A stretch of DNA of 63,978 nucleotides, the filler included, from an uncultured bacterium (GTDB taxonomy: Bacteria; CAYJRR01): NCBI GenBank assembly GCA_964372275.1. It is 3 parts of 3 records of this genome, joined end to end, with 100 filler letters (N's around TTAATTAATTAA, not from the genome) between each part and the next. Parts side by side here need not be neighbours in the genome. Positions count along the whole stretch, not along the records: positions 30,642 to 60,933 come from CAYJRR010000052.1; 2 more parts are not named here. One strand, written 5' to 3'. Position 1 is the stretch's first letter, and each line of letters starts with the position of its first letter. This document shows, in pieces, positions 1-63,978 of this stretch. The notes under the pieces were generated by a model. It had not been told where the DNA came from. It saw nothing but the letters and a program-made list of their open reading frames with translations, and did not search any database. The translations under genes were made by a program, and so were the position numbers.

Positions 1-952
1 GAGTCCGCCGCTGGTGGCGGTGATCTACGCCTCTGGCGAGATCGCCGAATGGGAGATCGGGCGCACGCCGTTCTCGGGCGAAGGGGTGGTCGGTTCGAAG
101 ACGGTGGTGCGAGCGCTCGAGCAGGCGGCGTCGGACCCGCGGGTGAAGGCGATCGTGCTGCGCGTCGACAGCCCCGGCGGCTCCGGATTCGCGTCCGACC
201 AAGTCTGGCGACAGGTGGAGAAGACCCGGAAGAAGAAGCCGGTCGTCGCCTCGATGGCAGACAGCGCGGCGTCGGGCGGCTACTACGTCTCGATGGGGGC
301 GAACGAGATCTTCGTCCTTCCGGGGACGATCACCGGATCGATCGGCGTCTTCGCGATCAAGCCGAACGTCGCCGGCCTCTACGAGAAGATCGATCTCAAG
401 AGCTACAACGTGAGCCGGGGCGCGCTGGCCGAGATCCGGACCGCCGACCGTCCGTTCACCCCCGCGGAGCGGGAGGCCCTCGAACGGATCCTCCGCGCCT
501 TCTACGGGGAGTTCATCGCCAAGGCGGCGAAGGGGCGCGAGACGACCCCGGAGAAGATCGACGAGGTGGGACGGGGCCGCGTCTGGCTGGGGGCCGAGGC
601 GGTGGAGCTCGACCTCGCCGACCGCGTGGGGGGCCTGTCGGCGGCGGTCGCCCGCGCCGCGGAGCTGGCGAAGGTCCGCCGCACGGACCTGGCCTGGCGC
701 GAGCTTCCGGAGGAGCCGGGCTTCCTCGAGCAGCTCGAGCGCCGCGAGGTGCCCCCCGAGCTCCGCGAGGCGCTGGCGTCGAGCCCCTTCGGCGCGATGA
801 TGCGCACCGCCGAGCTCGCCCGCGCGGTGGGCGTCGGCCCGCTGCCGTGGAGTCCGATCGCCCGGCTCGAGGGACCGGCCACGGTGCCGCAGCCGGCGGA
901 GCGCGAGAATCGCTGGTGGCCGCTGCCGGTTTCAGCGACCGACGGAACGTAA
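1..952 (+). CDS. sppA: signal peptide peptidase SppA (protease IV), C-terminal part, 5'-truncated
   Basis: S49 motifs RVDSPGGS, ASGGYY, TGSIGV and GRVWLG; frame open at the window start. Confidence 0.92.
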   Translation, partial: SPPLVAVIYASGEIAEWEIGRTPFSGEGVVGSKTVVRALEQAASDPRVKAIVLRVDSPGGSGFASDQVWRQVEKTRKKKPVVASMADSAASGGYYVSMGANEIFVLPGTITGSIGVFAIKPNVAGLYEKIDLKSYNVSRGALAEIRTADRPFTPAEREALERILRAFYGEFIAKAAKGRETTPEKIDEVGRGRVWLGAEAVELDLADRVGGLSAAVARAAELAKVRRTDLAWRELPEEPGFLEQLERREVPPELREALASSPFGAMMRTAELARAVGVGPLPWSPIARLEGPATVPQPAERENRWWPLPVSATDGT

Positions 953-2224
953 CGAGCGCAGGGGGAGGCGCGACAGCAGCGTCCCCTCGGACGTCCAGAG
1001 CGCGTCGCCGGTCGGGTCGAGGGCGAACGCATCGAACGGGCCTTTCGTCTCGTAGAGGACGTTTCCCGCCGCGTCGAACAGAACCAGGTGCGGCGCCGAG
1101 AGGTCCGCGCCGCGGGCCCCCTCCTCGTCGGCGTCGAAGGCGGCGGCGGCGAACGCCCCCTTCGCGGCGAGGTGGAGCTGGCTCCAGACGCGGGACGGGA
1201 CGTCGCGCGGCCGCGCCGCCGTCCACCGCACCGATCCGTCGGCGCCGAAACAGGTGAGGCGGACCTCGGGCGAGGCGTCGTAGTGCGTCTCGTCCTCCGT
1301 GCGCACGGGGGCGCCGGCGACGAGGAACGACGAGCCGTCGGGGGCGACGGCGATCTCGAGGAGGTGCGCGTCGTCGAACGCCGTCTCCGCCACCCGTGCG
1401 CCTTCGCCGTCGAATACGACGATCCGCCTCCGCCCCGGCTCGGACCCGGAATCGGCGGCGACGATCCGCGAGCCGTCGGCCGCGACGGCGACCGTGCCGG
1501 CGAACGGAACGTCGACCGACCATTGCTTGGCGAGCGTCGCGTCGAGTCGCACCAGCGATCCCCCTCCGAGCGATACGAACCCCCCGCCGCCGGCGATCGC
1601 CGCCACCGCGCCCGACAGCTTCGCCTGCGATCCGATCCGATCGCCGTTCCACCGGAGGAAGGTCGCGGTCGGGGCGCCGGTACCGTCCTCGGCCGGCACG
1701 ACCAACGCCAGGTGATCGCGGCCGGCGACGAGCGCGGCCTCGTCCGGGATCGTCCGCGGGATCGGCGCGGCCTCGGGGCCGGAGGTGGCGAACAGCAGGA
1801 CCGTCGCCGGTGCGTCCGGATCGTCGAGGCGTTCGACCCGGACCGCCGCGTGTCTTCCGTCGGTCGCGAGAAGCCACTCGACCGGCGCCCGTCCCTGGAG
1901 GTCGAGGCGGCGTCGCGCGCGCCCGCGCGTGTCGACGAGATGGACCGTGCTGCGTTTCAGCGCCGTCGCCTTCTCGTTCCAGACGCCGACCGGGATCAAC
2001 GCCGTGGTCATCGCCGCGTCGAACGCCGGTTCGCCGACCTGCGCGTTCTGCGGCTCGTCGGTCCACTCGAGGTACCAGCCGCCGGCGGCATTGCGCTTCT
2101 TGAACGGATCGCGCTCGGTGCCGCCTTTCGAGGCGGCGAACAGGATCGGCAGCGCGGCCGCGAGCGCGACGAGGCCGGCCCTAGGGACGGAGATAGCCGC
2201 CCCCGTGGCCGTGGCCGTGGCCAT
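932..2224 (-). CDS. secreted beta-propeller (WD40/PQQ-like) hypothetical protein
   Basis: Hydrophobic N-terminus and repeated xDGS/QWS blade-like motifs; ATG 2224 chosen, overlapping the M23 gene end; start uncertain. Confidence 0.6.
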   Translation of the reverse strand: MATATATGAAISVPRAGLVALAAALPILFAASKGGTERDPFKKRNAAGGWYLEWTDEPQNAQVGEPAFDAAMTTALIPVGVWNEKATALKRSTVHLVDTRGRARRRLDLQGRAPVEWLLATDGRHAAVRVERLDDPDAPATVLLFATSGPEAAPIPRTIPDEAALVAGRDHLALVVPAEDGTGAPTATFLRWNGDRIGSQAKLSGAVAAIAGGGGFVSLGGGSLVRLDATLAKQWSVDVPFAGTVAVAADGSRIVAADSGSEPGRRRIVVFDGEGARVAETAFDDAHLLEIAVAPDGSSFLVAGAPVRTEDETHYDASPEVRLTCFGADGSVRWTAARPRDVPSRVWSQLHLAAKGAFAAAAFDADEEGARGADLSAPHLVLFDAAGNVLYETKGPFDAFALDPTGDALWTSEGTLLSRLPLRSLRSVGR

Positions 2225-3101
2225 GGTCGTGATCGCGGTCGCCGTCCCCGCCGACCCCGACGCGCGCGCCGCACGGAGGGACGGAGACGTACCGCTCGGG
2301 GTCGACCGAGTAGGCGCGCTCGTAGAACGCATCGAGATTGGGGTTACGGTACGCGTTCGGCGCGCTCCGGGGAACCTCTCGGATCGTCAGGTGCAGGTGC
2401 GGTCCCGTCGAGCGCCCGGTCGTGCCGACCTGCGCGATCATCTGGCCTGCCGCGACCTCGTCCCCCGGTTGGACGCGGATCGACGACCGCCCGTAACGGA
2501 ACTTCCGTCCGCAGCAGAGATGTCCGTAGAGGGCGAAGGTGGCCGAGCCGTCGGGGTGATCGTGGCGGATCACGACGGCGTACCCGTATCCGCGCGTCCG
2601 GCCGGCGCGCACCACCGTGCCCGAGAAGGCCGCGACCAACGGTGTCCCGCCGTCGGCGGCGAAGTCGGTGCCGTCGTGGAAGACCCACCGCCGGTGGAAC
2701 GGATCGCGGCGGTTCCCATACTTGCTGCTCCGACACCCTCCGACGATCGGGACGACGACCGGTCCCAGCGGACTTCCTTCACGCGCCGCCTCCGGCACGA
2801 ACGGCTGCTCCTCGTCGGTGGCGGTCCGCTCGAGCTCGCCCACCTCGCAGACGTAGTCGCTCGAGATCCAGCCGACCTGCTCGTCGACGCGTGCCCGAAC
2901 CCATCTCCCGTTCGGCGAGGTCTCGATCACGTCGATCTCGATCCCCTCCGCGATGGCGCCGACCCGCGTTCCGTGGATCGACGGAATCGACCGGAGGTTC
3001 GCCCCCGAATCACCCGTGCGGCAGATCTCGCGCGGCTCCGCCTGGGCCACCCCCGTGACCGTCGTCAGCAGCAGCCCCCCCAGCAGCCGGCGTCCCCGCA
3101 T
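2181..3101 (-). CDS. M23 family metallopeptidase with N-terminal SH3b-like domain
   Basis: HDGTD, YGHL and GRSTGPHLH M23 motifs; ANLRS..W..GWIS SH3b pattern; signal peptide. Confidence 0.9.
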   Translation of the reverse strand: MRGRRLLGGLLLTTVTGVAQAEPREICRTGDSGANLRSIPSIHGTRVGAIAEGIEIDVIETSPNGRWVRARVDEQVGWISSDYVCEVGELERTATDEEQPFVPEAAREGSPLGPVVVPIVGGCRSSKYGNRRDPFHRRWVFHDGTDFAADGGTPLVAAFSGTVVRAGRTRGYGYAVVIRHDHPDGSATFALYGHLCCGRKFRYGRSSIRVQPGDEVAAGQMIAQVGTTGRSTGPHLHLTIREVPRSAPNAYRNPNLDAFYERAYSVDPERYVSVPPCGARVGVGGDGDRDHDHGHGHGHGGGYLRP

Positions 3102-3116
3102 GAGGCGCTACCAGGG

Positions 3117-3131
3117 GCAACGTTCGTGCCG
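3117..3131 (-). promoter_or_regulatory. sigma54-type -24/-12 motif CGGCACGAACGTTGC
   Basis: GG-N10-GC with GGCACG and TTGC, just upstream of ATG 3101. Confidence 0.65.
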
Positions 3132-3285
3132 CCGACGGACCTCCCATGAAGGTCGAAGGACGTCGCGATTCCAGGGGGTTGGGAGTTTTCGCCACGAGCC
3201 CGGGACGGGCCTTTCCGGGTCGAACACCCCCCAGTGCGACCCATCGAGGCGCAGGTCGTGCGGGGCCCGCGCCGCGGGGAGCGCC

Positions 3286-3711
3286 CTAGGAAACGGGCCA
3301 GTGGTAGAGCATCCCGTAGACCACCACGCCGGTCACCGAGACGTACGACCAGATCGGCAGCGCGTACCGCGTCAGTCGGCGATGCTCCGCGTAGCGACCC
3401 CGGGTCGCGAGGAAGATCGCCCGGAAGACGAGCGGCGGCACGGTGGCGGCGAGCGCCATGTGGCTGAACAGGAGCGCGAGGTAGATCGCCTTCCACGCGC
3501 CGTCGTCGGCGAAGTAGCGGGTGCCGACCAGCGCGTGCCGCGTGAGGTAGCCGGCGAGGAAGAGCCCCGAGGCGACGCAGGCGGCGATCATGCAGTTCCG
3601 GTGCAGCCGGCGGTCGCCGCCGCGAATCGCGCGCCAGGCGACGAAGATCAGCAGGGCGCTGGTGGCGTTGAGCGCCGCGTTGGAGTGCGGAAGGATCTCG
3701 GCCAGCGTCAT
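3286..3711 (-). CDS. DUF420 family membrane protein
   Basis: NAALNATS, H..CM, SH..LA, HRR...PIWSYVSVTGVVVY pattern; ATGA overlap with the permease gene. Confidence 0.88.
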   Translation of the reverse strand: MTLAEILPHSNAALNATSALLIFVAWRAIRGGDRRLHRNCMIAACVASGLFLAGYLTRHALVGTRYFADDGAWKAIYLALLFSHMALAATVPPLVFRAIFLATRGRYAEHRRLTRYALPIWSYVSVTGVVVYGMLYHWPVS

Positions 3712-4484
3712 GCGCGCCTCCGGCACGCCCACACCGCCGCTGCGAGCGACGCCGTGGCGAAGGCGCCCACGACCGCCAGCTCGAGCGCGGCGCCGCTGCC
3801 CCCGACCCCCACGCCGGCCGGTATCTCCCCCCCCGACAGCGCGCGCCGGATCCCCTGCACGCCGTAGGTGAGGGGGTTGACCGTCATCGTCCACGAAAGC
3901 AACCGGCTCTCTGACGCGACGGGAAACATCGCTCCGGACAACACCCACATCGGGATCAAGGCGATGCTCATCACCGCGTGGTAGCCCTGCGTCGAGTCGA
4001 GGAACCACGCCAGGAAGAAGCCGAGCGCGGTCAGTCCCGCCGACAGCAGCACCAGGTGCGTGAACAGCATCCCCCACCACACCTCCGCCGGCGGGAAACC
4101 GGCGAGCGGCGCCATCAACAGGAACAGCCCCGCCTGCACCAACGCCACCGTCGCGCCGCCGAGCACCTTGCCGGCGACCAGCGAGGCGCGCGAGGCCGGC
4201 GCGACCAGCACCGCCTGCAGGAACCCGGCGTGCCGGTCGTCGATCACCGACATGGTGCTGAAGATCGAGGTGAACAGCACCACCATCGCGATCACGCCGG
4301 GGAAGAAGTACTCCATGTAGCCGAGGCCTTCGACCCCCGGAACGCGGAACGTCCCGGCCAGCCCGGCCCCGATCACCAGCCAGAAGATCACCGGCTGACC
4401 CAACGCGCCGATCACCCGGCTCCGCTGCCGGAAGAAGCGCGTCAGGTCGCGCCGCCACAGGACCCCGACCGCCGCCGCGCTCAT
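3708..4484 (-). CDS. ABC-2 type transporter permease
   Basis: Several TM segments; RDL.RF.RQ, YFFPG, LSGAMFP and NPLTY motifs; coupled to the ATPase gene. Confidence 0.9.
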   Translation of the reverse strand: MSAAAVGVLWRRDLTRFFRQRSRVIGALGQPVIFWLVIGAGLAGTFRVPGVEGLGYMEYFFPGVIAMVVLFTSIFSTMSVIDDRHAGFLQAVLVAPASRASLVAGKVLGGATVALVQAGLFLLMAPLAGFPPAEVWWGMLFTHLVLLSAGLTALGFFLAWFLDSTQGYHAVMSIALIPMWVLSGAMFPVASESRLLSWTMTVNPLTYGVQGIRRALSGGEIPAGVGVGGSGAALELAVVGAFATASLAAAVWACRRRA

Positions 4485-5398
4485 GCCAGCCCCCGGCCGG
4501 TGATCTTGAGGAAGACGTCGGCGAGCGTCGGACGGCGGAGCGAGACGCTCCGCAGGCGCCCGGCCGGGAGCGACTCCACGATCCGCGGGATCAGCTCGTG
4601 GCCCTGCCGCCGCTCGAGCGTGACCGTTCCGCCGACGACGGTCGCCGGCCGATCGAAGCGCGCGGAGAGCTGGGCCGCGAGCCCCTCCGGGTCGTCGGCC
4701 TCGATCGTCAGCACATCGCCGCCGACGTGCTTCTTGAGCTCCGCCGGTGTGTCGCAGGCGACGATCCGCCCCCGGTCGAGCACCGCGATCCGATCGCAGC
4801 GCTCCGCCTCCTCCGGCCGGTGGGTCGTCACCAGAGCCGTCATTCCGCGCGCCCGCTCGGCGGCGATCCGCTCCCAGACCTTCAGGAAGGTCGTCTGGTC
4901 GAGCCCCTGCGTCGGTTCGTCGAGCACCAGGATCTGCGGGGCGTGGAGCAGGGCCCGCGCCACTTCCAGCCGCCGCCGCATCCCCCCGCTCAACCGTTCC
5001 ACCGGCTCGTCCGCGCGGCCGGCGAGATCCATCCACCGGAGCGCCTCGTCGACGCGCCCGAGCGCCTCGCGTCGCGGAACGGCATGGAGCGCCGCGCCGA
5101 GGACCAGGTTCTCGCGGGCGGTCAGCTTGTCGTCGAGGCTCTTGCTCTGGAACACGACGCCGTAGCACGCGCGCACCGCCGGATCGGTCGGCCGGGCGAC
5201 CCGCCCGTCGACCCGCATCTCCCCCGCGTCCGGCGCGAGCAGTCCGGTCAGGAGGTGGAAGAGGGTCGACTTTCCGGCGCCGTTCGGCCCCAGGAAACCG
5301 AGCACCTCGCCGGGCGCCGCGTCGAAGTCGACGCCGTCGACGGCGACGCGTTCCCCGAACCGCCGCGTGAGCCCGCGCGCCGTCAGCCGCGGCACCAC
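4481..5398 (-). CDS. ABC transporter ATP-binding protein
   Basis: Walker A GPNGAGKST, signature LSGGM, Walker B LDEPT; start uncertain (GTG 5398 or ATG 5506). Confidence 0.92.
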   Translation of the reverse strand: MVPRLTARGLTRRFGERVAVDGVDFDAAPGEVLGFLGPNGAGKSTLFHLLTGLLAPDAGEMRVDGRVARPTDPAVRACYGVVFQSKSLDDKLTARENLVLGAALHAVPRREALGRVDEALRWMDLAGRADEPVERLSGGMRRRLEVARALLHAPQILVLDEPTQGLDQTTFLKVWERIAAERARGMTALVTTHRPEEAERCDRIAVLDRGRIVACDTPAELKKHVGGDVLTIEADDPEGLAAQLSARFDRPATVVGGTVTLERRQGHELIPRIVESLPAGRLRSVSLRRPTLADVFLKITGRGLA

Positions 5399-5587
5399 CG
5401 CCGCCCAGATCGGCGCGGGCGGCGAAACCGGGAGCGATCGTTCGGGGACCGTGGCCCCGTCTCTGCTCGTCGGACCTCGTCGGGAAGTGGCCGCTTCGCT
5501 GCCCATCGGACCTCGGTTCGGTGAAAAAGAGACGGGCGGCCGAGAGCCGCCCGTCGTCCTCGCTCGCCTCACGAGCACGCCGTCGTC

Positions 5588-6370
5588 CTACATCGTTTCG
5601 GCGCCGCTGTAGTCGAAGCCGATCGTGGCGGGCTTGCCCTCCTCGATCGTGACGTCGGCGGTCTTGACGCCGTACTTCTCGTGCCACGCCTCGATCGTGT
5701 ATTTGCCGGCGGGCAGCTCGATCTTGGCCGTCCCGTCCTCGGCGGTGACGCCGAAGTAGGGGTTGGCGTTGACCACCGCGAAGCCGGTCATCCACGGATG
5801 GATGTCGCACTTGAAGGTGATCAGTCCGTTGTCGACGCCGAACTCCTTCGTGCTCTTGTCGAAGGAGCCGGGGGCGTTCATGGCGCGGTTGAAGATCGTC
5901 TCGTCCCCCTTGAAGGTATGGACGTTGTGGCCGGTGGCGTCGGAGCTCTTCACCGTGATCGTCTGCCCCGCGACCGCCGCGATGACCCGCGGACGGTACA
6001 TGCAGTCCTGCTGGTCGATGACGACCGGCGTCGCCGGGACCTCGACCGCGTGCGACTCCGCCCCCTTGATCACGCGCACCACGACGTTCTGCAGCTTGCC
6101 GTTGGTGACGATCACCTCTTCGGAGAGCATGTTCTTCGAGCAGAAGGCGTCCGCCTCGCGCTTCAGCTTCGCGCGCGCCGGCGCGGTGCCGGTGAAGTTC
6201 ACCGTCGCGGTGAGGGTCGTCTTCGGACCCGCCGGCGCCGCCGCCGGAGCCGCCGCCGTCTCGGTCGCCGGCTTCGCGGCCGGCGCGCTCTGGGTGGACT
6301 CACCACCCTTGCTGCAAGCGGAGACCGCGAAGGTCGCGACCGCCAGTGCTGCGAGGATTCTCGAGTTCAT
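5588..6370 (-). CDS. lipoprotein with cupredoxin-like and carboxypeptidase-regulatory-like domains
   Basis: Lipobox VSAC; HNVH and KCDIHPWM resemble type-1 copper ligands; AGGAG RBS. Confidence 0.8.
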   Translation of the reverse strand: MNSRILAALAVATFAVSACSKGGESTQSAPAAKPATETAAAPAAAPAGPKTTLTATVNFTGTAPARAKLKREADAFCSKNMLSEEVIVTNGKLQNVVVRVIKGAESHAVEVPATPVVIDQQDCMYRPRVIAAVAGQTITVKSSDATGHNVHTFKGDETIFNRAMNAPGSFDKSTKEFGVDNGLITFKCDIHPWMTGFAVVNANPYFGVTAEDGTAKIELPAGKYTIEAWHEKYGVKTADVTIEEGKPATIGFDYSGAETM

Positions 6371-6434
6371 CGTCGTGATGCTCCTTGCTTGGGGATCGCC
6401 CCGTCTCGTCGGAAATTCCGAGCGTTCGACGCGG

Positions 6435-6463
6435 CTTCTAGCACCCACCCCCGGACCGGTCAA
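6435..6463 (-). promoter_or_regulatory. sigma70-like promoter TTGACC-17-TAGAAG
   Basis: Canonical spacing with TG extension, upstream of the cupredoxin/ABC/DUF420 operon. Confidence 0.55.
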
Positions 6464-6522
6464 GCAACCCGCCAGCGCGCCCCGGCGGGCGGTCATCGAT
6501 CGGATCCGGCCGCCACGGCGGC

Positions 6523-6551
6523 TTGACCCGCCGTCGCGACCCCGCTACCTT
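6523..6551 (+). promoter_or_regulatory. sigma70-like promoter TTGACC-17-TACCTT for tRNA-Phe
   Basis: Canonical spacing; -10 ends 13 nt before the tRNA. Confidence 0.6.
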
Positions 6552-6564
6552 CCCCGGGCTTCAC

Positions 6565-6640
6565 GCCCAGGTAGCTCAGTCGGTAGAGCGAGGGACTGAA
6601 AATCCCTGCGTCGGCGGTTCAATTCCGTCCCTCGGCACCA
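6565..6640 (+). tRNA. tRNA-Phe(GAA)
   Basis: Cloverleaf with GCTC/GAGC D-stem, AGGGA-CTGAAAA-TCCCT anticodon arm, TTCAATT T-loop and encoded CCA; one C-C mismatch in the acceptor stem. Confidence 0.95.
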
Positions 6641-6722
6641 ATCTTCGCCTGGCCCGTGAATGGCGGGCGGCGCGTGGCGGGGCGGCCCCCCCCCGCTCGG
6701 GAGAGCCCACCGCGGGACACCA

Positions 6723-6732
6723 NNNNNNNNNN
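6723..6732. other. scaffold gap (10 N)
   Basis: Run of N. Confidence 1.
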
Positions 6733-6733
6733 A

Positions 6734-6766
6734 TGTGTCGGCGGTTCAATTCCGTCCCTGGGCACC
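6734..6766 (+). repeat. direct repeat of the tRNA-Phe 3' half (att-like site or truncated second tRNA)
   Basis: Matches 6607-6639 with 2 mismatches. Confidence 0.85.
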
Positions 6767-6790
6767 CGGCGCGAGCCCACCACCCCACGA

Positions 6791-7375
6791 TCACCGCAGG
6801 AAGTTCGACAAGGGAACCGGCTTCGATTCGGCGGGAGCGAGGATCGGCCGGACCGAGGCGGACCGGTCGAACGACTGGATCGAACGGTATCCGTCCGAGG
6901 ACGGGTCCCGGGGAACGTGAACGCGCTGCTCGACGAGGTCGACCATCCAGTACTCGGGAATGGCGGCGCGAGCGTAGAGCCGCGACGTGCGCCCGAGGTC
7001 GAAGTCGCGGCTCGACGATGACACCTCCACCACCAACGCGGCCGTCGCGGGATGCTCGTTCGCGTCGAAGCAGTCCATCGGTTGGCCCTTCACGACGGCC
7101 AGATCGGGCTCCGGTTCGGACCGACCGTCGAGCGCCATCGGATTCGATTGCCGCGTGTGGTAGCCGGATCCAAAGGCCCTGTCGATTTCGAGTCGGACGG
7201 CGTTCATCACGGGGGCGTGCGGGACCCCTTCCGGGCTCATCAGGAGAATCTCTCCCTCGATGAGCTCGACGGGATCTTCCGGGCCGAGAAGGTCCAGTTC
7301 GACCATCCGGTCGTACTCCTTTCGAGTCCACCGCCTGGACGGACGCTCGGTGCGATCCTCCATCTCCGTCTGCAT
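6791..7375 (-). CDS. Uma2 family PD-(D/E)xK endonuclease-like protein
   Basis: VELIEGEI..MSP, EPEPDLAV, VEVSSSS and YARAAIPEYW motifs. Confidence 0.9.
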   Translation of the reverse strand: MQTEMEDRTERPSRRWTRKEYDRMVELDLLGPEDPVELIEGEILLMSPEGVPHAPVMNAVRLEIDRAFGSGYHTRQSNPMALDGRSEPEPDLAVVKGQPMDCFDANEHPATAALVVEVSSSSRDFDLGRTSRLYARAAIPEYWMVDLVEQRVHVPRDPSSDGYRSIQSFDRSASVRPILAPAESKPVPLSNFLR

Positions 7376-7476
7376 GTCAGCATAGCCCTCCTCGCGTTGC
7401 CGGGCCATGCGCGATGCAGCCCCGGTGCCCTCTCGCAGATTTCGCCGAGGAATCGTCGAACTGCGCGAGAGTTGGC

Positions 7477-9132
7477 TCAGCGCACGCGCCAGGGCTCGAC
7501 GCGGGCGAGGGGTCGTGCGGTGAAGCGGCGTCCGGTCTCCCAGACGAGGCACTCGGCGTCGGGGTCGACCTGGTGGGCGGCGACGGTGAAGCCGGGGGTC
7601 ACCGTTTTCGGCGCGACGGGCGCGCCGTCGACGCCGAAGTCGAAGCGCACGTCGACGCTCTGCGTCCCGCCCGCATCGCGCAGCCGCACGTCGAAGGCGC
7701 AGCCGCGCGGCACGCCGTCCTCGGTGGAGAGCGACACCTCGACCGTCACCGATCCGCCGCCGAGGTCGGTCACTTGGACCGCCGCCTCCGGCCACGCCGG
7801 CTCCCCCTCTCCGTAGACCCACGCGTCGAAGTACCCGGCGAGATCGAGACCCGTCGCCGTCTCCAGTGCCTCCCGCACGTCGCCGACCGATATCGCGCGC
7901 TCGCCACCGAGGAGGGTCGCCACCGCCGCGAGGACGTCGGCTCGCGAGGAGAGCCCCTCGATCTGGCGGAACAGCACCATCGGACCCGGACCGTAGGCGT
8001 CGCCGTAGTAGTCGAGCAGCGGAGGCGCTTCGGCGGGGACGGGGAAGTGGTCGGCGAACTCCGACCACTCCTTCCAGGCGGCGGCGGTCGCGGCCGCCAC
8101 CGACGGGGAGATCCGCTCCTCCTCGGTCACGAAGGTGAGGTACTCGGCCATCGCCTCCTTCCAGACGAAGTCGTGCACGGAGCGCAGGGTCGTCTGGTCG
8201 CCGGCCCACTGGTGGGTGATCTCGTGGAGGACGACGTGCGTCAGCGGATCGGCGTAGGGGCTGTTCGAGCCGGCCAGATCCTCGGAGAGCGCGATCGTCC
8301 CGGGGTGCTCGAATCCGGCCCAGTAGGTCGGCGCCACCACGAAGCGCAGCTCGCCGCCGTAGGGAAAGGCGCCGAAGGTGTCGGCCATCCACTCCAGATG
8401 CGCCCGCGCGTCGGTCGTCGAGAAGGCGGCGGCGATCCCGGTCGACGGCGTGTCGAAGAGGGTCGCCTCGACGCCGCCGGCCCAGGTCCCGAGCGGCGTC
8501 TCGACCCACGACCGGCTCGCCAGGACGGCGAAGGTGCTGTAGGTGGGCCCGCCGTCGAAGTCGAAGGTGCAGACGGTACGCGTCGCCTGCGCGACGATCT
8601 CGCCCGGACAGAGGACGCGCACCCCCGCCGGATGGTCGACGGTGAATCGGTAGGTCGCGAAGCGGTCGGGGCGCGCATCGCAGGCGCCGTTCCGGTCGCA
8701 CTCCCCGACCCAACTAAGGAGATAGGTGAAGTCGTTCCCTTCGGCGTCCTCGGTGACCGAGAATCCGACCTGGCTCTGGCCCCACGTCTCCTCCGGGACC
8801 TCGGCGGTGACCGAGACGGTCACCGCCTCGCCGGCGCTCCACCCCGGGCCGCACGCGAAAAGGCGTCCCCCGTCGAGCTCCAGGTCGTCCGCCGGCTCGC
8901 CGTCGAGCCGGACCTCCTCCACCGAGGCCGGGCCGAAATCGATCTCCAGGCACTCCCCCCCGTCCTCGGGCGTGATCGTCAGCTCGACCGTCGCCTCGCG
9001 CGATTCGAGATCGAGCGCCACCTCGTAGTGCGTCACGGCGTAGTCGCGGATCTCGGCCGGGCCGCCCTTCTCGCCGCCGCATCCGAGCGCAATCGCGACG
9101 CCCGCCGCCGATAGGAGCCGCCTTCCGGCCAT
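7477..9132 (-). CDS. M1 family aminopeptidase, lipoprotein
   Basis: AGFEH (GAMEN-like), HEITH-x18-E and lipobox LGC. Confidence 0.88.
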   Translation of the reverse strand: MAGRRLLSAAGVAIALGCGGEKGGPAEIRDYAVTHYEVALDLESREATVELTITPEDGGECLEIDFGPASVEEVRLDGEPADDLELDGGRLFACGPGWSAGEAVTVSVTAEVPEETWGQSQVGFSVTEDAEGNDFTYLLSWVGECDRNGACDARPDRFATYRFTVDHPAGVRVLCPGEIVAQATRTVCTFDFDGGPTYSTFAVLASRSWVETPLGTWAGGVEATLFDTPSTGIAAAFSTTDARAHLEWMADTFGAFPYGGELRFVVAPTYWAGFEHPGTIALSEDLAGSNSPYADPLTHVVLHEITHQWAGDQTTLRSVHDFVWKEAMAEYLTFVTEEERISPSVAAATAAAWKEWSEFADHFPVPAEAPPLLDYYGDAYGPGPMVLFRQIEGLSSRADVLAAVATLLGGERAISVGDVREALETATGLDLAGYFDAWVYGEGEPAWPEAAVQVTDLGGGSVTVEVSLSTEDGVPRGCAFDVRLRDAGGTQSVDVRFDFGVDGAPVAPKTVTPGFTVAAHQVDPDAECLVWETGRRFTARPLARVEPWRVR

Positions 9133-9234
9133 CGTCCGGCGCAGGATGCCACAGACGGGACCGGCGTGGTGCGGCGGGGCGCCGCGAAACCAGGCGGCGA
9201 TCGTCCCGGCGTCGTCGCGACACGGAGTTGCACG

Positions 9235-9249
9235 CGGCATGTCGCTTGC
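9235..9249 (+). promoter_or_regulatory. sigma54-type motif CGGCATGTCGCTTGC
   Basis: GG-N10-GC upstream of ATG 9267. Confidence 0.55.
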
Positions 9250-9266
9250 TTTCACGGTCCCCACCG

Positions 9267-10157
9267 ATGAATACTCGTTCAATCTTCGCCCTCTCCCTCA
9301 CGACCTTGACCCTTGCCGCGCTCGCCCCGGCGGCGCGCGCCAGCGCCGGGTGCTCGACCGACGGCGGCCCCTTCGCGGGGTTCGCCGGCCTCCTCGCCGC
9401 CGATCCCGGCGCGGCGCTGGCCCGGGCGCTGGTCAACGACCGCCGCCGCGTGGTGAGCCAGGCCGACGCGCGCCGCGTCGTCGCCGCCGCGATCGCGGCG
9501 ATCGGGAGGTCCAACGATCCGCGCCGGACCGACGAGGAGAACCGCCGTTTCCTGGCGGCGGCGCGCGAGCTCGGCACCGGCCGCGGCCCGATCTCCACGA
9601 TCCTCGACGGCTACGAGGACAAGGCGAAAAAGGCGGTGACCGACCGGCTGGCGGCGCTCGAAGGAAGCGACGCCGCCTCGTTGAAGACGATCCTCCGCGC
9701 CGCGATCGAACGGACGCTGCACGACAAGGGGATGCGCGACGCGAACGACCGGGTGCAGATCGTCTCGGTCGAGGGTCGGGCCGACGACGGGTACCGGATC
9801 TCCTACCGCCTGGCCGGAACGACCTCCGAGCTGTTCGCGATCCGCGCCGGCGGCGAATGGCTTCTCACCCGGACTCGGCTGAACCGGGCGGGGCTCGACA
9901 CGGCGATGGCGGCGCTGCGCGACTACTACCGGGAGGCGGAGACCGACGTGGAAGGGGCGGAGCTTGCGCGGCTCCTCGACGCGCTCGCCTTCGACGGCAC
10001 CTCGTGGGCCGACGAGCCGGGCGGCGGCGATCCAGAAGGGCTGGTGAACGACTTCCCGATCGTCCTCGAGGCCTCCGATCCGACCGGCTCCGACGTGAGG
10101 CTCTACGTCGGCATCAATCCGGAGAGCGGCGAGACCTACGCCACCTCGTTCAACTGA
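9267..10157 (+). CDS. secreted hypothetical protein
   Basis: Signal peptide ending ARA; GC3-rich coding pattern; no family recognised. Confidence 0.75.
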   Translation: MNTRSIFALSLTTLTLAALAPAARASAGCSTDGGPFAGFAGLLAADPGAALARALVNDRRRVVSQADARRVVAAAIAAIGRSNDPRRTDEENRRFLAAARELGTGRGPISTILDGYEDKAKKAVTDRLAALEGSDAASLKTILRAAIERTLHDKGMRDANDRVQIVSVEGRADDGYRISYRLAGTTSELFAIRAGGEWLLTRTRLNRAGLDTAMAALRDYYREAETDVEGAELARLLDALAFDGTSWADEPGGGDPEGLVNDFPIVLEASDPTGSDVRLYVGINPESGETYATSFN

Positions 10158-10214
10158 GCGACAATCGCAGGGGTGACGGGGCGGTTCCCGAGGGAGCCCG
10201 AACGGCGGAGCGAG

Positions 10215-11405
10215 ATGCGCGCGCCGGCGTGGCGGGTCCTGGCGATGGCGGCGGTGGCCGCGGGCTGTGGCGTCGACTACGCGGCGCCGGAGGAGCACGG
10301 CCTCCCGGCGTTGCCCCTCTCCACCGAATCGCGCTGGATCGTCGACGCCGACGGGCGCCGCTTCAAGCTCGCCGCGGTGAACTGGTACGGCGCCGAGGAG
10401 AAGGACTTCGTCGTCTCGGGTCTGGACCGGGTCTCCCTCGACTCGATCGCCACCGCCATCCGCAAGATGGGGTTCAACGCGGTCCGCCTCCCCTTCTCCA
10501 ACGCCCTGGTGCAGACCGATCCGCCGATCGCCGGCGAACACCTCGCCGCCAACCCCGATCTCGAGGGCCGCACCGCGCTCGAGGTGCTGGACGCGGTGAT
10601 CGAGTCTCTCGCGGAGCAGGGGCTGGTCGTGGTCCTCGACAACCACATGACCGAAGCCGACTGGTGCTGCAGCGAAAGCGACGACAACGGCCTCTGGTAC
10701 ACCGACGCGGTCTCCGAGGAGGCATGGATCGCCGATTGGGTGGCGCTCGCCGAGCGCTACCGCTTCGACCGGGCGGTCGTCGGGGCCGACCTGCGGAACG
10801 AGCCTCGCCGCGCGAACGGCCGGCGGCCGGTGTGGGGCGGAGACGATCCGACGGTCGACTGGCGCGGCGCCGCGACCCGCGCCGGGAACGCCCTGCTCGC
10901 CGCGAACCCCGACTGGCTGATCGTCGTGGAGGGGCTCGACTTCGGCACCGACCTCACCGGCGCGGCGGCCGACCCGATCGTCCTCGACGTGCCGGGGAAG
11001 CTCGTCTACTCGGCCCACGACTACTGGTGGCACCACGGGACCGAGACCGATCCGGAGAGCGTCTTCGCCGCGCTGGAGGCCGACTGGGGGTTTCTCCTGG
11101 AAGAGGGGCAGCCGTACACCGCGCCGGTCTGGGTCGGAGAGTTCGGCACCTGCAACGACGACCCGTCCTGCCTCTACGACGACGGCGGCGCCGGGCAGTG
11201 GTACCAGGCCTTCCGCGAGTACCTCCTCCGCACCGACGCCGACTGGGCCTACTGGGCCCTCAACGGCACGCAGGCCCGCGGCACCGGCCGGACCTTCGGC
11301 GCGGTGGAGACCTACGGCGTTCTCGACGCCGACTGGCGGCGCGAGGCGTCACGCCATCACCTCGGCAGCGTGCAGGCGCTGATCCCCGCGACCCGCGGGC
11401 CTTAG
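10215..11405 (+). CDS. glycoside hydrolase family 5 (endoglucanase-like), lipoprotein
   Basis: VNWYG, GFNAVRLP, NEP acid/base, YSAHDY, VGEFG nucleophile and WAYW; lipobox AGC. Confidence 0.92.
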   Translation: MRAPAWRVLAMAAVAAGCGVDYAAPEEHGLPALPLSTESRWIVDADGRRFKLAAVNWYGAEEKDFVVSGLDRVSLDSIATAIRKMGFNAVRLPFSNALVQTDPPIAGEHLAANPDLEGRTALEVLDAVIESLAEQGLVVVLDNHMTEADWCCSESDDNGLWYTDAVSEEAWIADWVALAERYRFDRAVVGADLRNEPRRANGRRPVWGGDDPTVDWRGAATRAGNALLAANPDWLIVVEGLDFGTDLTGAAADPIVLDVPGKLVYSAHDYWWHHGTETDPESVFAALEADWGFLLEEGQPYTAPVWVGEFGTCNDDPSCLYDDGGAGQWYQAFREYLLRTDADWAYWALNGTQARGTGRTFGAVETYGVLDADWRREASRHHLGSVQALIPATRGP

Positions 11406-12196
11406 TTCGCCCCGCCGACGGCGTAGGGGCCGTAGTAGGTCGCGTTCCTCGAGAGCGGTCCGTTCGGGTCGAGCTTGTCCTCGAGCCACAGGAACGGCAG
11501 CGAGACCTCGTAGGTCCCCTCGGCGTAGGAGCCGACCGTGTACTCCGGGAAGATCACCTTCAGGCCGGCGCCGGTGACGACGTAGCGCGGATCGTCGGCC
11601 AGCATCCCGGCGAGCGTCTCCTTGGTCACCCAGCCGCTCTCGACGCCGGAGGCGCCGCGGGCCTTCAGCTGCGCGTAGACGGTGTCGACGAGCCACGCCT
11701 GCGCGGCCTCCCCCTGGATCAGCTCGCCGAGCGTGATTCGTTTTCCGGTGCGCAGGTCGACGTTGATCCCTTCCCGGACGGCCCAGCCGTGCGCACCGCC
11801 GGTGTAGCCGTAGCCCTGGAGCTCGATGCTGACCACGCGATCGGAGACGTGCTGCACGTGGCCCTTGATCGTGAGACCGTTCGGACGCTCGGGGGACTCG
11901 ACCGGCATGTCGCAGAATCGCTGCGCCTCGTGGGTCACGAACTCTTCGAGCTGGCGGTTGAACGCCTCGGCCCCGTCGAGCGGGATCGCGATCTGCGGAT
12001 AGTCGACCCGCACGCCGCAGCCGGCCCAGTCGATCGTCTCGTAGGTGTAGAGCGCCGGAGGGACGAGGTCGGTCAGGACCTCGACGACGTCGCCGGCGCC
12101 GTCGCGCGTCGGCTCGCAGGTGTCGGTGGCGGCCTGGGCGGTGCCCGCCACGACCAGGATGGCGAACGGAATCGTGTGGCGCGTCTGGGGGCTCAT
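11402..12196 (-). CDS. DUF3298/DUF4163 (RsiV/PdaC-like) secreted protein
   Basis: YPQI, YTGGAHG, NVDLRTGK.ITL and F.EY.VGSYAEG motifs; GGAGG RBS. Confidence 0.85.
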   Translation of the reverse strand: MSPQTRHTIPFAILVVAGTAQAATDTCEPTRDGAGDVVEVLTDLVPPALYTYETIDWAGCGVRVDYPQIAIPLDGAEAFNRQLEEFVTHEAQRFCDMPVESPERPNGLTIKGHVQHVSDRVVSIELQGYGYTGGAHGWAVREGINVDLRTGKRITLGELIQGEAAQAWLVDTVYAQLKARGASGVESGWVTKETLAGMLADDPRYVVTGAGLKVIFPEYTVGSYAEGTYEVSLPFLWLEDKLDPNGPLSRNATYYGPYAVGGAN

Positions 12197-12230
12197 TCGT
12201 CTCCTCCTCCTTCGAATGAGCCGGCGTTCA

Positions 12231-12245
12231 GCATCCTCCGTGCCA
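12231..12245 (-). promoter_or_regulatory. sigma54-type motif TGGCACGGAGGATGC
   Basis: TGGCACG-N5-TGC upstream of ATG 12196. Confidence 0.65.
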
Positions 12246-12423
12246 CGGGGCGATCCGCGCGGCAAGCCCCCGCCCACAATGAATTTTCGTTCATCTCGGC
12301 CGGCGCGCGCCGGTCGCGGGACCGATTCGGGCGCACGCGATCGGTGGATACCGGGGCGCCCGTTGGGGCACCTGCGTCCCGCCCGGAACGGCGGGGGCGA
12401 CGCGCGCGGAAGGCGGTCGCGGG

Positions 12424-13074
12424 TCAGCGGGGGGCGACGATCGGAACGCGAACGCGCTGGCGGCGCTCGTCGGTGATCGTCACCGGCAGCTCGCCGCGGT
12501 CGGGGGTGGCGCGGCCCCCCACGCGCCGTCCGTCGGCCGTGGCGTCGACCTTGCGGTCGCTCTCCGCCGCCGCGCCGAACCAGGCTGCGGCCGACTCGCC
12601 GCCGATCGAAAGGCTCTCGCCGCTGACGACCTCCAGCTCGACGTTGCCAACGGCGGGGCGCTCCTCCCACGCGGAGACGGGCAGACGCCGCAGGACGACC
12701 TCTCCGCCGGCCGGCACCAGCACCGTCTGGAATCCGGCCGACCCGAGGAAGCGCGCCAGCACCGCGCGACCGCCGCCACGCAGCTCGTACAGCTCGGCGG
12801 AGAAGACACCTCCGCGAGACGCGCTCCACGGCTTCTCGATCCAGGTCGGCAGGAGGAACCAACGCGGCGTCGGTCCCGCGTTTCGCAGCGTGACGTCGAA
12901 GAGGTAGGTGACCATCGGGGGCTTGCCCGGCTCGCGCCCGGCGAGCTTCGCCTGCACGCTCTCCATCGGTCTCTCCGGTGTCTTCGCGGCCACGGCCGCC
13001 GGGCGGGCAAGCGCGGCGCACGCCACGGCGACCGCCACGCCGAGCCACCACCGGGCGTTCGGCGGTCGAATCAT
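12424..13074 (-). CDS. secreted hypothetical protein coupled to the Tgl-like gene
   Basis: ATGA overlap with the upstream stop, AAGGAG RBS, signal peptide, beta-rich sequence. Confidence 0.75.
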   Translation of the reverse strand: MIRPPNARWWLGVAVAVACAALARPAAVAAKTPERPMESVQAKLAGREPGKPPMVTYLFDVTLRNAGPTPRWFLLPTWIEKPWSASRGGVFSAELYELRGGGRAVLARFLGSAGFQTVLVPAGGEVVLRRLPVSAWEERPAVGNVELEVVSGESLSIGGESAAAWFGAAAESDRKVDATADGRRVGGRATPDRGELPVTITDERRQRVRVPIVAPR

Positions 13075-14135
13075 CGCTCCTTCTTCTTCAGCCGCTCGAT
13101 CGCCTCGGTGTCGAGCTTCAAGCCCGCGGATCCGACGAAACCGCCCTTCCGCGTCGTCCAGTCGATGGTGTGCTCCGGCGCATCGAGGATGTCCTTCACC
13201 TCGATCTGGTCGGGGAAGCTGCCCGAGCCTTCCTTGTACTCCGCCGGCCACTTCGACTCGTCCTCGCCGTAGTGCTCGCGGAGAACCTCGCGATCGCGGT
13301 CGGTCCGGGGGGCGTTGTAGGCGCGGATCATCTGCTCCATCATCTCGTCCTCGGTGACGTTCGACGCGCCGAGTCCGGTCCATATTTGGACGCCATCGCG
13401 CTCGCCGACGTAGAGCGCGTTCTCCCCTTGCCACGCCCCGCCCGGGTGCTTCAGCAGGTACTTGGGATGATTGTAGAAGTAGTAGTGCTCGCCGACCTTC
13501 GCCGGCCGCCGACCGATCGCTCCGACCTCGTCGTTCTTGGCGGCGTCGGTCGGCACCATGAACCGGCGCACGGTCGAATACCCGGGACCGATCGTCAGCC
13601 GACCGTGTTCCGGATCGCCGTCCTTCGATCCGAACAGTTCGTCGAACCGCTTGTCGCCGACCGCGGCGCGCAGGGCGTCGGTCTGGAGCGCCTGCACCGT
13701 GGTCAGGCATTCGGCGATCGTCAGACCCGCGAGCCACTTCTTGATCGCCTCCGACGCGCTGACGCCCGGCTTGAGACGCCAGGTCATGAACCCCTGGCGT
13801 TCGAAATAGGTCTCGTCGGTCAGACCGCGCCAGTAGTCGTCCTTCCAGAGGTCCGGATTGTTGCGCTTGTAGTTGTGCGCGTAGTGGATCCCGTCGGACG
13901 GGCCGTGCCAACGATTCGCCTCGTCCATCCCCGCGACGATGTGCTTTCCGAGCGACGTCTCGTCGTTGGCGATCTGGGGCCCGCCGACGAGGGCGGCCGC
14001 CTCCCCGACCACCGTCGCGACCGACTCGACGGAGCTTTCGGTCGCGGGACAGGGATCGGTGGTCGGCTGTGCGAACGCCGACGCGGAAGCGAACAGGAGC
14101 GGGATCGACAGGGGGAGCGCGAGGAGGCGAGCCAT
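13071..14135 (-). CDS. secreted Tgl-like protein-glutamine gamma-glutamyltransferase homologue
   Basis: LKPGVSASEAI, ECLT, GDKRFDELF, GEHYYFYN and WQGENA parallel Bacillus Tgl motifs; signal peptide ending AFA. Confidence 0.7.
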   Translation of the reverse strand: MARLLALPLSIPLLFASASAFAQPTTDPCPATESSVESVATVVGEAAALVGGPQIANDETSLGKHIVAGMDEANRWHGPSDGIHYAHNYKRNNPDLWKDDYWRGLTDETYFERQGFMTWRLKPGVSASEAIKKWLAGLTIAECLTTVQALQTDALRAAVGDKRFDELFGSKDGDPEHGRLTIGPGYSTVRRFMVPTDAAKNDEVGAIGRRPAKVGEHYYFYNHPKYLLKHPGGAWQGENALYVGERDGVQIWTGLGASNVTEDEMMEQMIRAYNAPRTDRDREVLREHYGEDESKWPAEYKEGSGSFPDQIEVKDILDAPEHTIDWTTRKGGFVGSAGLKLDTEAIERLKKKER

Positions 14136-14160
14136 GGTGGATTCCTGCCGACCCTTCAAA

Positions 14161-14175
14161 GCAATCGGCGCACCA
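14161..14175 (-). promoter_or_regulatory. sigma54-type motif TGGTGCGCCGATTGC
   Basis: GG-N10-GC with TTGC upstream of ATG 14135. Confidence 0.55.
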
Positions 14176-14438
14176 CGTCGGGGTCGCCCGCCGGATGGAG
14201 GTAACGCCCGGATATGGCTCGGAGTCCGCCCGACTCGAGGGGCCCTCGCGACCGCGACTCGAAGGCCACGGGCGCATCGACGTCCCACGACGACGCGACA
14301 TGCCCGGGGTACCGTCGCCCCGCGCCGGCGATGCCGAGGGACCTCGCCGTCCCCCACCTTGACGGATCGGGACCCTTGCTTAGGTTGGGGCCAGACGACG
14401 CCCCCGACCCACGATCCACCGGGGGAAAAGGAGAAACG

Positions 14439-14906
14439 ATGAGAACGCTTTGTGGAACGCCGCTCGCGCGCCGGCCGAATACGGTGATCCGCGCCCCGTC
14501 GACGTGGAGCCTGTTGTTCGACGACGTCGACGGGCTCTTCGACCGGGCGTTCGCCGACCTTTCCTTCCGGCCCTTCCCGGTCGGCCCCTCCGCCGACGTC
14601 GCCGAGACCGAGGAGTCGTACCGCATCCGTGTCGACCTCCCCGGCACGAGCCCGAAGGAGATCGCCGTGTCGATCGAAGCGAACGTCCTGACGATCCGCG
14701 CCGAGCGGAAGGTGGCCGAGGCGGCCAAAGGCGAGACGTTCCTGCGCAGCGAACGCGGCCACGGCGTCTACGCCCGCGCCTTCACCCTCCCCCACGGCGT
14801 CGACGCCTCCAAGGTCGGCGCCCGCTACGAGCACGGCGTCCTGACCGTCACCGTCCCGAAGACCGAGGCGGCCAAGCCGCGGTCGATCCAGGTCGACGTC
14901 GCGTAA
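14439..14906 (+). CDS. Hsp20/alpha-crystallin small heat shock protein
   Basis: DLPG, SER..G..RAFTLP, A.YEHGVLTVTVPK and C-terminal IQV; AAGGAG RBS. Confidence 0.95.
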   Translation: MRTLCGTPLARRPNTVIRAPSTWSLLFDDVDGLFDRAFADLSFRPFPVGPSADVAETEESYRIRVDLPGTSPKEIAVSIEANVLTIRAERKVAEAAKGETFLRSERGHGVYARAFTLPHGVDASKVGARYEHGVLTVTVPKTEAAKPRSIQVDVA

Positions 14907-14981
14907 CGGCCGCGGGCGCTCCGTTCCGGGCGGGTCGGCTCCGCGTTCCGGCGCGGACGTGCGACAATCTCGAGACCGGCG

Positions 14982-15506
14982 ATGGCCCCCCTTCGGTCGA
15001 TCGCAATCGCGCTCGCGGTGCTCGCCACCGGCGCCGCGCCGCTCGACGAGCTCGTTCCGGGCCGTAGCACGCAGGAGCGCGCGCGTGCGCTCCTGGGAAA
15101 CCCGACCACCGAGTATCGCGATTGGATCGAGCCCGGAACGGCCGACGTCTTCGCCGAGCGCCCGAGCGTCGAGGAGGCGATGGCGTTACGTGCGGCGAAG
15201 GCGCCGCCGCGCGAAGAGGTGTGGGTGCTCGAGTACGCCATGCCCGGTCGCGGGCGGGCCGTGCTCGCTTTCCACGGCAAGGTCCTTCGCTACGCCTTGC
15301 TCCCACCGGGCGAGAGCGCGCGCGTGTGGAGCGACCTGCGCGCGCGCCTGGGAGCCCCTTCCCGATCACGGGTCGAGCGTCCGATCACCGGCGACGTGCG
15401 GACGGCGCTCGAGGTTCACGAGTACGCCGCGCAAGGGATCGGCTACGCCGTCGGGCCCGACGGAGCCGTGCGCTGGCGGATCCTCCTTCCGCGGAGCGGC
15501 CGCTGA
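14982..15506 (+). CDS. secreted hypothetical protein
   Basis: Signal-like N-terminus; TGATG coupling to the next gene. Confidence 0.65.
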   Translation: MAPLRSIAIALAVLATGAAPLDELVPGRSTQERARALLGNPTTEYRDWIEPGTADVFAERPSVEEAMALRAAKAPPREEVWVLEYAMPGRGRAVLAFHGKVLRYALLPPGESARVWSDLRARLGAPSRSRVERPITGDVRTALEVHEYAAQGIGYAVGPDGAVRWRILLPRSGR

Positions 15507-16435
15507 TGCGTGGCCGTCGGCGCGCGGCCCTGGTGGCCGCGGTTCTCGCGGCGACCGCCGCGTCCGACGCGCGCTCGCATCCGGACCCCGCCGACTGTCC
15601 GCCGGACCCGACGCAGCCCGCGGTGGAGACGATCCGCGAGGCGATCCAGGGCGTACGGCGCGGCCCGCCCTCCTACCGGATCAAGGTCGGTTCGATCGAT
15701 CCGTGGAAGCGGCCGCCGGCGCAGCCGGCGCCGATCGACGAACAGGCGGTCCGCGAGCTGGTCGACGCCGTTCCCGCGTGCCTGCTCAACGCGCACGGAC
15801 CGGAGACGACGATCTGGGTCACCCCCGACCCGACGGACGACGATGCGCACTACGCCGAATCCAGCAATGCCATCCAGATCGGTGGCGGAACGCTGAAGGG
15901 GACGCGTCACTGGCACTCGCTCTTCGCGGAGAAGTTGTGCACGTCGGTGCCCGAACTCGAGGAGTACGGTTTTTCGGTGAAGGGACAGGTCCTCCACGAA
16001 GCCGCCCACTCCTGGCACATGGGCGGAAAGGGGAACGAGTACTTCGACAAGGTGGAGCGGTTCCTCGAAATCCGCTACCGCGACCGTGACCGGGCGTACG
16101 AAGCGGATCCACGCCTCGCTCCGATCCGGACCGAGGCTTACGGCATCCTCGGCCGTCCTCCCGAGGAGGGCGATCACGCGAAACTCTGCGCGCTCGCGCG
16201 GAAGGAGTGGGCGATCCACCGCGAGTACGGATTCCCGTCGCGGTTCCCCACCGACATGCACTCCCGCAAGCTGTTCGGCAACGAATACTTCGCCATCGCG
16301 ATCGAGACCTGGGCCTACCAGCCGAAGGCCTTCTGCGAAGGCTTCTCGCGCGAGGAGCAGGCGTGGATCGAGCGCGAGCTGGGGGACTGTCTGGCGCAGA
16401 TTCCCGGAGCGAGTCCGCCCGCCTGCCGCCGTTGA
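15506..16435 (+). CDS. secreted zincin-like metalloprotease (HExxH)
   Basis: VLHEAAHSWH plus downstream NEYFA (third-ligand pattern); signal peptide. Confidence 0.65.
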   Translation: MRGRRRAALVAAVLAATAASDARSHPDPADCPPDPTQPAVETIREAIQGVRRGPPSYRIKVGSIDPWKRPPAQPAPIDEQAVRELVDAVPACLLNAHGPETTIWVTPDPTDDDAHYAESSNAIQIGGGTLKGTRHWHSLFAEKLCTSVPELEEYGFSVKGQVLHEAAHSWHMGGKGNEYFDKVERFLEIRYRDRDRAYEADPRLAPIRTEAYGILGRPPEEGDHAKLCALARKEWAIHREYGFPSRFPTDMHSRKLFGNEYFAIAIETWAYQPKAFCEGFSREEQAWIERELGDCLAQIPGASPPACRR

Positions 16436-16449
16436 CGCCGACGCCCGCG

Positions 16450-17325
16450 TCAGCGACGCGTCCCGACGCCGGCGCCCGGCGCCTGCGGCGCGGGGTAGAG
16501 CGACACGGCACGGGACTCGGCCGCCCGGGAAACGTTCGATCCGGCCGCCTCGACGGTCCGCGTGCGCGTCGCGTCGTAGGCGATCGCCCCCCCGAGAATC
16601 ACCATGCCGACCGCCGTCAGGCCGGCGAGCATCAGGAGCGGCGGGAGGGCGGCGCCGGAGAGGAGCGCGCCCACGCCGATGGAGCCGATGAGCGACACCG
16701 TCGTCGCCCCCAGAGAAATTCCGGTCGCCGCGAACACGGTTCCCATCGCGGCCGAAATCACCCGCTCACGAACGGACCGATAGCGCACCTGCGACACGCG
16801 TCCTTCGAGATCGTGCACGTTCCAGACCCCGGTCTTCCGCCCATGGCGATCGACCTCTCCGAAGGAGATGGAGAGATCGGCCTCGGTGACGCGCCACAAT
16901 CCGGCCGGCGCTCCGTCGTGGAACGAACCCTCCAGGAGCGTCGAGCCGCCCGTTCCGTACCGCCGAAGCGTGCCGACGGGGCGTCCGTCGCGGAACGTGG
17001 CCACCACCGTGCGATGCCCCTCGGGCGCGTACTCCGTCCAGACGGACGTGGCCTTGCCATTCTTGAAATGGCCGGTCCGGTACGTCCGGCCGTCCGCGAA
17101 TGTCGACTCGTAGGGACCGTCGGCCACGTCGACGTCGCCCCGCTTCTCCACGCACCAACGCGCGCGCAGGGGGGCGTCCGCGGGCGCGTCGTGAAAGAGG
17201 GCCGTGCGCTCCTCGCGCTGCGGCGGGCAGAACTCCGCGCGCGCCAGCGTCGGCGTGACGAACGTGACGACCGCGATCGCGACCGTGCGTCCGGAACCGA
17301 TTCGTCGGCGACCCTTGCGTCCCAT
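16450..17325 (-). CDS. MORN-variant repeat (YwqK-like) protein with C-terminal hydrophobic helices
   Basis: Repeats such as G.F.NGK..G.W; signal peptide; Gly-rich TM tail. Confidence 0.7.
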   Translation of the reverse strand: MGRKGRRRIGSGRTVAIAVVTFVTPTLARAEFCPPQREERTALFHDAPADAPLRARWCVEKRGDVDVADGPYESTFADGRTYRTGHFKNGKATSVWTEYAPEGHRTVVATFRDGRPVGTLRRYGTGGSTLLEGSFHDGAPAGLWRVTEADLSISFGEVDRHGRKTGVWNVHDLEGRVSQVRYRSVRERVISAAMGTVFAATGISLGATTVSLIGSIGVGALLSGAALPPLLMLAGLTAVGMVILGGAIAYDATRTRTVEAAGSNVSRAAESRAVSLYPAPQAPGAGVGTRR

Positions 17326-17357
17326 GTGCGTCCCCTCCCCTTCGCCCTCTGGAAACA

Positions 17358-17372
17358 GCAGCCGCCGTGCCA
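17358..17372 (-). promoter_or_regulatory. sigma54-type motif TGGCACGGCGGCTGC
   Basis: TGGCACG-N5-TGC upstream of ATG 17325. Confidence 0.65.
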
Positions 17373-17480
17373 TCGCGAGAGATTCGCAAGCGTCCGCGAT
17401 CGAACGGTTTTCGGGGTCCGGGTTAGTGCCGGACTCATGGGGGCGGCCCAATCCATCGGGGACGCGACCGCCCCGAGCGA

Positions 17481-18956
17481 TCAGTGCGAGCGGAGGAAGG
17501 CGAGCAGCGCCGACTTTTCGTCGTCCGGAAGATCGCAGCCGTACTCGTGGCCACCATCGCCGAAGGCCGGTTCCGACGGCCCGCCGCGCGGACCGTCTGC
17601 GCACAGGAGGTCCTCCAGCGACGGAACCGAGCCGTTGTGGAGGAACCGCTCCATCGCCCACAGGCCGACCAGCCGTGGGGACTTGACGCCGTTCGACATC
17701 GGTTGGCCGTCGAGGTAGGCGCCGCAGCAGATCTGGCCGTCGAGGTCGGGGTCCATCCACTTCGCCAGGGCGTCGTCGGTTCCGACCTCGTCGAACGAAT
17801 AGGTTCGTTTTCCGCTTCCGCGCGGGCCGGCGTGGCAGTCGAGGCACCCCGCCGCGGAGAACGTCTCGCGTCCCTTCGCGACGAGCGCCTCCCCCGAAGA
17901 CGGGGCGGGTGGCGGCGCCAGCGAGTGGACGTACTCCACCAGCGGCTCGAGCCGGGAGTCGGGCCAGCCCTCCACGTCGCCGCCGCTCCATGCGACGAAG
18001 GAGCGTGCGAAGTCGAGCATCGAGTTGGCGGTCCCGGACCAGCCGAGCATCGCCGTCTCCATCCCGGTCGCCGCGACCTCCTCGGGATCGGGGATCCCCC
18101 ACAGCGTCGGAATCTTGGTGACGGTGTGGACGCCGTCGTTGAGGAAGAGCGGCTCGATCGTGAAGTCCATCGTCCCGGTCTTCCACTGCGCGTAGTGGCG
18201 CTCGGTTTCGAGCGGGAACTCGGGCTCGCCGGCACCGGCGCCGAGCATCGGCAGCAGCGCCCCCACCAGCTGCCATTTGAGCGACGGCTCGGCGTCGAAG
18301 CGATCGAGCAGCGGCTGGATCGCCGCCACCGCCGACGGATCGTGGTTCTCGGCGCCACCCATCGTCGCGATCCCGGGGAGGATCACGAAGGAGAGCATCT
18401 GCCGGCCGTAGTCGAATGCGTGGTTCGCGGCGCCGACACCGTAGCGGCCGTCCGGCATCCGTTCGAAGTGGCAGCTGGCGCACGTGTAGGCGTAGCTCGC
18501 CACCTGCCCGTTGATGGGCGCCGTCGGCGTGAATCCGAGCGGCAGCCCCGCCTCCGAGGTCGGATCGGGGACCATCCCCATCTCCGAGAATCCGGCGCCG
18601 ACCTCCTCCGGGAAGTTGGCGATCAGGAAGTCGACCAGGGGCGCCGGCACCCCCAACGTCGAGTAGCTCTCGTAGAAGAACATCGACTTGCCGCAGAGAA
18701 GCTTCTTCTTTCGATTGCCGGGATCGGCCGCCCACGCCGCGCAGGCGCCGGGCAGGGAGCCGTTCTCGAGCACCGCCATCAGGTCGGTCGAGGTGTTGGT
18801 CAGCCCTTCGCTGCGGTCCTCCATCGGGGCAAACGGGTCGGCCGTCCGCTCTTCCGGCGGCGCGTCACCGAGGCCGGTCTGGACGCCGAGGGCGCAGCCG
18901 GTGAGGAGGGGGAGGAGGGTTGCGACGAATCGACGCCGAAGGCGAAGGATGCGCAT
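17481..18956 (-). CDS. di-heme c-type cytochrome lipoprotein (RoxA/CCP-like superfamily)
   Basis: CASCH and CLDCH heme motifs; P.L.GLWA...FLHNGSVPSL; lipobox LTGC. Confidence 0.8.
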   Translation of the reverse strand: MRILRLRRRFVATLLPLLTGCALGVQTGLGDAPPEERTADPFAPMEDRSEGLTNTSTDLMAVLENGSLPGACAAWAADPGNRKKKLLCGKSMFFYESYSTLGVPAPLVDFLIANFPEEVGAGFSEMGMVPDPTSEAGLPLGFTPTAPINGQVASYAYTCASCHFERMPDGRYGVGAANHAFDYGRQMLSFVILPGIATMGGAENHDPSAVAAIQPLLDRFDAEPSLKWQLVGALLPMLGAGAGEPEFPLETERHYAQWKTGTMDFTIEPLFLNDGVHTVTKIPTLWGIPDPEEVAATGMETAMLGWSGTANSMLDFARSFVAWSGGDVEGWPDSRLEPLVEYVHSLAPPPAPSSGEALVAKGRETFSAAGCLDCHAGPRGSGKRTYSFDEVGTDDALAKWMDPDLDGQICCGAYLDGQPMSNGVKSPRLVGLWAMERFLHNGSVPSLEDLLCADGPRGGPSEPAFGDGGHEYGCDLPDDEKSALLAFLRSH

Positions 18957-19054
18957 GGCGCGCGATCGCTACCGCATCGAGGCCGTGCGCCGTGAGCAAT
19001 TCCGTCGGCCGATCGAGCCGTCAATCAGCGTCGGCCGCCCGCCGTGAGACGAGT

Positions 19055-20392
19055 CTACGGATTCACGATCTCGAGCAGCTCCTGCTCGCCGTTGGCCATC
19101 GGCAGGTAGTACCCCGGCCCTTGCGGCCCGCTCTCCTGCCATGCGCTGTACGGCGCCTGGTAGGTCTCCCCGAACGTCGGCGATCGGACCTCCTGGTACT
19201 CGAGGATCGTCTCGCTGCGCCGCGCGCTCAGCCGTTCGTCGACCTGGTTCTTGTACTCCCACGAGCTCATGATCGCCGAGTCGTCGAGCGGGTTGTTCCT
19301 GGGGAGGATCCTCCCCTGTCCGGGCTTGGCGTCGACGATGCGGATCGACTCCTGCACCACGCCGGTGATCCCGGAGAGCGACTCCCACTTCGTCGCCTCG
19401 GCCTGCCGAACCGAGATCATCCCCGACCAGTTGCTCATCCCGAAAAACCCCATCGTGCCCACCGACGCGGTGACGACGCCGTGCACGCGCCGCCCCTTCT
19501 GCACGCCGGTGTACTCCTTCGACTTCGTGACCCAGCGGAGGCCCATCGGGTCGGCTTGGCTCGGCAGGTCGCGCGACGCGAGGAACTTCACGTTCTGCAA
19601 GCCGGTCGCCTGGACGACGAAGTCGATGAATCCGTCGGGCGTCTGGCTGCCCATCATTCCGGTGAGGTAGGCGAAGCTCACACCGCTGACCTCGTCGGCC
19701 AACAGGTCGATGCCGCGCGACGAGACGCCGGCGACGCTCCAGCCGTCGGGAAGGCTGAATGCGTAGGTGGTGCTGCCGGCGCCGTCGGCGCCGGTTCGGC
19801 GCTGGGCCTTGAGCATCGTCCCGCGCGCTCGCGCGTAGCAGTCCCCCACCGCGGCGAGCGTTCCGCGGACCGACGCCCAGTCGGACGACGGCGCCCAGCC
19901 GCCACGGATCACCACGTCGGGGCCGACCGCTCGCGCCGAGATCTCCCCGGAGATGGCGATGCCCCGGATCTTCCCCTCCAGCGTGCCGCCGACGGCGCGC
20001 AGCGCGCCTCCCTCTTTCGCGAACAACGACTCCAGCGCCTTGGCGTACTCGGCGACGATCGTCTCCGCCGTGTTCCCGGCGCGCGGCCGCACCGGGTAGA
20101 CGACCGCCACCGTGTTCACGTCCCGGCGGACGTTGATCGTTCCGTTGAGGTAGTCGATCTCCCAGCCGGCGGGGCGGCCGACGACGAAGCCGGCGTAGCG
20201 GTCTTCGAACGTCGGCAAGGTGCAGTTCGGCTGCGGGCGTGCCGCCGGGCCCTGCTTCCCCGGAGCCGTCTTCGCGCCGGATTGCGCCGAATCGGCGGGC
20301 CGCGAAGGGTTGCAGACGGCGCCGCCGAGGACGAAGAGCGCCGGCAGGAGGAGGCGACGCGTGACGCGGGGCGTGACGGATCGTCGGCTCAT
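19055..20392 (-). CDS. exported hypothetical protein (possible lipoprotein)
   Basis: Arg-rich then hydrophobic N-terminus ending in Cys; strong coding bias. Confidence 0.75.
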   Translation of the reverse strand: MSRRSVTPRVTRRLLLPALFVLGGAVCNPSRPADSAQSGAKTAPGKQGPAARPQPNCTLPTFEDRYAGFVVGRPAGWEIDYLNGTINVRRDVNTVAVVYPVRPRAGNTAETIVAEYAKALESLFAKEGGALRAVGGTLEGKIRGIAISGEISARAVGPDVVIRGGWAPSSDWASVRGTLAAVGDCYARARGTMLKAQRRTGADGAGSTTYAFSLPDGWSVAGVSSRGIDLLADEVSGVSFAYLTGMMGSQTPDGFIDFVVQATGLQNVKFLASRDLPSQADPMGLRWVTKSKEYTGVQKGRRVHGVVTASVGTMGFFGMSNWSGMISVRQAEATKWESLSGITGVVQESIRIVDAKPGQGRILPRNNPLDDSAIMSSWEYKNQVDERLSARRSETILEYQEVRSPTFGETYQAPYSAWQESGPQGPGYYLPMANGEQELLEIVNP

Positions 20393-20574
20393 GGGCCGAT
20401 CGTAACGCACCCGCGGCGTGGCGCCGCGCGACACCCGCCGTCCGCGCGTCCACCGGAGCGCGGATTGGGCGGAATTCGGACGGCGGCCGGCGCGTCGCGC
20501 GTGACGCAGTGGACGCCCACCGCATTCCGGGCTGTTATCCCCCTCCGCGCGCCGATCGCCGCGCGCAACGGTGG

Positions 20575-20589
20575 GGGCACGGGCATTGC
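20575..20589 (+). promoter_or_regulatory. sigma54-type motif GGGCACGGGCATTGC
   Basis: GGCACG-N4-TTGC upstream of ATG 20652. Confidence 0.65.
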
Positions 20590-20651
20590 TCCCGTTGGGG
20601 TCGGCGGAGCGTTTCGGGGACGCGCCGCCATCGCGAAGGGAGAATCGCGTC

Positions 20652-21542
20652 ATGCGTCGAATTTCGAAGCAGCTCGTGACGAGCCTGGGTCGCGCCACGT
20701 GCGGTGCGCTCGCGGTCGCGCTCGCCGTCGGGTGTGCCTCGGGCACGACCCAACCGGCGATCGGCGACGATGACGACGACGTCGTCGGGGACGACGACGA
20801 CTCGAACCGGGAGGAGCCGGGTCTCGGCTGCCGCAGCGTCTCGATCAGCACCGGGAAGGACGGCGCCGGCGCGGCCGCGTCGGCCTTCTTCACCTCGGCG
20901 ATCGGCCAGAACACCGACACAAGCGAATTCCTCGACGCCGAAGGCTGGAAGGTCGGCGGGGCGCTCGTGCTGTGCGCGGGCCTGCCCAACGGCGACAAGG
21001 CCGAGGTGACGCTGCAAAGCGACGTCACCTTCGCGGTGAGCCTGCCGCTGGGGAACTGCCTGTGCCGCGACTACCTCGCGGCGGGGTCGGAGGGGACGCT
21101 CTACTGCGCCGCGCACGCCGACCTGCTCGACGTGAAGCGGACGGTCGACAGCAACGGCACCGCCGCCGGCGGTTCGCCGACCTGGGTCGACGGGCCGGGA
21201 GCGGTCACCGGCGAAGGCCATCTGCGGATGTCGTTCCAGTCGCGCGCGGCGAACATCGACGCCGAACCGGACCAGTGCACGCCGCAGGCGTGCGCGTCGG
21301 CCCTCCACGCCGAGTCTCCCGGCGAGATCCGCTACACCACCGGGCGAGCCACTTCCGAAATCACCGAAGCTCGGCAGGGCGGAACGGTCTCGATCGTCGC
21401 GGAGGGGCGCGCCTTCGGCACCTGCACGGATTGGGCGGCGGGCGGCAGCGCCGGAAGTCTCGCGGGCGCGCACGGCCACGAGGAGGACAACTCCAGCACC
21501 AACAAGGACGTCGTCACCGTGGAGCGGATCGCCGCGGAGTAG
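20652..21542 (+). CDS. Cys-rich hypothetical lipoprotein
   Basis: Lipobox VGC, acidic linker, about 8 further Cys. Confidence 0.75.
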   Translation: MRRISKQLVTSLGRATCGALAVALAVGCASGTTQPAIGDDDDDVVGDDDDSNREEPGLGCRSVSISTGKDGAGAAASAFFTSAIGQNTDTSEFLDAEGWKVGGALVLCAGLPNGDKAEVTLQSDVTFAVSLPLGNCLCRDYLAAGSEGTLYCAAHADLLDVKRTVDSNGTAAGGSPTWVDGPGAVTGEGHLRMSFQSRAANIDAEPDQCTPQACASALHAESPGEIRYTTGRATSEITEARQGGTVSIVAEGRAFGTCTDWAAGGSAGSLAGAHGHEEDNSSTNKDVVTVERIAAE

Positions 21543-21585
21543 CGGGGGGAGGAGGGCGCCGCTCGCCGCGCGAGGCGCAGACCGC

Positions 21586-23343
21586 CTACCGGGGGACCGG
21601 GGCCGCCACCGGCGATGGCTCGGGCGTCGCCGCCGTCCCCGGGACGAGCGAGCGGGCGCGCTCCAGGGCGGGCGGGAAGGCGTCGAACAGCTCCACCGAC
21701 CCCTTCCCATGCCCGAACCCGCGCTCGATCACCTTCCGCGGTTGCTCGCCGAGTCCGACCAGCAGGGTACGCGCGCCGTTGCGCTCGACGTGGGCGATTG
21801 CGCTCTCCAGGGCGACCAGCCCCGTGACGTCGATCGCGCTCACCTGGGAGAGGTCGAGGATCACCACGTGCACGCGCGATTCGATCCGCTGCAGCGTCGA
21901 CATCGCCTTCTCCGCGGCGCCGAAAAAGAGCGGTCCGGCGATCCGGTAGGCGAGGACCCCGCGGGGCATCGTACCGAAGGTCGGGTCGTCCGACCCGGCC
22001 ACGAGCTGGGTCTGCGTGACCTCCGCCATGCGGCGCATGAACACAAGTGCGGCGAAGACGATCCCGACCGCGACCCCGATCACCATGTCGAAGACGACGG
22101 TGAGAGTGAAGCAGACGACGAGCACCGCCACGTCGCCGCGCGGAGCGACCTGCAGGATGTGCTTCACGTGCTTCCGCTCCGACATGTTCCACGCGACGAG
22201 CAAGAGGAGCGCCGCCAGCGACGCCATCGGGATGTGGCGCAGCACCGGCGCCAGCACAGCCACCGCCGCGTAGACCGTCAGCGCGTGGACCATCGAGGCG
22301 ACCGGCGAGCGGGCACCGGACCGGATGTTGGTCGCGGTCCGGGCGATCGCTCCCGTGCACGCGATCCCGCCGAAGAACGGAACCACCAGGTTGCCGATCC
22401 CCTGGCCGAACAGCTCCGCATCGGGGTTGTGCTTGGTCCCCGCCATGCCGTCGGCGACGACCGCGGAAAGGAGCGACTCGATCGCCCCGAGCATCGCGAT
22501 CGCGAACGCCGCCGGCACCAGTTTCCGGATCGCCGTCAGGCCGAAGTCGAAGTGGATCCCCTCCTGGAAGCTCCAGGGAAGCCCGAGCGCCAGCGGCTGC
22601 GAGACGAGATCGAAACGGCTGCCGATGGTGTCGACCGACAACCCGGGAAGTGACGCGCGCGCGACGTAGACCGACACGCTCGCAACGGTGAGGGCAATCA
22701 GCGGCGCGGGGACGCGCTTGGTCAGCCGTGGAGCGGCGATCAGCAGCGCCAACGTGCCGAGCCCCACCGACATCTCGGCGAACGACGTGCTCGGCAGCGC
22801 CCGCGCCAACGCGGCGACCCGCTCGAGGTAGTGCTCCGGCATGTGCGCGACCTCGAGACCGAGCAGGTCCTTGACCTGCAGGGTCGCGATCACCGTCGCG
22901 ATCCCCGCGGTGAAACCGGTCGTCACCGGGTGCGGGATGAACTGGAGCAGCTTCCCCATCCGCGCGATCGAAAGGCCGACGAGGATCGCTCCGGCCATCA
23001 TCCCCGCGACGAGCAGGCCTCCGAGGCCGAAGCGCGAGACGATCGGCGCGAGGATCACGACGAAGGCGGCGGTCGGACCGGTGACCTGCGTGCGCGAGCC
23101 CCCCAGCGCCGCCACGAGGATTCCCCCGACGACGGCGGTGATCAGCCCGTGGCCCGGCGCCACGCCCACGGCGATCGCCAACGCCATCGACAGCGGAAGC
23201 GCGACGACGCCGACGACGATCCCGGCGAAAACGTCCCGCCGCAGGTCCTCGGCGCCGTACCCTTCCTGGAGCGTGGCCCGCAGCGCGGCGGCCGGGAGCG
23301 TCGAGAACGGTGCCGCCCCCGGATGTGGGTAGCGATGGGGCAC
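21586..23343 (-). CDS. SulP family anion / C4-dicarboxylate transporter (DauA-like) with STAS domain
   Basis: ALPLSMALAIA, GPTAAF, ESLLSAVVAD, GAIART and STAS GPLFFGAA. Confidence 0.93.
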   Translation of the reverse strand: MPHRYPHPGAAPFSTLPAAALRATLQEGYGAEDLRRDVFAGIVVGVVALPLSMALAIAVGVAPGHGLITAVVGGILVAALGGSRTQVTGPTAAFVVILAPIVSRFGLGGLLVAGMMAGAILVGLSIARMGKLLQFIPHPVTTGFTAGIATVIATLQVKDLLGLEVAHMPEHYLERVAALARALPSTSFAEMSVGLGTLALLIAAPRLTKRVPAPLIALTVASVSVYVARASLPGLSVDTIGSRFDLVSQPLALGLPWSFQEGIHFDFGLTAIRKLVPAAFAIAMLGAIESLLSAVVADGMAGTKHNPDAELFGQGIGNLVVPFFGGIACTGAIARTATNIRSGARSPVASMVHALTVYAAVAVLAPVLRHIPMASLAALLLLVAWNMSERKHVKHILQVAPRGDVAVLVVCFTLTVVFDMVIGVAVGIVFAALVFMRRMAEVTQTQLVAGSDDPTFGTMPRGVLAYRIAGPLFFGAAEKAMSTLQRIESRVHVVILDLSQVSAIDVTGLVALESAIAHVERNGARTLLVGLGEQPRKVIERGFGHGKGSVELFDAFPPALERARSLVPGTAATPEPSPVAAPVPR

Positions 23344-23401
23344 GAGGGACGTCGCCGCCGGGCTGGACCGCGACGCGACGTTGCGACGATGCTACCACGC
23401 C

Positions 23402-24682
23402 GTGATCTGGATCGTCGGCGGCGGACCGGCCGGCTTGATGGCGGCGGAAGGGGTGCTCGCCGCGGTGCCGAACGGATGTTCGGTGACGGTGGTCGACGGG
23501 AAGCCATCGGTCGGTCGCAAGCTCCTCGTCGCCGGAAAAGGGGGCCTGAACCTCACGCACGACGAGCCGCTCGAGTCGTTCCTCGACCGCTACGGCCGAT
23601 CGCGCGCGCGATTGGAGCCGTTCGTGCGCGCCTTTCCGCCGTCCGAGGTCCGGGCATTCGCCGACGCTCTCGGCCAGGCGACCTACGTCGGATCGTCCGG
23701 CCGCGTCTTCCCGCGCGAGGCGAAGGCCGCGCCGCTCCTGCGCGCGTGGGTGGCGCGGTTGAAACGGCGCGGCGTGCGCTTCCGCACTCGATGCCGGTTC
23801 GCCGGCTTCGCGCCGGACGGCGGCGAGATCCTCTTCGAGGAGGTCGCGACGGCCGCCGCTTCGCGATCGGGGGGCCCGCCGGCCCCGAGGCCGCTGCGGG
23901 TCGACCCGCCGGCCGCGGTCTTCGCGCTCGGCGGGGCCTCCTGGCCGGAGACCGGCTCCGACGGCCGTTGGGTCGACCTGTTCCGATCCGCGGGGATCGA
24001 GGTGACCGACCTCCTCCCGGCGAACGCCGGCCTGGAGATCGATTGGCCCGGAACCCCGCCCCCCGACGGAACGGCCGTGAAGTCGATCGCGCTCTCCTTC
24101 GGCGGCGAGCGGTGCGTCGGGGAGCTGACGGTCACCCGCTATGGCCTGGAAGGAACGCCGGTCTATCGGCTCTTCCCGGCCGTCCGCGATTCGCTGCTCC
24201 GCGGCGAGTCGGCGGCACTGACGCTCGACCTGAAGCCCGACCTCGACGAGGCGGCGATCGCGCGACGGCTGTCCGCCCGCGGCGCGCGCAGCCTGTCGAC
24301 GGCGCTGGCGCGGCTCGGCCTCGGCGAGGGGACGCGGCGCCTCCTGCGCGCCCTCCCCCGCCCGCCCTCGGAGGAGATTGCCGGCCTCGCCCGCCGACTC
24401 AAGTCGCTCCCGCTTCCGGTGCGCGGCCTGCGCCCGATCGCCGAGGCGATTTCGTCGGCCGGCGGCGTACGCTGGGACGCGATCGACGAGCGGCTGATGA
24501 TGCGCGCGCGGCCCGGGCGGTTCGTCGCCGGCGAGATGATCGATTGGGAGGCGCCGACCGGCGGCTACCTCCTGCAGGCCTGCCTCGCCACCGGCCGCGC
24601 CGCGGGTCGATCGGCCGCCGAATGGTGGGCGCGACACGGCGATCCCCCCACCGCCGTCCCGGCGCCCCCGGTCCGTTCGTGA
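23402..24682 (+). CDS. HI0933/BaiN-like NAD(P)/FAD-dependent oxidoreductase
   Basis: GGGPAGLMAA, GRKLLVAGKGGLNLTH, GRVFP, AISSAGGV and WEAPTGGYLLQ. Confidence 0.92.
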   Translation: MIWIVGGGPAGLMAAEGVLAAVPNGCSVTVVDGKPSVGRKLLVAGKGGLNLTHDEPLESFLDRYGRSRARLEPFVRAFPPSEVRAFADALGQATYVGSSGRVFPREAKAAPLLRAWVARLKRRGVRFRTRCRFAGFAPDGGEILFEEVATAAASRSGGPPAPRPLRVDPPAAVFALGGASWPETGSDGRWVDLFRSAGIEVTDLLPANAGLEIDWPGTPPPDGTAVKSIALSFGGERCVGELTVTRYGLEGTPVYRLFPAVRDSLLRGESAALTLDLKPDLDEAAIARRLSARGARSLSTALARLGLGEGTRRLLRALPRPPSEEIAGLARRLKSLPLPVRGLRPIAEAISSAGGVRWDAIDERLMMRARPGRFVAGEMIDWEAPTGGYLLQACLATGRAAGRSAAEWWARHGDPPTAVPAPPVRS

Positions 24683-24710
24683 AGTGAGCGGAATCGAAAC
24701 GGTTTCCGCC

Positions 24711-24725
24711 TGGCCTGGTCGCTGC
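24711..24725 (+). promoter_or_regulatory. sigma54-type motif TGGCCTGGTCGCTGC
   Basis: GG-N10-GC upstream of ATG 24752. Confidence 0.5.
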
Positions 24726-24751
24726 AGTGGAAGGGGTCGGGGAGGCGCACC

Positions 24752-25738
24752 ATGGGGAGGAACGGTCGACGGTCGTTCGGTCGGTTCGCGCAGACGGCGG
24801 GCCTGGTGGCGATGCTTTGGGGCCGCGTCGGTCACGCCGAGGAAGGAACGGAGTGCGCCGCCACGCGGGCACGGCTGGAGTCGGAGTACGACCGGCAGCA
24901 TGCGATGCGGGTCGAGGTGCACTCGATGACGGCGCGCGTCCGGGAGGATCTGCTCACCCGGATCGCCGACGAGATCGACGCGAGCCCCTCGCTGCAGAAG
25001 GCCCTCGCCGAGCTTCGAAAGCCGCAATCGGCCGACAGCCGGCGACTGGCGCTCGAGGAGGTGACCGACCTGGTTCGCGCCATCGCGCCGGGGTCGATCT
25101 TCACCACTTGCGCCAGCGGCGAGAATGCCGGCCGGTATTCGGATTCGGTTCTCGACCTCCGACCCGAGCTGTTGGCCGGCCCCTCGGTGAGGCCGGCCGA
25201 CCTCGCCACCGGATTCCAGGCGCTGGTGCGCGAGGGGGCGGTCTACTGCGTCGACGGTCAGGAGCGCGTGCAGACCGGGGCGCGCGTCCGCTACCGCACC
25301 GTGCCGCTCTACGCCGTCTACGACCGGCGCGATTCGGTGGGCGTCCTCATCCCTCCGCGCGTCTACGGAACCCGCGTTCCGTACGCCCAACCGATCTACC
25401 GGACCGTCGAACGGACGTCGGAGCCCGACGAGGTCGACATCGCCCGGATCGTCGATCGGCGCGGCGGCGACAAGATCCGCCTCCGCTTCGCCCACCTCTC
25501 GAAGATCGGCCCGTCGGGATCGGTCGACTTCTTCCTGCCGACGACGGTGCGGGAGATCCGCCGGCTGGCGCGGCTCGATCCGACGCTGGCGGCGACGGCC
25601 GAGCTCGGACCGAAGGCGACCTTCGTCGAGAAGCGGCTTCCTCCGGCCTGCGCCTCCGCGGCGGCCGACGCCTCCCGCCTCGTGTCCGCGCTCGCCGCCG
25701 CAACCGCCCCCCAACCGTCGTCCCCGTGCCTCGACTAG
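24752..25738 (+). CDS. secreted hypothetical protein
   Basis: GGAGG RBS, signal-like N-terminus, coding bias. Confidence 0.7.
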   Translation: MGRNGRRSFGRFAQTAGLVAMLWGRVGHAEEGTECAATRARLESEYDRQHAMRVEVHSMTARVREDLLTRIADEIDASPSLQKALAELRKPQSADSRRLALEEVTDLVRAIAPGSIFTTCASGENAGRYSDSVLDLRPELLAGPSVRPADLATGFQALVREGAVYCVDGQERVQTGARVRYRTVPLYAVYDRRDSVGVLIPPRVYGTRVPYAQPIYRTVERTSEPDEVDIARIVDRRGGDKIRLRFAHLSKIGPSGSVDFFLPTTVREIRRLARLDPTLAATAELGPKATFVEKRLPPACASAAADASRLVSALAAATAPQPSSPCLD

Positions 25739-25741
25739 GGG

Positions 25742-25811
25742 CACGGGGAGGCCCCGAGGAAGCCCGAAGGGCGAATCGACACGGGGAGGCCCCGAGGAAG
25801 CCCGAAGGGCG
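25742..25811. repeat. two 32-nt direct repeats with internal hairpins (REP-like)
   Basis: CACGGGGAGGCCCCGAGGAAGCCCGAAGGGCG at 25742-25773 and 25780-25811. Confidence 0.85.
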
Positions 25812-25867
25812 GACCGCGCACCGGCAGCCAATCCCGTGTATCCTCTCCCCGGGAGGCTGCCTCGATC

Positions 25868-26323
25868 ATGAAGGTCCGCGAGTTCCTGAAGTGGGTCGCC
25901 GAAAACGAAGAGTTCGCACAAGGAGGGCCGGCGACCGGCGAAGGGCGCATCAAGGACATCGAGCGAAAGGCCGGCATCGTCATCCCGGGGCCCCTTCGCG
26001 AGCTCTATCGGCTCGCCGACGGCGTCGAGCTGCCGCACGGTTACGTGCCGCCTCTCTCGGGCGAGTCCTCCCTTCCCGAGATGGTCGACGTGATCCGCAA
26101 GGCCGACCTCGGCTGGGACCTTGCGCAGTGGCTCCCGTTCTTCGACTACCAGACGGGCGACTACGACGCGATCGAGATCAAATCCCCCAAGGGGCGCGTG
26201 GGACGGCTCGACTCGAAGACCGGCGAGGTGACCGACGTCTCCGCCTCGTTCGAGGACTGGCTGGACGAGACCTCCCGGCGCGCCGCCACCTCCGCCGCCG
26301 AGCTCAAGCGCCGCGAGGAGTGA
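25868..26323 (+). CDS. SMI1/KNR4 (SUKH) family protein
   Basis: PAT...I..IE.K.G..IP..LRELY...DG, WLPF...GDY and SFEDWL. Confidence 0.85.
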   Translation: MKVREFLKWVAENEEFAQGGPATGEGRIKDIERKAGIVIPGPLRELYRLADGVELPHGYVPPLSGESSLPEMVDVIRKADLGWDLAQWLPFFDYQTGDYDAIEIKSPKGRVGRLDSKTGEVTDVSASFEDWLDETSRRAATSAAELKRREE

Positions 26324-26324
26324 C

Positions 26325-26882
26325 TCACCGCGGCCGGCGGCCGCCGCGGCGACCTCCGGGCCGCCGCCCGGTCGACCGGCGGCGCGCGGGACGACCCGTC
26401 GCACGCGGGCGCTCCGGAGCGGTCGCCGGGCGATCGGGCCGTCGGATCGCCGTCCTCGCCGGCGGCGGCGCGGGGCGCGGACCCCGCTCGCGAACCGAGC
26501 CGCCGAGAAGGCCCGGCGCGCGCGCGCGCGGCGCGCGGGCCGTCTCCAGGTCGTACGGCTCCTCCTCGTCGTCCGCCGCCGGCTCGTCCCACGGCAGCTC
26601 GATGCGGGGTCGGGTGGGGTGCGGACGATAGAGGACGAAGACCTTTCCGAGGTTTTGCACCAGGAACGCCGCCGCCGCCCCGGGAAGGGCGCGCCCCGCC
26701 TCGTCGCGGTCGAGCGGCGCGCTCTCGGTCAGCTTCACCTTCACCAGCTCGTGGTCCGTGAGGGCCCGGTCGAGCTGCGACGCGACGCTCGGCGAGATCC
26801 CGTCCTTCCCGACCTGCACCACCGGCTTCAGGTGGTGCGCGAGGCGCTTGAGGTGCTGCCGTTGCCGGGGCGTCAACTCCAT
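26325..26882 (-). CDS. yhbY: YhbY/CRM RNA-binding protein with Arg-rich C-terminal extension
   Basis: LT.RQR..L..LAHHLKPVVQVGK.G, HELVKVK and GKVFVLYR. Confidence 0.9.
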   Translation of the reverse strand: MELTPRQRQHLKRLAHHLKPVVQVGKDGISPSVASQLDRALTDHELVKVKLTESAPLDRDEAGRALPGAAAAFLVQNLGKVFVLYRPHPTRPRIELPWDEPAADDEEEPYDLETARAPRARAPGLLGGSVRERGPRPAPPPARTAIRRPDRPATAPERPRATGRPARRRSTGRRPGGRRGGRRPR

Positions 26883-27247
26883 CGTCGGACCCTCGATTCC
26901 ACCGCGCGCAGGAACGCCAGGACCCGGCGCGCGTTGCGACCGAAATCGGCCCCCCCGCGCGCGCCGGAGCGCATCTGCACCAGGCTCCCCTCGGAGGGCG
27001 ACTCGACCCACACGGCGATGTCGTCGACGAAGCCCCACACCGTGCGCGCCTCGGCGTGGAGGAGGCGCGCGGCCCGGTCGACCTTCACCACCGTCCATCC
27101 GCGTCGGGAACCGGCGGCCGCCGAAACGGCGTGGAAGACGCGCTCCGGGTGCACCGATAGGTGCAGCGGCTGGAACTCCGGATACCCCGGCGTCCGTCCC
27201 GTCTCGACGATGGAGGGCCCGAACAACGCCATCGGGGCAGGGGTCAT
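26873..27247 (-). CDS. DUF1499 domain protein
   Basis: LHAEART.WGFVDD, V.MRS..R.G.ADFGRNARR. Confidence 0.85.
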   Translation of the reverse strand: MTPAPMALFGPSIVETGRTPGYPEFQPLHLSVHPERVFHAVSAAAGSRRGWTVVKVDRAARLLHAEARTVWGFVDDIAVWVESPSEGSLVQMRSGARGGADFGRNARRVLAFLRAVESRVRRWS

Positions 27248-28059
27248 ACCACGCGCTGGGCGACCACGCCACCGATCACCAGATCGAGCGGTACGCCGCG
27301 CGCTTCGCGGAATCGTTCCACTTCCGCCGAGAAGTGCCGCCGCAGGTCGTCGCGCGCGGCGTCGTCGATCGCGGAGAGGAGCGGGTGGGTCGAATAGCCG
27401 GATGCTTCGAGCCATGCGGCGACCTGGAACCCGTCGTCGAACCAGAGACGGATCCGTTCGGTGAACCGGTCGCGCTCGAGGAGGCCGGCGTCCGAAAGCA
27501 GCGCCCCCACCTCCTCGACGTCGGCCGGGACCGGCGGCGCGACGTCGGCGACCCCGAACGTTCCGGCAATCTCCCGGCCGACCTGCAGCGCCTGGGGGAT
27601 GCTGTCGGCGAGGCTCGTCAGCACGCCGGCGCGACCGCCCTCCTTGACCATCGGGCCGATCGCCGGGAGCACGCGGCGCCAGTCGAGATAGGCGAGCGCG
27701 AATCGCAACGAAACGACGTCGAAACTCGCGGGCCGCGCGCCGGCGATGAAGGCCTCGGCCGTCGATTGGACCAGCGTGAGCGAAACGTCGCATCCCGCCG
27801 CGCGCCTGCGCGCAGCCGCCAGCCTCCCGTCGGACGGGTCGACCCCCACCGTCTGCCCGGGCTCCGCCCGTCGGGCCATCTCCAGCGTGTAGAGCGCCGT
27901 CCCGCAGGCTAGATCGACCACGCGCTCTCCGGGACGGGGCGCGAGCAGGTTCGTCAGCCGGACGTTCGGCTCGGCGACGTGCGCGCTCCACAGCTCGTCG
28001 TAGGCAAGAGCCACTTTGTCGTAGACGAGGCGGTTCGGGTCGGCGCGTTCGTCGGACAC
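27244..28059 (-). CDS. class I SAM-dependent methyltransferase
   Basis: VVDLACGT, GVDPS and SFDVV motifs; start GTG 28059 inferred. Confidence 0.85.
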   Translation of the reverse strand: MSDERADPNRLVYDKVALAYDELWSAHVAEPNVRLTNLLAPRPGERVVDLACGTALYTLEMARRAEPGQTVGVDPSDGRLAAARRRAAGCDVSLTLVQSTAEAFIAGARPASFDVVSLRFALAYLDWRRVLPAIGPMVKEGGRAGVLTSLADSIPQALQVGREIAGTFGVADVAPPVPADVEEVGALLSDAGLLERDRFTERIRLWFDDGFQVAAWLEASGYSTHPLLSAIDDAARDDLRRHFSAEVERFREARGVPLDLVIGGVVAQRVV

Positions 28060-28118
28060 CGCGGTCCGGACCTGAGGGCGCAATTCCGCGTGTCAATCCC
28101 GGGGTGGCGCCTCTCCGG

Positions 28119-30541
28119 TCAGCGGAAATCGCGCGACCGCAAAGGCAGCGCCGGCATGGCGACGGTCGCGGCAGGATCGGCTTCGGGCGCGTCGGGGACG
28201 GCCGGCTCGAACGACGAGACCTGCACGTTGATCGCCTTCCCGGCGCGCTCGACGCGGCCGGCGGCGACGACGAACAGCGCGTCGCGGGCGAGGGGGCGGT
28301 GGGCCTCGTAGACCTCCGGAGGGATCACCAAGTTCAGGAACCCCCACTCGTCCTCCAGCGTGGCGAAGACGACGTTCCCGATCGTCGGGGGGCGCTGCCG
28401 GACGATCGCCATCCCTCCGACCAACACCTTCTGGCGGTGGCGCGCGGCGGCCAGCTCCCGCGAGGAGAGGACGCCGCGCCGCCGGAACCCGTCGCGGAAG
28501 AAGGAGACCGGGTGCGCCTCGATCGACAGGCCCGTCGCGTCGTAGTCGGAGAGGACCCGCTCCCGCGTCGACAGCGCCGCGAACGCCACCTCCCCCGGGC
28601 GCTCGCCGTGCCCGCCGTCCGGGAACAGCGCCCCGTCGGCGCGCGGGCCTTCCTCGCCGGCGCGGCCGGCGAGGGGCGGACGCTCGCGCAGGGCGGCCCA
28701 GAGCGCGTCGCGGCGGGAGAGTCCCAGCGGGCGGAAGGCGTCGGCCGCCGCGATCCGCGCGATCCCCTCCCGCGACAGGCCCGACCGGCGCACGACGTCG
28801 TCCCACGACGTGAAGGGGGCGCTCGCCCGGAGCCGCTTCTCCGCTTGCTCGCCGAGACCGCGCACGTGACGCAGTCCCAGCCGCACCGCGTGGAGGGGGC
28901 CGTCCGCCGCCGTCACCCGACCGCCGCCCTCCCGCGGTTCGAGCGTGCAATCCCAGCGGCTCTTCGTGACGTCGACCGGGCGCACCTCGACGCCGTGCCG
29001 AAGGGCGTCGTTGACGAGGGTGTGCGCGGCGTAGAACCCCATCGGCTGGGAGTTCAGGAGCGCGGCGGTGAAGGCGGCGTGGTGGTGCACCTTGAGCCAG
29101 GCCGAGGCGTAGACCAGGAGCGCGAACGAGGCGGAGTGGCTCTCGGGGAATCCGTACCCCGCGAAGCCGGAGAGCTGGCGCACGATCTCCTCCGCCGCCG
29201 GGCGCGAGATCCCCTTCTCCGCCATCCCCGCGAGCAGCCGGCCGTGGAGTTTTTCCAACTCCTCCGTCGACCGCTTGTGCGTCATCGCGCGGCGCAGCGC
29301 GTCGGCCTCGCCGGCGGAGAACCCCGCGGCGGCCATCGCCAGGCGGATCGCCTGCTCCTGGAAGACCGGGACGCCGTAGGTCTTCTCCAGGATCGGCCGC
29401 AGGCAGGGATGGGCGTAGACGACCGGCTCCTTCCCCCACCGGCGGCGGAGGAACGGCTGCACCATCCCGCCGGTGATCGGGCCGGGACGGATCAGCGCGA
29501 TCTCGATCACCAGGTCGTAGAAGCAGCGCGGCCGCAAACGCGGCAGCATGTTCATCTGCGCCCGGCTCTCGATCTGGAAGACGCCGACGGTGTCGGCTTC
29601 GCCGATCGCGTCGTAGACGCGCGGGTCCTCCGCCGGGATGGTGGCGAGCGAGAGGTCGATCCCTTCGTGCTCGCGCACCAGGTCGAGCGCCTTGCGGATC
29701 ATCGTCAGCATCCCCAGACCCAGCACGTCGATCTTGAGGATCCCGACCGCCGCCAGGTCGTCCTTCTCCCAGGCGACGACGGTGCGCCCCTCCATCGTCG
29801 CGTTCTCGGTCGGCACCAGCTCGTGGAGGGGCCCGTGGGTGATGGCGAACCCGCCCGAATGGATCCCCAGGTGCCGCGGGAACCCGAGCAGCTCACTCGC
29901 GCGGGCGCGGACGTGTTCGGTCGGGTGGTCGACGCGGGACTCGGGCAGCCCGAGCGCCTTGGCCGTCTCGCGCGCCGCGAGGCGATGGCGGTAGGTGATG
30001 ACGTTGGCGACCATGGCGGCGCGGTGCCGGCCGTAGCGCTGGTAGAGGTGCTGGATCACCTCCTCGCGCCGTTCGTGCTCGAAGTCGACGTCGATGTCGG
30101 GCGGCTCGCCGCGTTCCACCGAAAGAAATCGTTCGAAGAGGAGCCCCATCCGCACCGGATCGATGGCGGTGATCCCCAGGACGAAGCAGACGGCGGAGTT
30201 GGCGGCGCTCCCCCGCCCCTGGCAGAGGATCCCCTTGGCGCGCGCGAAGACGACGATCTCCCAGACGGTGAGGAAGTAGGGGGCGTAGTCGAGCGCCTCG
30301 ATGAGCTGTAGCTCGTGCGCGAGCTGGGCGCGGACCTCCGGCGGCACGCCGGCCGGGTAGCGCTCGGCCGCCCCTTTCCAGACCTGCTCCGTGAGCCAGC
30401 CGAACGCGGTGTAGCCCGGCGGGAGCCACTCGTCCGGATAGCGGTAGCGGAGCGAGTCGAGCGAGAAGCGGCACGCCGCCGCCAACTCCACCGAGCGCTC
30501 GATCGCCTCGGGATGGTCGGGAAAGAGCGCCGCCATCGCGG
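28119..30541 (-). CDS. dnaE2: error-prone DNA polymerase DnaE2, 5'-truncated at the contig end
   Basis: QGRGSAANS, PDIDVDFEH, GVFQIESRAQM, YGFPESHSASFA and C-terminal SRDFR. Confidence 0.95.
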
Positions 30542-30641
30542 NNNNNNNNNNNNNNNNNNNNNNNNNNNNNNNNNNNNNNNNNNNNTTAATTAATTAANNN
30601 NNNNNNNNNNNNNNNNNNNNNNNNNNNNNNNNNNNNNNNNN
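30542..30641. other. artificial contig linker
   Basis: N-run, TTAATTAATTAA, N-run. Confidence 0.98.
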
Positions 30642-32698
<2,057 letters not shown>

Positions 32699-32727
32699 CC
32701 GTCCACGCGTCGCGCGGCGGCCGGAGG

Positions 32728-33528
32728 TCAGATATCGCTGGTGAGGACGAAGCGCCAGTCCGCGTCGTCCATGCGGTGCTGGATCACGGTCGCGGTCGCC
32801 GAGGGACGGACGCCGGTCGACTCCAGCTCCGTCGCCAGCGGATCGCCGGCGGGGGCGCAAAGCATGTGCACGGAGCCGGGCTGCGGCTCGCGCAGGCGCG
32901 GATCGGCGCAAGGGCCGAACTGCACGTGGAGGAGCGGCATCGGCCGGCCGGTGGAGGCGAGCACGATCTCCTTCACGCCGGCGAGAGAGAGGAATCCGGT
33001 CGGGCCGCGGTGGCGCTCCACGAGGGGCTGTGCGCGCCGCATCGCCGGTCCGTCGAGCGAGTAGATGCGAAGCGTCGCCGCGGCCGACAGTCGCGCCCAA
33101 CGGAAGCGTCCGAGCAGGCGCGCGATGCGGTTCGGCTCCCCGCCGGCCGGATCCATGGAGACGGCGTAGCCCCTCCGACACCGCCAGTAACCCGGGACGA
33201 ACCCGCGCGAGAGGATTCGCAGCGGCAGGCGCCGGCCCCGGCCGTCGGGGTGCACCTTCAAGTCGCACAGGTACCAGCACTCCCGGGTGACGCCGCCGAT
33301 CGGGACACGGCGCACGACCCCCGCTCCCACGGCCAGCGCGCGGTCGCCGTCGGCGACGACGTAGTAGTGGAGATCGCTCCCGAGGCGGTCGAAGAACGAG
33401 AAGTAGTCGGCGCCGTGATCGATGCGAAAGGAGTCCTCGCCGAGCGGATAGGTGGCGGTGCCTTCGAGCGTCTGGATGCGCGGACCCCAGGCGGCGCGGT
33501 CTCGCGTGAAGACGCGGTGAATCCTCAC
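32728..33528 (-). CDS. GNAT-fold N-acyltransferase
   Basis: WYLCDLKVHPDGRGRRL acyl-CoA-binding motif A; GTGA overlap with the upstream gene. Confidence 0.75.
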   Translation of the reverse strand: MRIHRVFTRDRAAWGPRIQTLEGTATYPLGEDSFRIDHGADYFSFFDRLGSDLHYYVVADGDRALAVGAGVVRRVPIGGVTRECWYLCDLKVHPDGRGRRLPLRILSRGFVPGYWRCRRGYAVSMDPAGGEPNRIARLLGRFRWARLSAAATLRIYSLDGPAMRRAQPLVERHRGPTGFLSLAGVKEIVLASTGRPMPLLHVQFGPCADPRLREPQPGSVHMLCAPAGDPLATELESTGVRPSATATVIQHRMDDADWRFVLTSDI

Positions 33529-34238
33529 GTCCAGGTCCGGCGTTCCGGGATTTCGCAGAACGACCGCCGGGCGCGGGCCCTCCACAGCCCCTCGTAGAGT
33601 CCGTCGAAAAGCGTCGCCCCCATCCGGAACCCCTGTTCGATGTAGTAGCGCCCTTCGGCGCCTCCGCGACGCCAGCTCCCCTCCAGAACCTGGAAGAAGT
33701 CGTCGGAGTGCCGCACGTCGAGCGCCTCGTGCAGGTTGTAGTGGATCAGCCGATCCCGGGTCAGCCAGCCGTTGTCGACGATTCCACGCCCGATCCACGA
33801 GGAGATCTCGGAGAACATCCGCTCGATCATCCCCATCACGGCGCACGACACCAGGTGGTCGTCGAGCACGCAACAGCCGGAGAGGGCCGTGTTGAAGATC
33901 CGCACTTCCGGACAGAGCGTGCGTCGCTCGATGTCCGCGTCGTCGACGCCTCCGAGGCGGTGGAGCAGCTCGCGAAACGTCGCGCCGTGCGTGATCCGCG
34001 TGTCCCCTTCCCCGTGCTCCTCCCAGACGTTCCGGAGGATCCCCATCCGCAGCTCGGGCGAGGGGATCTTCGCCGCGAGAGCCGCCATCGGCCGGCTGAA
34101 GAAGACCACGGCGAAGTAGAACTGGATCTGGGTCTCGACGAAGTCGGCCTTGTCGAATCGTTTTTCGCGCAGCGCGGCGAAGTAGGGGTTCGAGCGCCAG
34201 GGCACTTCGTTCAGGATCGCCGCGATCAGGTCGTTCAT
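33525..34238 (-). CDS. heme-oxygenase-like diiron oxidase (CADD/PqqC-like iron-containing redox enzyme)
   Basis: EEHG...H, IER and HEALDVRH ligand pattern; ATGA overlap with the upstream gene. Confidence 0.85.
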   Translation of the reverse strand: MNDLIAAILNEVPWRSNPYFAALREKRFDKADFVETQIQFYFAVVFFSRPMAALAAKIPSPELRMGILRNVWEEHGEGDTRITHGATFRELLHRLGGVDDADIERRTLCPEVRIFNTALSGCCVLDDHLVSCAVMGMIERMFSEISSWIGRGIVDNGWLTRDRLIHYNLHEALDVRHSDDFFQVLEGSWRRGGAEGRYYIEQGFRMGATLFDGLYEGLWRARARRSFCEIPERRTWT

Positions 34239-35206
34239 TCTTTCGTTCCGACGTGGATCCGCTCGTAGAAGAGACTGCGGTCCGATGCGAGCATGGCGGC
34301 GCCTCGCGCGTCGTCCCAGCGAAAGCCGGGGAGGTGGCGGCGGACGTCGCGACGGTTGTTGAGTTGCCGCACCAGCACGACCGTACCCGGTCGGGTCCGG
34401 GCCGCGATCGCCCGCCCGGTGGCGCCGGCCGAAGCGTCGTCCATCCAGTCGAAGACGTTCGACAGGTGCACGAGCGCGCAGGAGGCGGCGAGGTCGGCCG
34501 CCGACTCGAGCGTGCCGACGACGTACTCGAAGCGGAATCCGGCCGGCGGCGCGGCGAGGAACGGCGGAAGGGATGACGGATCGTCGAGGTAATGCCCGAG
34601 AAGAACGTGGTGGAGGAACGGATTGACCGCCGCGTCGTCGCGAGCCAGTCCACGCTCGATGGCGCGGCGGAAGTACGCCGGATAGGAGCCGCGCTCGGCG
34701 TGCTGTGTGGCGGCCGTTCCGAAGATGGCGTGCAGGAGATCGTCGGAGAAGAACAGCTCGAAGGCGACCGGCCAGTACCGGCAGGCGGCCACGTCCGCGA
34801 GGACGGTCTGCCGTTCGCCGGGCGTCGCACGGAAGAACCGTCGCCACGTCTCGCCGCCGGCGACGAAGTCGTGGACGAATCCGCGAAGACCGCGGAAGAG
34901 CGATTCGAAGTTCCCCTGCTGGCTCAGGTCGTCGGCGCCGCTTTCTCCGATCCCGAACGCTCGCTTCCGCACGTCGGCGGGGAGCGCCAATGCGTCGACC
35001 TTGCGGCGAACGTGCGCAAGCTGCGCCGGATTCGGGTCGACGAGCGCGAAGCTCGCGTCCGGGAAGAGCGCCTGCAAGGAAAGGGCGGTGCAACCTCCCG
35101 AGGCGACCAGCAGCGCTCGTCGCGGTGGCTCGATCTCGGCCAGGACCATCGCCTCCAACCGCGGGTCCTCCCGCACCACCGCGAACTGGAGAGGGTTGTC
35201 GCGCAC
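34235..35206 (-). CDS. DUF3419/BtaA-like SAM-dependent (3-amino-3-carboxypropyl) transferase
   Basis: REDP, VASGGCTALSL, VDPNPAQL and LSNVFDWM motifs. Confidence 0.8.
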   Translation of the reverse strand: MRDNPLQFAVVREDPRLEAMVLAEIEPPRRALLVASGGCTALSLQALFPDASFALVDPNPAQLAHVRRKVDALALPADVRKRAFGIGESGADDLSQQGNFESLFRGLRGFVHDFVAGGETWRRFFRATPGERQTVLADVAACRYWPVAFELFFSDDLLHAIFGTAATQHAERGSYPAYFRRAIERGLARDDAAVNPFLHHVLLGHYLDDPSSLPPFLAAPPAGFRFEYVVGTLESAADLAASCALVHLSNVFDWMDDASAGATGRAIAARTRPGTVVLVRQLNNRRDVRRHLPGFRWDDARGAAMLASDRSLFYERIHVGTKE

Positions 35207-35301
35207 CGGGCGATAGTACCTTCACCTCCGCCGAATCGTCCGGAACGTGCGCGGTCGCTCACGGCCACTCACCGCCACGCCGGCGCTGGTAGACTGGACG
35301 T

Positions 35302-35712
35302 GTGGTCTGTCCGTCCTGCGGCGGGGAGGTGGTCGGCGGGGTGGGCGGCGCGTGCGCGCGCTGCGGCCGGCCGCCGATGAACGTCGCCGTGACGCCGCAG
35401 GAGCACGTCGTCCGCGTGGGTCAGGGGACGGCGCTCACCCGCGTGCCGGCGATGCCCCGGCTGACGTGGGGCCTGTTCGTCGCGGGATGGTCGGTCTGGT
35501 TGGGGCCGCTCGCGTACTATCTCTACCTTCGGTCCACCCCCACGCCGGCGTCGTCCTGGAGAGGGACCGGTCTCGTCGCCGTCTCCATCGTCGCCTTTCT
35601 GATCCAGGCGGTGCTTTGGGCCTCGGCCTTCTTTTACAGTCGGCTCGTCACCTCGGACGAGATCGCGGAGGAGGCCGAGAAGACCTCCTCCGGCACCGAG
35701 CGCGGATCCTGA
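35302..35712 (+). CDS. small membrane protein with N-terminal zinc-ribbon
   Basis: CPSCG...CARCG followed by two TM helices. Confidence 0.6.
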   Translation: MVCPSCGGEVVGGVGGACARCGRPPMNVAVTPQEHVVRVGQGTALTRVPAMPRLTWGLFVAGWSVWLGPLAYYLYLRSTPTPASSWRGTGLVAVSIVAFLIQAVLWASAFFYSRLVTSDEIAEEAEKTSSGTERGS

Positions 35713-35812
35713 CGGTCCGCCGCCACTCGGGGCGGGACATCGCGGTCTCCGATGGTAACGGGAGTGCCCCCGTCGCCGGCGCGCAACCGCTCGGGAAAAC
35801 TGGGCTTCTGCA

Positions 35813-35827
35813 TGGCTTGGAACCTGC
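35813..35827 (+). promoter_or_regulatory. sigma54-type motif TGGCTTGGAACCTGC
   Basis: GG-N10-GC upstream of ATG 35841. Confidence 0.45.
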
Positions 35828-35840
35828 ACCACCGAGGCGT

Positions 35841-36326
35841 ATGGATCGACACGCGGAGGTTGGAGTCGGGGCGCGCCGTTCGCCGTGGCGGGCGTTGATG
35901 GTCGTGGCGACGCTCGTCGCCCTTTCCACGTCGACGATCGCCCGGTCGGCACAGGAGCCGACGACGGCCGGCGCAGCCGCGGAGACGGGTGTCGGCGTCG
36001 TCGAAGGGATCGTCTACGCCCTCGCAGGTCCGGTTGCGCTCGGCTACGGCCTCGTTTTCACCGCCGCGGGCGTGGCTGCCGGGACCGCGGCCCTGGTCGT
36101 CGCCGGTCCGGGAATCCTCGCCACCACCGCGGCCGTCGGACTCGGTGCGGTGGCGGTCGGCGGGATCGTGGTCGGCGGTCGCTACCTCTACGTCGCCTAT
36201 CGCACCGGCACGATCGGCGCGCTCTGGGACTACGCCCGCGGGCGAACCCCGGCCGAGTCGGCGGAGCGCGCCCGCCGCGCCGTCGACGCGGTCAACGCCG
36301 GCGCGCGCGCGTCGAACTGTCCGTAG
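35841..36326 (+). CDS. exported Gly/Ala-rich hydrophobic hypothetical protein
   Basis: GAGG RBS, signal peptide, long GxxxG-rich hydrophobic stretch. Confidence 0.6.
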   Translation: MDRHAEVGVGARRSPWRALMVVATLVALSTSTIARSAQEPTTAGAAAETGVGVVEGIVYALAGPVALGYGLVFTAAGVAAGTAALVVAGPGILATTAAVGLGAVAVGGIVVGGRYLYVAYRTGTIGALWDYARGRTPAESAERARRAVDAVNAGARASNCP

Positions 36327-37175
36327 CTAGCCGATCGCGGCTGCCGCGTACGGCGTGTCGTCGGCTCCGACCCCGATCCCCGGCCGGGCGCGGAACGCCC
36401 GTTCGCGATGGTCGGTCAGACCGCGGAACCAGGCCAGCCCCGGGAGGCGCGCGATCGTCTGGTCGATCCGCGCCGCCACCTCGGCCCCCTCGGCGCCGCC
36501 CAGCACGTAGCGGAGGATCCAGTGCATCTCCGCGTCGGGCTTCACCCCGCCTCCGACCGGCAGCCAGAAGTGCCGGAGGACGAAGCCCGTCAGCCGCTGC
36601 GCGGCGCGCGGCGCGAGCTCGACCCTCGCCTTGTTGTAGTAGAACGAGAAGTGCCGCCGTTCGTCCTTCGCGAGCCGCCGCAAAAGCTCGGCGAGGACCG
36701 GATTTCGCGTCCGCCGCGCGAGCAGGCCGTACCCTTCCAACGTCGACAGCTCCGAGACCGCGCCGTAGGTCAGGTAGACGGCGTGGAAGTGCCGCGAGAT
36801 CTGGCAAACGAGCGAGGCGCCCAGGTCTTTCGCCCATTCGCTCCATGGAACTTTCCGGAGGACGTGCGACGCGCGGTCCTCCGGAAATGCCCGGCCGCAC
36901 GCCTGCAGGAATCGCCGGAGGGCGCGGCCGTGGAAGAACTCTTCGTACGCCCAGCAACTGAGGAAGGCGGTCGTCTCGGGATCTTCGATCGCGCAGGTCG
37001 AGAGGATGCTTCGCAGGTAGACGACGGTGTGCGCCTCGATGTCCATCATGTAGGTGAGGCAACGCGCCTCGTCGTCGGTCAACGGGTGGTGCGCCGCCGC
37101 CGACAGATCGAGATCCTCGATCTCCACCTTCTTCGAATGGCGCAAGTACCGCTCGAGATCGAACTCCGACGCCAT
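36327..37175 (-). CDS. ferritin-like diiron protein (acyl-ACP desaturase-like)
   Basis: DIE, WAYEEFFH, EL..L.GY and DERRH: two ExxH motifs. Confidence 0.85.
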   Translation of the reverse strand: MASEFDLERYLRHSKKVEIEDLDLSAAAHHPLTDDEARCLTYMMDIEAHTVVYLRSILSTCAIEDPETTAFLSCWAYEEFFHGRALRRFLQACGRAFPEDRASHVLRKVPWSEWAKDLGASLVCQISRHFHAVYLTYGAVSELSTLEGYGLLARRTRNPVLAELLRRLAKDERRHFSFYYNKARVELAPRAAQRLTGFVLRHFWLPVGGGVKPDAEMHWILRYVLGGAEGAEVAARIDQTIARLPGLAWFRGLTDHRERAFRARPGIGVGADDTPYAAAAIG

Positions 37176-37259
37176 GATCGTCCCCCCAGGCGATGCATCC
37201 GCACTGTAATACGCGGACCCGCCGCAGACGGATCCCGATTGTGCGATGATCCGGGTGCC

Positions 37260-37841
37260 ATGGCCCTTTCCGGTCGAGACTTGTTGGAGTCGAGCGTGCT
37301 CGATCCGGCGGGGCGGAGCGTTCGCCTACGCGAGGTCGCGGCCGGAAAGCCGGCGGTCTTCGTCTTCCTGCGCCACTTCGGGTGAATGCTCTGCCAGGAG
37401 GAGGCCGCGGCGTTCGCCGCTCGCCTCCCGGAGATCCGCGCGGTCGGCGCGGTCCTCGCCCTGATCGGGAACGGCCGCGCGGACCAGGCCGCCGCCTTTC
37501 GCGATCACTTCGGTCTCTCGGAGGTGCCGCTCTTCACCGATCCGTCCCGTGCCACCTACCGCACCGCCGGCTTTCGGCGCGGCGTGCGCCACCTGGTGAC
37601 CGCGCGCTCGCTCAAGAACTACGCGCGGGCGTTCCGGGCCGGTTTCCGCGAAGGCAAGATCCAGGGCGACCCGCTGCAGATGGGGGGCGCCGTGGCGCTC
37701 GATCCGGCCGGTCGTCTGCTGTGGCAGCACGTGGCGGCGGTCGCCGGCGACCTCGCCGATCCGGGCGCCGCGCTCGCCGCCCTCCGAGGGGAAGTGGGAC
37801 CGGATGGCGCCCCTGCGGGATCACGCGGCGCGAAACGCTAG
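37260..37841 (+). CDS. peroxiredoxin-like (AhpC/TSA_2, PRXL2/SelU-type) selenoprotein; UGA at 37383-37385 read as Sec
   Basis: FVFLRHFG-TGA-MLC continues in frame into the FTDP...Y and GDPLQMGG family motifs; hairpin downstream of the TGA. Confidence 0.85.
37400..37428 (+). promoter_or_regulatory. putative bacterial SECIS hairpin
   Basis: GGAGGC-c-GCGGC-[GTTC]-GCCGC-tc-GCCTCC; apical loop starts with GU, 26 nt after the UGA. Confidence 0.7.
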
Positions 37842-37993
37842 GAGGCGACGTCGGCGTTCCGGGCGACCGTCGCCACGGTGGGCGTCGCGGCGACCCAAAG
37901 GCGAAGCGCCGTCATCGACGTGGCACAGGCGATCGCCAGGAGCGAGGCGATCAGCAGCGATCGGAGGAGGCGCGGGGAGCGGAGCGCGGTCAC
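37838..37993 (-). CDS. small single-TM/secreted peptide (51 aa)
   Basis: GTG start 13 nt after a sigma54-like motif; hydrophobic core LLRSLLIASLLAIAC. Confidence 0.4.
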   Translation of the reverse strand: MTALRSPRLLRSLLIASLLAIACATSMTALRLWVAATPTVATVARNADVAS

Positions 37994-38006
37994 GGGGAAC
38001 CGTGAT

Positions 38007-38021
38007 GCAGGCGACGTGCCC
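38007..38021 (-). promoter_or_regulatory. sigma54-type motif GGGCACGTCGCCTGC
   Basis: GGCACG-N5-TGC upstream of the small ORF. Confidence 0.45.
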
Positions 38022-38143
38022 CTGCGCAACCCCCTGATTCGCCGAGCCCGGCAGGAGGGGCGGGCGCGGCCGAAGCGACGCGCCCGACACGGTTGTCATG
38101 GGGTCCGGCGCCTCCGCTTGTGCGCCTGCGCCGGGCGGCCGCT

Positions 38144-39730
38144 CTACGGGTAGACGCGGGCGGCAAACTCGAGCCCCGAGGCGCCGTCGAGGACGATGAA
38201 CGCCGCGCCGACGCCGCACGTGGCGATCCCCGGATTGGTGCCGTTCGCCGATACGGTGACGGCGGAGTCGAGGGCGGTCTGGCCGAAGGAGAGCCGCTGG
38301 ACGGTGACGGTCGTCCCGTTCTCGTAGACCACCCAGGCGTTTCCCGCCGGATCGGCGTCGATCGCGTTTCCTTGCGAATCGACGGTCGTCGGCTCCCCGG
38401 TCATCGACGTCACCGCGTTGTTCGAGAGCGCGACCGCGACCATGCCGCTGGCGCCGACGCCGTACAGGACGCCCCCTCCGGTCGCCCAATCGCTGTAGGT
38501 AACCGTGTTGCCGAGGTTCACCGTGCCCGCGAAAGAAGCGCCGCCGTCGACGCTCTTGCGCAGGTTGATCGAGGGGGTATCGGATGACAGCACGACGTTT
38601 CCGTTCTGGTCGTCGACCGTCACGTCGCCGTACGCCGCCGAAATCGTCTGTTGCGCGCTCGTCGTCCAGGTGGCGCCGAGATCGGCGCTGCGGACGAGGT
38701 TCAGCGTGCCCCCGCTCCAGCTCGACGCGTGGTAGGTGTCGTCGTGCGCGGCAAGACTCAGGTAGGTCTGCGCGCCGGTGTAGATCGTCGTGGGGGTCGA
38801 CCAGGTCGCCCCCGCGTCCTGGGTGGCGGAGACGTAGGTGCCGGCCGTGGTCCGATAGGCCGCGATCGCCGTTCCGGTGCGCCCACCCCCCTGGACGGCG
38901 ATCTCCAGCACCCCGCTTCCGGCGACCGTCGCCGGACTCCGGAACGAAAGACCGCCGTTGGTGCTGACGAAGACCCTGCCGGCGCCGCTGCACGGGCTGG
39001 CGACGTAGACGTACCCGGCGGCGTCGACGCTCATCGACCGGGTTACGTTCGACTTCCCCAGGACGCAGTTGTCGCTGAGCGGAATCGGCGTCGCGGTCCG
39101 GTTGACCACCGGCGAGAGCGCCGGAGCGTCGGGGGCCGCGATTCCGTTCACCGACAGCTGCAGCGCCCCCGGAGAGGTGAGCGCGGGAAGCGCGAACTCC
39201 ACCGTGTCGGCGGTCGCCCCGCTCGGCGTGACCGGAAGATCGCCGACCGTCACCGCCAGCGTTCCCGGCGAAAACCCCGCCCCCTCGACCCGAATCGTCG
39301 ATCCCGGCTTGGCGACGGCCGGGACGATCCGGTCGATCCGCGGGGCGGCGGTGGCGCGAACGGTCAACTCGTCCCCACCCCCCTCGGTGCGGGCGTGGAC
39401 CTCGACCGGGCCGACGGCAGTTCCGAGGGTGAGCACGACCTGCGCCCGGCCGGCGCTGTCGGTGACGGCCACCGCCGGCTCGACGATCGCGCCGCCGGTG
39501 CCCGTCCAGGCGATGCCGATCCCTTCCACCGGCGCACCCTCGTGGAGGAGCATGACGATCAGCGGCTCGGGCAGGTCACGCCCGACGGCCCCCGTCTGAC
39601 CGCCCCCCGACACCAGCACGATCTTCGCGCCGCCGAACGGCAGGGGGGTGCTCTCGAACCGGCACCCGGCGACGGCGGCGAGCGCGACCGCCGCAACGGC
39701 CACCCCGCGGCATGGAACGATTCGGCGCAA
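38144..39730 (-). CDS. lipoprotein with Ig-like, IPT/TIG and BNR/Asp-box domains
   Basis: Lipobox AGC; SGGGQTG and TDSAG.A Big motifs; G.GF IPT motif; four Asp-box-like S/T-x-D/N-x-G-x-T/S-W/F repeats; start may be GTG 39703. Confidence 0.8.
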
Positions 39731-39844
39731 CCGGCCCCCCTCCCGGCGATTTTAGTCGATCCGGAGGGCGGGGCGGGCGTCGCTTGCGCGGCGCGCAACC
39801 CCGTGGTATCCCACGCCTCCCTCGCCGTCCGAAAGGGCGGCGGG

Positions 39845-39960
39845 GAGTTCACACGCCCGGTTGTTCGGGGAGACCCGGACCGGTGCCGTCGACGGGTCCT
39901 CTACCTCCGGTCTTCGGAGGGTGGGGCGGACGGTCCGCGGGCGGAGGCGTCACAACCCAA
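39845..39960 (+). ncRNA. rpsB 5' leader (t44/S2 autoregulatory RNA)
   Basis: CACACG...hairpin...GGTGC...GGAGGC...AACC layout between a TTGCGC-17-TATCCC promoter and rpsB. Confidence 0.7.
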
Positions 39961-39970
39961 GGAGTCGCAC

Positions 39971-40801
<831 letters not shown>

Positions 40802-40805
40802 TCCC

Positions 40806-41483
40806 ATGGCAGACGTGAGCGCCAGCGATGTGAAGCTCCTCCGCGAGAAGACCGGCGCGGGGATGATGGAGTGCAAGAAGGCCCTGGCCGAGTCGGCCGG
40901 CGACATGGAGAAGGCGATCGAGCACCTCCGCAAGAAGGGGCTCGCCGACGCCGCCAAGCGCGCCGGCCGCGCCACCGCCGAGGGCCTGGTCCACGCCTAC
41001 GTACATCCCGGCGGGAAGATCGGGGTGATGGTCGAGGTGAACTGCGAGACCGACTTCGTCGCCCGCAACGAGCTGTTCCAGGAGTTCGTCCGCAACGTGT
41101 CGATGCACATCGCCGCCGCCGCGCCGCAGTGGACCCGGCGGGAGGAGGTCCCGGCCCCGGTGATCGCCAAGGAACGCGAGGTGATCGCCGCGCAGGTGAT
41201 GGAGGAGAACAAGGCGAAGCCGAAGCCGCCGGCGGTGGTGGAGAAGATCGTCGACGGGAAGCTCTCGAAGTTCTTCCAGACGTTCGTTCTCCTGGAGCAG
41301 TCGTACGTGAAGGAGCCGGAGATCACCATCGAGGCCTACCTGAAGCAGGTGATCGCCAAGCTCGGCGAGAACATGGGGATCCGCCGCTTCGTTCGGTTCC
41401 AGCTGGGCGAGACCTCCTCGTCCGGGGGGGCGAACGGGCACGGCGGTCCCGCGACCGCGCCGTCGACGGAGAAACCGGCGTAG
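40806..41483 (+). CDS. tsf: translation elongation factor Ts (short type)
   Basis: VK.LREKTGAGMMECKKAL and EVNCETDFVARN. Confidence 0.99.
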   Translation: MADVSASDVKLLREKTGAGMMECKKALAESAGDMEKAIEHLRKKGLADAAKRAGRATAEGLVHAYVHPGGKIGVMVEVNCETDFVARNELFQEFVRNVSMHIAAAAPQWTRREEVPAPVIAKEREVIAAQVMEENKAKPKPPAVVEKIVDGKLSKFFQTFVLLEQSYVKEPEITIEAYLKQVIAKLGENMGIRRFVRFQLGETSSSGGANGHGGPATAPSTEKPA

Positions 41484-42239
<756 letters not shown>

Positions 42240-42256
42240 CGGGAGGGGGACCGATC

Positions 42257-42820
42257 ATGAGCGCAGGCGACCAGGCGTTGAAGGAGCTGGACAGCGCGGC
42301 GGCGAAGGCGATCGAGGCGTTCCGGGTGAAGCTTTCGCACCTGCGGACCGGCCGCGCCACCACGGCGCTTCTCGATCCGGTGAAGGTGGAGGCCTACGGA
42401 TCGACGATGCCGCTGGTGCAGATGGCGTCGCTGTCGGTGCCGGAGCCGCGCGTGATCCTGGTTCAGCCGTTCGACAAGTCGCAGATCCCGGCGATCGAGA
42501 AGGCGATCCTCTCCGCGGGGCTGGGCCTGAACCCGGCGACGCAAGGAAACGTGATCCGCGTGCCGATCCCGGCGCTGAACGAGGAACGCCGGCGCGAGCT
42601 GGCCAAGCAGGTGAAGGCGCTGGCGGAAGAGGTTCGCGTCTCGGCGCGGAACTCGCGCCGCGATGCGAACGAGATGCTGAAGAAGGCGGAGAAGTCGGGC
42701 GAGCTGTCGGCGGACGACGTGAAGAAGCTGACCGAAAAGGTCCAGAAGAAGACCGACGAGACGATCTCCAAGATCGACGAGATGACCAAGCGCAAGGAAG
42801 CCGAGGTCATGGAGGTCTAG
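42257..42820 (+). CDS. frr: ribosome recycling factor
   Basis: LRTGRA, GLNP and P.L.EERRREL.K. Confidence 0.98.
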   Translation: MSAGDQALKELDSAAAKAIEAFRVKLSHLRTGRATTALLDPVKVEAYGSTMPLVQMASLSVPEPRVILVQPFDKSQIPAIEKAILSAGLGLNPATQGNVIRVPIPALNEERRRELAKQVKALAEEVRVSARNSRRDANEMLKKAEKSGELSADDVKKLTEKVQKKTDETISKIDEMTKRKEAEVMEV

Positions 42821-42898
42821 GCGTCCTTCCGGGGCGTCTGTGGTGACGCTTGGGCGCCGGAGCGTCCTTCGCCCCGGGTTTCCTGCTAGAGTGGGCAC

Positions 42899-45220
42899 GT
42901 GGAGTCGCGTCGCGGGATCGCCGGAGCGATGCTCCTTGCGTGGCTCGCCACGGTCGCGCCTCCGTCGGCAGGTTCGGCGGCGCCCCCCGAGGGTCCGACC
43001 TTCGACGGCGCGTTGCAGGCGCTTCGGGCGGGGGACCACGACGCGGCCCTCCGCGACCTCCGCTCGCTGCGGGAGTCCGGGAAGATCGCCGATGCCGGGG
43101 AGTTCCATTATCTGGTCGGGCGCGCCGAGCTCGCCGCCGGGCGGCCGGAGCGCGCGGTGCTGCCCCTGCGGCAGGCGTCCCGCACCTACGCCGCGCTCCC
43201 GGACTACGCCCTCTTCCATCTGGCCGAGGCGAGCCTCGCGCTCGGGGCGGCGGCGTCGACGATCGACTCCCTGGAACGCCTGCTGGTCGACCATCCGGAG
43301 AGCGTGCTCGCGCCGCGCGCGCGGCTGCTGCTGGCCGACGCGTTGGTGGTCGACGGCCGGACCGCGCGGGCGCGCGAGATCTACCGCCAGGCGATCGACA
43401 AGGGCGGGACCGGGGTGCCGGCGCACGAGCTCCGCATGCGCATCGCCGACGTGCTCGCGCGGGAGGGGGCGAAGGACGACTGCATCGCGATCTGTCTCGA
43501 CGTATGGCGAGACGCGCCCCTGTCGTCCGCCGCGGCGAGGGCGGCCTCGCGGCTCGACGAGATGGCCGTCCCGCGGCCGGTCGAGGCGCGCTACCGCCGC
43601 GCGCTCTCCCTGGGGGACGCGGGGGAGTACGCCCGCGCGCTGAAGGAGATCGACCTTCTCGACAAGACGAAACTTCCGCCCGACTGGCGGAAGCGCCGGG
43701 CGATGATCCACTTCAAGGCGCGAGACTACCCGGCGGCGCGCGCCGACCTCGAGCGATACGCGGCCGACCTCAAGCCCGGCCCGGAGAGGGCCGAGACCAC
43801 CTACTGGATCGCCCGAACCTTCGCGCGTGCCAACGACTACGCGGCGGCGAACCGCGTCTACGAGAGGCTGCGCAAGCACTATCCGGAATCGGGCTGGGCG
43901 CGGGATGCCCTCTACAAACAGGGACTGATGGCGCTGGAGGAGAAGAACCTCGCCGCCGCGGCGCGCAACTTCGAGCTCTACGCCACCCTCTATCCGACCG
44001 GGAGCGACGTCGACGAAGCGATCTGGTACGCCGGATGGTCGCAACACCGGATGCGGAAGTACCTCACCGCCGAGGCGACCTTCCGCAAGCTCGTGGAGCG
44101 CTATCCGCGGTCGCAGCTCGTTCCGCGCGCGCTCTACTGGACAGGGCGCGGCCAGATCCTCGCCGGCCGGCGCGAGGCGGGGGTGGCGACCCTGTCGGCG
44201 CTGGCGCGCGACCAGAAGCTGACCTACTACGGAATGCTCGCCGCCGGTGGGCTCGCGGAGGCAGGCGAAACCTCACTCCAGGGGGTGAAGGGCGAGCCGG
44301 CGCCGGCCGCGGCGGCGGCGGCCACCTCCGGCCCGTCGAGCGACGAGGCGCCGGGTCCGGCCTCCGCCCCAGCCGCTCCGCCGGCCGCGTCCGACCAGGT
44401 GCGGCCCACGGGCTCCGCCGCCTTTCGCTTCCACGAGTCGCGCGCGCGCGAGCTGGTGCGCCTGGGTTTCCTCGCCGAAGCGCCCCTCGAACTGTCGGCG
44501 GCACGGGACGCCGCGATCACGCGCGAACAGAAGCTCGACCTCGCCCACCTTTCGATCGCCGCGGAGTACTTCCACGGAGCGTTGAACATCGTCCGCACCA
44601 CCCTGCCCGCCGAGCTCGAAAGCTCCGCCGGGGACGGCGAGATCTACCGGCTCGCCTACCCCCGCGCCTACGAGCGATGGGTGACCTCCGTTTCGGCGCA
44701 GTACCGGTACTCCCCCAGCGTTCTGTGGGCGATCATGCGCGAGGAGAGCACCTTCCGCCCGGAGGTCGTCTCGCCGGTCGGCGCGATCGGCCTGCTTCAG
44801 ATCATGCCCTACACCGGCGAGGAGATCGCCGCCGGGCTCGGCGTGAAGGGCTTCACGCCGGACCGTCTCTACGAGCCCGAGACGAACATCGGCTTCTCGG
44901 CGTGGTACGTGCGGAAACTGATCGCGAAGTACGGAGGAAACGAGGCGCTGGCGATCGCCGGCTACAACGCCGGACCGGAGGCGGTCGACCGCTGGTTGAA
45001 GCAACGAGGCGACCTCTCGCTCGACGAGTTCATCGAGGAGATCCCCTATACCGAGACGCGGCGCTACGTGAAACGGGTGCTGATGTCGTACGGCATCTAC
45101 GAAGCGCTCTACGGGAAAGGGGTCCCGCGGATCCGCGCCGCCCGACAGGTCGAGCGCGCCTCTCTGGTCGGCAGCTCGCGCGATCCGGCCGCCGAGGACG
45201 GCGCCATGGCCGCGCCGTGA
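42899..45220 (+). CDS. TPR-containing soluble lytic transglycosylase (Slt70-like)
   Basis: IMREES, GAIGLLQIMP, AGYNAGP and EIPY.ETR.YV; N-terminal TPR-like helices. Confidence 0.92.
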   Translation: MESRRGIAGAMLLAWLATVAPPSAGSAAPPEGPTFDGALQALRAGDHDAALRDLRSLRESGKIADAGEFHYLVGRAELAAGRPERAVLPLRQASRTYAALPDYALFHLAEASLALGAAASTIDSLERLLVDHPESVLAPRARLLLADALVVDGRTARAREIYRQAIDKGGTGVPAHELRMRIADVLAREGAKDDCIAICLDVWRDAPLSSAAARAASRLDEMAVPRPVEARYRRALSLGDAGEYARALKEIDLLDKTKLPPDWRKRRAMIHFKARDYPAARADLERYAADLKPGPERAETTYWIARTFARANDYAAANRVYERLRKHYPESGWARDALYKQGLMALEEKNLAAAARNFELYATLYPTGSDVDEAIWYAGWSQHRMRKYLTAEATFRKLVERYPRSQLVPRALYWTGRGQILAGRREAGVATLSALARDQKLTYYGMLAAGGLAEAGETSLQGVKGEPAPAAAAAATSGPSSDEAPGPASAPAAPPAASDQVRPTGSAAFRFHESRARELVRLGFLAEAPLELSAARDAAITREQKLDLAHLSIAAEYFHGALNIVRTTLPAELESSAGDGEIYRLAYPRAYERWVTSVSAQYRYSPSVLWAIMREESTFRPEVVSPVGAIGLLQIMPYTGEEIAAGLGVKGFTPDRLYEPETNIGFSAWYVRKLIAKYGGNEALAIAGYNAGPEAVDRWLKQRGDLSLDEFIEEIPYTETRRYVKRVLMSYGIYEALYGKGVPRIRAARQVERASLVGSSRDPAAEDGAMAAP

Positions 45221-46572
45221 CGGGCGCCGCGCCGCGCGTCGCCGTGCTGCTCGCGGCCGTCGGCGTGGCGGCGATGCTCGGCGCCTCCGCGGCCGGGAGA
45301 TCGCCGGACGGCGCGTTGCCGTCGGCTCCGCGCGCCGGAAAAGGAGGCCGCTCGACGGGCGCCACGTCGAGGCCGGCCACCAAGCCGGCGGCCCGCAAGG
45401 CGTCTCCGACGCCCGACCCGACACCGACGCCGGAGCCCGAGCGCACACCCGATCCGCGCGCCCGGTCCGGGACGGCCGAAGACGGCCTGACCTGGCGCGT
45501 GCGCGGATACCGGATCCCGGTCGGCGTCTGGCCGAAGGCGATCCGCATCGCGCCCGACGGAAAGGCCGCCTACGTCACCAACTTTGACTCCGAATCGATC
45601 TCCGTCGTCGACCTCCCGGCGCAGCGCGTGACGCGCACCGTCGACCTCGGGGACAACGCCGTCGAGGCCGACTTTAGCGGCGATGGGAAACGGCTCTACG
45701 TTTCGGGCTGGCGGCTCGACGCGTTCCATGCGATCGACCTCGCCACCTTCGCCGTCTCCCGGATCGCGGTCGGCGACAAACCGAAAGGGGTCACCACCAG
45801 CCCCGACGGGAAGTGGGTCTACGTCGCCAACTGGGCGAGCGATTCGATCTCGGTGATCGACGCCGCGGCGAACACGGTGGTGGCGTCGATCGCCGTCGGG
45901 CACGTCCCGCGCTGGATCGCCGTCTCGCGCGACGGCCGGATCGGCGTCGTCGCCAACTTCCGCGGCAAGAGCGTCTCGGTCGTCGACCTCGTCGCACGCA
46001 CGGAGACCGCGCGGGTGGAGGGGATCGAAAACCCGCGGCACGTCGTCCTCGCGCCCGACGACGCCACCGCTTACGTCACCGACCGTGAAGCCGGAAGGGT
46101 CCACGCCGTCGACCTGCGCGCGCGGGCCGTGCGGTGGAGCCTCGCCGTCGGCGACCGACCGAAGACGCTCGACCTCACCGGCGACGGCCGCTACGCCTTC
46201 GTCGCCAACTACGGCTCGAACGACGTCAGCGTCATCCGGCTCGCCGACCCGAAGGTCGTGGCGACGATCCCCACCGGCGCCTCCCCCTCCGGACTCGAGC
46301 TCACCCCCGACGGTACGACCCTCTACGTCACCAACTGGTACGACTACGACCTGACCATCGTCGACCTCGCCTACCCCGGCGGTCCGGGCGCGCTACCCGC
46401 GATGACCGTGCCGCCGCCAGGTTCCCGCCCTCTGCATCCCGACGGAACGATTTCACCGACGATCCTCCCCGCCCTCTCCGCAACCCCGACTCCCCGTTCC
46501 TCTCCCTCTCCCGTCCCCTTCACGGCTCCGACTCCCTCTCCATTCCCTTCCCCTTCCCGCCCCCCCCGATGA
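45217..46572 (+). CDS. YVTN/YncE beta-propeller repeat protein
   Basis: Repeated PDG..YV.N..S..ISV.D blades; signal peptide; Pro-rich ends. Confidence 0.9.
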   Translation: MTGAAPRVAVLLAAVGVAAMLGASAAGRSPDGALPSAPRAGKGGRSTGATSRPATKPAARKASPTPDPTPTPEPERTPDPRARSGTAEDGLTWRVRGYRIPVGVWPKAIRIAPDGKAAYVTNFDSESISVVDLPAQRVTRTVDLGDNAVEADFSGDGKRLYVSGWRLDAFHAIDLATFAVSRIAVGDKPKGVTTSPDGKWVYVANWASDSISVIDAAANTVVASIAVGHVPRWIAVSRDGRIGVVANFRGKSVSVVDLVARTETARVEGIENPRHVVLAPDDATAYVTDREAGRVHAVDLRARAVRWSLAVGDRPKTLDLTGDGRYAFVANYGSNDVSVIRLADPKVVATIPTGASPSGLELTPDGTTLYVTNWYDYDLTIVDLAYPGGPGALPAMTVPPPGSRPLHPDGTISPTILPALSATPTPRSSPSPVPFTAPTPSPFPSPSRPPR

Positions 46573-46859
46573 CCCCCGCCCTCGAGCGCCCGCCCTACGC
46601 CCGCGCCGCCCTCCTCTACGCCCTCGTCCTCCCTCTCGCCGAGTTCCTGCTCCTCCCCGTCGCCCCCTCGCTCTTCCGCGCCATGCTCGTCGCCGATGCC
46701 GCCACCGGATGGCTGGTCGTCGCCGTCTCGATCCAGGCGCTCCGCGCGGTCCCGTACCCTCCCCCCACCCGCTGGGTCGTCCTCACGTCGATGGTGATCG
46801 GACATTGGCTCGCCGCCGTCCTCGGCGCCGCGTTCGTCGTCGCCACGTCCGGCGGTTGA
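46569..46859 (+). CDS. small membrane protein
   Basis: ATGA overlap; three hydrophobic segments. Confidence 0.55.
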   Translation: MTPALERPPYARAALLYALVLPLAEFLLLPVAPSLFRAMLVADAATGWLVVAVSIQALRAVPYPPPTRWVVLTSMVIGHWLAAVLGAAFVVATSGG

Positions 46860-46860
46860 A

Positions 46861-47853
46861 TCAGTGGACCATGCCGATCTCGGACCACGACGGGCCCTCG
46901 ACCTGGATCGTCGAGTGGTCGATGCCGAAACGGTCGTGCAGGACCGTCTTCGCGGCGGTGAGGATCGCGTCCCGTTCGGCATCGGTCACGCCGTCGGCGA
47001 TCGAGACGTGGCAGGAGAAGGCGAACATGCCGGAGGTGATCGTCCAGATGTGGATGTCGTGGACGTCGCGCACGCCGTGGATCTCCTCGATCGAGCGGCG
47101 GACCGAGTCGATCTCGAAACCGAGCGGGATCCCCTCCAGCAGGATGTCGACCGCCTCTTTGATCAACCCCCAGGCGTTCACCACGATCATTCCGGCCAGC
47201 AGGATCGAGAGCGCGGCGTCGATCCACATCCGGCCGGTGAGCAGGATCGAGACGCCACCCACCACGACCGCGACCGAGGAGAGCAGGTCGCCGAGCACGT
47301 GGAGGAACGCGCCGCGCACGGGCAAGGAGCCTCGCACCCGGGCGAGCAGCGCCATCGAGGCCACGTTCGCGGCCAGACCGATCGCCGCGATCCACAGCAT
47401 CGTCGGGACGTCGATCGCCGCCGGATTGCGGAACCGTTCCCAGGCCTCCCGCACGATGAAGAAGGCCACCAGCGTCAGGAGCGCGCCGTTGGCCAGCGCC
47501 GACAGGATCTCGAGCCGGTAGTAGCCCCAGGTCCGCCGCGAGTCGACGGGACGGGTGGCGATCGCGATCCCGGCCGCGGAGATCCCGAGCGCCACCAGGT
47601 CGGCGAACATGTGCGCCGCGTCGGACTGCAGCGCGAGCGATCGGGAGACGATCCCGCCCACCAGCTCCGCCACGAACACCACCGCGGTGATCGCCAGGGC
47701 GGCGAACAGCCCCGAGCGTTCCTTCCGCCGGCGTGCCAAGTCGACCGAGACGCCTTGGCACTCGTGGGCCGGAAGCTCGCAATGGGGCTGGGGTCCGGAG
47801 GCGCCACCGCGTGGGCCGTGGTCGTGCGCCCCGTGACTATGGGAAGACCCCAT
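46861..47853 (-). CDS. cation diffusion facilitator (CzcD/ZitB-like)
   Basis: SLAL.SDAAHM.AD, GAFLHVLGD and VHDIHIW; His-rich N-terminus. Confidence 0.95.
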   Translation of the reverse strand: MGSSHSHGAHDHGPRGGASGPQPHCELPAHECQGVSVDLARRRKERSGLFAALAITAVVFVAELVGGIVSRSLALQSDAAHMFADLVALGISAAGIAIATRPVDSRRTWGYYRLEILSALANGALLTLVAFFIVREAWERFRNPAAIDVPTMLWIAAIGLAANVASMALLARVRGSLPVRGAFLHVLGDLLSSVAVVVGGVSILLTGRMWIDAALSILLAGMIVVNAWGLIKEAVDILLEGIPLGFEIDSVRRSIEEIHGVRDVHDIHIWTITSGMFAFSCHVSIADGVTDAERDAILTAAKTVLHDRFGIDHSTIQVEGPSWSEIGMVH

Positions 47854-48008
47854 CGATCTCCAATCTACGATCCTGCCCCGAGGCACACAAGCCATGCCCC
47901 TGTGACGGGTGCCACGCCGCGCGAAGCGCCCGTGCGGTCGGTGGACTTCGCCAGGCGCATCCTGTACGTTGAAAGGACGTTCGCGGCACATCCGTGGGGG
48001 ATCCTTCG

Positions 48009-48830
48009 ATGGAGCTTCGCACCCGAATCGCCAGGGCGTTCCGGACCTCCGCACCCGCCGTGGTGGCGGGGATCGCGCTGTTCGGCGCCGCCTGCGCCAA
48101 CATCATCGACCGCATCACTGCCGACGTGGTGGCCGAGGGGATCCTCCTGCAGATCGGGGATCCGTTCGGACTGACCGACCCGAAGACCGGGATCGTCCTG
48201 TCGCTGGCATCGCTCGAGGGCGGCGTCACCAATCCCAGGGCCGATCCGCTCGCCGGCGCGACCGTGACGCTGACCGCGGACGACGGGCTCCCCGATGCGG
48301 GGGTGACCGTTCCGGAGGCGGACCCCGGCGTCTACACCGGCACCGCGGGCACGGGCGGAATGCCGAGCTTTGCCTACACCTCGGGCGCGATCTACACCAT
48401 CACCGTCGACGTGCCCGACGGCGATTTCGAGGACACCTACACCATCACGGTGACGGCGCCGGAGTCGACGCAGGTCGACGGGCTCCCCGATACGCTCGGA
48501 GGCGAGACGATCGACGTCGGAGACGACCTGGTGCTGACGCTCCAAGGATCGTTCGACAAGGGGATCGTGCTGGTGGTGGCGTCGGGCGGACAGATCGTCT
48601 ACGACAACCGTCCCGACACGCCGCAGGAGGCGGTCGACTTCGCCTTGAGCGAGTTCGACGGTGAGATCACCATCCCCGGCTCGGCCTTCGCCGATGCGAA
48701 CAAGCTCTACGGGATCGCGATCGCCGGGTTGGTGTCGGCGGGGACGGAGGGGATCTCGCCCAACCTCCACCTGGTCAGCGCCTTCTACGCCGGCTCAGCA
48801 ACGACGGCGCTCGTCCGAACCGCGCCGTAA
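48009..48830 (+). CDS. hypothetical lipoprotein (beta-rich, DUF4249-like)
   Basis: Lipobox AAC; GATVTL...PGVY pattern. Confidence 0.7.
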   Translation: MELRTRIARAFRTSAPAVVAGIALFGAACANIIDRITADVVAEGILLQIGDPFGLTDPKTGIVLSLASLEGGVTNPRADPLAGATVTLTADDGLPDAGVTVPEADPGVYTGTAGTGGMPSFAYTSGAIYTITVDVPDGDFEDTYTITVTAPESTQVDGLPDTLGGETIDVGDDLVLTLQGSFDKGIVLVVASGGQIVYDNRPDTPQEAVDFALSEFDGEITIPGSAFADANKLYGIAIAGLVSAGTEGISPNLHLVSAFYAGSATTALVRTAP

Positions 48831-48893
48831 CGCCAGCGGGGAACGGAGCCGGAACGGAGTCGGAAGGGAACGCGGCAGAGGGCGCACGCTAGA

Positions 48894-48919
48894 AACCCCA
48901 GGGGAGATCCCCTGGGGTT
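48894..48919 (-). terminator. intrinsic terminator of hup (possibly bidirectional)
   Basis: AACCCCAGGGGA/TCCCCTGGGGTT inverted repeat running into TTTCT on the minus strand. Confidence 0.75.
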
Positions 48920-48940
48920 CCCTGTTCGGATCGGCTCTCG

Positions 48941-49213
48941 TTAGCGGACCGCGGCGCGCAGCGCCTTCCCGGCCTTGAACTTCGGAACTCTCGCGGCGGG
49001 GATGGTGATCGGCTTCTTGGTCTGCGGATTGAGGCCCTTGCGCGCCTTCCGCTTGGAGACCTGCCACGTGCCGAAGCCGGTCAGGGTGATCTTGTCCCCC
49101 TTCTTGAGCGTCTTCTGGACGTTGTTCGTGAAGGAGTTGAGCGCCTTCTCGGCGGCAATCTTCGTGATCTCCGCTTCGTCGGCGATGATGTCGATCAGCT
49201 CGGCCTTCGTCAT
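48941..49213 (-). CDS. hup: HU family DNA-binding protein
   Basis: MTKAELI, GFGT, RKAR.G.NP.T and PKFKAGK. Confidence 0.97.
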   Translation of the reverse strand: MTKAELIDIIADEAEITKIAAEKALNSFTNNVQKTLKKGDKITLTGFGTWQVSKRKARKGLNPQTKKPITIPAARVPKFKAGKALRAAVR

Positions 49214-49290
49214 GTCGGTGGTCCCTCCTAAGGACGCTTTCGTGTTCGCGTCGTTCCCGCAGAGCCGCTTTGGATGCGGCGACGAGGGGG

Positions 49291-49321
49291 ATTCATAGGG
49301 GTTCGTCCCGACCGGTGTCAA
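49291..49321 (-). promoter_or_regulatory. sigma70 promoter of hup (TTGACA-18-TATGAAT)
   Basis: Perfect -35 hexamer. Confidence 0.65.
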
Positions 49322-49364
49322 TACGAATTCGTTGGTGACTCGCGTCTTGGTACGCTCGTCCACG

Positions 49365-49919
49365 ATGCGCGTGATCGCCGGGACCGCGAAGGGTCGTCCG
49401 CTCTCTTGTCCGAGAGGGTCTCGCGTGCGGCCGACCTCGGACAAGGTGCGCGGCGCCGTCTTCAATATCCTCGCCGGCGGCGACGAGCGTCGCTTCGCGG
49501 GCGCGCGTGTGCTCGATCTGTTCGCGGGGACGGGGGCTTTGGGGATCGAGGCGCTCTCCCGCGGCGCGAAGTCCGCGGTCTTTCTGGAGACGGACGGGCG
49601 GGCGCTGGACGCGCTGCGCGACAACCTCCGGCGGACGGGATTCGAAGGGTCCGCGCGCGCGCTCCGCCGCGATGCGGAACGGGACCTCGGCGATCTCGGA
49701 CGCTTCGACCTGGTCTTCGTCGACCCTCCCTACGCGCTCGTGCCGCGTAGCCGCGCGATCGCATCGCTCCCCGGTCTGCTCGCGCCCGGAGGGAGCGCCG
49801 TCGTCGAGCACGCGACCGATGCCGAGCCGCCCACGCCGGCGGGGCTTGCCGCCGTCGACCGTCGCCGTTACGGTTCCACCGGCGTGACCTTCTACGCGCG
49901 CGAAGGAGCGGACCGATGA
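49365..49919 (+). CDS. rsmD: 16S rRNA m2G966 methyltransferase RsmD
   Basis: [32 protein letters not shown] and DPPY. Confidence 0.95.
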
Positions 49920-50410
49920 CCCGCACCGCAATCTACCCAGGCTCCTTCGACCCGCTGACCCTCGGGCATTTGAACCTCATCCACCGCGGGCTCGACACCT
50001 TCGATCGGCTGATCGTGGCGGTAGTCGCCAATCCCAACAAGAAACCGCTCTTCACGGTGGAAGAGCGCAAGTCGATGATTCGCGAATCGGTCGGTCGGGA
50101 CCCGCGGGTGGAGGTCGACGCGTTCGAGGGTCTGCTCGTCGACTACGTCGCGAAGAAGAAGACCAACATCGTGCTGCGTGGACTGCGCGCCGCGCAGGAC
50201 TTCGAGTACGAGTTCGAGATGGCGATGATGAATCGCCGACTCCGGCCCGACCTGGAGATCGTCTTCCTGATGACCGACGACGCCTTCTTCTACATCTCGG
50301 CCACCATGGTGCGCGAGGTGGCGCGGCTCGGAGGAGACGTCCGCCCGTTCGTCCCGCCGGCGGTGCGCCGCCACTTGAAAGCAACAATGCGAAAGGGAGG
50401 ACGCCCGTGA
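49916..50410 (+). CDS. coaD: pantetheine-phosphate adenylyltransferase
   Basis: YPGSFDP.T.GH and RGLR...DFEYE. Confidence 0.98.
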
Positions 50411-51609
50411 CGATCCGGATCTCGCAGCGCGCCGCCGCGCTGAAGCCGTCGGCCACGCTGGCGATTGACGCCAAGGCCAAGGAGATGATCGCAAAGGGGG
50501 TCGACGTGGTGAACCTCGGCGCCGGCGAACCCGACTTCCCGACGCCGGAGCCGATCCGCGAGGCGGGGATCGCCGCCATCCGCGAGGGCTACACCAAGTA
50601 CACCCCGGTCGGCGGCGCGATCGAGCTCCGCAAGGCGATCGCCGAGGCGCTCCGGCGCGACCAGGGTCTCGCCTACGATCCCGCGACCGAGATCCTCGTC
50701 TCCTGCGGAGCGAAGCACTCCCTCTTCAACGTCTTCCTCTCCCTGCTCGACCCCGGGGACGAGGTGATCCTGCCGGCCCCCTACTGGGTGAGCTACCCCG
50801 ACATGATTGGCCTCGCCGGCGCGAAGGCGGTGATCGTGCCGTCGTCGCCGGCGAACGGCTTCGTCCCCGATCCGGCGGACGTCTCCAACGCGTGCGGTCC
50901 GCGGACGCGGATGCTGTGCCTCAACTCCCCGTCGAACCCGACCGGCGCCGCCTACCCGCGGGAATTCGTATCCGCGATGGTCGAGATCGCGACGAAGCGC
51001 GACCTTCTGATCGTCTCCGACGAGATCTACCGCGACATCGTCTACGACGGCTTCCGCTGCGTCTCGCCGGCGGAGATCTCGGACGAAGGGCGGCGCCGGA
51101 CGATCCTGGTCAACGGCGCGTCCAAGACCTACGCCATGACCGGTTGGCGTATCGGCTACACGGCGGCCCACCCCGACGTGATCAAGGCGATGGGGACTCT
51201 GCAAGGGCAGTCGACCTCGAACCCCACGTCGATCGCGCAGCGCGCCGCCGCCGCCGCCTTCCTCGCGCCGAGGGAGCTGGTTCGGGGCATGGTCGCCGAG
51301 TTCGCCGCGCGGATGGAGTTGGTGGTCGGGGGCCTGAACGCCATCCCCGGCGTCTCCTGTCCCCGGCCGCGGGGCGCGTTCTACGTCTTCCCGGACGTGA
51401 GCCGCTTCTACGGAAAGCGGCACAGCGGCGCGACGATCTCCGACTCCGGCGCGATGGCGGCCTACCTGCTCGAAGCCGGAAGGGTCGCCGCCGTCGCCGG
51501 GGCGCCGTTCGGCGCCGACCGCCACCTTCGCATCAGCTTCGCCACCTCCCGCGCCAATCTGGAGAAGGCGGTCGCGCGCATCGGCGACGCTCTAGGCGCG
51601 CTCTCGTAG
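50407..51609 (+). CDS. PLP-dependent class I/II aminotransferase (aspartate aminotransferase-like)
   Basis: [18 protein letters not shown] and [12 protein letters not shown]. Confidence 0.95.
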
Positions 51610-51708
51610 CCCCCGGCCCGGCCCGTCCAGTTTCTTCCGTATCCCGGGCGCGAATGAGACAGCGGGGAGGCCGCCCCCCGCGGCGGAGGCGACGGGAGGT
51701 GGCGGACG

Positions 51709-52602
51709 ATGGTCGCGAGGAGAACGATTCCGGTTGGAGCGGCGCTCGCGGTGCTGGCGGCGCCCGAGATGGCGCGGACCCAGGACGACGGCACCGCATC
51801 GGCGACGGCGCCGCCCGGCATGGAGGTCGTGGTCGATCTCCAGCCGGATGGTGGTGTGACGGTCTGTGAGAAGACCTGGCTTTCCGAGATCGAGCGGGCG
51901 CAGGACCGGAAAGGGCGTTTCCGGGCGATCGCGCGCATGCACGACTGCCTCGAGGAGCACGTCGAACGGATGCGCCCACGATTGGAGACGCGGATCGCGG
52001 AGCACGACCCACGCCTCGCCGCCGAGACCGGCGAGCGGATCGGGCGTTTCCAGGACGGATTCCGGGGGCTCTGCGAGCTCGCCGCCAACACCAGCCCCAC
52101 GAGCGGTCCGGAAACCGCTGCCGTCGAGCGCCACCAGTGCATGCGAGATGCGCAGCGGTTGCTCGCGGACTTGGTGGACGAATACGTCGACGTTCCGGAG
52201 CGATCCTCTTCCGCCGTCTCCGAGGCTCGCGACGCCTATCCCGCGTGCCACGCCGCGTTCGACGTTGCCCGCGCCCGGGGGAAAACCCAGGGTCTCGACC
52301 TGCGTCAAGCCTACGCCGACCTCGTGTCGTGCATTCGCGAGGAAAACGAGTCGGCGAGCCAGCTCGCCGTCCGGAGCCTTCTCCGCATCGATCCTTCCCT
52401 CGAGTTTGACGAGGCGCAGTCACGGGTCGGACGGACGCTCGCGGAAGCGCAGATTCGTGCCGCGGCCGTCTGCACGTCGCTCGGGGCGGCACGCGGTCGC
52501 AGCGACGCCAGCGGAGCGCGCGTCCATTCGTCGGAGTGCGCGTCGAAAGTCGCCGCGGGCACGGGGGCGTTGATGCGGCGCTTCGGCCTTTGGCCCCGGT
52601 GA
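51709..52602 (+). CDS. secreted Cys-containing helical hypothetical protein
   Basis: GGAGG upstream, signal peptide, 8 Cys in a two-repeat-like arrangement. Confidence 0.65.
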   Translation: MVARRTIPVGAALAVLAAPEMARTQDDGTASATAPPGMEVVVDLQPDGGVTVCEKTWLSEIERAQDRKGRFRAIARMHDCLEEHVERMRPRLETRIAEHDPRLAAETGERIGRFQDGFRGLCELAANTSPTSGPETAAVERHQCMRDAQRLLADLVDEYVDVPERSSSAVSEARDAYPACHAAFDVARARGKTQGLDLRQAYADLVSCIREENESASQLAVRSLLRIDPSLEFDEAQSRVGRTLAEAQIRAAAVCTSLGAARGRSDASGARVHSSECASKVAAGTGALMRRFGLWPR

Positions 52603-52613
52603 GAGTCGTCCGG

Positions 52614-53405
52614 CTAGCGGCGAAGGCCGGCGACGCGACCCGACGCCGGGGCGGGCGCCTCGGAGGTCTCGATCTCGACCGGGAAGCGGGTTCTCGCCTC
52701 CTCGAGGAAGACCGGGAGGATCGTCGGATCCGAGAGCTTCTCGCTGCGGATGGTGTCGATCTCCCCCTCGATCGCCGTTTCGAGGAAGTAGGCGGCGTCG
52801 AAGGCGGAGAAGAACGAGGCCCCGCGCATCGCCTGGAGCGTCTCCTTCCCCTTGGCGACCACCCGCTCGCGCGCCAGCGCGCGGATCGACGCGACGTCCG
52901 AGGCCTTGAGGTCCTCCATCAGGACCATCTCCGAGAGCTTCTCGCGGAGGATCGGCTCCTTCTCGATGTAGGTCGCGAGTAGCGTCTTCTCCATCCGCGC
53001 GATCTCCGGCGCCGTCATCTGGAACTTCGTCGGGCGGTTCTCGGCGTAGGCGATCGGGTTGCTCATCGCGTTGAACTGGAAGATCCGGGAGCGGCGGACG
53101 ACCGCTTCCTTCGCCTGCTCGTAGGTGTCGAAGCTCTCCCCTTCGAAGCTGTAGGCGGTGGCTCGGATCCCGGCGATCAGGCGCCGGGTGATCTTCTCTT
53201 GCACCTTCTGGAGTTGCTCCTCTTGCATCCCCTGCGACTCGAGGAGCACGGCGATCGACTGCATCGCGTTGTCGCGCCGGAGGAACTCTTCGGCGGAGTC
53301 GTTGGCAAGCCGGTCGGCGTCCCTCCCGTCCAGCACGCGCGCGGCGGCGGGGGTCGCCATCGCGACCGCCATCAGCACCACCAGACCTTGGATCCGCCCC
53401 CGCAC
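52614..53405 (-). CDS. secreted hypothetical protein
   Basis: Signal peptide ending AAA; strong coding bias. Confidence 0.75.
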   Translation of the reverse strand: MRGRIQGLVVLMAVAMATPAAARVLDGRDADRLANDSAEEFLRRDNAMQSIAVLLESQGMQEEQLQKVQEKITRRLIAGIRATAYSFEGESFDTYEQAKEAVVRRSRIFQFNAMSNPIAYAENRPTKFQMTAPEIARMEKTLLATYIEKEPILREKLSEMVLMEDLKASDVASIRALARERVVAKGKETLQAMRGASFFSAFDAAYFLETAIEGEIDTIRSEKLSDPTILPVFLEEARTRFPVEIETSEAPAPASGRVAGLRR

Positions 53406-53418
53406 GCCCCCCTTTTAA

Positions 53419-53433
53419 GCAACCGCCGTGCCG
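53419..53433 (-). promoter_or_regulatory. sigma54-type motif CGGCACGGCGGTTGC
   Basis: GGCACG-N4-TTGC 13 nt upstream of GTG 53405. Confidence 0.65.
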
Positions 53434-53553
53434 CGCATTTGGCCATGAAAACAAAGGGAAAAACGAAAATTTGGCCGGTCCGGCGGACCCGCCTTTTTAC
53501 GTCTTGGGACGCCTTTGACCCACCCCGAGCCCTGTGACTATCCTCCCCGTCCG

Positions 53554-53898
53554 TTGGCCGACGATCGCCGCAAACCCCCCTCCCACCTCGACCCGGAGAT
53601 CCTGGCCGAGCCGTCGATCCGGGTCCTCTCGCCGGAGGAGCGACGGCTGCTGTTCGACCTTCCGGCGCCCGCTCCGGGGTCCCCATCGGTTGCCGGAGCG
53701 AAGAAGGCTCCGGCCGGCCCCGTCGGAACCGGAACCTTCCTCGAGTTGGGCGCGAGCGTGACGCCGTCGGCCGAGCCGCGGGTCGTCGCGCGTCTCCGGG
53801 TCGGCGGGGTCGGCGGTGTGCTCCTACGGCTTGCGGCGGCCGGGCTGGGGGTCGGGCTGCTCCTGTCGATGGGGTTGCGATACCTGTACCGCTACTAG
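53554..53898 (+). CDS. small protein with C-terminal TM helix
   Basis: TTGACC..TATCCT promoter at 53515-53544 implies a TTG start at 53554. Confidence 0.5.
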   Translation: MADDRRKPPSHLDPEILAEPSIRVLSPEERRLLFDLPAPAPGSPSVAGAKKAPAGPVGTGTFLELGASVTPSAEPRVVARLRVGGVGGVLLRLAAAGLGVGLLLSMGLRYLYRY

Positions 53899-53907
53899 GG
53901 AACCTCG

Positions 53908-55311
53908 ATGATCCAGTTCGGAACTTCCGGATGGCGGGACGTGCTCGGGGAAGGGTTCACCTTCGGCAACGTTCGCATCCTCACGCAGGCGATCGCCGAC
54001 CATCTTCTCGCCGGGGGCTCGACATCGAAGGGGCTGGTGGTGGCGAGCGACTACCGGTTCCTCGCCGACCGGCTGGTGACCGAGTGCTGCCGGGTGCTGG
54101 CGGCGAACGGGATCGTCGCGCACCGTCTCGGCGCGGCCCCGACGCCGGCGGTCGCCTTCTCGATCCTCGACCGCGGTCTCGACGGAGGGATCAACTTCAC
54201 CGCCAGCCACAATCCCCCCGAGTACAACGGCATGAAGTACTCCCCCTCGTGGGGAGGTCCGGCGCTCCCCGAGACCACGAAGGAGATCGAGGCGCGCGCC
54301 AACCGGCCGGGGGCCGAGGCGACGGTGCGGCGGATCCCCCTGGAGGAGGCGCGGGCGGCGGGGAAGATCGTCGATCTCGACACCAAGGCCGACTACCTCG
54401 CGCGCCTGGAGTCGTTGATCGACTTCGACGCGCTCAAGCAGCTTCGCCTCGTCTACGACCCGCTCTACGGCTCGGGGCGCGGCTGGCTCGACGGGGTTCT
54501 GGCGCGCAACGGAATCGTCTCCGAGACGCTCCACGACCTTCACGACCCGAACTTCGGCGGCACCAGCCCCGATCCGTCGGAGCGGCGCCTGTCGGAGTTG
54601 GCGATGCGGGTGAAGACGACCGGCGCCCATCTCGGGCTCGCCACCGACGGCGATGCCGACCGGTTCGGCATCGTCGACCAGGACGGGACGTTCGTGCTTC
54701 CCAACTACCTCCTCGCCCTCGCGTTCGACTACCTGGTCGCCGACCGTGGCTTCCAGGGGGGCGCGGCACGCACCGTCTCCACGACACACCTGATCGACCT
54801 CGTCGGGAAACACCACGGCCGCGAGGTGATCGAGACGCCGGTCGGCTTCAAGTACATCGGGAAGGCGATCGCCGAGGGGCGAGTGGCGATCGGCGGCGAG
54901 GAGAGTGCAGGGATGTCGATCCGCGGTCACGTTCCGGAGAAGGACGGGATCCTGGCGGCGCTGCTCGCCGCCGAGATCCGCGCCCGCCGCGGGAAGCCGC
55001 TGATGCAGCTGGTCCGGGAGCTCTGGGAGCGCGTGGGGAAGGTCGTCTCGGGACGGGTCAACGTCGCCTACGACCCGGAGCGGCGCGACCAGGTGGCCGC
55101 GCGCGTGAAGAGCGGCCCGAAGGAGTTCGCCGGACGGAAGGTCGTGCGGGTGGAGGAGTGCGACGGAGTGAAGCTGATACTCGACGGGGGCGCGTGGTTC
55201 CTGGTGCGTCTGTCCGGGACGGAGCCGGTGATGCGCTTCTACGCGGAGAGCCGCGACGAGGCCGACCTCGACCGTCTGATCTCCGAGGGGAAGCGGCTCA
55301 TCCTCGGATGA
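53908..55311 (+). CDS. phosphoglucomutase/phosphomannomutase
   Basis: FGTSG.R, TASHNP, DGDADR, GEESAG and R.SGTEP. Confidence 0.95.
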   Translation: MIQFGTSGWRDVLGEGFTFGNVRILTQAIADHLLAGGSTSKGLVVASDYRFLADRLVTECCRVLAANGIVAHRLGAAPTPAVAFSILDRGLDGGINFTASHNPPEYNGMKYSPSWGGPALPETTKEIEARANRPGAEATVRRIPLEEARAAGKIVDLDTKADYLARLESLIDFDALKQLRLVYDPLYGSGRGWLDGVLARNGIVSETLHDLHDPNFGGTSPDPSERRLSELAMRVKTTGAHLGLATDGDADRFGIVDQDGTFVLPNYLLALAFDYLVADRGFQGGAARTVSTTHLIDLVGKHHGREVIETPVGFKYIGKAIAEGRVAIGGEESAGMSIRGHVPEKDGILAALLAAEIRARRGKPLMQLVRELWERVGKVVSGRVNVAYDPERRDQVAARVKSGPKEFAGRKVVRVEECDGVKLILDGGAWFLVRLSGTEPVMRFYAESRDEADLDRLISEGKRLILG

Positions 55312-56621
55312 CGCGCCTTCGGGGAAAGCGGATCGTGGTCGGAGTGTCCGGCGGCATCGCCGCCTACAAGGCGCCAGAGCTGGTGCGCGCGCTGGTCAAG
55401 CGGGGCGCGCGCGTCGACGTGGTGATGTCCGCCAACGCCTCGCAGTTCGTGGCGCCGTTGTCGCTCCAGACCGTCTCCCGCAATCCGGTGCTGTCGGACG
55501 TCTTCGATCGGCACGGACGCGCGGAGGTCCGGCACATCTCGATCGCCGACGCCGCCGACGCGGCGGTGCTCGCCCCGGCGACGGCAAACGTGCTGGGGAA
55601 GCTGGCGAGCGGGATCGCCGACGACGCGCTGACGACGGTGATGCTCGCCGTTCGCGCGCCCGTGGTCCTCGCCCCGGCGATGAATGCCCAGATGTGGGCG
55701 CATCCGGCCACGGCCTCGGCGGTGGCGCGCCTGCGCGAATGGGGCTACCGGTTCGTCGGTCCGGAGGAGGGGTTCCTCGCGGAGGGGTACTCCGGGATCG
55801 GTCGGATGATGGAGCCGGAGCGGATCGCCGACGCCGTCGAAGCGGCGGTCGGGCGGGGCGGCATCCGGCGCGCGCGCGGAGCCGGGCGCGACAACGGGCC
55901 GCGTGGGCCGGCCACGCGCCGTGGTCCTCGCCCTGGCCCGCTGGCCGGCGTGCGGGTGCTGGTGAACGCCGGGCCGACCCGCGAGCCGCTCGACGCCGTT
56001 CGTTTCCTCTCCAACCCGTCGACGGGACGGATGGGCTTCGCTTTGGCCGCCGAGGCGCGCGCGCGCGGAGCGATCGTGACGGTGATCGCCGGTCCGACCG
56101 AGCTCGAGCCCCCCGCCGGGGTGGAGGTCGTCCGGGTCACGACCGCCGAGGAGATGCTGCGGGCCTGCCGGCGCGCCTTTCGCCCGGCCCGGATCTTCGT
56201 CGCCACCGCCGCCGTGTCGGACTTCCGCGCGAGGCGGATCGTGGCGGGCAAGGTGAAGAAGGAGCGCGCATCGCTGACGCTGGAGGTGGAGCGAACCCCC
56301 GACGTGCTGGCCACGCTCGCCGCCGCGAAGGGGGATCGCTTCGTCGTCGGGTTCGCGGCCGAGACCGAGGACGTCATCGCCCACGCGCGGGAGAAGCTCC
56401 GGCGCAAGAAGCTCGACCTGGTGGTGGCCAACGACGTCGGCCGCCCGGGCCGCGGGTTCGCCGCGGCGGAGAACCTCGTGCACCTCGTCGCGCCGCGCGG
56501 ACCGGTCGTCGACGTCGGTCCCGCCCCGAAAGAGGAGATTGCGGCGGCGATCTGGGACCGGATCGTCCGGGATTGGCGCGGCGGCGGGCGCCGGTCGCGC
56601 GCCCGCGTCAGGGGCAGGTGA
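55308..56621 (+). CDS. coaBC: bifunctional phosphopantothenoylcysteine decarboxylase/synthetase
   Basis: GGIAAYK, APATAN, PAMN, AGPTRE..D.VRF.SN.STG.MG and GFAAET. Confidence 0.96.
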   Translation: MTRLRGKRIVVGVSGGIAAYKAPELVRALVKRGARVDVVMSANASQFVAPLSLQTVSRNPVLSDVFDRHGRAEVRHISIADAADAAVLAPATANVLGKLASGIADDALTTVMLAVRAPVVLAPAMNAQMWAHPATASAVARLREWGYRFVGPEEGFLAEGYSGIGRMMEPERIADAVEAAVGRGGIRRARGAGRDNGPRGPATRRGPRPGPLAGVRVLVNAGPTREPLDAVRFLSNPSTGRMGFALAAEARARGAIVTVIAGPTELEPPAGVEVVRVTTAEEMLRACRRAFRPARIFVATAAVSDFRARRIVAGKVKKERASLTLEVERTPDVLATLAAAKGDRFVVGFAAETEDVIAHAREKLRRKKLDLVVANDVGRPGRGFAAAENLVHLVAPRGPVVDVGPAPKEEIAAAIWDRIVRDWRGGGRRSRARVRGR

Positions 56622-57099
56622 CCTGGTCGTCGACCCTCACGTCGCCGATCTCGGCGTAGAGGTACTTCAGGGCGAGGTCGGCGTTGTTGTAGACCTGTTC
56701 GGTATCGCAGTCGGAGACACACCAGTAGACCGCCTGGGTAACGGTCCAGGAGATCGATTCTGGGGCGCCTTCGCCGCGCACACAGTCGGTGTTGTTCGCC
56801 CCTTCCCCATTGTCATTTCCCACCACGGTCCACCCATCGCAGTCGAAAGTGACGGCGGTCTCCCCGCCGTTGGAGATCCCGAAGTGGAACTCCGACCCGA
56901 CGGAGCCCGACGCCGTTCCGGTCGCGACGACCTCACCGATCCGGTAGGCCGTATTGGATTCGGTCACCGAGCAATTCGCCGACTGGATCTCGACGCTTCC
57001 CGACGCGCCGTCGTCGTCATCGGAGCCGGAACCGCCCGAGCAGCCAAGGATCAAGAGAGCGATCACCAGACCTTCGCGGGGCCGACTCGTCGACGTCAT
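56608..57099 (-). CDS. small Cys-rich hypothetical lipoprotein
   Basis: Lipobox LGC; six further Cys; visibly more A/T-rich codons. Confidence 0.7.
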   Translation of the reverse strand: MTSTSRPREGLVIALLILGCSGGSGSDDDDGASGSVEIQSANCSVTESNTAYRIGEVVATGTASGSVGSEFHFGISNGGETAVTFDCDGWTVVGNDNGEGANNTDCVRGEGAPESISWTVTQAVYWCVSDCDTEQVYNNADLALKYLYAEIGDVRVDDQVTCP

Positions 57100-57142
57100 G
57101 GTTTTCCTGTATCACGTCTCGGTACCTAGCGGGTACTGCACG

Positions 57143-58072
57143 CTAGGCGCCGGCGGCGTTGAGCTCGACGACGAGGTCGGCCTCGCGTCGCACGTGCAGG
57201 CCTTCGCGAAGCGCGCGGCCGACCCGGTGCGCGATCGCGTCGGCTTCGAACGCGTCGAGCTTCCCGGCGGCGATGTTCCGCCGCAGCCGCGCTCCGATCT
57301 CCCAACAGCGATCGAGGTTTCCGTTCCCCGTGGGATCCGCGAGATAGGTGGCCGACTCGCGGAAGTCGACCAGGAAGGCGGAAATCGCGCCGATGGCCAG
57401 TTCGCGGATCTCCTCCCGCTCGTGGACGGGAAACGGCGTCACGCTCCGAGCGGCGTGGGCCCGCATCAGCTCGCGCCACCGGTCGACGCGCCGGGTGAGC
57501 GCGAGGAAGCCGCGGTAGACCTGACGATTCGCGGAGACGGAGAGGATCGTCGCCTGGAGACCGTGCTCCAGCAGCCGGTCGTGTCCGTCGAAGCGATGCG
57601 TGCCGAGCTCGCGCGACGCTTCCCAGACCGACTCGGGAAGGAAGGAGTCGTAGCGGAGCTCCCAGTAGGCGTGGCCGGTGGTGATGCTGCGGTAGCTGTC
57701 GACGCGCTTCTTGGGGACGAAGTAGTTGTGGGCGACGGTATCGGCGGCGAGATGCGAGAGGTAGCCGTGGACGAAGGCGCGGCCGGCGTCGTCCTCGCAG
57801 AGGTCGAACAGCCGGATCGCGACCTCCCAGTTGTGCACGTGCCGCTGCTCGTCGGCGAGGTTCTTGGCGAGGACGGTGTCGGCGGCGAGGTTGCCGTAGA
57901 GGTAGTCCTTCGGGTGCCGCTTCAGCAGCGCGCGCAGCGCCGGCGTGAGCAGCGCCAGGTTGCCGAGGATGGCGAGGCCGAAGTCGACGTGGGCGCCGGA
58001 GCCCCAGGCCCACGCGATCGACGGAAATCCGAGGAGAGTGGTCACGAGGACCGACAGAACGGCGACCACCAT
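57143..58072 (-). CDS. zinc-dependent phospholipase C family protein
   Basis: AWA/WG.G.H mature N-terminus, G...[13 protein letters not shown] and H..WE. Confidence 0.85.
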
Positions 58073-58115
58073 CGACCTCGATTATAGCAGCCGGTTGGAG
58101 TATGGATGGGACGCC

Positions 58116-58910
58116 GTGAAGGGGTCCGCGATCGCTGTGGCGGCGGCATTGGAGGCACACCTGCGCCACCGCGCACGGACGGGCGTCCGCTGGGCCCGCG
58201 CCGGATCGCTTCCGGTGATCGAGGCGGTCGATGCCCGCGAATCCGCTCCGGAAGCAGATCCGGGCGAATCCGCCCGCGAAACGCTGTCACAGATCCGCGA
58301 CGAGATGGGCGACTGCTCGCGGTGCAAGCTCGCCGCGGGCCGCCGCAACCTCGTCTTCGGGGTCGGCAATCCCGACGCGGCACTGATGTTCGTCGGAGAA
58401 GGTCCCGGGGAGGACGAGGACCGCCAGGGGGAGCCGTTCGTCGGCAAGGCGGGTCAGCTGCTGACGCGGATCATCGAAGCGATCGGACTGGCACGTGACG
58501 ACGTGTACATCGCCAACGTGGTGAAGAGCCGCCCGCCCGGGAATCGCAACCCGGAGCCCGACGAGATCGCCGCCTGCCTGCCGTTCCTCGAGCGCCAGAT
58601 CCAGGCGGTGCGCCCGGCGGTGCTGGTCGGGCTGGGAAACATCGCCGTGAAGTCGTTGCTGCGCACCACGCGCGGGATCATGAGCTTGCGAGGGAATTGG
58701 CAGGAGTACCGGGGGATTCCGTTCATGCCGACGTTCCATCCCGCCTACCTGCTGCGCACGCCGGGGGACAAGCGGCTGGTCTGGGAGGACATGCTGCAGG
58801 TCGCCGAGCGTCTGAACGCGGCGGCCAAGCCGGGGCAGAAGCCTGCCTCGCCGAAGCGCGGGCCGGCCGGCGCGGACGCCGCTCCCGGACGTGATGGGGG
58901 GAACCCGTGA
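58116..58910 (+). CDS. uracil-DNA glycosylase family 4
   Basis: CSRCKL, GEGPG..ED..G.PFVG and HPAYLLR. Confidence 0.93.
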
Positions 58911-60319
58911 TCCTCGCCGCGCTTGCCGCCGCGGCGATAGCCGCCGCCCCGCCCGGGTCGACGGCGCGCGCGGGAGACGTGCACTGGCTGGAGGTGAGCG
59001 GCACGATCACCGCCGGTACGGCCGACTACGTGAAGCGAGGCGTCTCCGACGCCGCCGCCGCCGGAGCGACCGCGTTGGTGATCGAGCTCCGGACGCCGGG
59101 CGGCGTGGTCGACGCGACGCGCGACATCGTGATGGCCGAGCTGAACAGTCCGGTGCCGGTCGTCGTCTGGGTTGCCCCCCGCGGCGCCCAAGCGGCGAGC
59201 GCCGGCACCTTCATCCTGCTCGCCGCCAACGTCGCGGCGATGGCGCCCGCGGCCAATACCGGCGCCGCCCATCCGATCGGGATCGGCGCTCCCGACTTCC
59301 TCCCGTCGCCGGAGCGCGAGACTCCGGTCCCATCGCCGACCCCCCGCGAGCATAGACAGGAGACGCCGCCGGCCTCTCCGCCGTCGAAGGAGGGAGGGCT
59401 GCCGTTCCGTTTCCGATCCGACCAGGAGCATCTGGCGCAGAAGATCGAGAACGACACCCTCGCGTGGGTGGAGGCGATCGCCCGCCAGCGCGGGCGCAAC
59501 GTCGACTGGGCGCGACGCGCGGTGCTGGAGAGCGCGTCGGTTACGGCCGAGCGCGCGCTCGAGATCGGTGTGATCGACCTGATCGCGGCGGACCGCGAAG
59601 AGCTGTTGCGGAAGCTCGACGGTCGCGTGGTCGCGACCGCCGCCGGCGATCGGACGATCGCGACGGGATCGGCGGCGGTGGTGGCGCGGCCGATGAAATG
59701 GCGCGAGCGCGTCTTCTCGTTCGTCGCCGATCCGACGCTGCTCGCCATCCTGGGGACGATCGTCGTGCTGGGGATCTGGGTCGAGCTCAACAACCCCGGG
59801 ATGGTCTTCCCGGCGGTCGCCGCCGGAATCGCGCTCCTGCTCGTGCTCGTCGGATCGAGGGTCGTTCCGATCAACGCCGGCGGGATGGTCCTGATCGCCG
59901 GCGGGGTCCTGATGCTGATCCTGGAGGTGAAGGTGACGAGCTACGGGCTCCTCACCATCGGAGGGATCGGGGCGATCCTGCTGGGGCTCACGATCCTGGT
60001 CGACGAGACGACCTTCACCGTGCCGATCGCGTGGTCGGTGGTGCTGCCGGCGCTCGCGACGCTGATCGGGGTGACGGTCTTCCTCACCTGGGCGGCGGTG
60101 CGCGCCATGGCCGAGACGCCGCGAGGCGACATGCGCGCCCTCTACGGCCGGACCGCGCGTACCTTGACGGCGCTTTCGCCGGAGGGCTCGGTGCTGATCG
60201 ACGGCGAGCGCTGGCACGCGGTAGCCGACGCGCCGATCGCCGCCGACCAGCCGGTTCGGGTCGTCGCGTCGGAGGGTCTGACGTTGAAGGTGGCCTCGGA
60301 GAAGAAGGAAACGTCCTAG
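58907..60319 (+). CDS. nfeD: NfeD family membrane-bound serine protease
   Basis: TPGG, AASAG, GAAHP, TM region and C-terminal GERW.A OB fold. Confidence 0.92.
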
Positions 60320-60331
60320 GAGGAGGGTCCC

Positions 60332-60933
60332 GTGGAATTCTTGCTGAACCTGTTCGGTCCGATGCTGATTCCCGCCGCGATCGTCTTCTTCGTGATCGTT
60401 TCGAGCATCAAGATCCTCTCCGAGTACGAGCGGGCGGTGGTCTTCCGTCTCGGGCGCGTCCTCGGCGCGAAGGAGGGGACCGGCAAGGGACCGGGGATCA
60501 TCATCGTCCTTCCGGTGATCGACCGCATGGTGCGCATCTCCACCCGGACGATCACCATGGATGTGCCTCCGCAGGACGTCATCACCAAGGACAACATCTC
60601 GGTGAAGGTGAATGCCGTCGTCTACTTCCGGGTGGTCAAGCCGGTCGACGCGGTGGTCAACGTCGACAACTACCTCTACGCCACCAGCCAGCTCGCCCAG
60701 ACGACCCTGCGGGCGGTGCTGGGGCAAGTCGAGTTCGACGACCTCCTCTCCGAGCGCGAGAAGATCAACGCCCATCTCCAGGAGATCCTCGACAAGCACA
60801 CCGATCCCTGGGGGGTGAAGGTGACGATGGTCGAGGTGAAGCACATCGACCTGCCGGAGGGGATGCAGCGCGCGATGGCCAAGCAGGCGGAGGCCGAGCG
60901 CGAGCGGCGCGCGAAGGTGATCGGCGCCGACGG
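60332..60933 (+). CDS. SPFH/stomatin (slipin) protein, 3'-truncated
   Basis: [20 protein letters not shown] and [11 protein letters not shown]; follows nfeD. Confidence 0.95.
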
Positions 60934-61033
60934 NNNNNNNNNNNNNNNNNNNNNNNNNNNNNNNNNNNNNNNNNNNNTTAATTAATTAANNNNNNNNNNN
61001 NNNNNNNNNNNNNNNNNNNNNNNNNNNNNNNNN
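60934..61033. other. artificial contig linker
   Basis: N-run, TTAATTAATTAA, N-run. Confidence 0.98.
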
Positions 61034-61400
61034 CGGTGTAACGGTAGGCGGCCGGCGGGTCGCCGTCGACCGAGCCGAAGTTCCCCTGCCCGTCGACGAG
61101 CAGGTAGCGCATGTTCCACTCCTGCGCGAGCCGGACCAGCGCGTCGTAGACCGAGGAGTCGCCGTGCGGGTGGTACTTCTTCAGAACCTCGCCGACGACG
61201 CCGGCGCACTTGGAGTATCGCTTCGAGGGGAGCAGCCCCTCGCGGAACATGGCGTAGAGGATCCGGCGATGGACCGGCTTGAGGCCGTCGCGCGCGTCCG
61301 GCAACGCGCGAGAGACGATGACCGACATCGCGTAGTCGAGGAACGACGTCCGGACTTCGTCTTCGATGTTGACCGGGATCGGTCGCGCGTTCTCCGCCAT
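61034..61400 (-). CDS. gyrA: DNA gyrase subunit A, N-terminal fragment
   Basis: [29 protein letters not shown] and AAYRYT. Confidence 0.95.
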
Positions 61401-61576
61401 CGCCTCGCACCCTCCGCGGCCGCCGCCCGAAAAGCCGGCTTAACCGCGCGAAAGAGAAGCGTTTTTCTACCAAACGAAGGGGCCTCCCGCAAGGGAAAAC
61501 CCCCCCACCAACCGCTCGGAATTGAAGGCGAATCTTGCGCCGGAAGGCGGTCTGCCCCAAGGGGGTTGTCGGGATC

Positions 61577-62464
61577 GTGATCGCGTCGGGATTCGCCTTG
61601 CCGGTCGTTCGGGCGCTCGTGCTCCTGGCGTCGGGTCCGGCGCCCGCCGTCGCCGTCGAAGCGGTGTCGGCTCCCGTCGCACCCTGGGAGGCGCTCGAGC
61701 CCGGCCTCGAGCTCGGCGTCTTCCGCGGGCCGCCGGCCGACATCGGCGACCGCTCGATCCACGTGCTGCGGATCGATCCGGAACGCTTCTCGCTCGCGCT
61801 GCTCAACGCCTCCGCCACCGCGGACGGGCGCACCCGGACGGCGCGCGAGTGGGTCGCACACGCTTCGGCGTCGGGAAAGGAGGCCGTGGCCGCGATCAAC
61901 GCCAGCATGTACGACGTCGACCACCGCACGAGCGTGGCGCTGATGCGCACGGTCGATCACGTCAACAACGGCCGCCTGACCAAGGACAACGCGGTGCTGG
62001 CGTTCGATCCAGTGAAGCCCGGGGTTCCGGCGGTGAGGCTGCTCGACCGGGCCTGCGGCGAGTACGAGGCGGCGAGGGCTTCGTACGGTTCGCTGGTGCA
62101 GAACATCCGGATGGTCTCCTGCGACGGAACGAACACCTGGGCGCCGCAGGCGAAGATCTGGAGTACGGCGGCCGTCGGCGTCGACCGGCAGGGGCGCGTG
62201 CTGTTCATCCATGCCCGCACGCCGTGGAGGGTGCACGACCTGGTGAACGCTCTGCTCGCGCTTCCGATCGATCTACGAAACGCCATGTACGTCGAAGGCG
62301 GCCCCGAGGCGCAGCTGTACGTGAAGGCGGGCGGCCGCGAGCTCGAGCGGATCGGGAGCTTCGAGACCGGCTTCCACGAGGCCGACGACGTCTTCGAGGC
62401 CTGGCCGGTCCCGAACGTCCTGGCCGTCGTCCGGAGGCCATCGTCGTTCGAGTCTCCCCGATGA
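61577..62464 (+). CDS. phosphodiester glycosidase (NAGPA-like) family protein
   Basis: LRIDP..F, AAINASMY, TAAVG.D..G and AMY.EGG; start uncertain. Confidence 0.75.
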   Translation: MIASGFALPVVRALVLLASGPAPAVAVEAVSAPVAPWEALEPGLELGVFRGPPADIGDRSIHVLRIDPERFSLALLNASATADGRTRTAREWVAHASASGKEAVAAINASMYDVDHRTSVALMRTVDHVNNGRLTKDNAVLAFDPVKPGVPAVRLLDRACGEYEAARASYGSLVQNIRMVSCDGTNTWAPQAKIWSTAAVGVDRQGRVLFIHARTPWRVHDLVNALLALPIDLRNAMYVEGGPEAQLYVKAGGRELERIGSFETGFHEADDVFEAWPVPNVLAVVRRPSSFESPR

Positions 62465-62504
62465 CCGGCGGGCGGCTCTCTCCGCCTACGAGCGCGACGC
62501 GGAA

Positions 62505-63978
62505 TCAGTGCGCGGGGACCAAGCGGTGCACGGGGACCGTCGCCGGTGGAGGGGCGTGCGCGGACGCCGCCGGCTGGCCGCTCCAGGGAACGATGCCGAA
62601 CATGTATTCGAAGAGCGGCCGGCCCTTGGTGAGCGCCGTGGCCACGTCGGCGCGCGAGGCGGCGTCGAGCGCGGGGAGGTGGCTTGCGACCAGGGAGGCT
62701 GGAACGGTCCCCTGCGAGTGCGCGAAGAGGAGGCCGGCGGCGGTGAGAGACGGGTTCTGCTCGGCACGGTAGACGATCGCCGGAAGGCCGTGGATCACCG
62801 CGTCGCCGAGCTGCTGCGCGGCGGTGAACCGGTGGTTTCCGTCCAGCACGAGGTAGGTGTCCGGGCCGAGCTCGAGCAGGCGGATCGCCTCGCTCCGGTC
62901 GAACCCCTTCTCGCGGATGCTCTGGGCGATCTTCGCCACCTTGGCCATGTTGACCGCGTTCAGGTTGTAGAAGGTCGTGCCGTCGATCGGGACGTCGCGG
63001 TGGCCGGCGACGACCAGCTTGGCGCCCATCGCCGTCGCGACGCCGTCGGCCTGCGCGGCGTCCGCCGGCGCCGGAAGGTAGGCGCGAACCTGCTGTTCGT
63101 CGGTGGGAGCGGAACCGTAGCTGCGGACGAGCGTTTCGCGGACGGCGCTCGGTCGATAGAGGTTCCCGATCCCGCCGGCGCGATGCGCTTCGACCGCCAG
63201 GAGCGAGGCGGAAAGGGCGAGATCGCCGATGCGAAGGGCGCGCTCGCGGCCGCCGATGTCGTTCCATTGCGACGCGAGTCCGACCCCGCCGTCGGCGAGT
63301 GCGGCGGTACGTACGACCTGTGACGCGACCGCGACGCGCGCGGCGGCCTCCGTCGCCGCCTTCGCGTTCGGGGCGGCGGTCGCCAGCGCCCCCGCGGCGT
63401 GAAACGCCGTTCCGAAGGAGGCGGCCCCCAGGGCGCTGGCGGTGAGGTCGGCGAACTTCCCGCTGCCGTCGTTGCCCAGCAGCCGGTTGTCTCCCTCGGC
63501 CAGAAGCAGCAGGTCCAGGTCGCCGTCGTGGTCCACATCCGCGGCGATGGCCTGGGTCGAAGGGCCGGCGATCCCCAGAGGCGCGGCCCAGGCTCCCTCG
63601 CCATCGCGCCTGAACAACAGGGTCTGGGCGCCGCACAGCACCAGGTCCTCATCCAGGTCATTGTCCAGGTCGGCGAAGACCGCGTCCTGGAAGGAACCGC
63701 TCGCCGCCAGTTCCCGGGCCGGCGCAAAACTCCCCCCCTCGTTGCGGTAGAACTCCAGTCGCTCTCCGCTCACCAGCACATCGAGGTCCCTGTCCCGATC
63801 GTAGTCCAGCGCCGTGACCGCGCTCGCCTCCTTGGGGAAGTCCCCGGGGGGAGGAGTCGCCTGGGCGAATTCCAGCTCCACCTGGGCGTCGTCGCTGCCC
63901 GGATCAGCGCCGCTCTCGTCCGCGGCCGCCTCCGCGTACTTGCCCTGGCCCTGGTACGAGGAACTGACCCCCTCGTGG
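62505..63978 (-). CDS. FG-GAP/VCBS repeat protein with C-terminal ParB/Srx-like domain, 5'-truncated
   Basis: DYDRDRDLD, DLDNDLDED and DVDHDGDLD repeats; C-terminal LVLDGNHRFTAA; frame open to the window end. Confidence 0.7.
   Translation of the reverse strand, partial: HEGVSSSYQGQGKYAEAAADESGADPGSDDAQVELEFAQATPPPGDFPKEASAVTALDYDRDRDLDVLVSGERLEFYRNEGGSFAPARELAASGSFQDAVFADLDNDLDEDLVLCGAQTLLFRRDGEGAWAAPLGIAGPSTQAIAADVDHDGDLDLLLLAEGDNRLLGNDGSGKFADLTASALGAASFGTAFHAAGALATAAPNAKAATEAAARVAVASQVVRTAALADGGVGLASQWNDIGGRERALRIGDLALSASLLAVEAHRAGGIGNLYRPSAVRETLVRSYGSAPTDEQQVRAYLPAPADAAQADGVATAMGAKLVVAGHRDVPIDGTTFYNLNAVNMAKVAKIAQSIREKGFDRSEAIRLLELGPDTYLVLDGNHRFTAAQQLGDAVIHGLPAIVYRAEQNPSLTAAGLLFAHSQGTVPASLVASHLPALDAASRADVATALTKGRPLFEYMFGIVPWSGQPAASAHAPPPATVPVHRLVPAH

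Follow-up and report, generated by a model that had tools for sequence, protein, structure and literature searches.

The window analysed here is a stretch of 63,978 nucleotides from an uncultured bacterium (GCA_964372275.1), in which three genes follow one another closely on the minus strand. The first of them, g1 (34235..35206, GTG start, 323 aa), was assigned from its ORF and translation, Pfam, an AF2 model and a tree to a trio-linked subfamily of the DUF3419 SAM-dependent transferases. The second, g2 (33525..34238, minus strand, 237 aa), encodes a putative heme-oxygenase-like diiron oxidase/oxygenase (HDO), as judged by Pfam PF14518, a ligand alignment and a profile match to HrmI; the third, g3 (32728..33528, minus strand, GTG start, 266 aa), encodes a predicted tandem-GNAT acyltransferase (translation, AF2 model and VIA-align). 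A preliminary description had proposed three minus-strand genes joined by 4-nt overlaps, and the ORFs were indeed recovered at those positions; ATGA (34235..34238, minus strand) joins the g1 stop to the g2 start, and GTGA (33525..33528, minus strand) joins the g2 stop to the g3 start, both read directly from the sequence. The GTG at 35206 was taken as the g1 start because 98-100% of g1 is covered in most of the 120 homologues listed, and g3 homologues are mostly 260-270 aa long, in agreement with a GTG start at 33528. Other loci with the gene order of the window, which we will refer to as type A, are also tightly spaced, with a g1-g2 median of 6 nt (range -4 to 53, n = 48) and a g2-g3 median of 8 nt (range -32 to 194, n = 39; start positions estimated from alignments). 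With the overlaps found here and the tight spacing found elsewhere, the three genes form one operon.

The operon converges on secA, as described earlier, whose stop lies at 32698 and whose product matches five SecA Pfam domains; this SecA is approximately 64-65% identical to the SecA of each of five trio-bearing genomes. Upstream of g1, a divergent intergenic region of 95 nt (35207..35301, no strand assigned) constitutes the putative operon promoter region, beyond which a divergent ORF of 136 aa begins at 35302. The TACTAT box of the preliminary description is present as a hexamer (35213..35218, minus strand), 6 nt ahead of the g1 start codon, as a putative promoter element; a promoter scan returned no two-hexamer sigma-70 site in 32500-36400. 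The terminator scan gave a single terminator-like site, inside g2 on the opposite strand and within chance expectation. Rfam gave no match at E<=1 across positions 32400-37400 and only two tRNAs in nine trio loci, and thus no riboswitch clue. Ferritin-like and AhpC-like genes located upstream were considered as further members; they are not counted in the operon because the divergent ORF lies between, and no equivalent genes are found around the trio in any of the 80 loci described below.

The DUF3419 transferase and its distance from BtaA

BtaA transfers the 3-amino-3-carboxypropyl group of SAM onto diacylglycerol in the DGTS pathway, and its partner is the methyltransferase BtaB. To our knowledge it is the only DUF3419 enzyme with a known function. 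All four DUF3419 motifs attributed to g1 were located in its translation (REDP 12-15, SGGC 36-39, DPNPAQ 57-62, LSNVFDW 248-254), and the protein scores 60 bits against the Pfam DUF3419 profile, above the gathering threshold of 28.2; the match is split in two stretches, the best of them spanning profile positions 129-385 of 385. Membership in the family is thus confirmed, whereas the BtaA identity initially given to the gene is not. Canonical BtaA, represented by 29 proteins out of 401 Pseudomonadota genomes, scores 324-395 bits and measures 408-489 aa, against 60 bits and 323 aa for g1, and in a quick IQ-TREE analysis of 59 rows, for which the type A and canonical ones were sampled at random, all 43 trio-linked rows stand opposite 14 canonical BtaA and 2 PEP-enzyme-associated rows with an SH-aLRT support of 98.4. 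Both groups have a common core (EDP, SGGC, N59, DW, R280, Y314), but WEDP in BtaA reads REDP in g1, and the W, G and I of BtaA are replaced by R12, E101 and R105, so that charged residues occupy hydrophobic positions. The genes around also differ, g1 being accompanied by an HDO and a GNAT. Of the 6 canonical loci examined, 3 have a methyltransferase immediately downstream, whereas tblastn with three btaB-like queries yielded weak generic matches only, a single one in the window, several kilobases away from the trio, and a further two in the 80 trio loci, beside which no methyltransferase cluster is kept either. On these grounds g1 was rejected as a BtaA orthologue.

These data bear directly on a lipid head-group pathway, in which g1 would act like BtaA on diacylglycerol or an aminolipid, and g2 and g3 would then oxidise and N-acylate a homoserine-type head group to give a new phosphorus-free membrane lipid. 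The common family and core motifs, together with the diacylglycerol substrate of the only characterised DUF3419 enzyme, speak in its favour; the separate side of the tree, the R, E and R residues at hydrophobic positions of BtaA, and the lack of an adjacent btaB in the window and in the 80 loci argue against it, and we consider this pathway unlikely.

The AF2 model of g1 (pLDDT 95) displays a class I SAM-transferase core with a helical insert. Many methyltransferases match it at Z 11-12.5, all tied, and the aminocarboxypropyl transferase MccD (5fcd) follows at Z 10.9 in rank 49; as both kinds of enzyme together span Z 10.9-12.5, the fold, like the sequence, cannot separate methyl from aminocarboxypropyl transfer. 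Foldseek with this model retrieved no match at E<=0.001, and nothing meaningful was obtained from a PDB sequence search. By analogy with its distant relative BtaA, g1 somewhat favourably suggests itself as a transferase of 3-amino-3-carboxypropyl from SAM, methyl transfer being a tentative, less probable option. Another DUF3419 subfamily has been found in an NRPS context.

A candidate diiron oxygenase and a predicted acyltransferase

The g2 protein matches Haem_oxygenas_2 (PF14518) with 57.4 bits (cut-off 28.9). Alignment to HrmI and CADD located its metal ligands at E74, H84, E139, H170, D174 and H177, which are present in 73/73 trio-linked sequences; the motif EEH...H/E/HEALDVRH previously noticed corresponds to E73/E74/H75, H84, E139 and H170/D174/H177. 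This 3-His/3-carboxylate pattern agrees with the HDO ligand motif in section 4 of a review (PMC13108848), and g2 is accordingly classified, from its sequence, as a predicted HDO with an intact metal site. The same pattern is found in HrmI, BesC, the pABA synthases and CADD, to which similarity is remote. Among solved sequences, profile comparison places HrmI nearest (E 2.7e-7), then the pABA synthase 9pj4 (5.7e-6), BesC (8e-4) and CADD (6e-3). HrmI, a lysine N-oxygenase of the same superfamily, aligns without gaps through the WEEHGEG...H segment; g2 nevertheless stands apart from the amino-acid HDOs as a separate subfamily marked by invariant arginines, which in type A are R49, R69, R94, R106, R113 and R140.

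Two more specific identities were tried and discarded. As CADD or a self-sacrificial pABA synthase, g2 reaches 19.8 bits against NCBIfam TIGR04305, whose cut-off is 200 (a type B homologue reaches 30.7 bits). As PqqC, its sole NCBIfam match at E<=0.01 is that weak CADD one, and no pqq-like cluster is conserved. The earlier remark that no btaB, pqq or folate genes flank the operon holds for the window and extends to the 80 loci. In JGI records, many g2 homologues carry the label PqqC.

The GNAT consensus for acyl-CoA binding is R/Q-x-x-G-x-G/A, of which g3 presents a variant, R97-G98-R99-x-x-P102, within VHPDGRGRRLP. Its GNAT identity, as first proposed, stands on the predicted fold and is weak by sequence: g3 remains below every Pfam GNAT cut-off (Acetyltransf_9, 17.3 bits against 25), while the homologue of locus L028 attains 24.4 bits against Acetyltransf_1 (cut-off 20.7). 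The AF2 model (pLDDT 92.8) gave 252 Foldseek matches at E<=0.001, and those listed include GNATs, N-myristoyltransferases (NMTs) and relatives. In VIA-align, 4zm6_B reached Z 14.2 over 209 residues, followed by 2wpw (Z 12.7), the NMT 2p6e (Z 12.7) and 5kf1 (Z 12.0). Tandem GNATs, comprising the glucosamine N-acetyltransferases 4zm6/5kf1, the clavulanate-pathway protein 2wpw and N-myristoyltransferase, thus match the model over 204-219 residues with Z 12.0-14.2, but at only 5-14% sequence identity. The tabtoxin resistance protein (Z 11.8), aminoglycoside acetyltransferases, BAR (Z 10.1) and N-terminal acetyltransferases also appear among the fold matches. We thus classify g3 as a GNAT by modelled fold, not by Pfam score. 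Its family comprises 272 clusters at E<=1e-30; 82 sequences, both giant-virus copies included, have 22 near-invariant residues, and the conserved N-terminal segment YPLG.D.F.IDHG.DYFAFF.RLG is particular to the family as far as seen.

Conservation and distribution of the cassette

Conservation of the trio, a check set beforehand, was evaluated in 80 loci collected by g3 homology. All three genes lie within 4.3 kb in 70 of them; seven of the other ten run off the end of a contig, and the remaining three lack part of the trio despite enough flanking DNA. This excludes a chance grouping. The complete loci follow the order g1-g2-g3 (53), g2-g1-g3 (15) or another one (2), and identity between the two main orders is only 24-35% for g1 and g2, so that the two trio types may differ in substrate. 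The unit is compact (three genes in about 2.5 kb), its genomic contexts vary, and no further ORF cluster common to different lineages, transporter or regulator is kept beside it in the 80 loci. The trio is therefore a conserved, self-contained cassette. The labels of the trio-bearing records give eight bacterial phyla, and 149 places with confirmed relatives were located among 185,579 species genomes. The trio also occurs in two giant-virus contigs, with TFIIS on one side and a poly(A) polymerase gene of mimivirus type on the other; when viral sequences were scanned again with the giant-virus g3, only that query was recovered, and tblastn with g3 gave no match in the plasmid collection. Two apparent HDO-GNAT fusions were dismissed: P0407 contains both domains, but its linker reads as out-of-frame text and it is thus a probable frameshift artefact, and in P0366, a sequence of uncertain origin, the HDO part ahead of g3 is limited to the C-terminal half.

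Some of the neighbours again touch on the lipid head-group pathway. Genes of the membrane FA_desaturase family lie directly upstream in seven cyanobacterial loci and one of Bacteriovoracaceae, a PEMT-family gene occupies this position in L014, and two Uabimicrobium genomes (L039, L045) have a lysophospholipase-like Hydrolase_4 gene after g3; g3, moreover, has N-myristoyltransferases among its best fold matches (Z 12.7 and 12.3). Such lipid-hinting neighbours are nonetheless restricted to 11 of the 70 loci, and the FA_desaturase partner is nearest to an amino-acid hydroxylase rather than to a lipid desaturase.

The patchy and horizontally mobile spread across phyla and giant-virus contigs, the variable contexts and the resistance acetyltransferases among the g3 fold matches would suit a detoxification or catabolic cassette, through which an incoming compound, for instance a toxic amine or amino-acid antimetabolite released by hosts, prey or competitors, would be alkylated, oxidised and N-acetylated, no product being built. 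It would, however, be unusual for simple detoxification to consume SAM and employ an O2-activating diiron enzyme, neither transporter nor regulator is conserved beside the trio, and g1, g2 and g3 have no match among the PADLOC defence families. That all the HDOs listed as validated in the same review are biosynthetic (PMC13108848) also counts against this proposal, and we regard it as quite improbable. The reaction is known for only about a dozen HDOs out of more than 10,000 (PMC13108848).

The viral copies raise a further alternative, namely that the trio installs and tailors a mark on tRNA, rRNA or protein, in the manner of known aminocarboxypropyl, hydroxyl or acetyl modifications. RNA is known to receive aminocarboxypropyl groups from SAM, and GNATs are known to acetylate RNA or protein. 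Giant viruses and bacteria have few small-molecule pathways and many translation-related functions in common, transcription genes flank the trio in both viral contigs, and N-terminal acetyltransferases figure among the fold matches of g3. Against these points, Pfam identified no nucleic-acid-binding domain in g1, g2 or g3, translation genes are not conserved beside the trio in bacteria, and none of the validated HDOs in section 4 of the review acts on RNA (PMC13108848); such a role appears very unlikely.

A proposed pathway on a polar small molecule

Our preferred reading, to which we give a probability of roughly 45%, is that the co-translated operon constitutes a self-contained, horizontally mobile pathway whose substrate is a small polar molecule, probably similar to an amino acid. 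Regarding the transferred group, the substrate, the order of the steps and the product of the trio, we infer the following: g1 would bind SAM and alkylate the substrate; g2, by means of its two-iron centre and O2, would oxidise it through N-oxygenation, oxidative C-C cleavage or desaturation; and g3 would acylate an amine from acyl-CoA, either completing the product or protecting the producer. The succession of transfer, oxidation and acylation given in the preliminary description, like its lipid-modification option, is conjectural. Several observations point to a polar substrate: the R12, E101 and R105 residues of trio-linked g1 where BtaA has W, G and I, the invariant arginine set of type A g2, the activity of the nearest solved HDOs on amino acids or in pABA formation, and the NRPS context of the other DUF3419 subfamily. 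To these may be added the membrane diiron partner of seven cyanobacterial operons, which is closest to the L-arginine hydroxylase GntB, although its 69-78 bits are far under the cut-off of 380. Catalytic competence is in turn suggested by the g2 ligands (73/73), the g1 core common with BtaA and the 22 near-invariant residues of g3.

A speculative and rather doubtful version of this pathway can be drawn, in which g2 would N-hydroxylate an amine or guanidine, g1 would O-alkylate the resulting N-OH, in the manner of BtaA, with the aminocarboxypropyl group of SAM, and the aminooxy (canaline/canavanine-type) amino acid so formed would be N-acylated by g3. If true, the aminooxy product could serve as a signal or antimetabolite in predator-prey, symbiont-host or virus-host relations.

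Two known systems follow a comparable logic. In streptozotocin biosynthesis, the SAM-dependent transferase SznE readies an amino-acid substrate and the HDO SznF then N-oxygenates it; the likeness to the trio lies in this pathway logic. SznF has extra domains, SznE is an ordinary methyltransferase instead of a DUF3419 protein, and no GNAT partner is known. Microcin C combines the same three parts as the trio, that is, a SAM aminocarboxypropyl transferase (MccD/MccE system), a tailoring step and a GNAT acetylating the product for self-protection. Its tailoring enzyme, however, is a PLP decarboxylase and not an HDO, ordinary methyltransferases match g1 at least as well as MccD does, and the 80 loci show no conserved mccA- or mccB-like neighbours of the trio. 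Literature searches found no published pathway or description of the g1-g2-g3 trio, in line with the preliminary description, which knew of no characterised pathway for it.

Being compact and in need of no conserved neighbour, the trio could be expressed unchanged, so that an HDO reaction not yet known and another DUF3419 activity become directly accessible to experiment. Its occurrence in records labelled with eight bacterial phyla and in two giant-virus contigs suggests that the product is generally useful where organisms meet. On a bolder and rather doubtful reading, this mobile module, common to bacteria of many phyla and to giant viruses, would make a metabolite class so far undescribed. 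Automatic annotation calls g1 homologues a betaine-lipid enzyme and g2 homologues a PQQ synthase. Studies combining btaA, betaine lipids and metagenomes exist, and any btaA counts in them that are based on annotation could be too high, because this trio-linked DUF3419 subfamily is annotated as a betaine-lipid enzyme.

Organisation and conservation of the three-gene cassette

The cassette under study is formed by three minus-strand genes, situated in a window with a G+C content of ~71%: g1, a DUF3419 SAM-dependent transferase gene (34235-35206, 323 aa); g2, which codes for a heme-oxygenase-like diiron oxidase (HDO; 33525-34238, 237 aa); and g3, encoding a tandem-GNAT acyltransferase (32728-33528, 266 aa). 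The 4-nt stop/start overlaps proposed in the preliminary description were confirmed by these ORFs, ATGA (34238-34235) being common to g1 and g2, and GTGA (33528-33525) to g2 and g3. The convergence of g3 with secA was also verified (plus strand, 30665-32698; five SecA Pfam domains matched). The N-terminus of the latter is truncated by an N run at about 30540-30600 (N read as X in translations), as is the end of a DNA polymerase III alpha-type gene (28119-30536, minus). The GTG at 35206 was taken as the g1 start because most of the 120 listed homologues span 98-100% of g1, and the g3 start at 33528 fits the lengths of its homologues, mostly 260-270 aa. The TACTAT box previously noted is present as a hexamer 6 nt ahead of the g1 GTG; its role as a promoter found no support in a two-hexamer scan, which returned nothing. 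A divergent 136-aa ORF (35302-35712, plus), with a CxxC...CxxC motif, hydrophobic stretches and no Pfam match, shares a 95-nt intergenic region with the operon. Further upstream lie genes for a ferritin-like diiron protein (36327-37175, minus; FA_desaturase_2 25.2 bits, Rubrerythrin 25.9 bits) and a SelL-related AhpC/TSA_2 redox protein (37386-37841, plus); no counterparts of these two were found near the trio in 80 other loci.

These loci were retained from the 149 relatives confirmed on scanning one genome per prokaryote species with a g3 alignment, and were sorted by tblastn with the proteins of the window. The conservation of the trio, left for verification in the preliminary description, was clear: 70 of the 80 loci hold all three genes, always within 4.3 kb. 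The order g1-g2-g3 on one strand (type A) was found in 53, with identities to the window of 35-54% for g1 and 47-67% for g2, and the order g2-g1-g3 (type B) in 15, with only 24-35% for g1 and g2 and 44-53% for g3; the other complete trios are a Chlamydiota locus ordered g3-g1-g2 and a divergent arrangement. Seven loci are truncated by a contig end, and three are incomplete despite sufficient room (g3 alone in L011; g2 absent from L037 and L057). Type A genes are tightly spaced, the medians, with starts estimated from alignments, being 6 nt between g1 and g2 (n=48) and 8 nt between g2 and g3 (n=39). Clustering of all ORFs of the 80 loci yielded no fourth gene common across lineages: the clusters ranking next after those of the trio, shadow ORFs over it set aside, comprise at most 19 loci, and the flanking clusters checked (c8, c9, c13, c16) are restricted to Poribacteria-labelled or unlabelled loci. 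Phyla were read from record labels, some of those of MAGs appearing doubtful, and include Poribacteria (19 loci), Pseudomonadota, Planctomycetota and Cyanobacteriota (12 each), Myxococcota (10), Bdellovibrionota (8), Chlamydiota (2) and Acidobacteriota (1). The 4.3-kb extent arises in Candidatus Uabimicrobium amorphum, where an ORF of 504 aa without Pfam match (L045:6368-7882) is inserted between g1 and g3.

Enzyme families of the three products

The three family assignments initially made were right, by Pfam matches for g1 and g2 and by predicted fold for g3, and the motifs described for g1 and g2 are present in the respective translations. g1 passes Pfam DUF3419 (60 bits; cut-off 28.2), and its AF2 model (pLDDT 95) predicts a class I SAM-dependent transferase core into which a large helical segment is inserted. 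This model matches many methyltransferases, all tied at Z 11-12.5, and the aminocarboxypropyl transferase MccD at Z 10.9; thus, the fold is silent on which SAM group is moved. Neither Foldseek nor a PDB sequence search provided specific relatives.

The earlier likening of g1 to the betaine-lipid enzyme BtaA holds for the superfamily and fails for orthology. High-scoring DUF3419 proteins (324-395 bits, 408-489 aa) occur in 29 of 401 sampled Pseudomonadota genomes; a class I methyltransferase lies directly 3' in three of six such loci examined, the btaA-btaB arrangement, and was absent among the ORFs tested in the remaining three. In a quick-search tree of 59 rows (type A and canonical rows sampled at random), canonical BtaA forms one clade (support 100), and all 43 trio-linked proteins are split from it and from a third subfamily by a branch with SH-aLRT 98.4. 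EDP, SGGC, N59, DW, R280 and Y314 are common to BtaA and trio-linked g1, which by sequence points to a common SAM-binding core, whereas the W, H, G, I and L-D positions of BtaA correspond to R12, Q62, E101, R105 and S249-N250. As previously stated, no btaB-like gene adjoins the trio; four of five trio-bearing genomes contain no second DUF3419 gene. On account of the scores, the tree split, the differing positions and the lack of an adjacent btaB, g1 is a DUF3419 superfamily member and not a BtaA orthologue. The name "SAM-diacylglycerol 3-amino-3-carboxypropyl transferase", given to g1 homologues in one source, is unsupported for this subfamily. Members of the third subfamily (193-219 bits; L081:1486-2553 and L120:1288-2571) lie beside PEP-utilising-enzyme genes, that of L081 also adjoining an NRPS condensation domain; natural-product contexts are therefore among those in which DUF3419 enzymes are found.

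g2 passes Pfam Haem_oxygenas_2 (57.4 bits; cut-off 28.9), and a profile of 30 homologues matches HrmI (E 2.7e-7), 4-aminobenzoate synthase (5.7e-6), BesC (8e-4) and CADD (6e-3). Alignment to these HDOs predicts E74, H84, E139, H170, D174 and H177 as ligands, a 3-His/3-carboxylate set such as that described for most HDOs in a 2026 mini-review (PMC13108848, section 4). The label "pyrroloquinoline-quinone synthase", applied to g2 homologues in one source, is unsupported for the g2 subfamily.

With 17.3 bits, g3 remains under every Pfam GNAT cut-off. The GNAT acyl-CoA consensus is R/Q-x-x-G-x-G/A, of which g3 has an apparent variant, R97-G98-R99-x-x-P102, within VHPDGRGRRLP. Its AF2 model (pLDDT 92.8) predicts a two-lobed GNAT, the best fold matches being tandem GNATs (4zm6_B, Z 14.2; 2wpw, Z 12.7; the N-myristoyltransferase 2p6e, Z 12.7; 5kf1, Z 12.0), in agreement with Foldseek; its ESM Atlas position is among GNAT clusters. 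The g3 family is a small one with clear limits: 1.84 billion representatives yield 272 clusters at E<=1e-30. Two database proteins join an HDO part and a g3-type GNAT in one ORF: P0407 was rejected as a probable frameshift, its linker resembling out-of-frame text, and the HDO part of P0366 is a C-terminal half only.

Possible chemistry of the cassette

The preliminary interpretation holds in part: its family assignments are correct and conservation of the cassette is strong, but the identification of g1 with BtaA fails, and the chemistry set out below is putative. In the most likely reading, to which we assign a probability of about 0.45, the trio makes up a biosynthetic module whose substrate is a polar small molecule: g1 would alkylate the substrate from SAM, g2 would oxidise it with O2 at the diiron site, and g3 would N-acylate an amine. 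Judged from the sequence core common to g1 and BtaA, aminocarboxypropyl would be the preferred group transferred; methyl transfer is plausible. A polar, amino-acid-like substrate is suggested by the charged g1 residues at hydrophobic BtaA positions, by an invariant arginine set in type A g2, and by the nearest solved HDOs, whose substrates are amino acids or whose product is pABA. Furthermore, a membrane FA_desaturase-family gene is the first gene of seven cyanobacterial type B operons, giving four-gene operons with this gene directly 5' of the trio (L028:5167-6171 and the matching genes of L036, L044, L048, L055, L070 and L076). The best curated match of the copies tested (L028, L055, L076) is the L-arginine hydroxylase GntB; the scores of 69-78 bits fall well short of the GntB cut-off of 380, and GntB is therefore only the nearest named relative.

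Other observations speak for a lipid substrate, a lipid head-group pathway being a rival reading that we consider unlikely: the FA_desaturase family recurs directly upstream of the trio, likewise as a four-gene operon, in a Bacteriovoracaceae type A locus (L066:5432-6325), a PEMT-family gene precedes it in L014, and a lysophospholipase-like hydrolase gene follows g3 in both Uabimicrobium genomes. The substrate of BtaA itself is a lipid, and N-myristoyltransferases are among the fold matches of g3. Such extra neighbours (FA_desaturase, PEMT and hydrolase genes) are present in only 11 of the 70 loci, and the core chemistry therefore needs only three genes. A detoxification or catabolic cassette appears somewhat more doubtful still, and modification of a macromolecule improbable. 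No further clue to the substrate came from searches for a riboswitch, a defence-system family or a plasmid copy, all of which were negative.

No characterised pathway with this trio was found in the freely available main texts searched, in agreement with the initial description. Of the six papers in this literature that mention DUF3419, none concerns the trio, and no paper was retrieved joining heme-oxygenase-like, diiron, GNAT and methyltransferase, or 3-amino-3-carboxypropyl with heme-oxygenase-like. Acetyltransferase, methyltransferase and lipid are not mentioned in the HDO mini-review (PMC13108848), and in the part available of a mangotoxin paper HDOs were mined only beside ATP-grasp ligases. 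The trio unites known enzyme superfamilies in a combination that is new and widely spread, and it offers a compact experimental target.

Copies in giant viruses

A scan of IMG/VR provided two giant-virus contigs (40 kb and 957 kb; G+C of the fetched loci 28% and 32%) with a trio of DUF3419, g3-like and HDO genes (L089:4741-7705 and L090:4934-7492). Their g3 homologues match with E 3e-46 and 1e-41, the adjoining DUF3419 genes score 70 and 93 bits, and the HDO genes 28.6 and 38 bits. On each contig, a mimivirus-type poly(A) polymerase gene borders the trio on one side and a TFIIS gene on the other. All six predicted ligands are retained in the viral g2 copies, and 22 of 29 near-invariant residues in the viral g3 copies.
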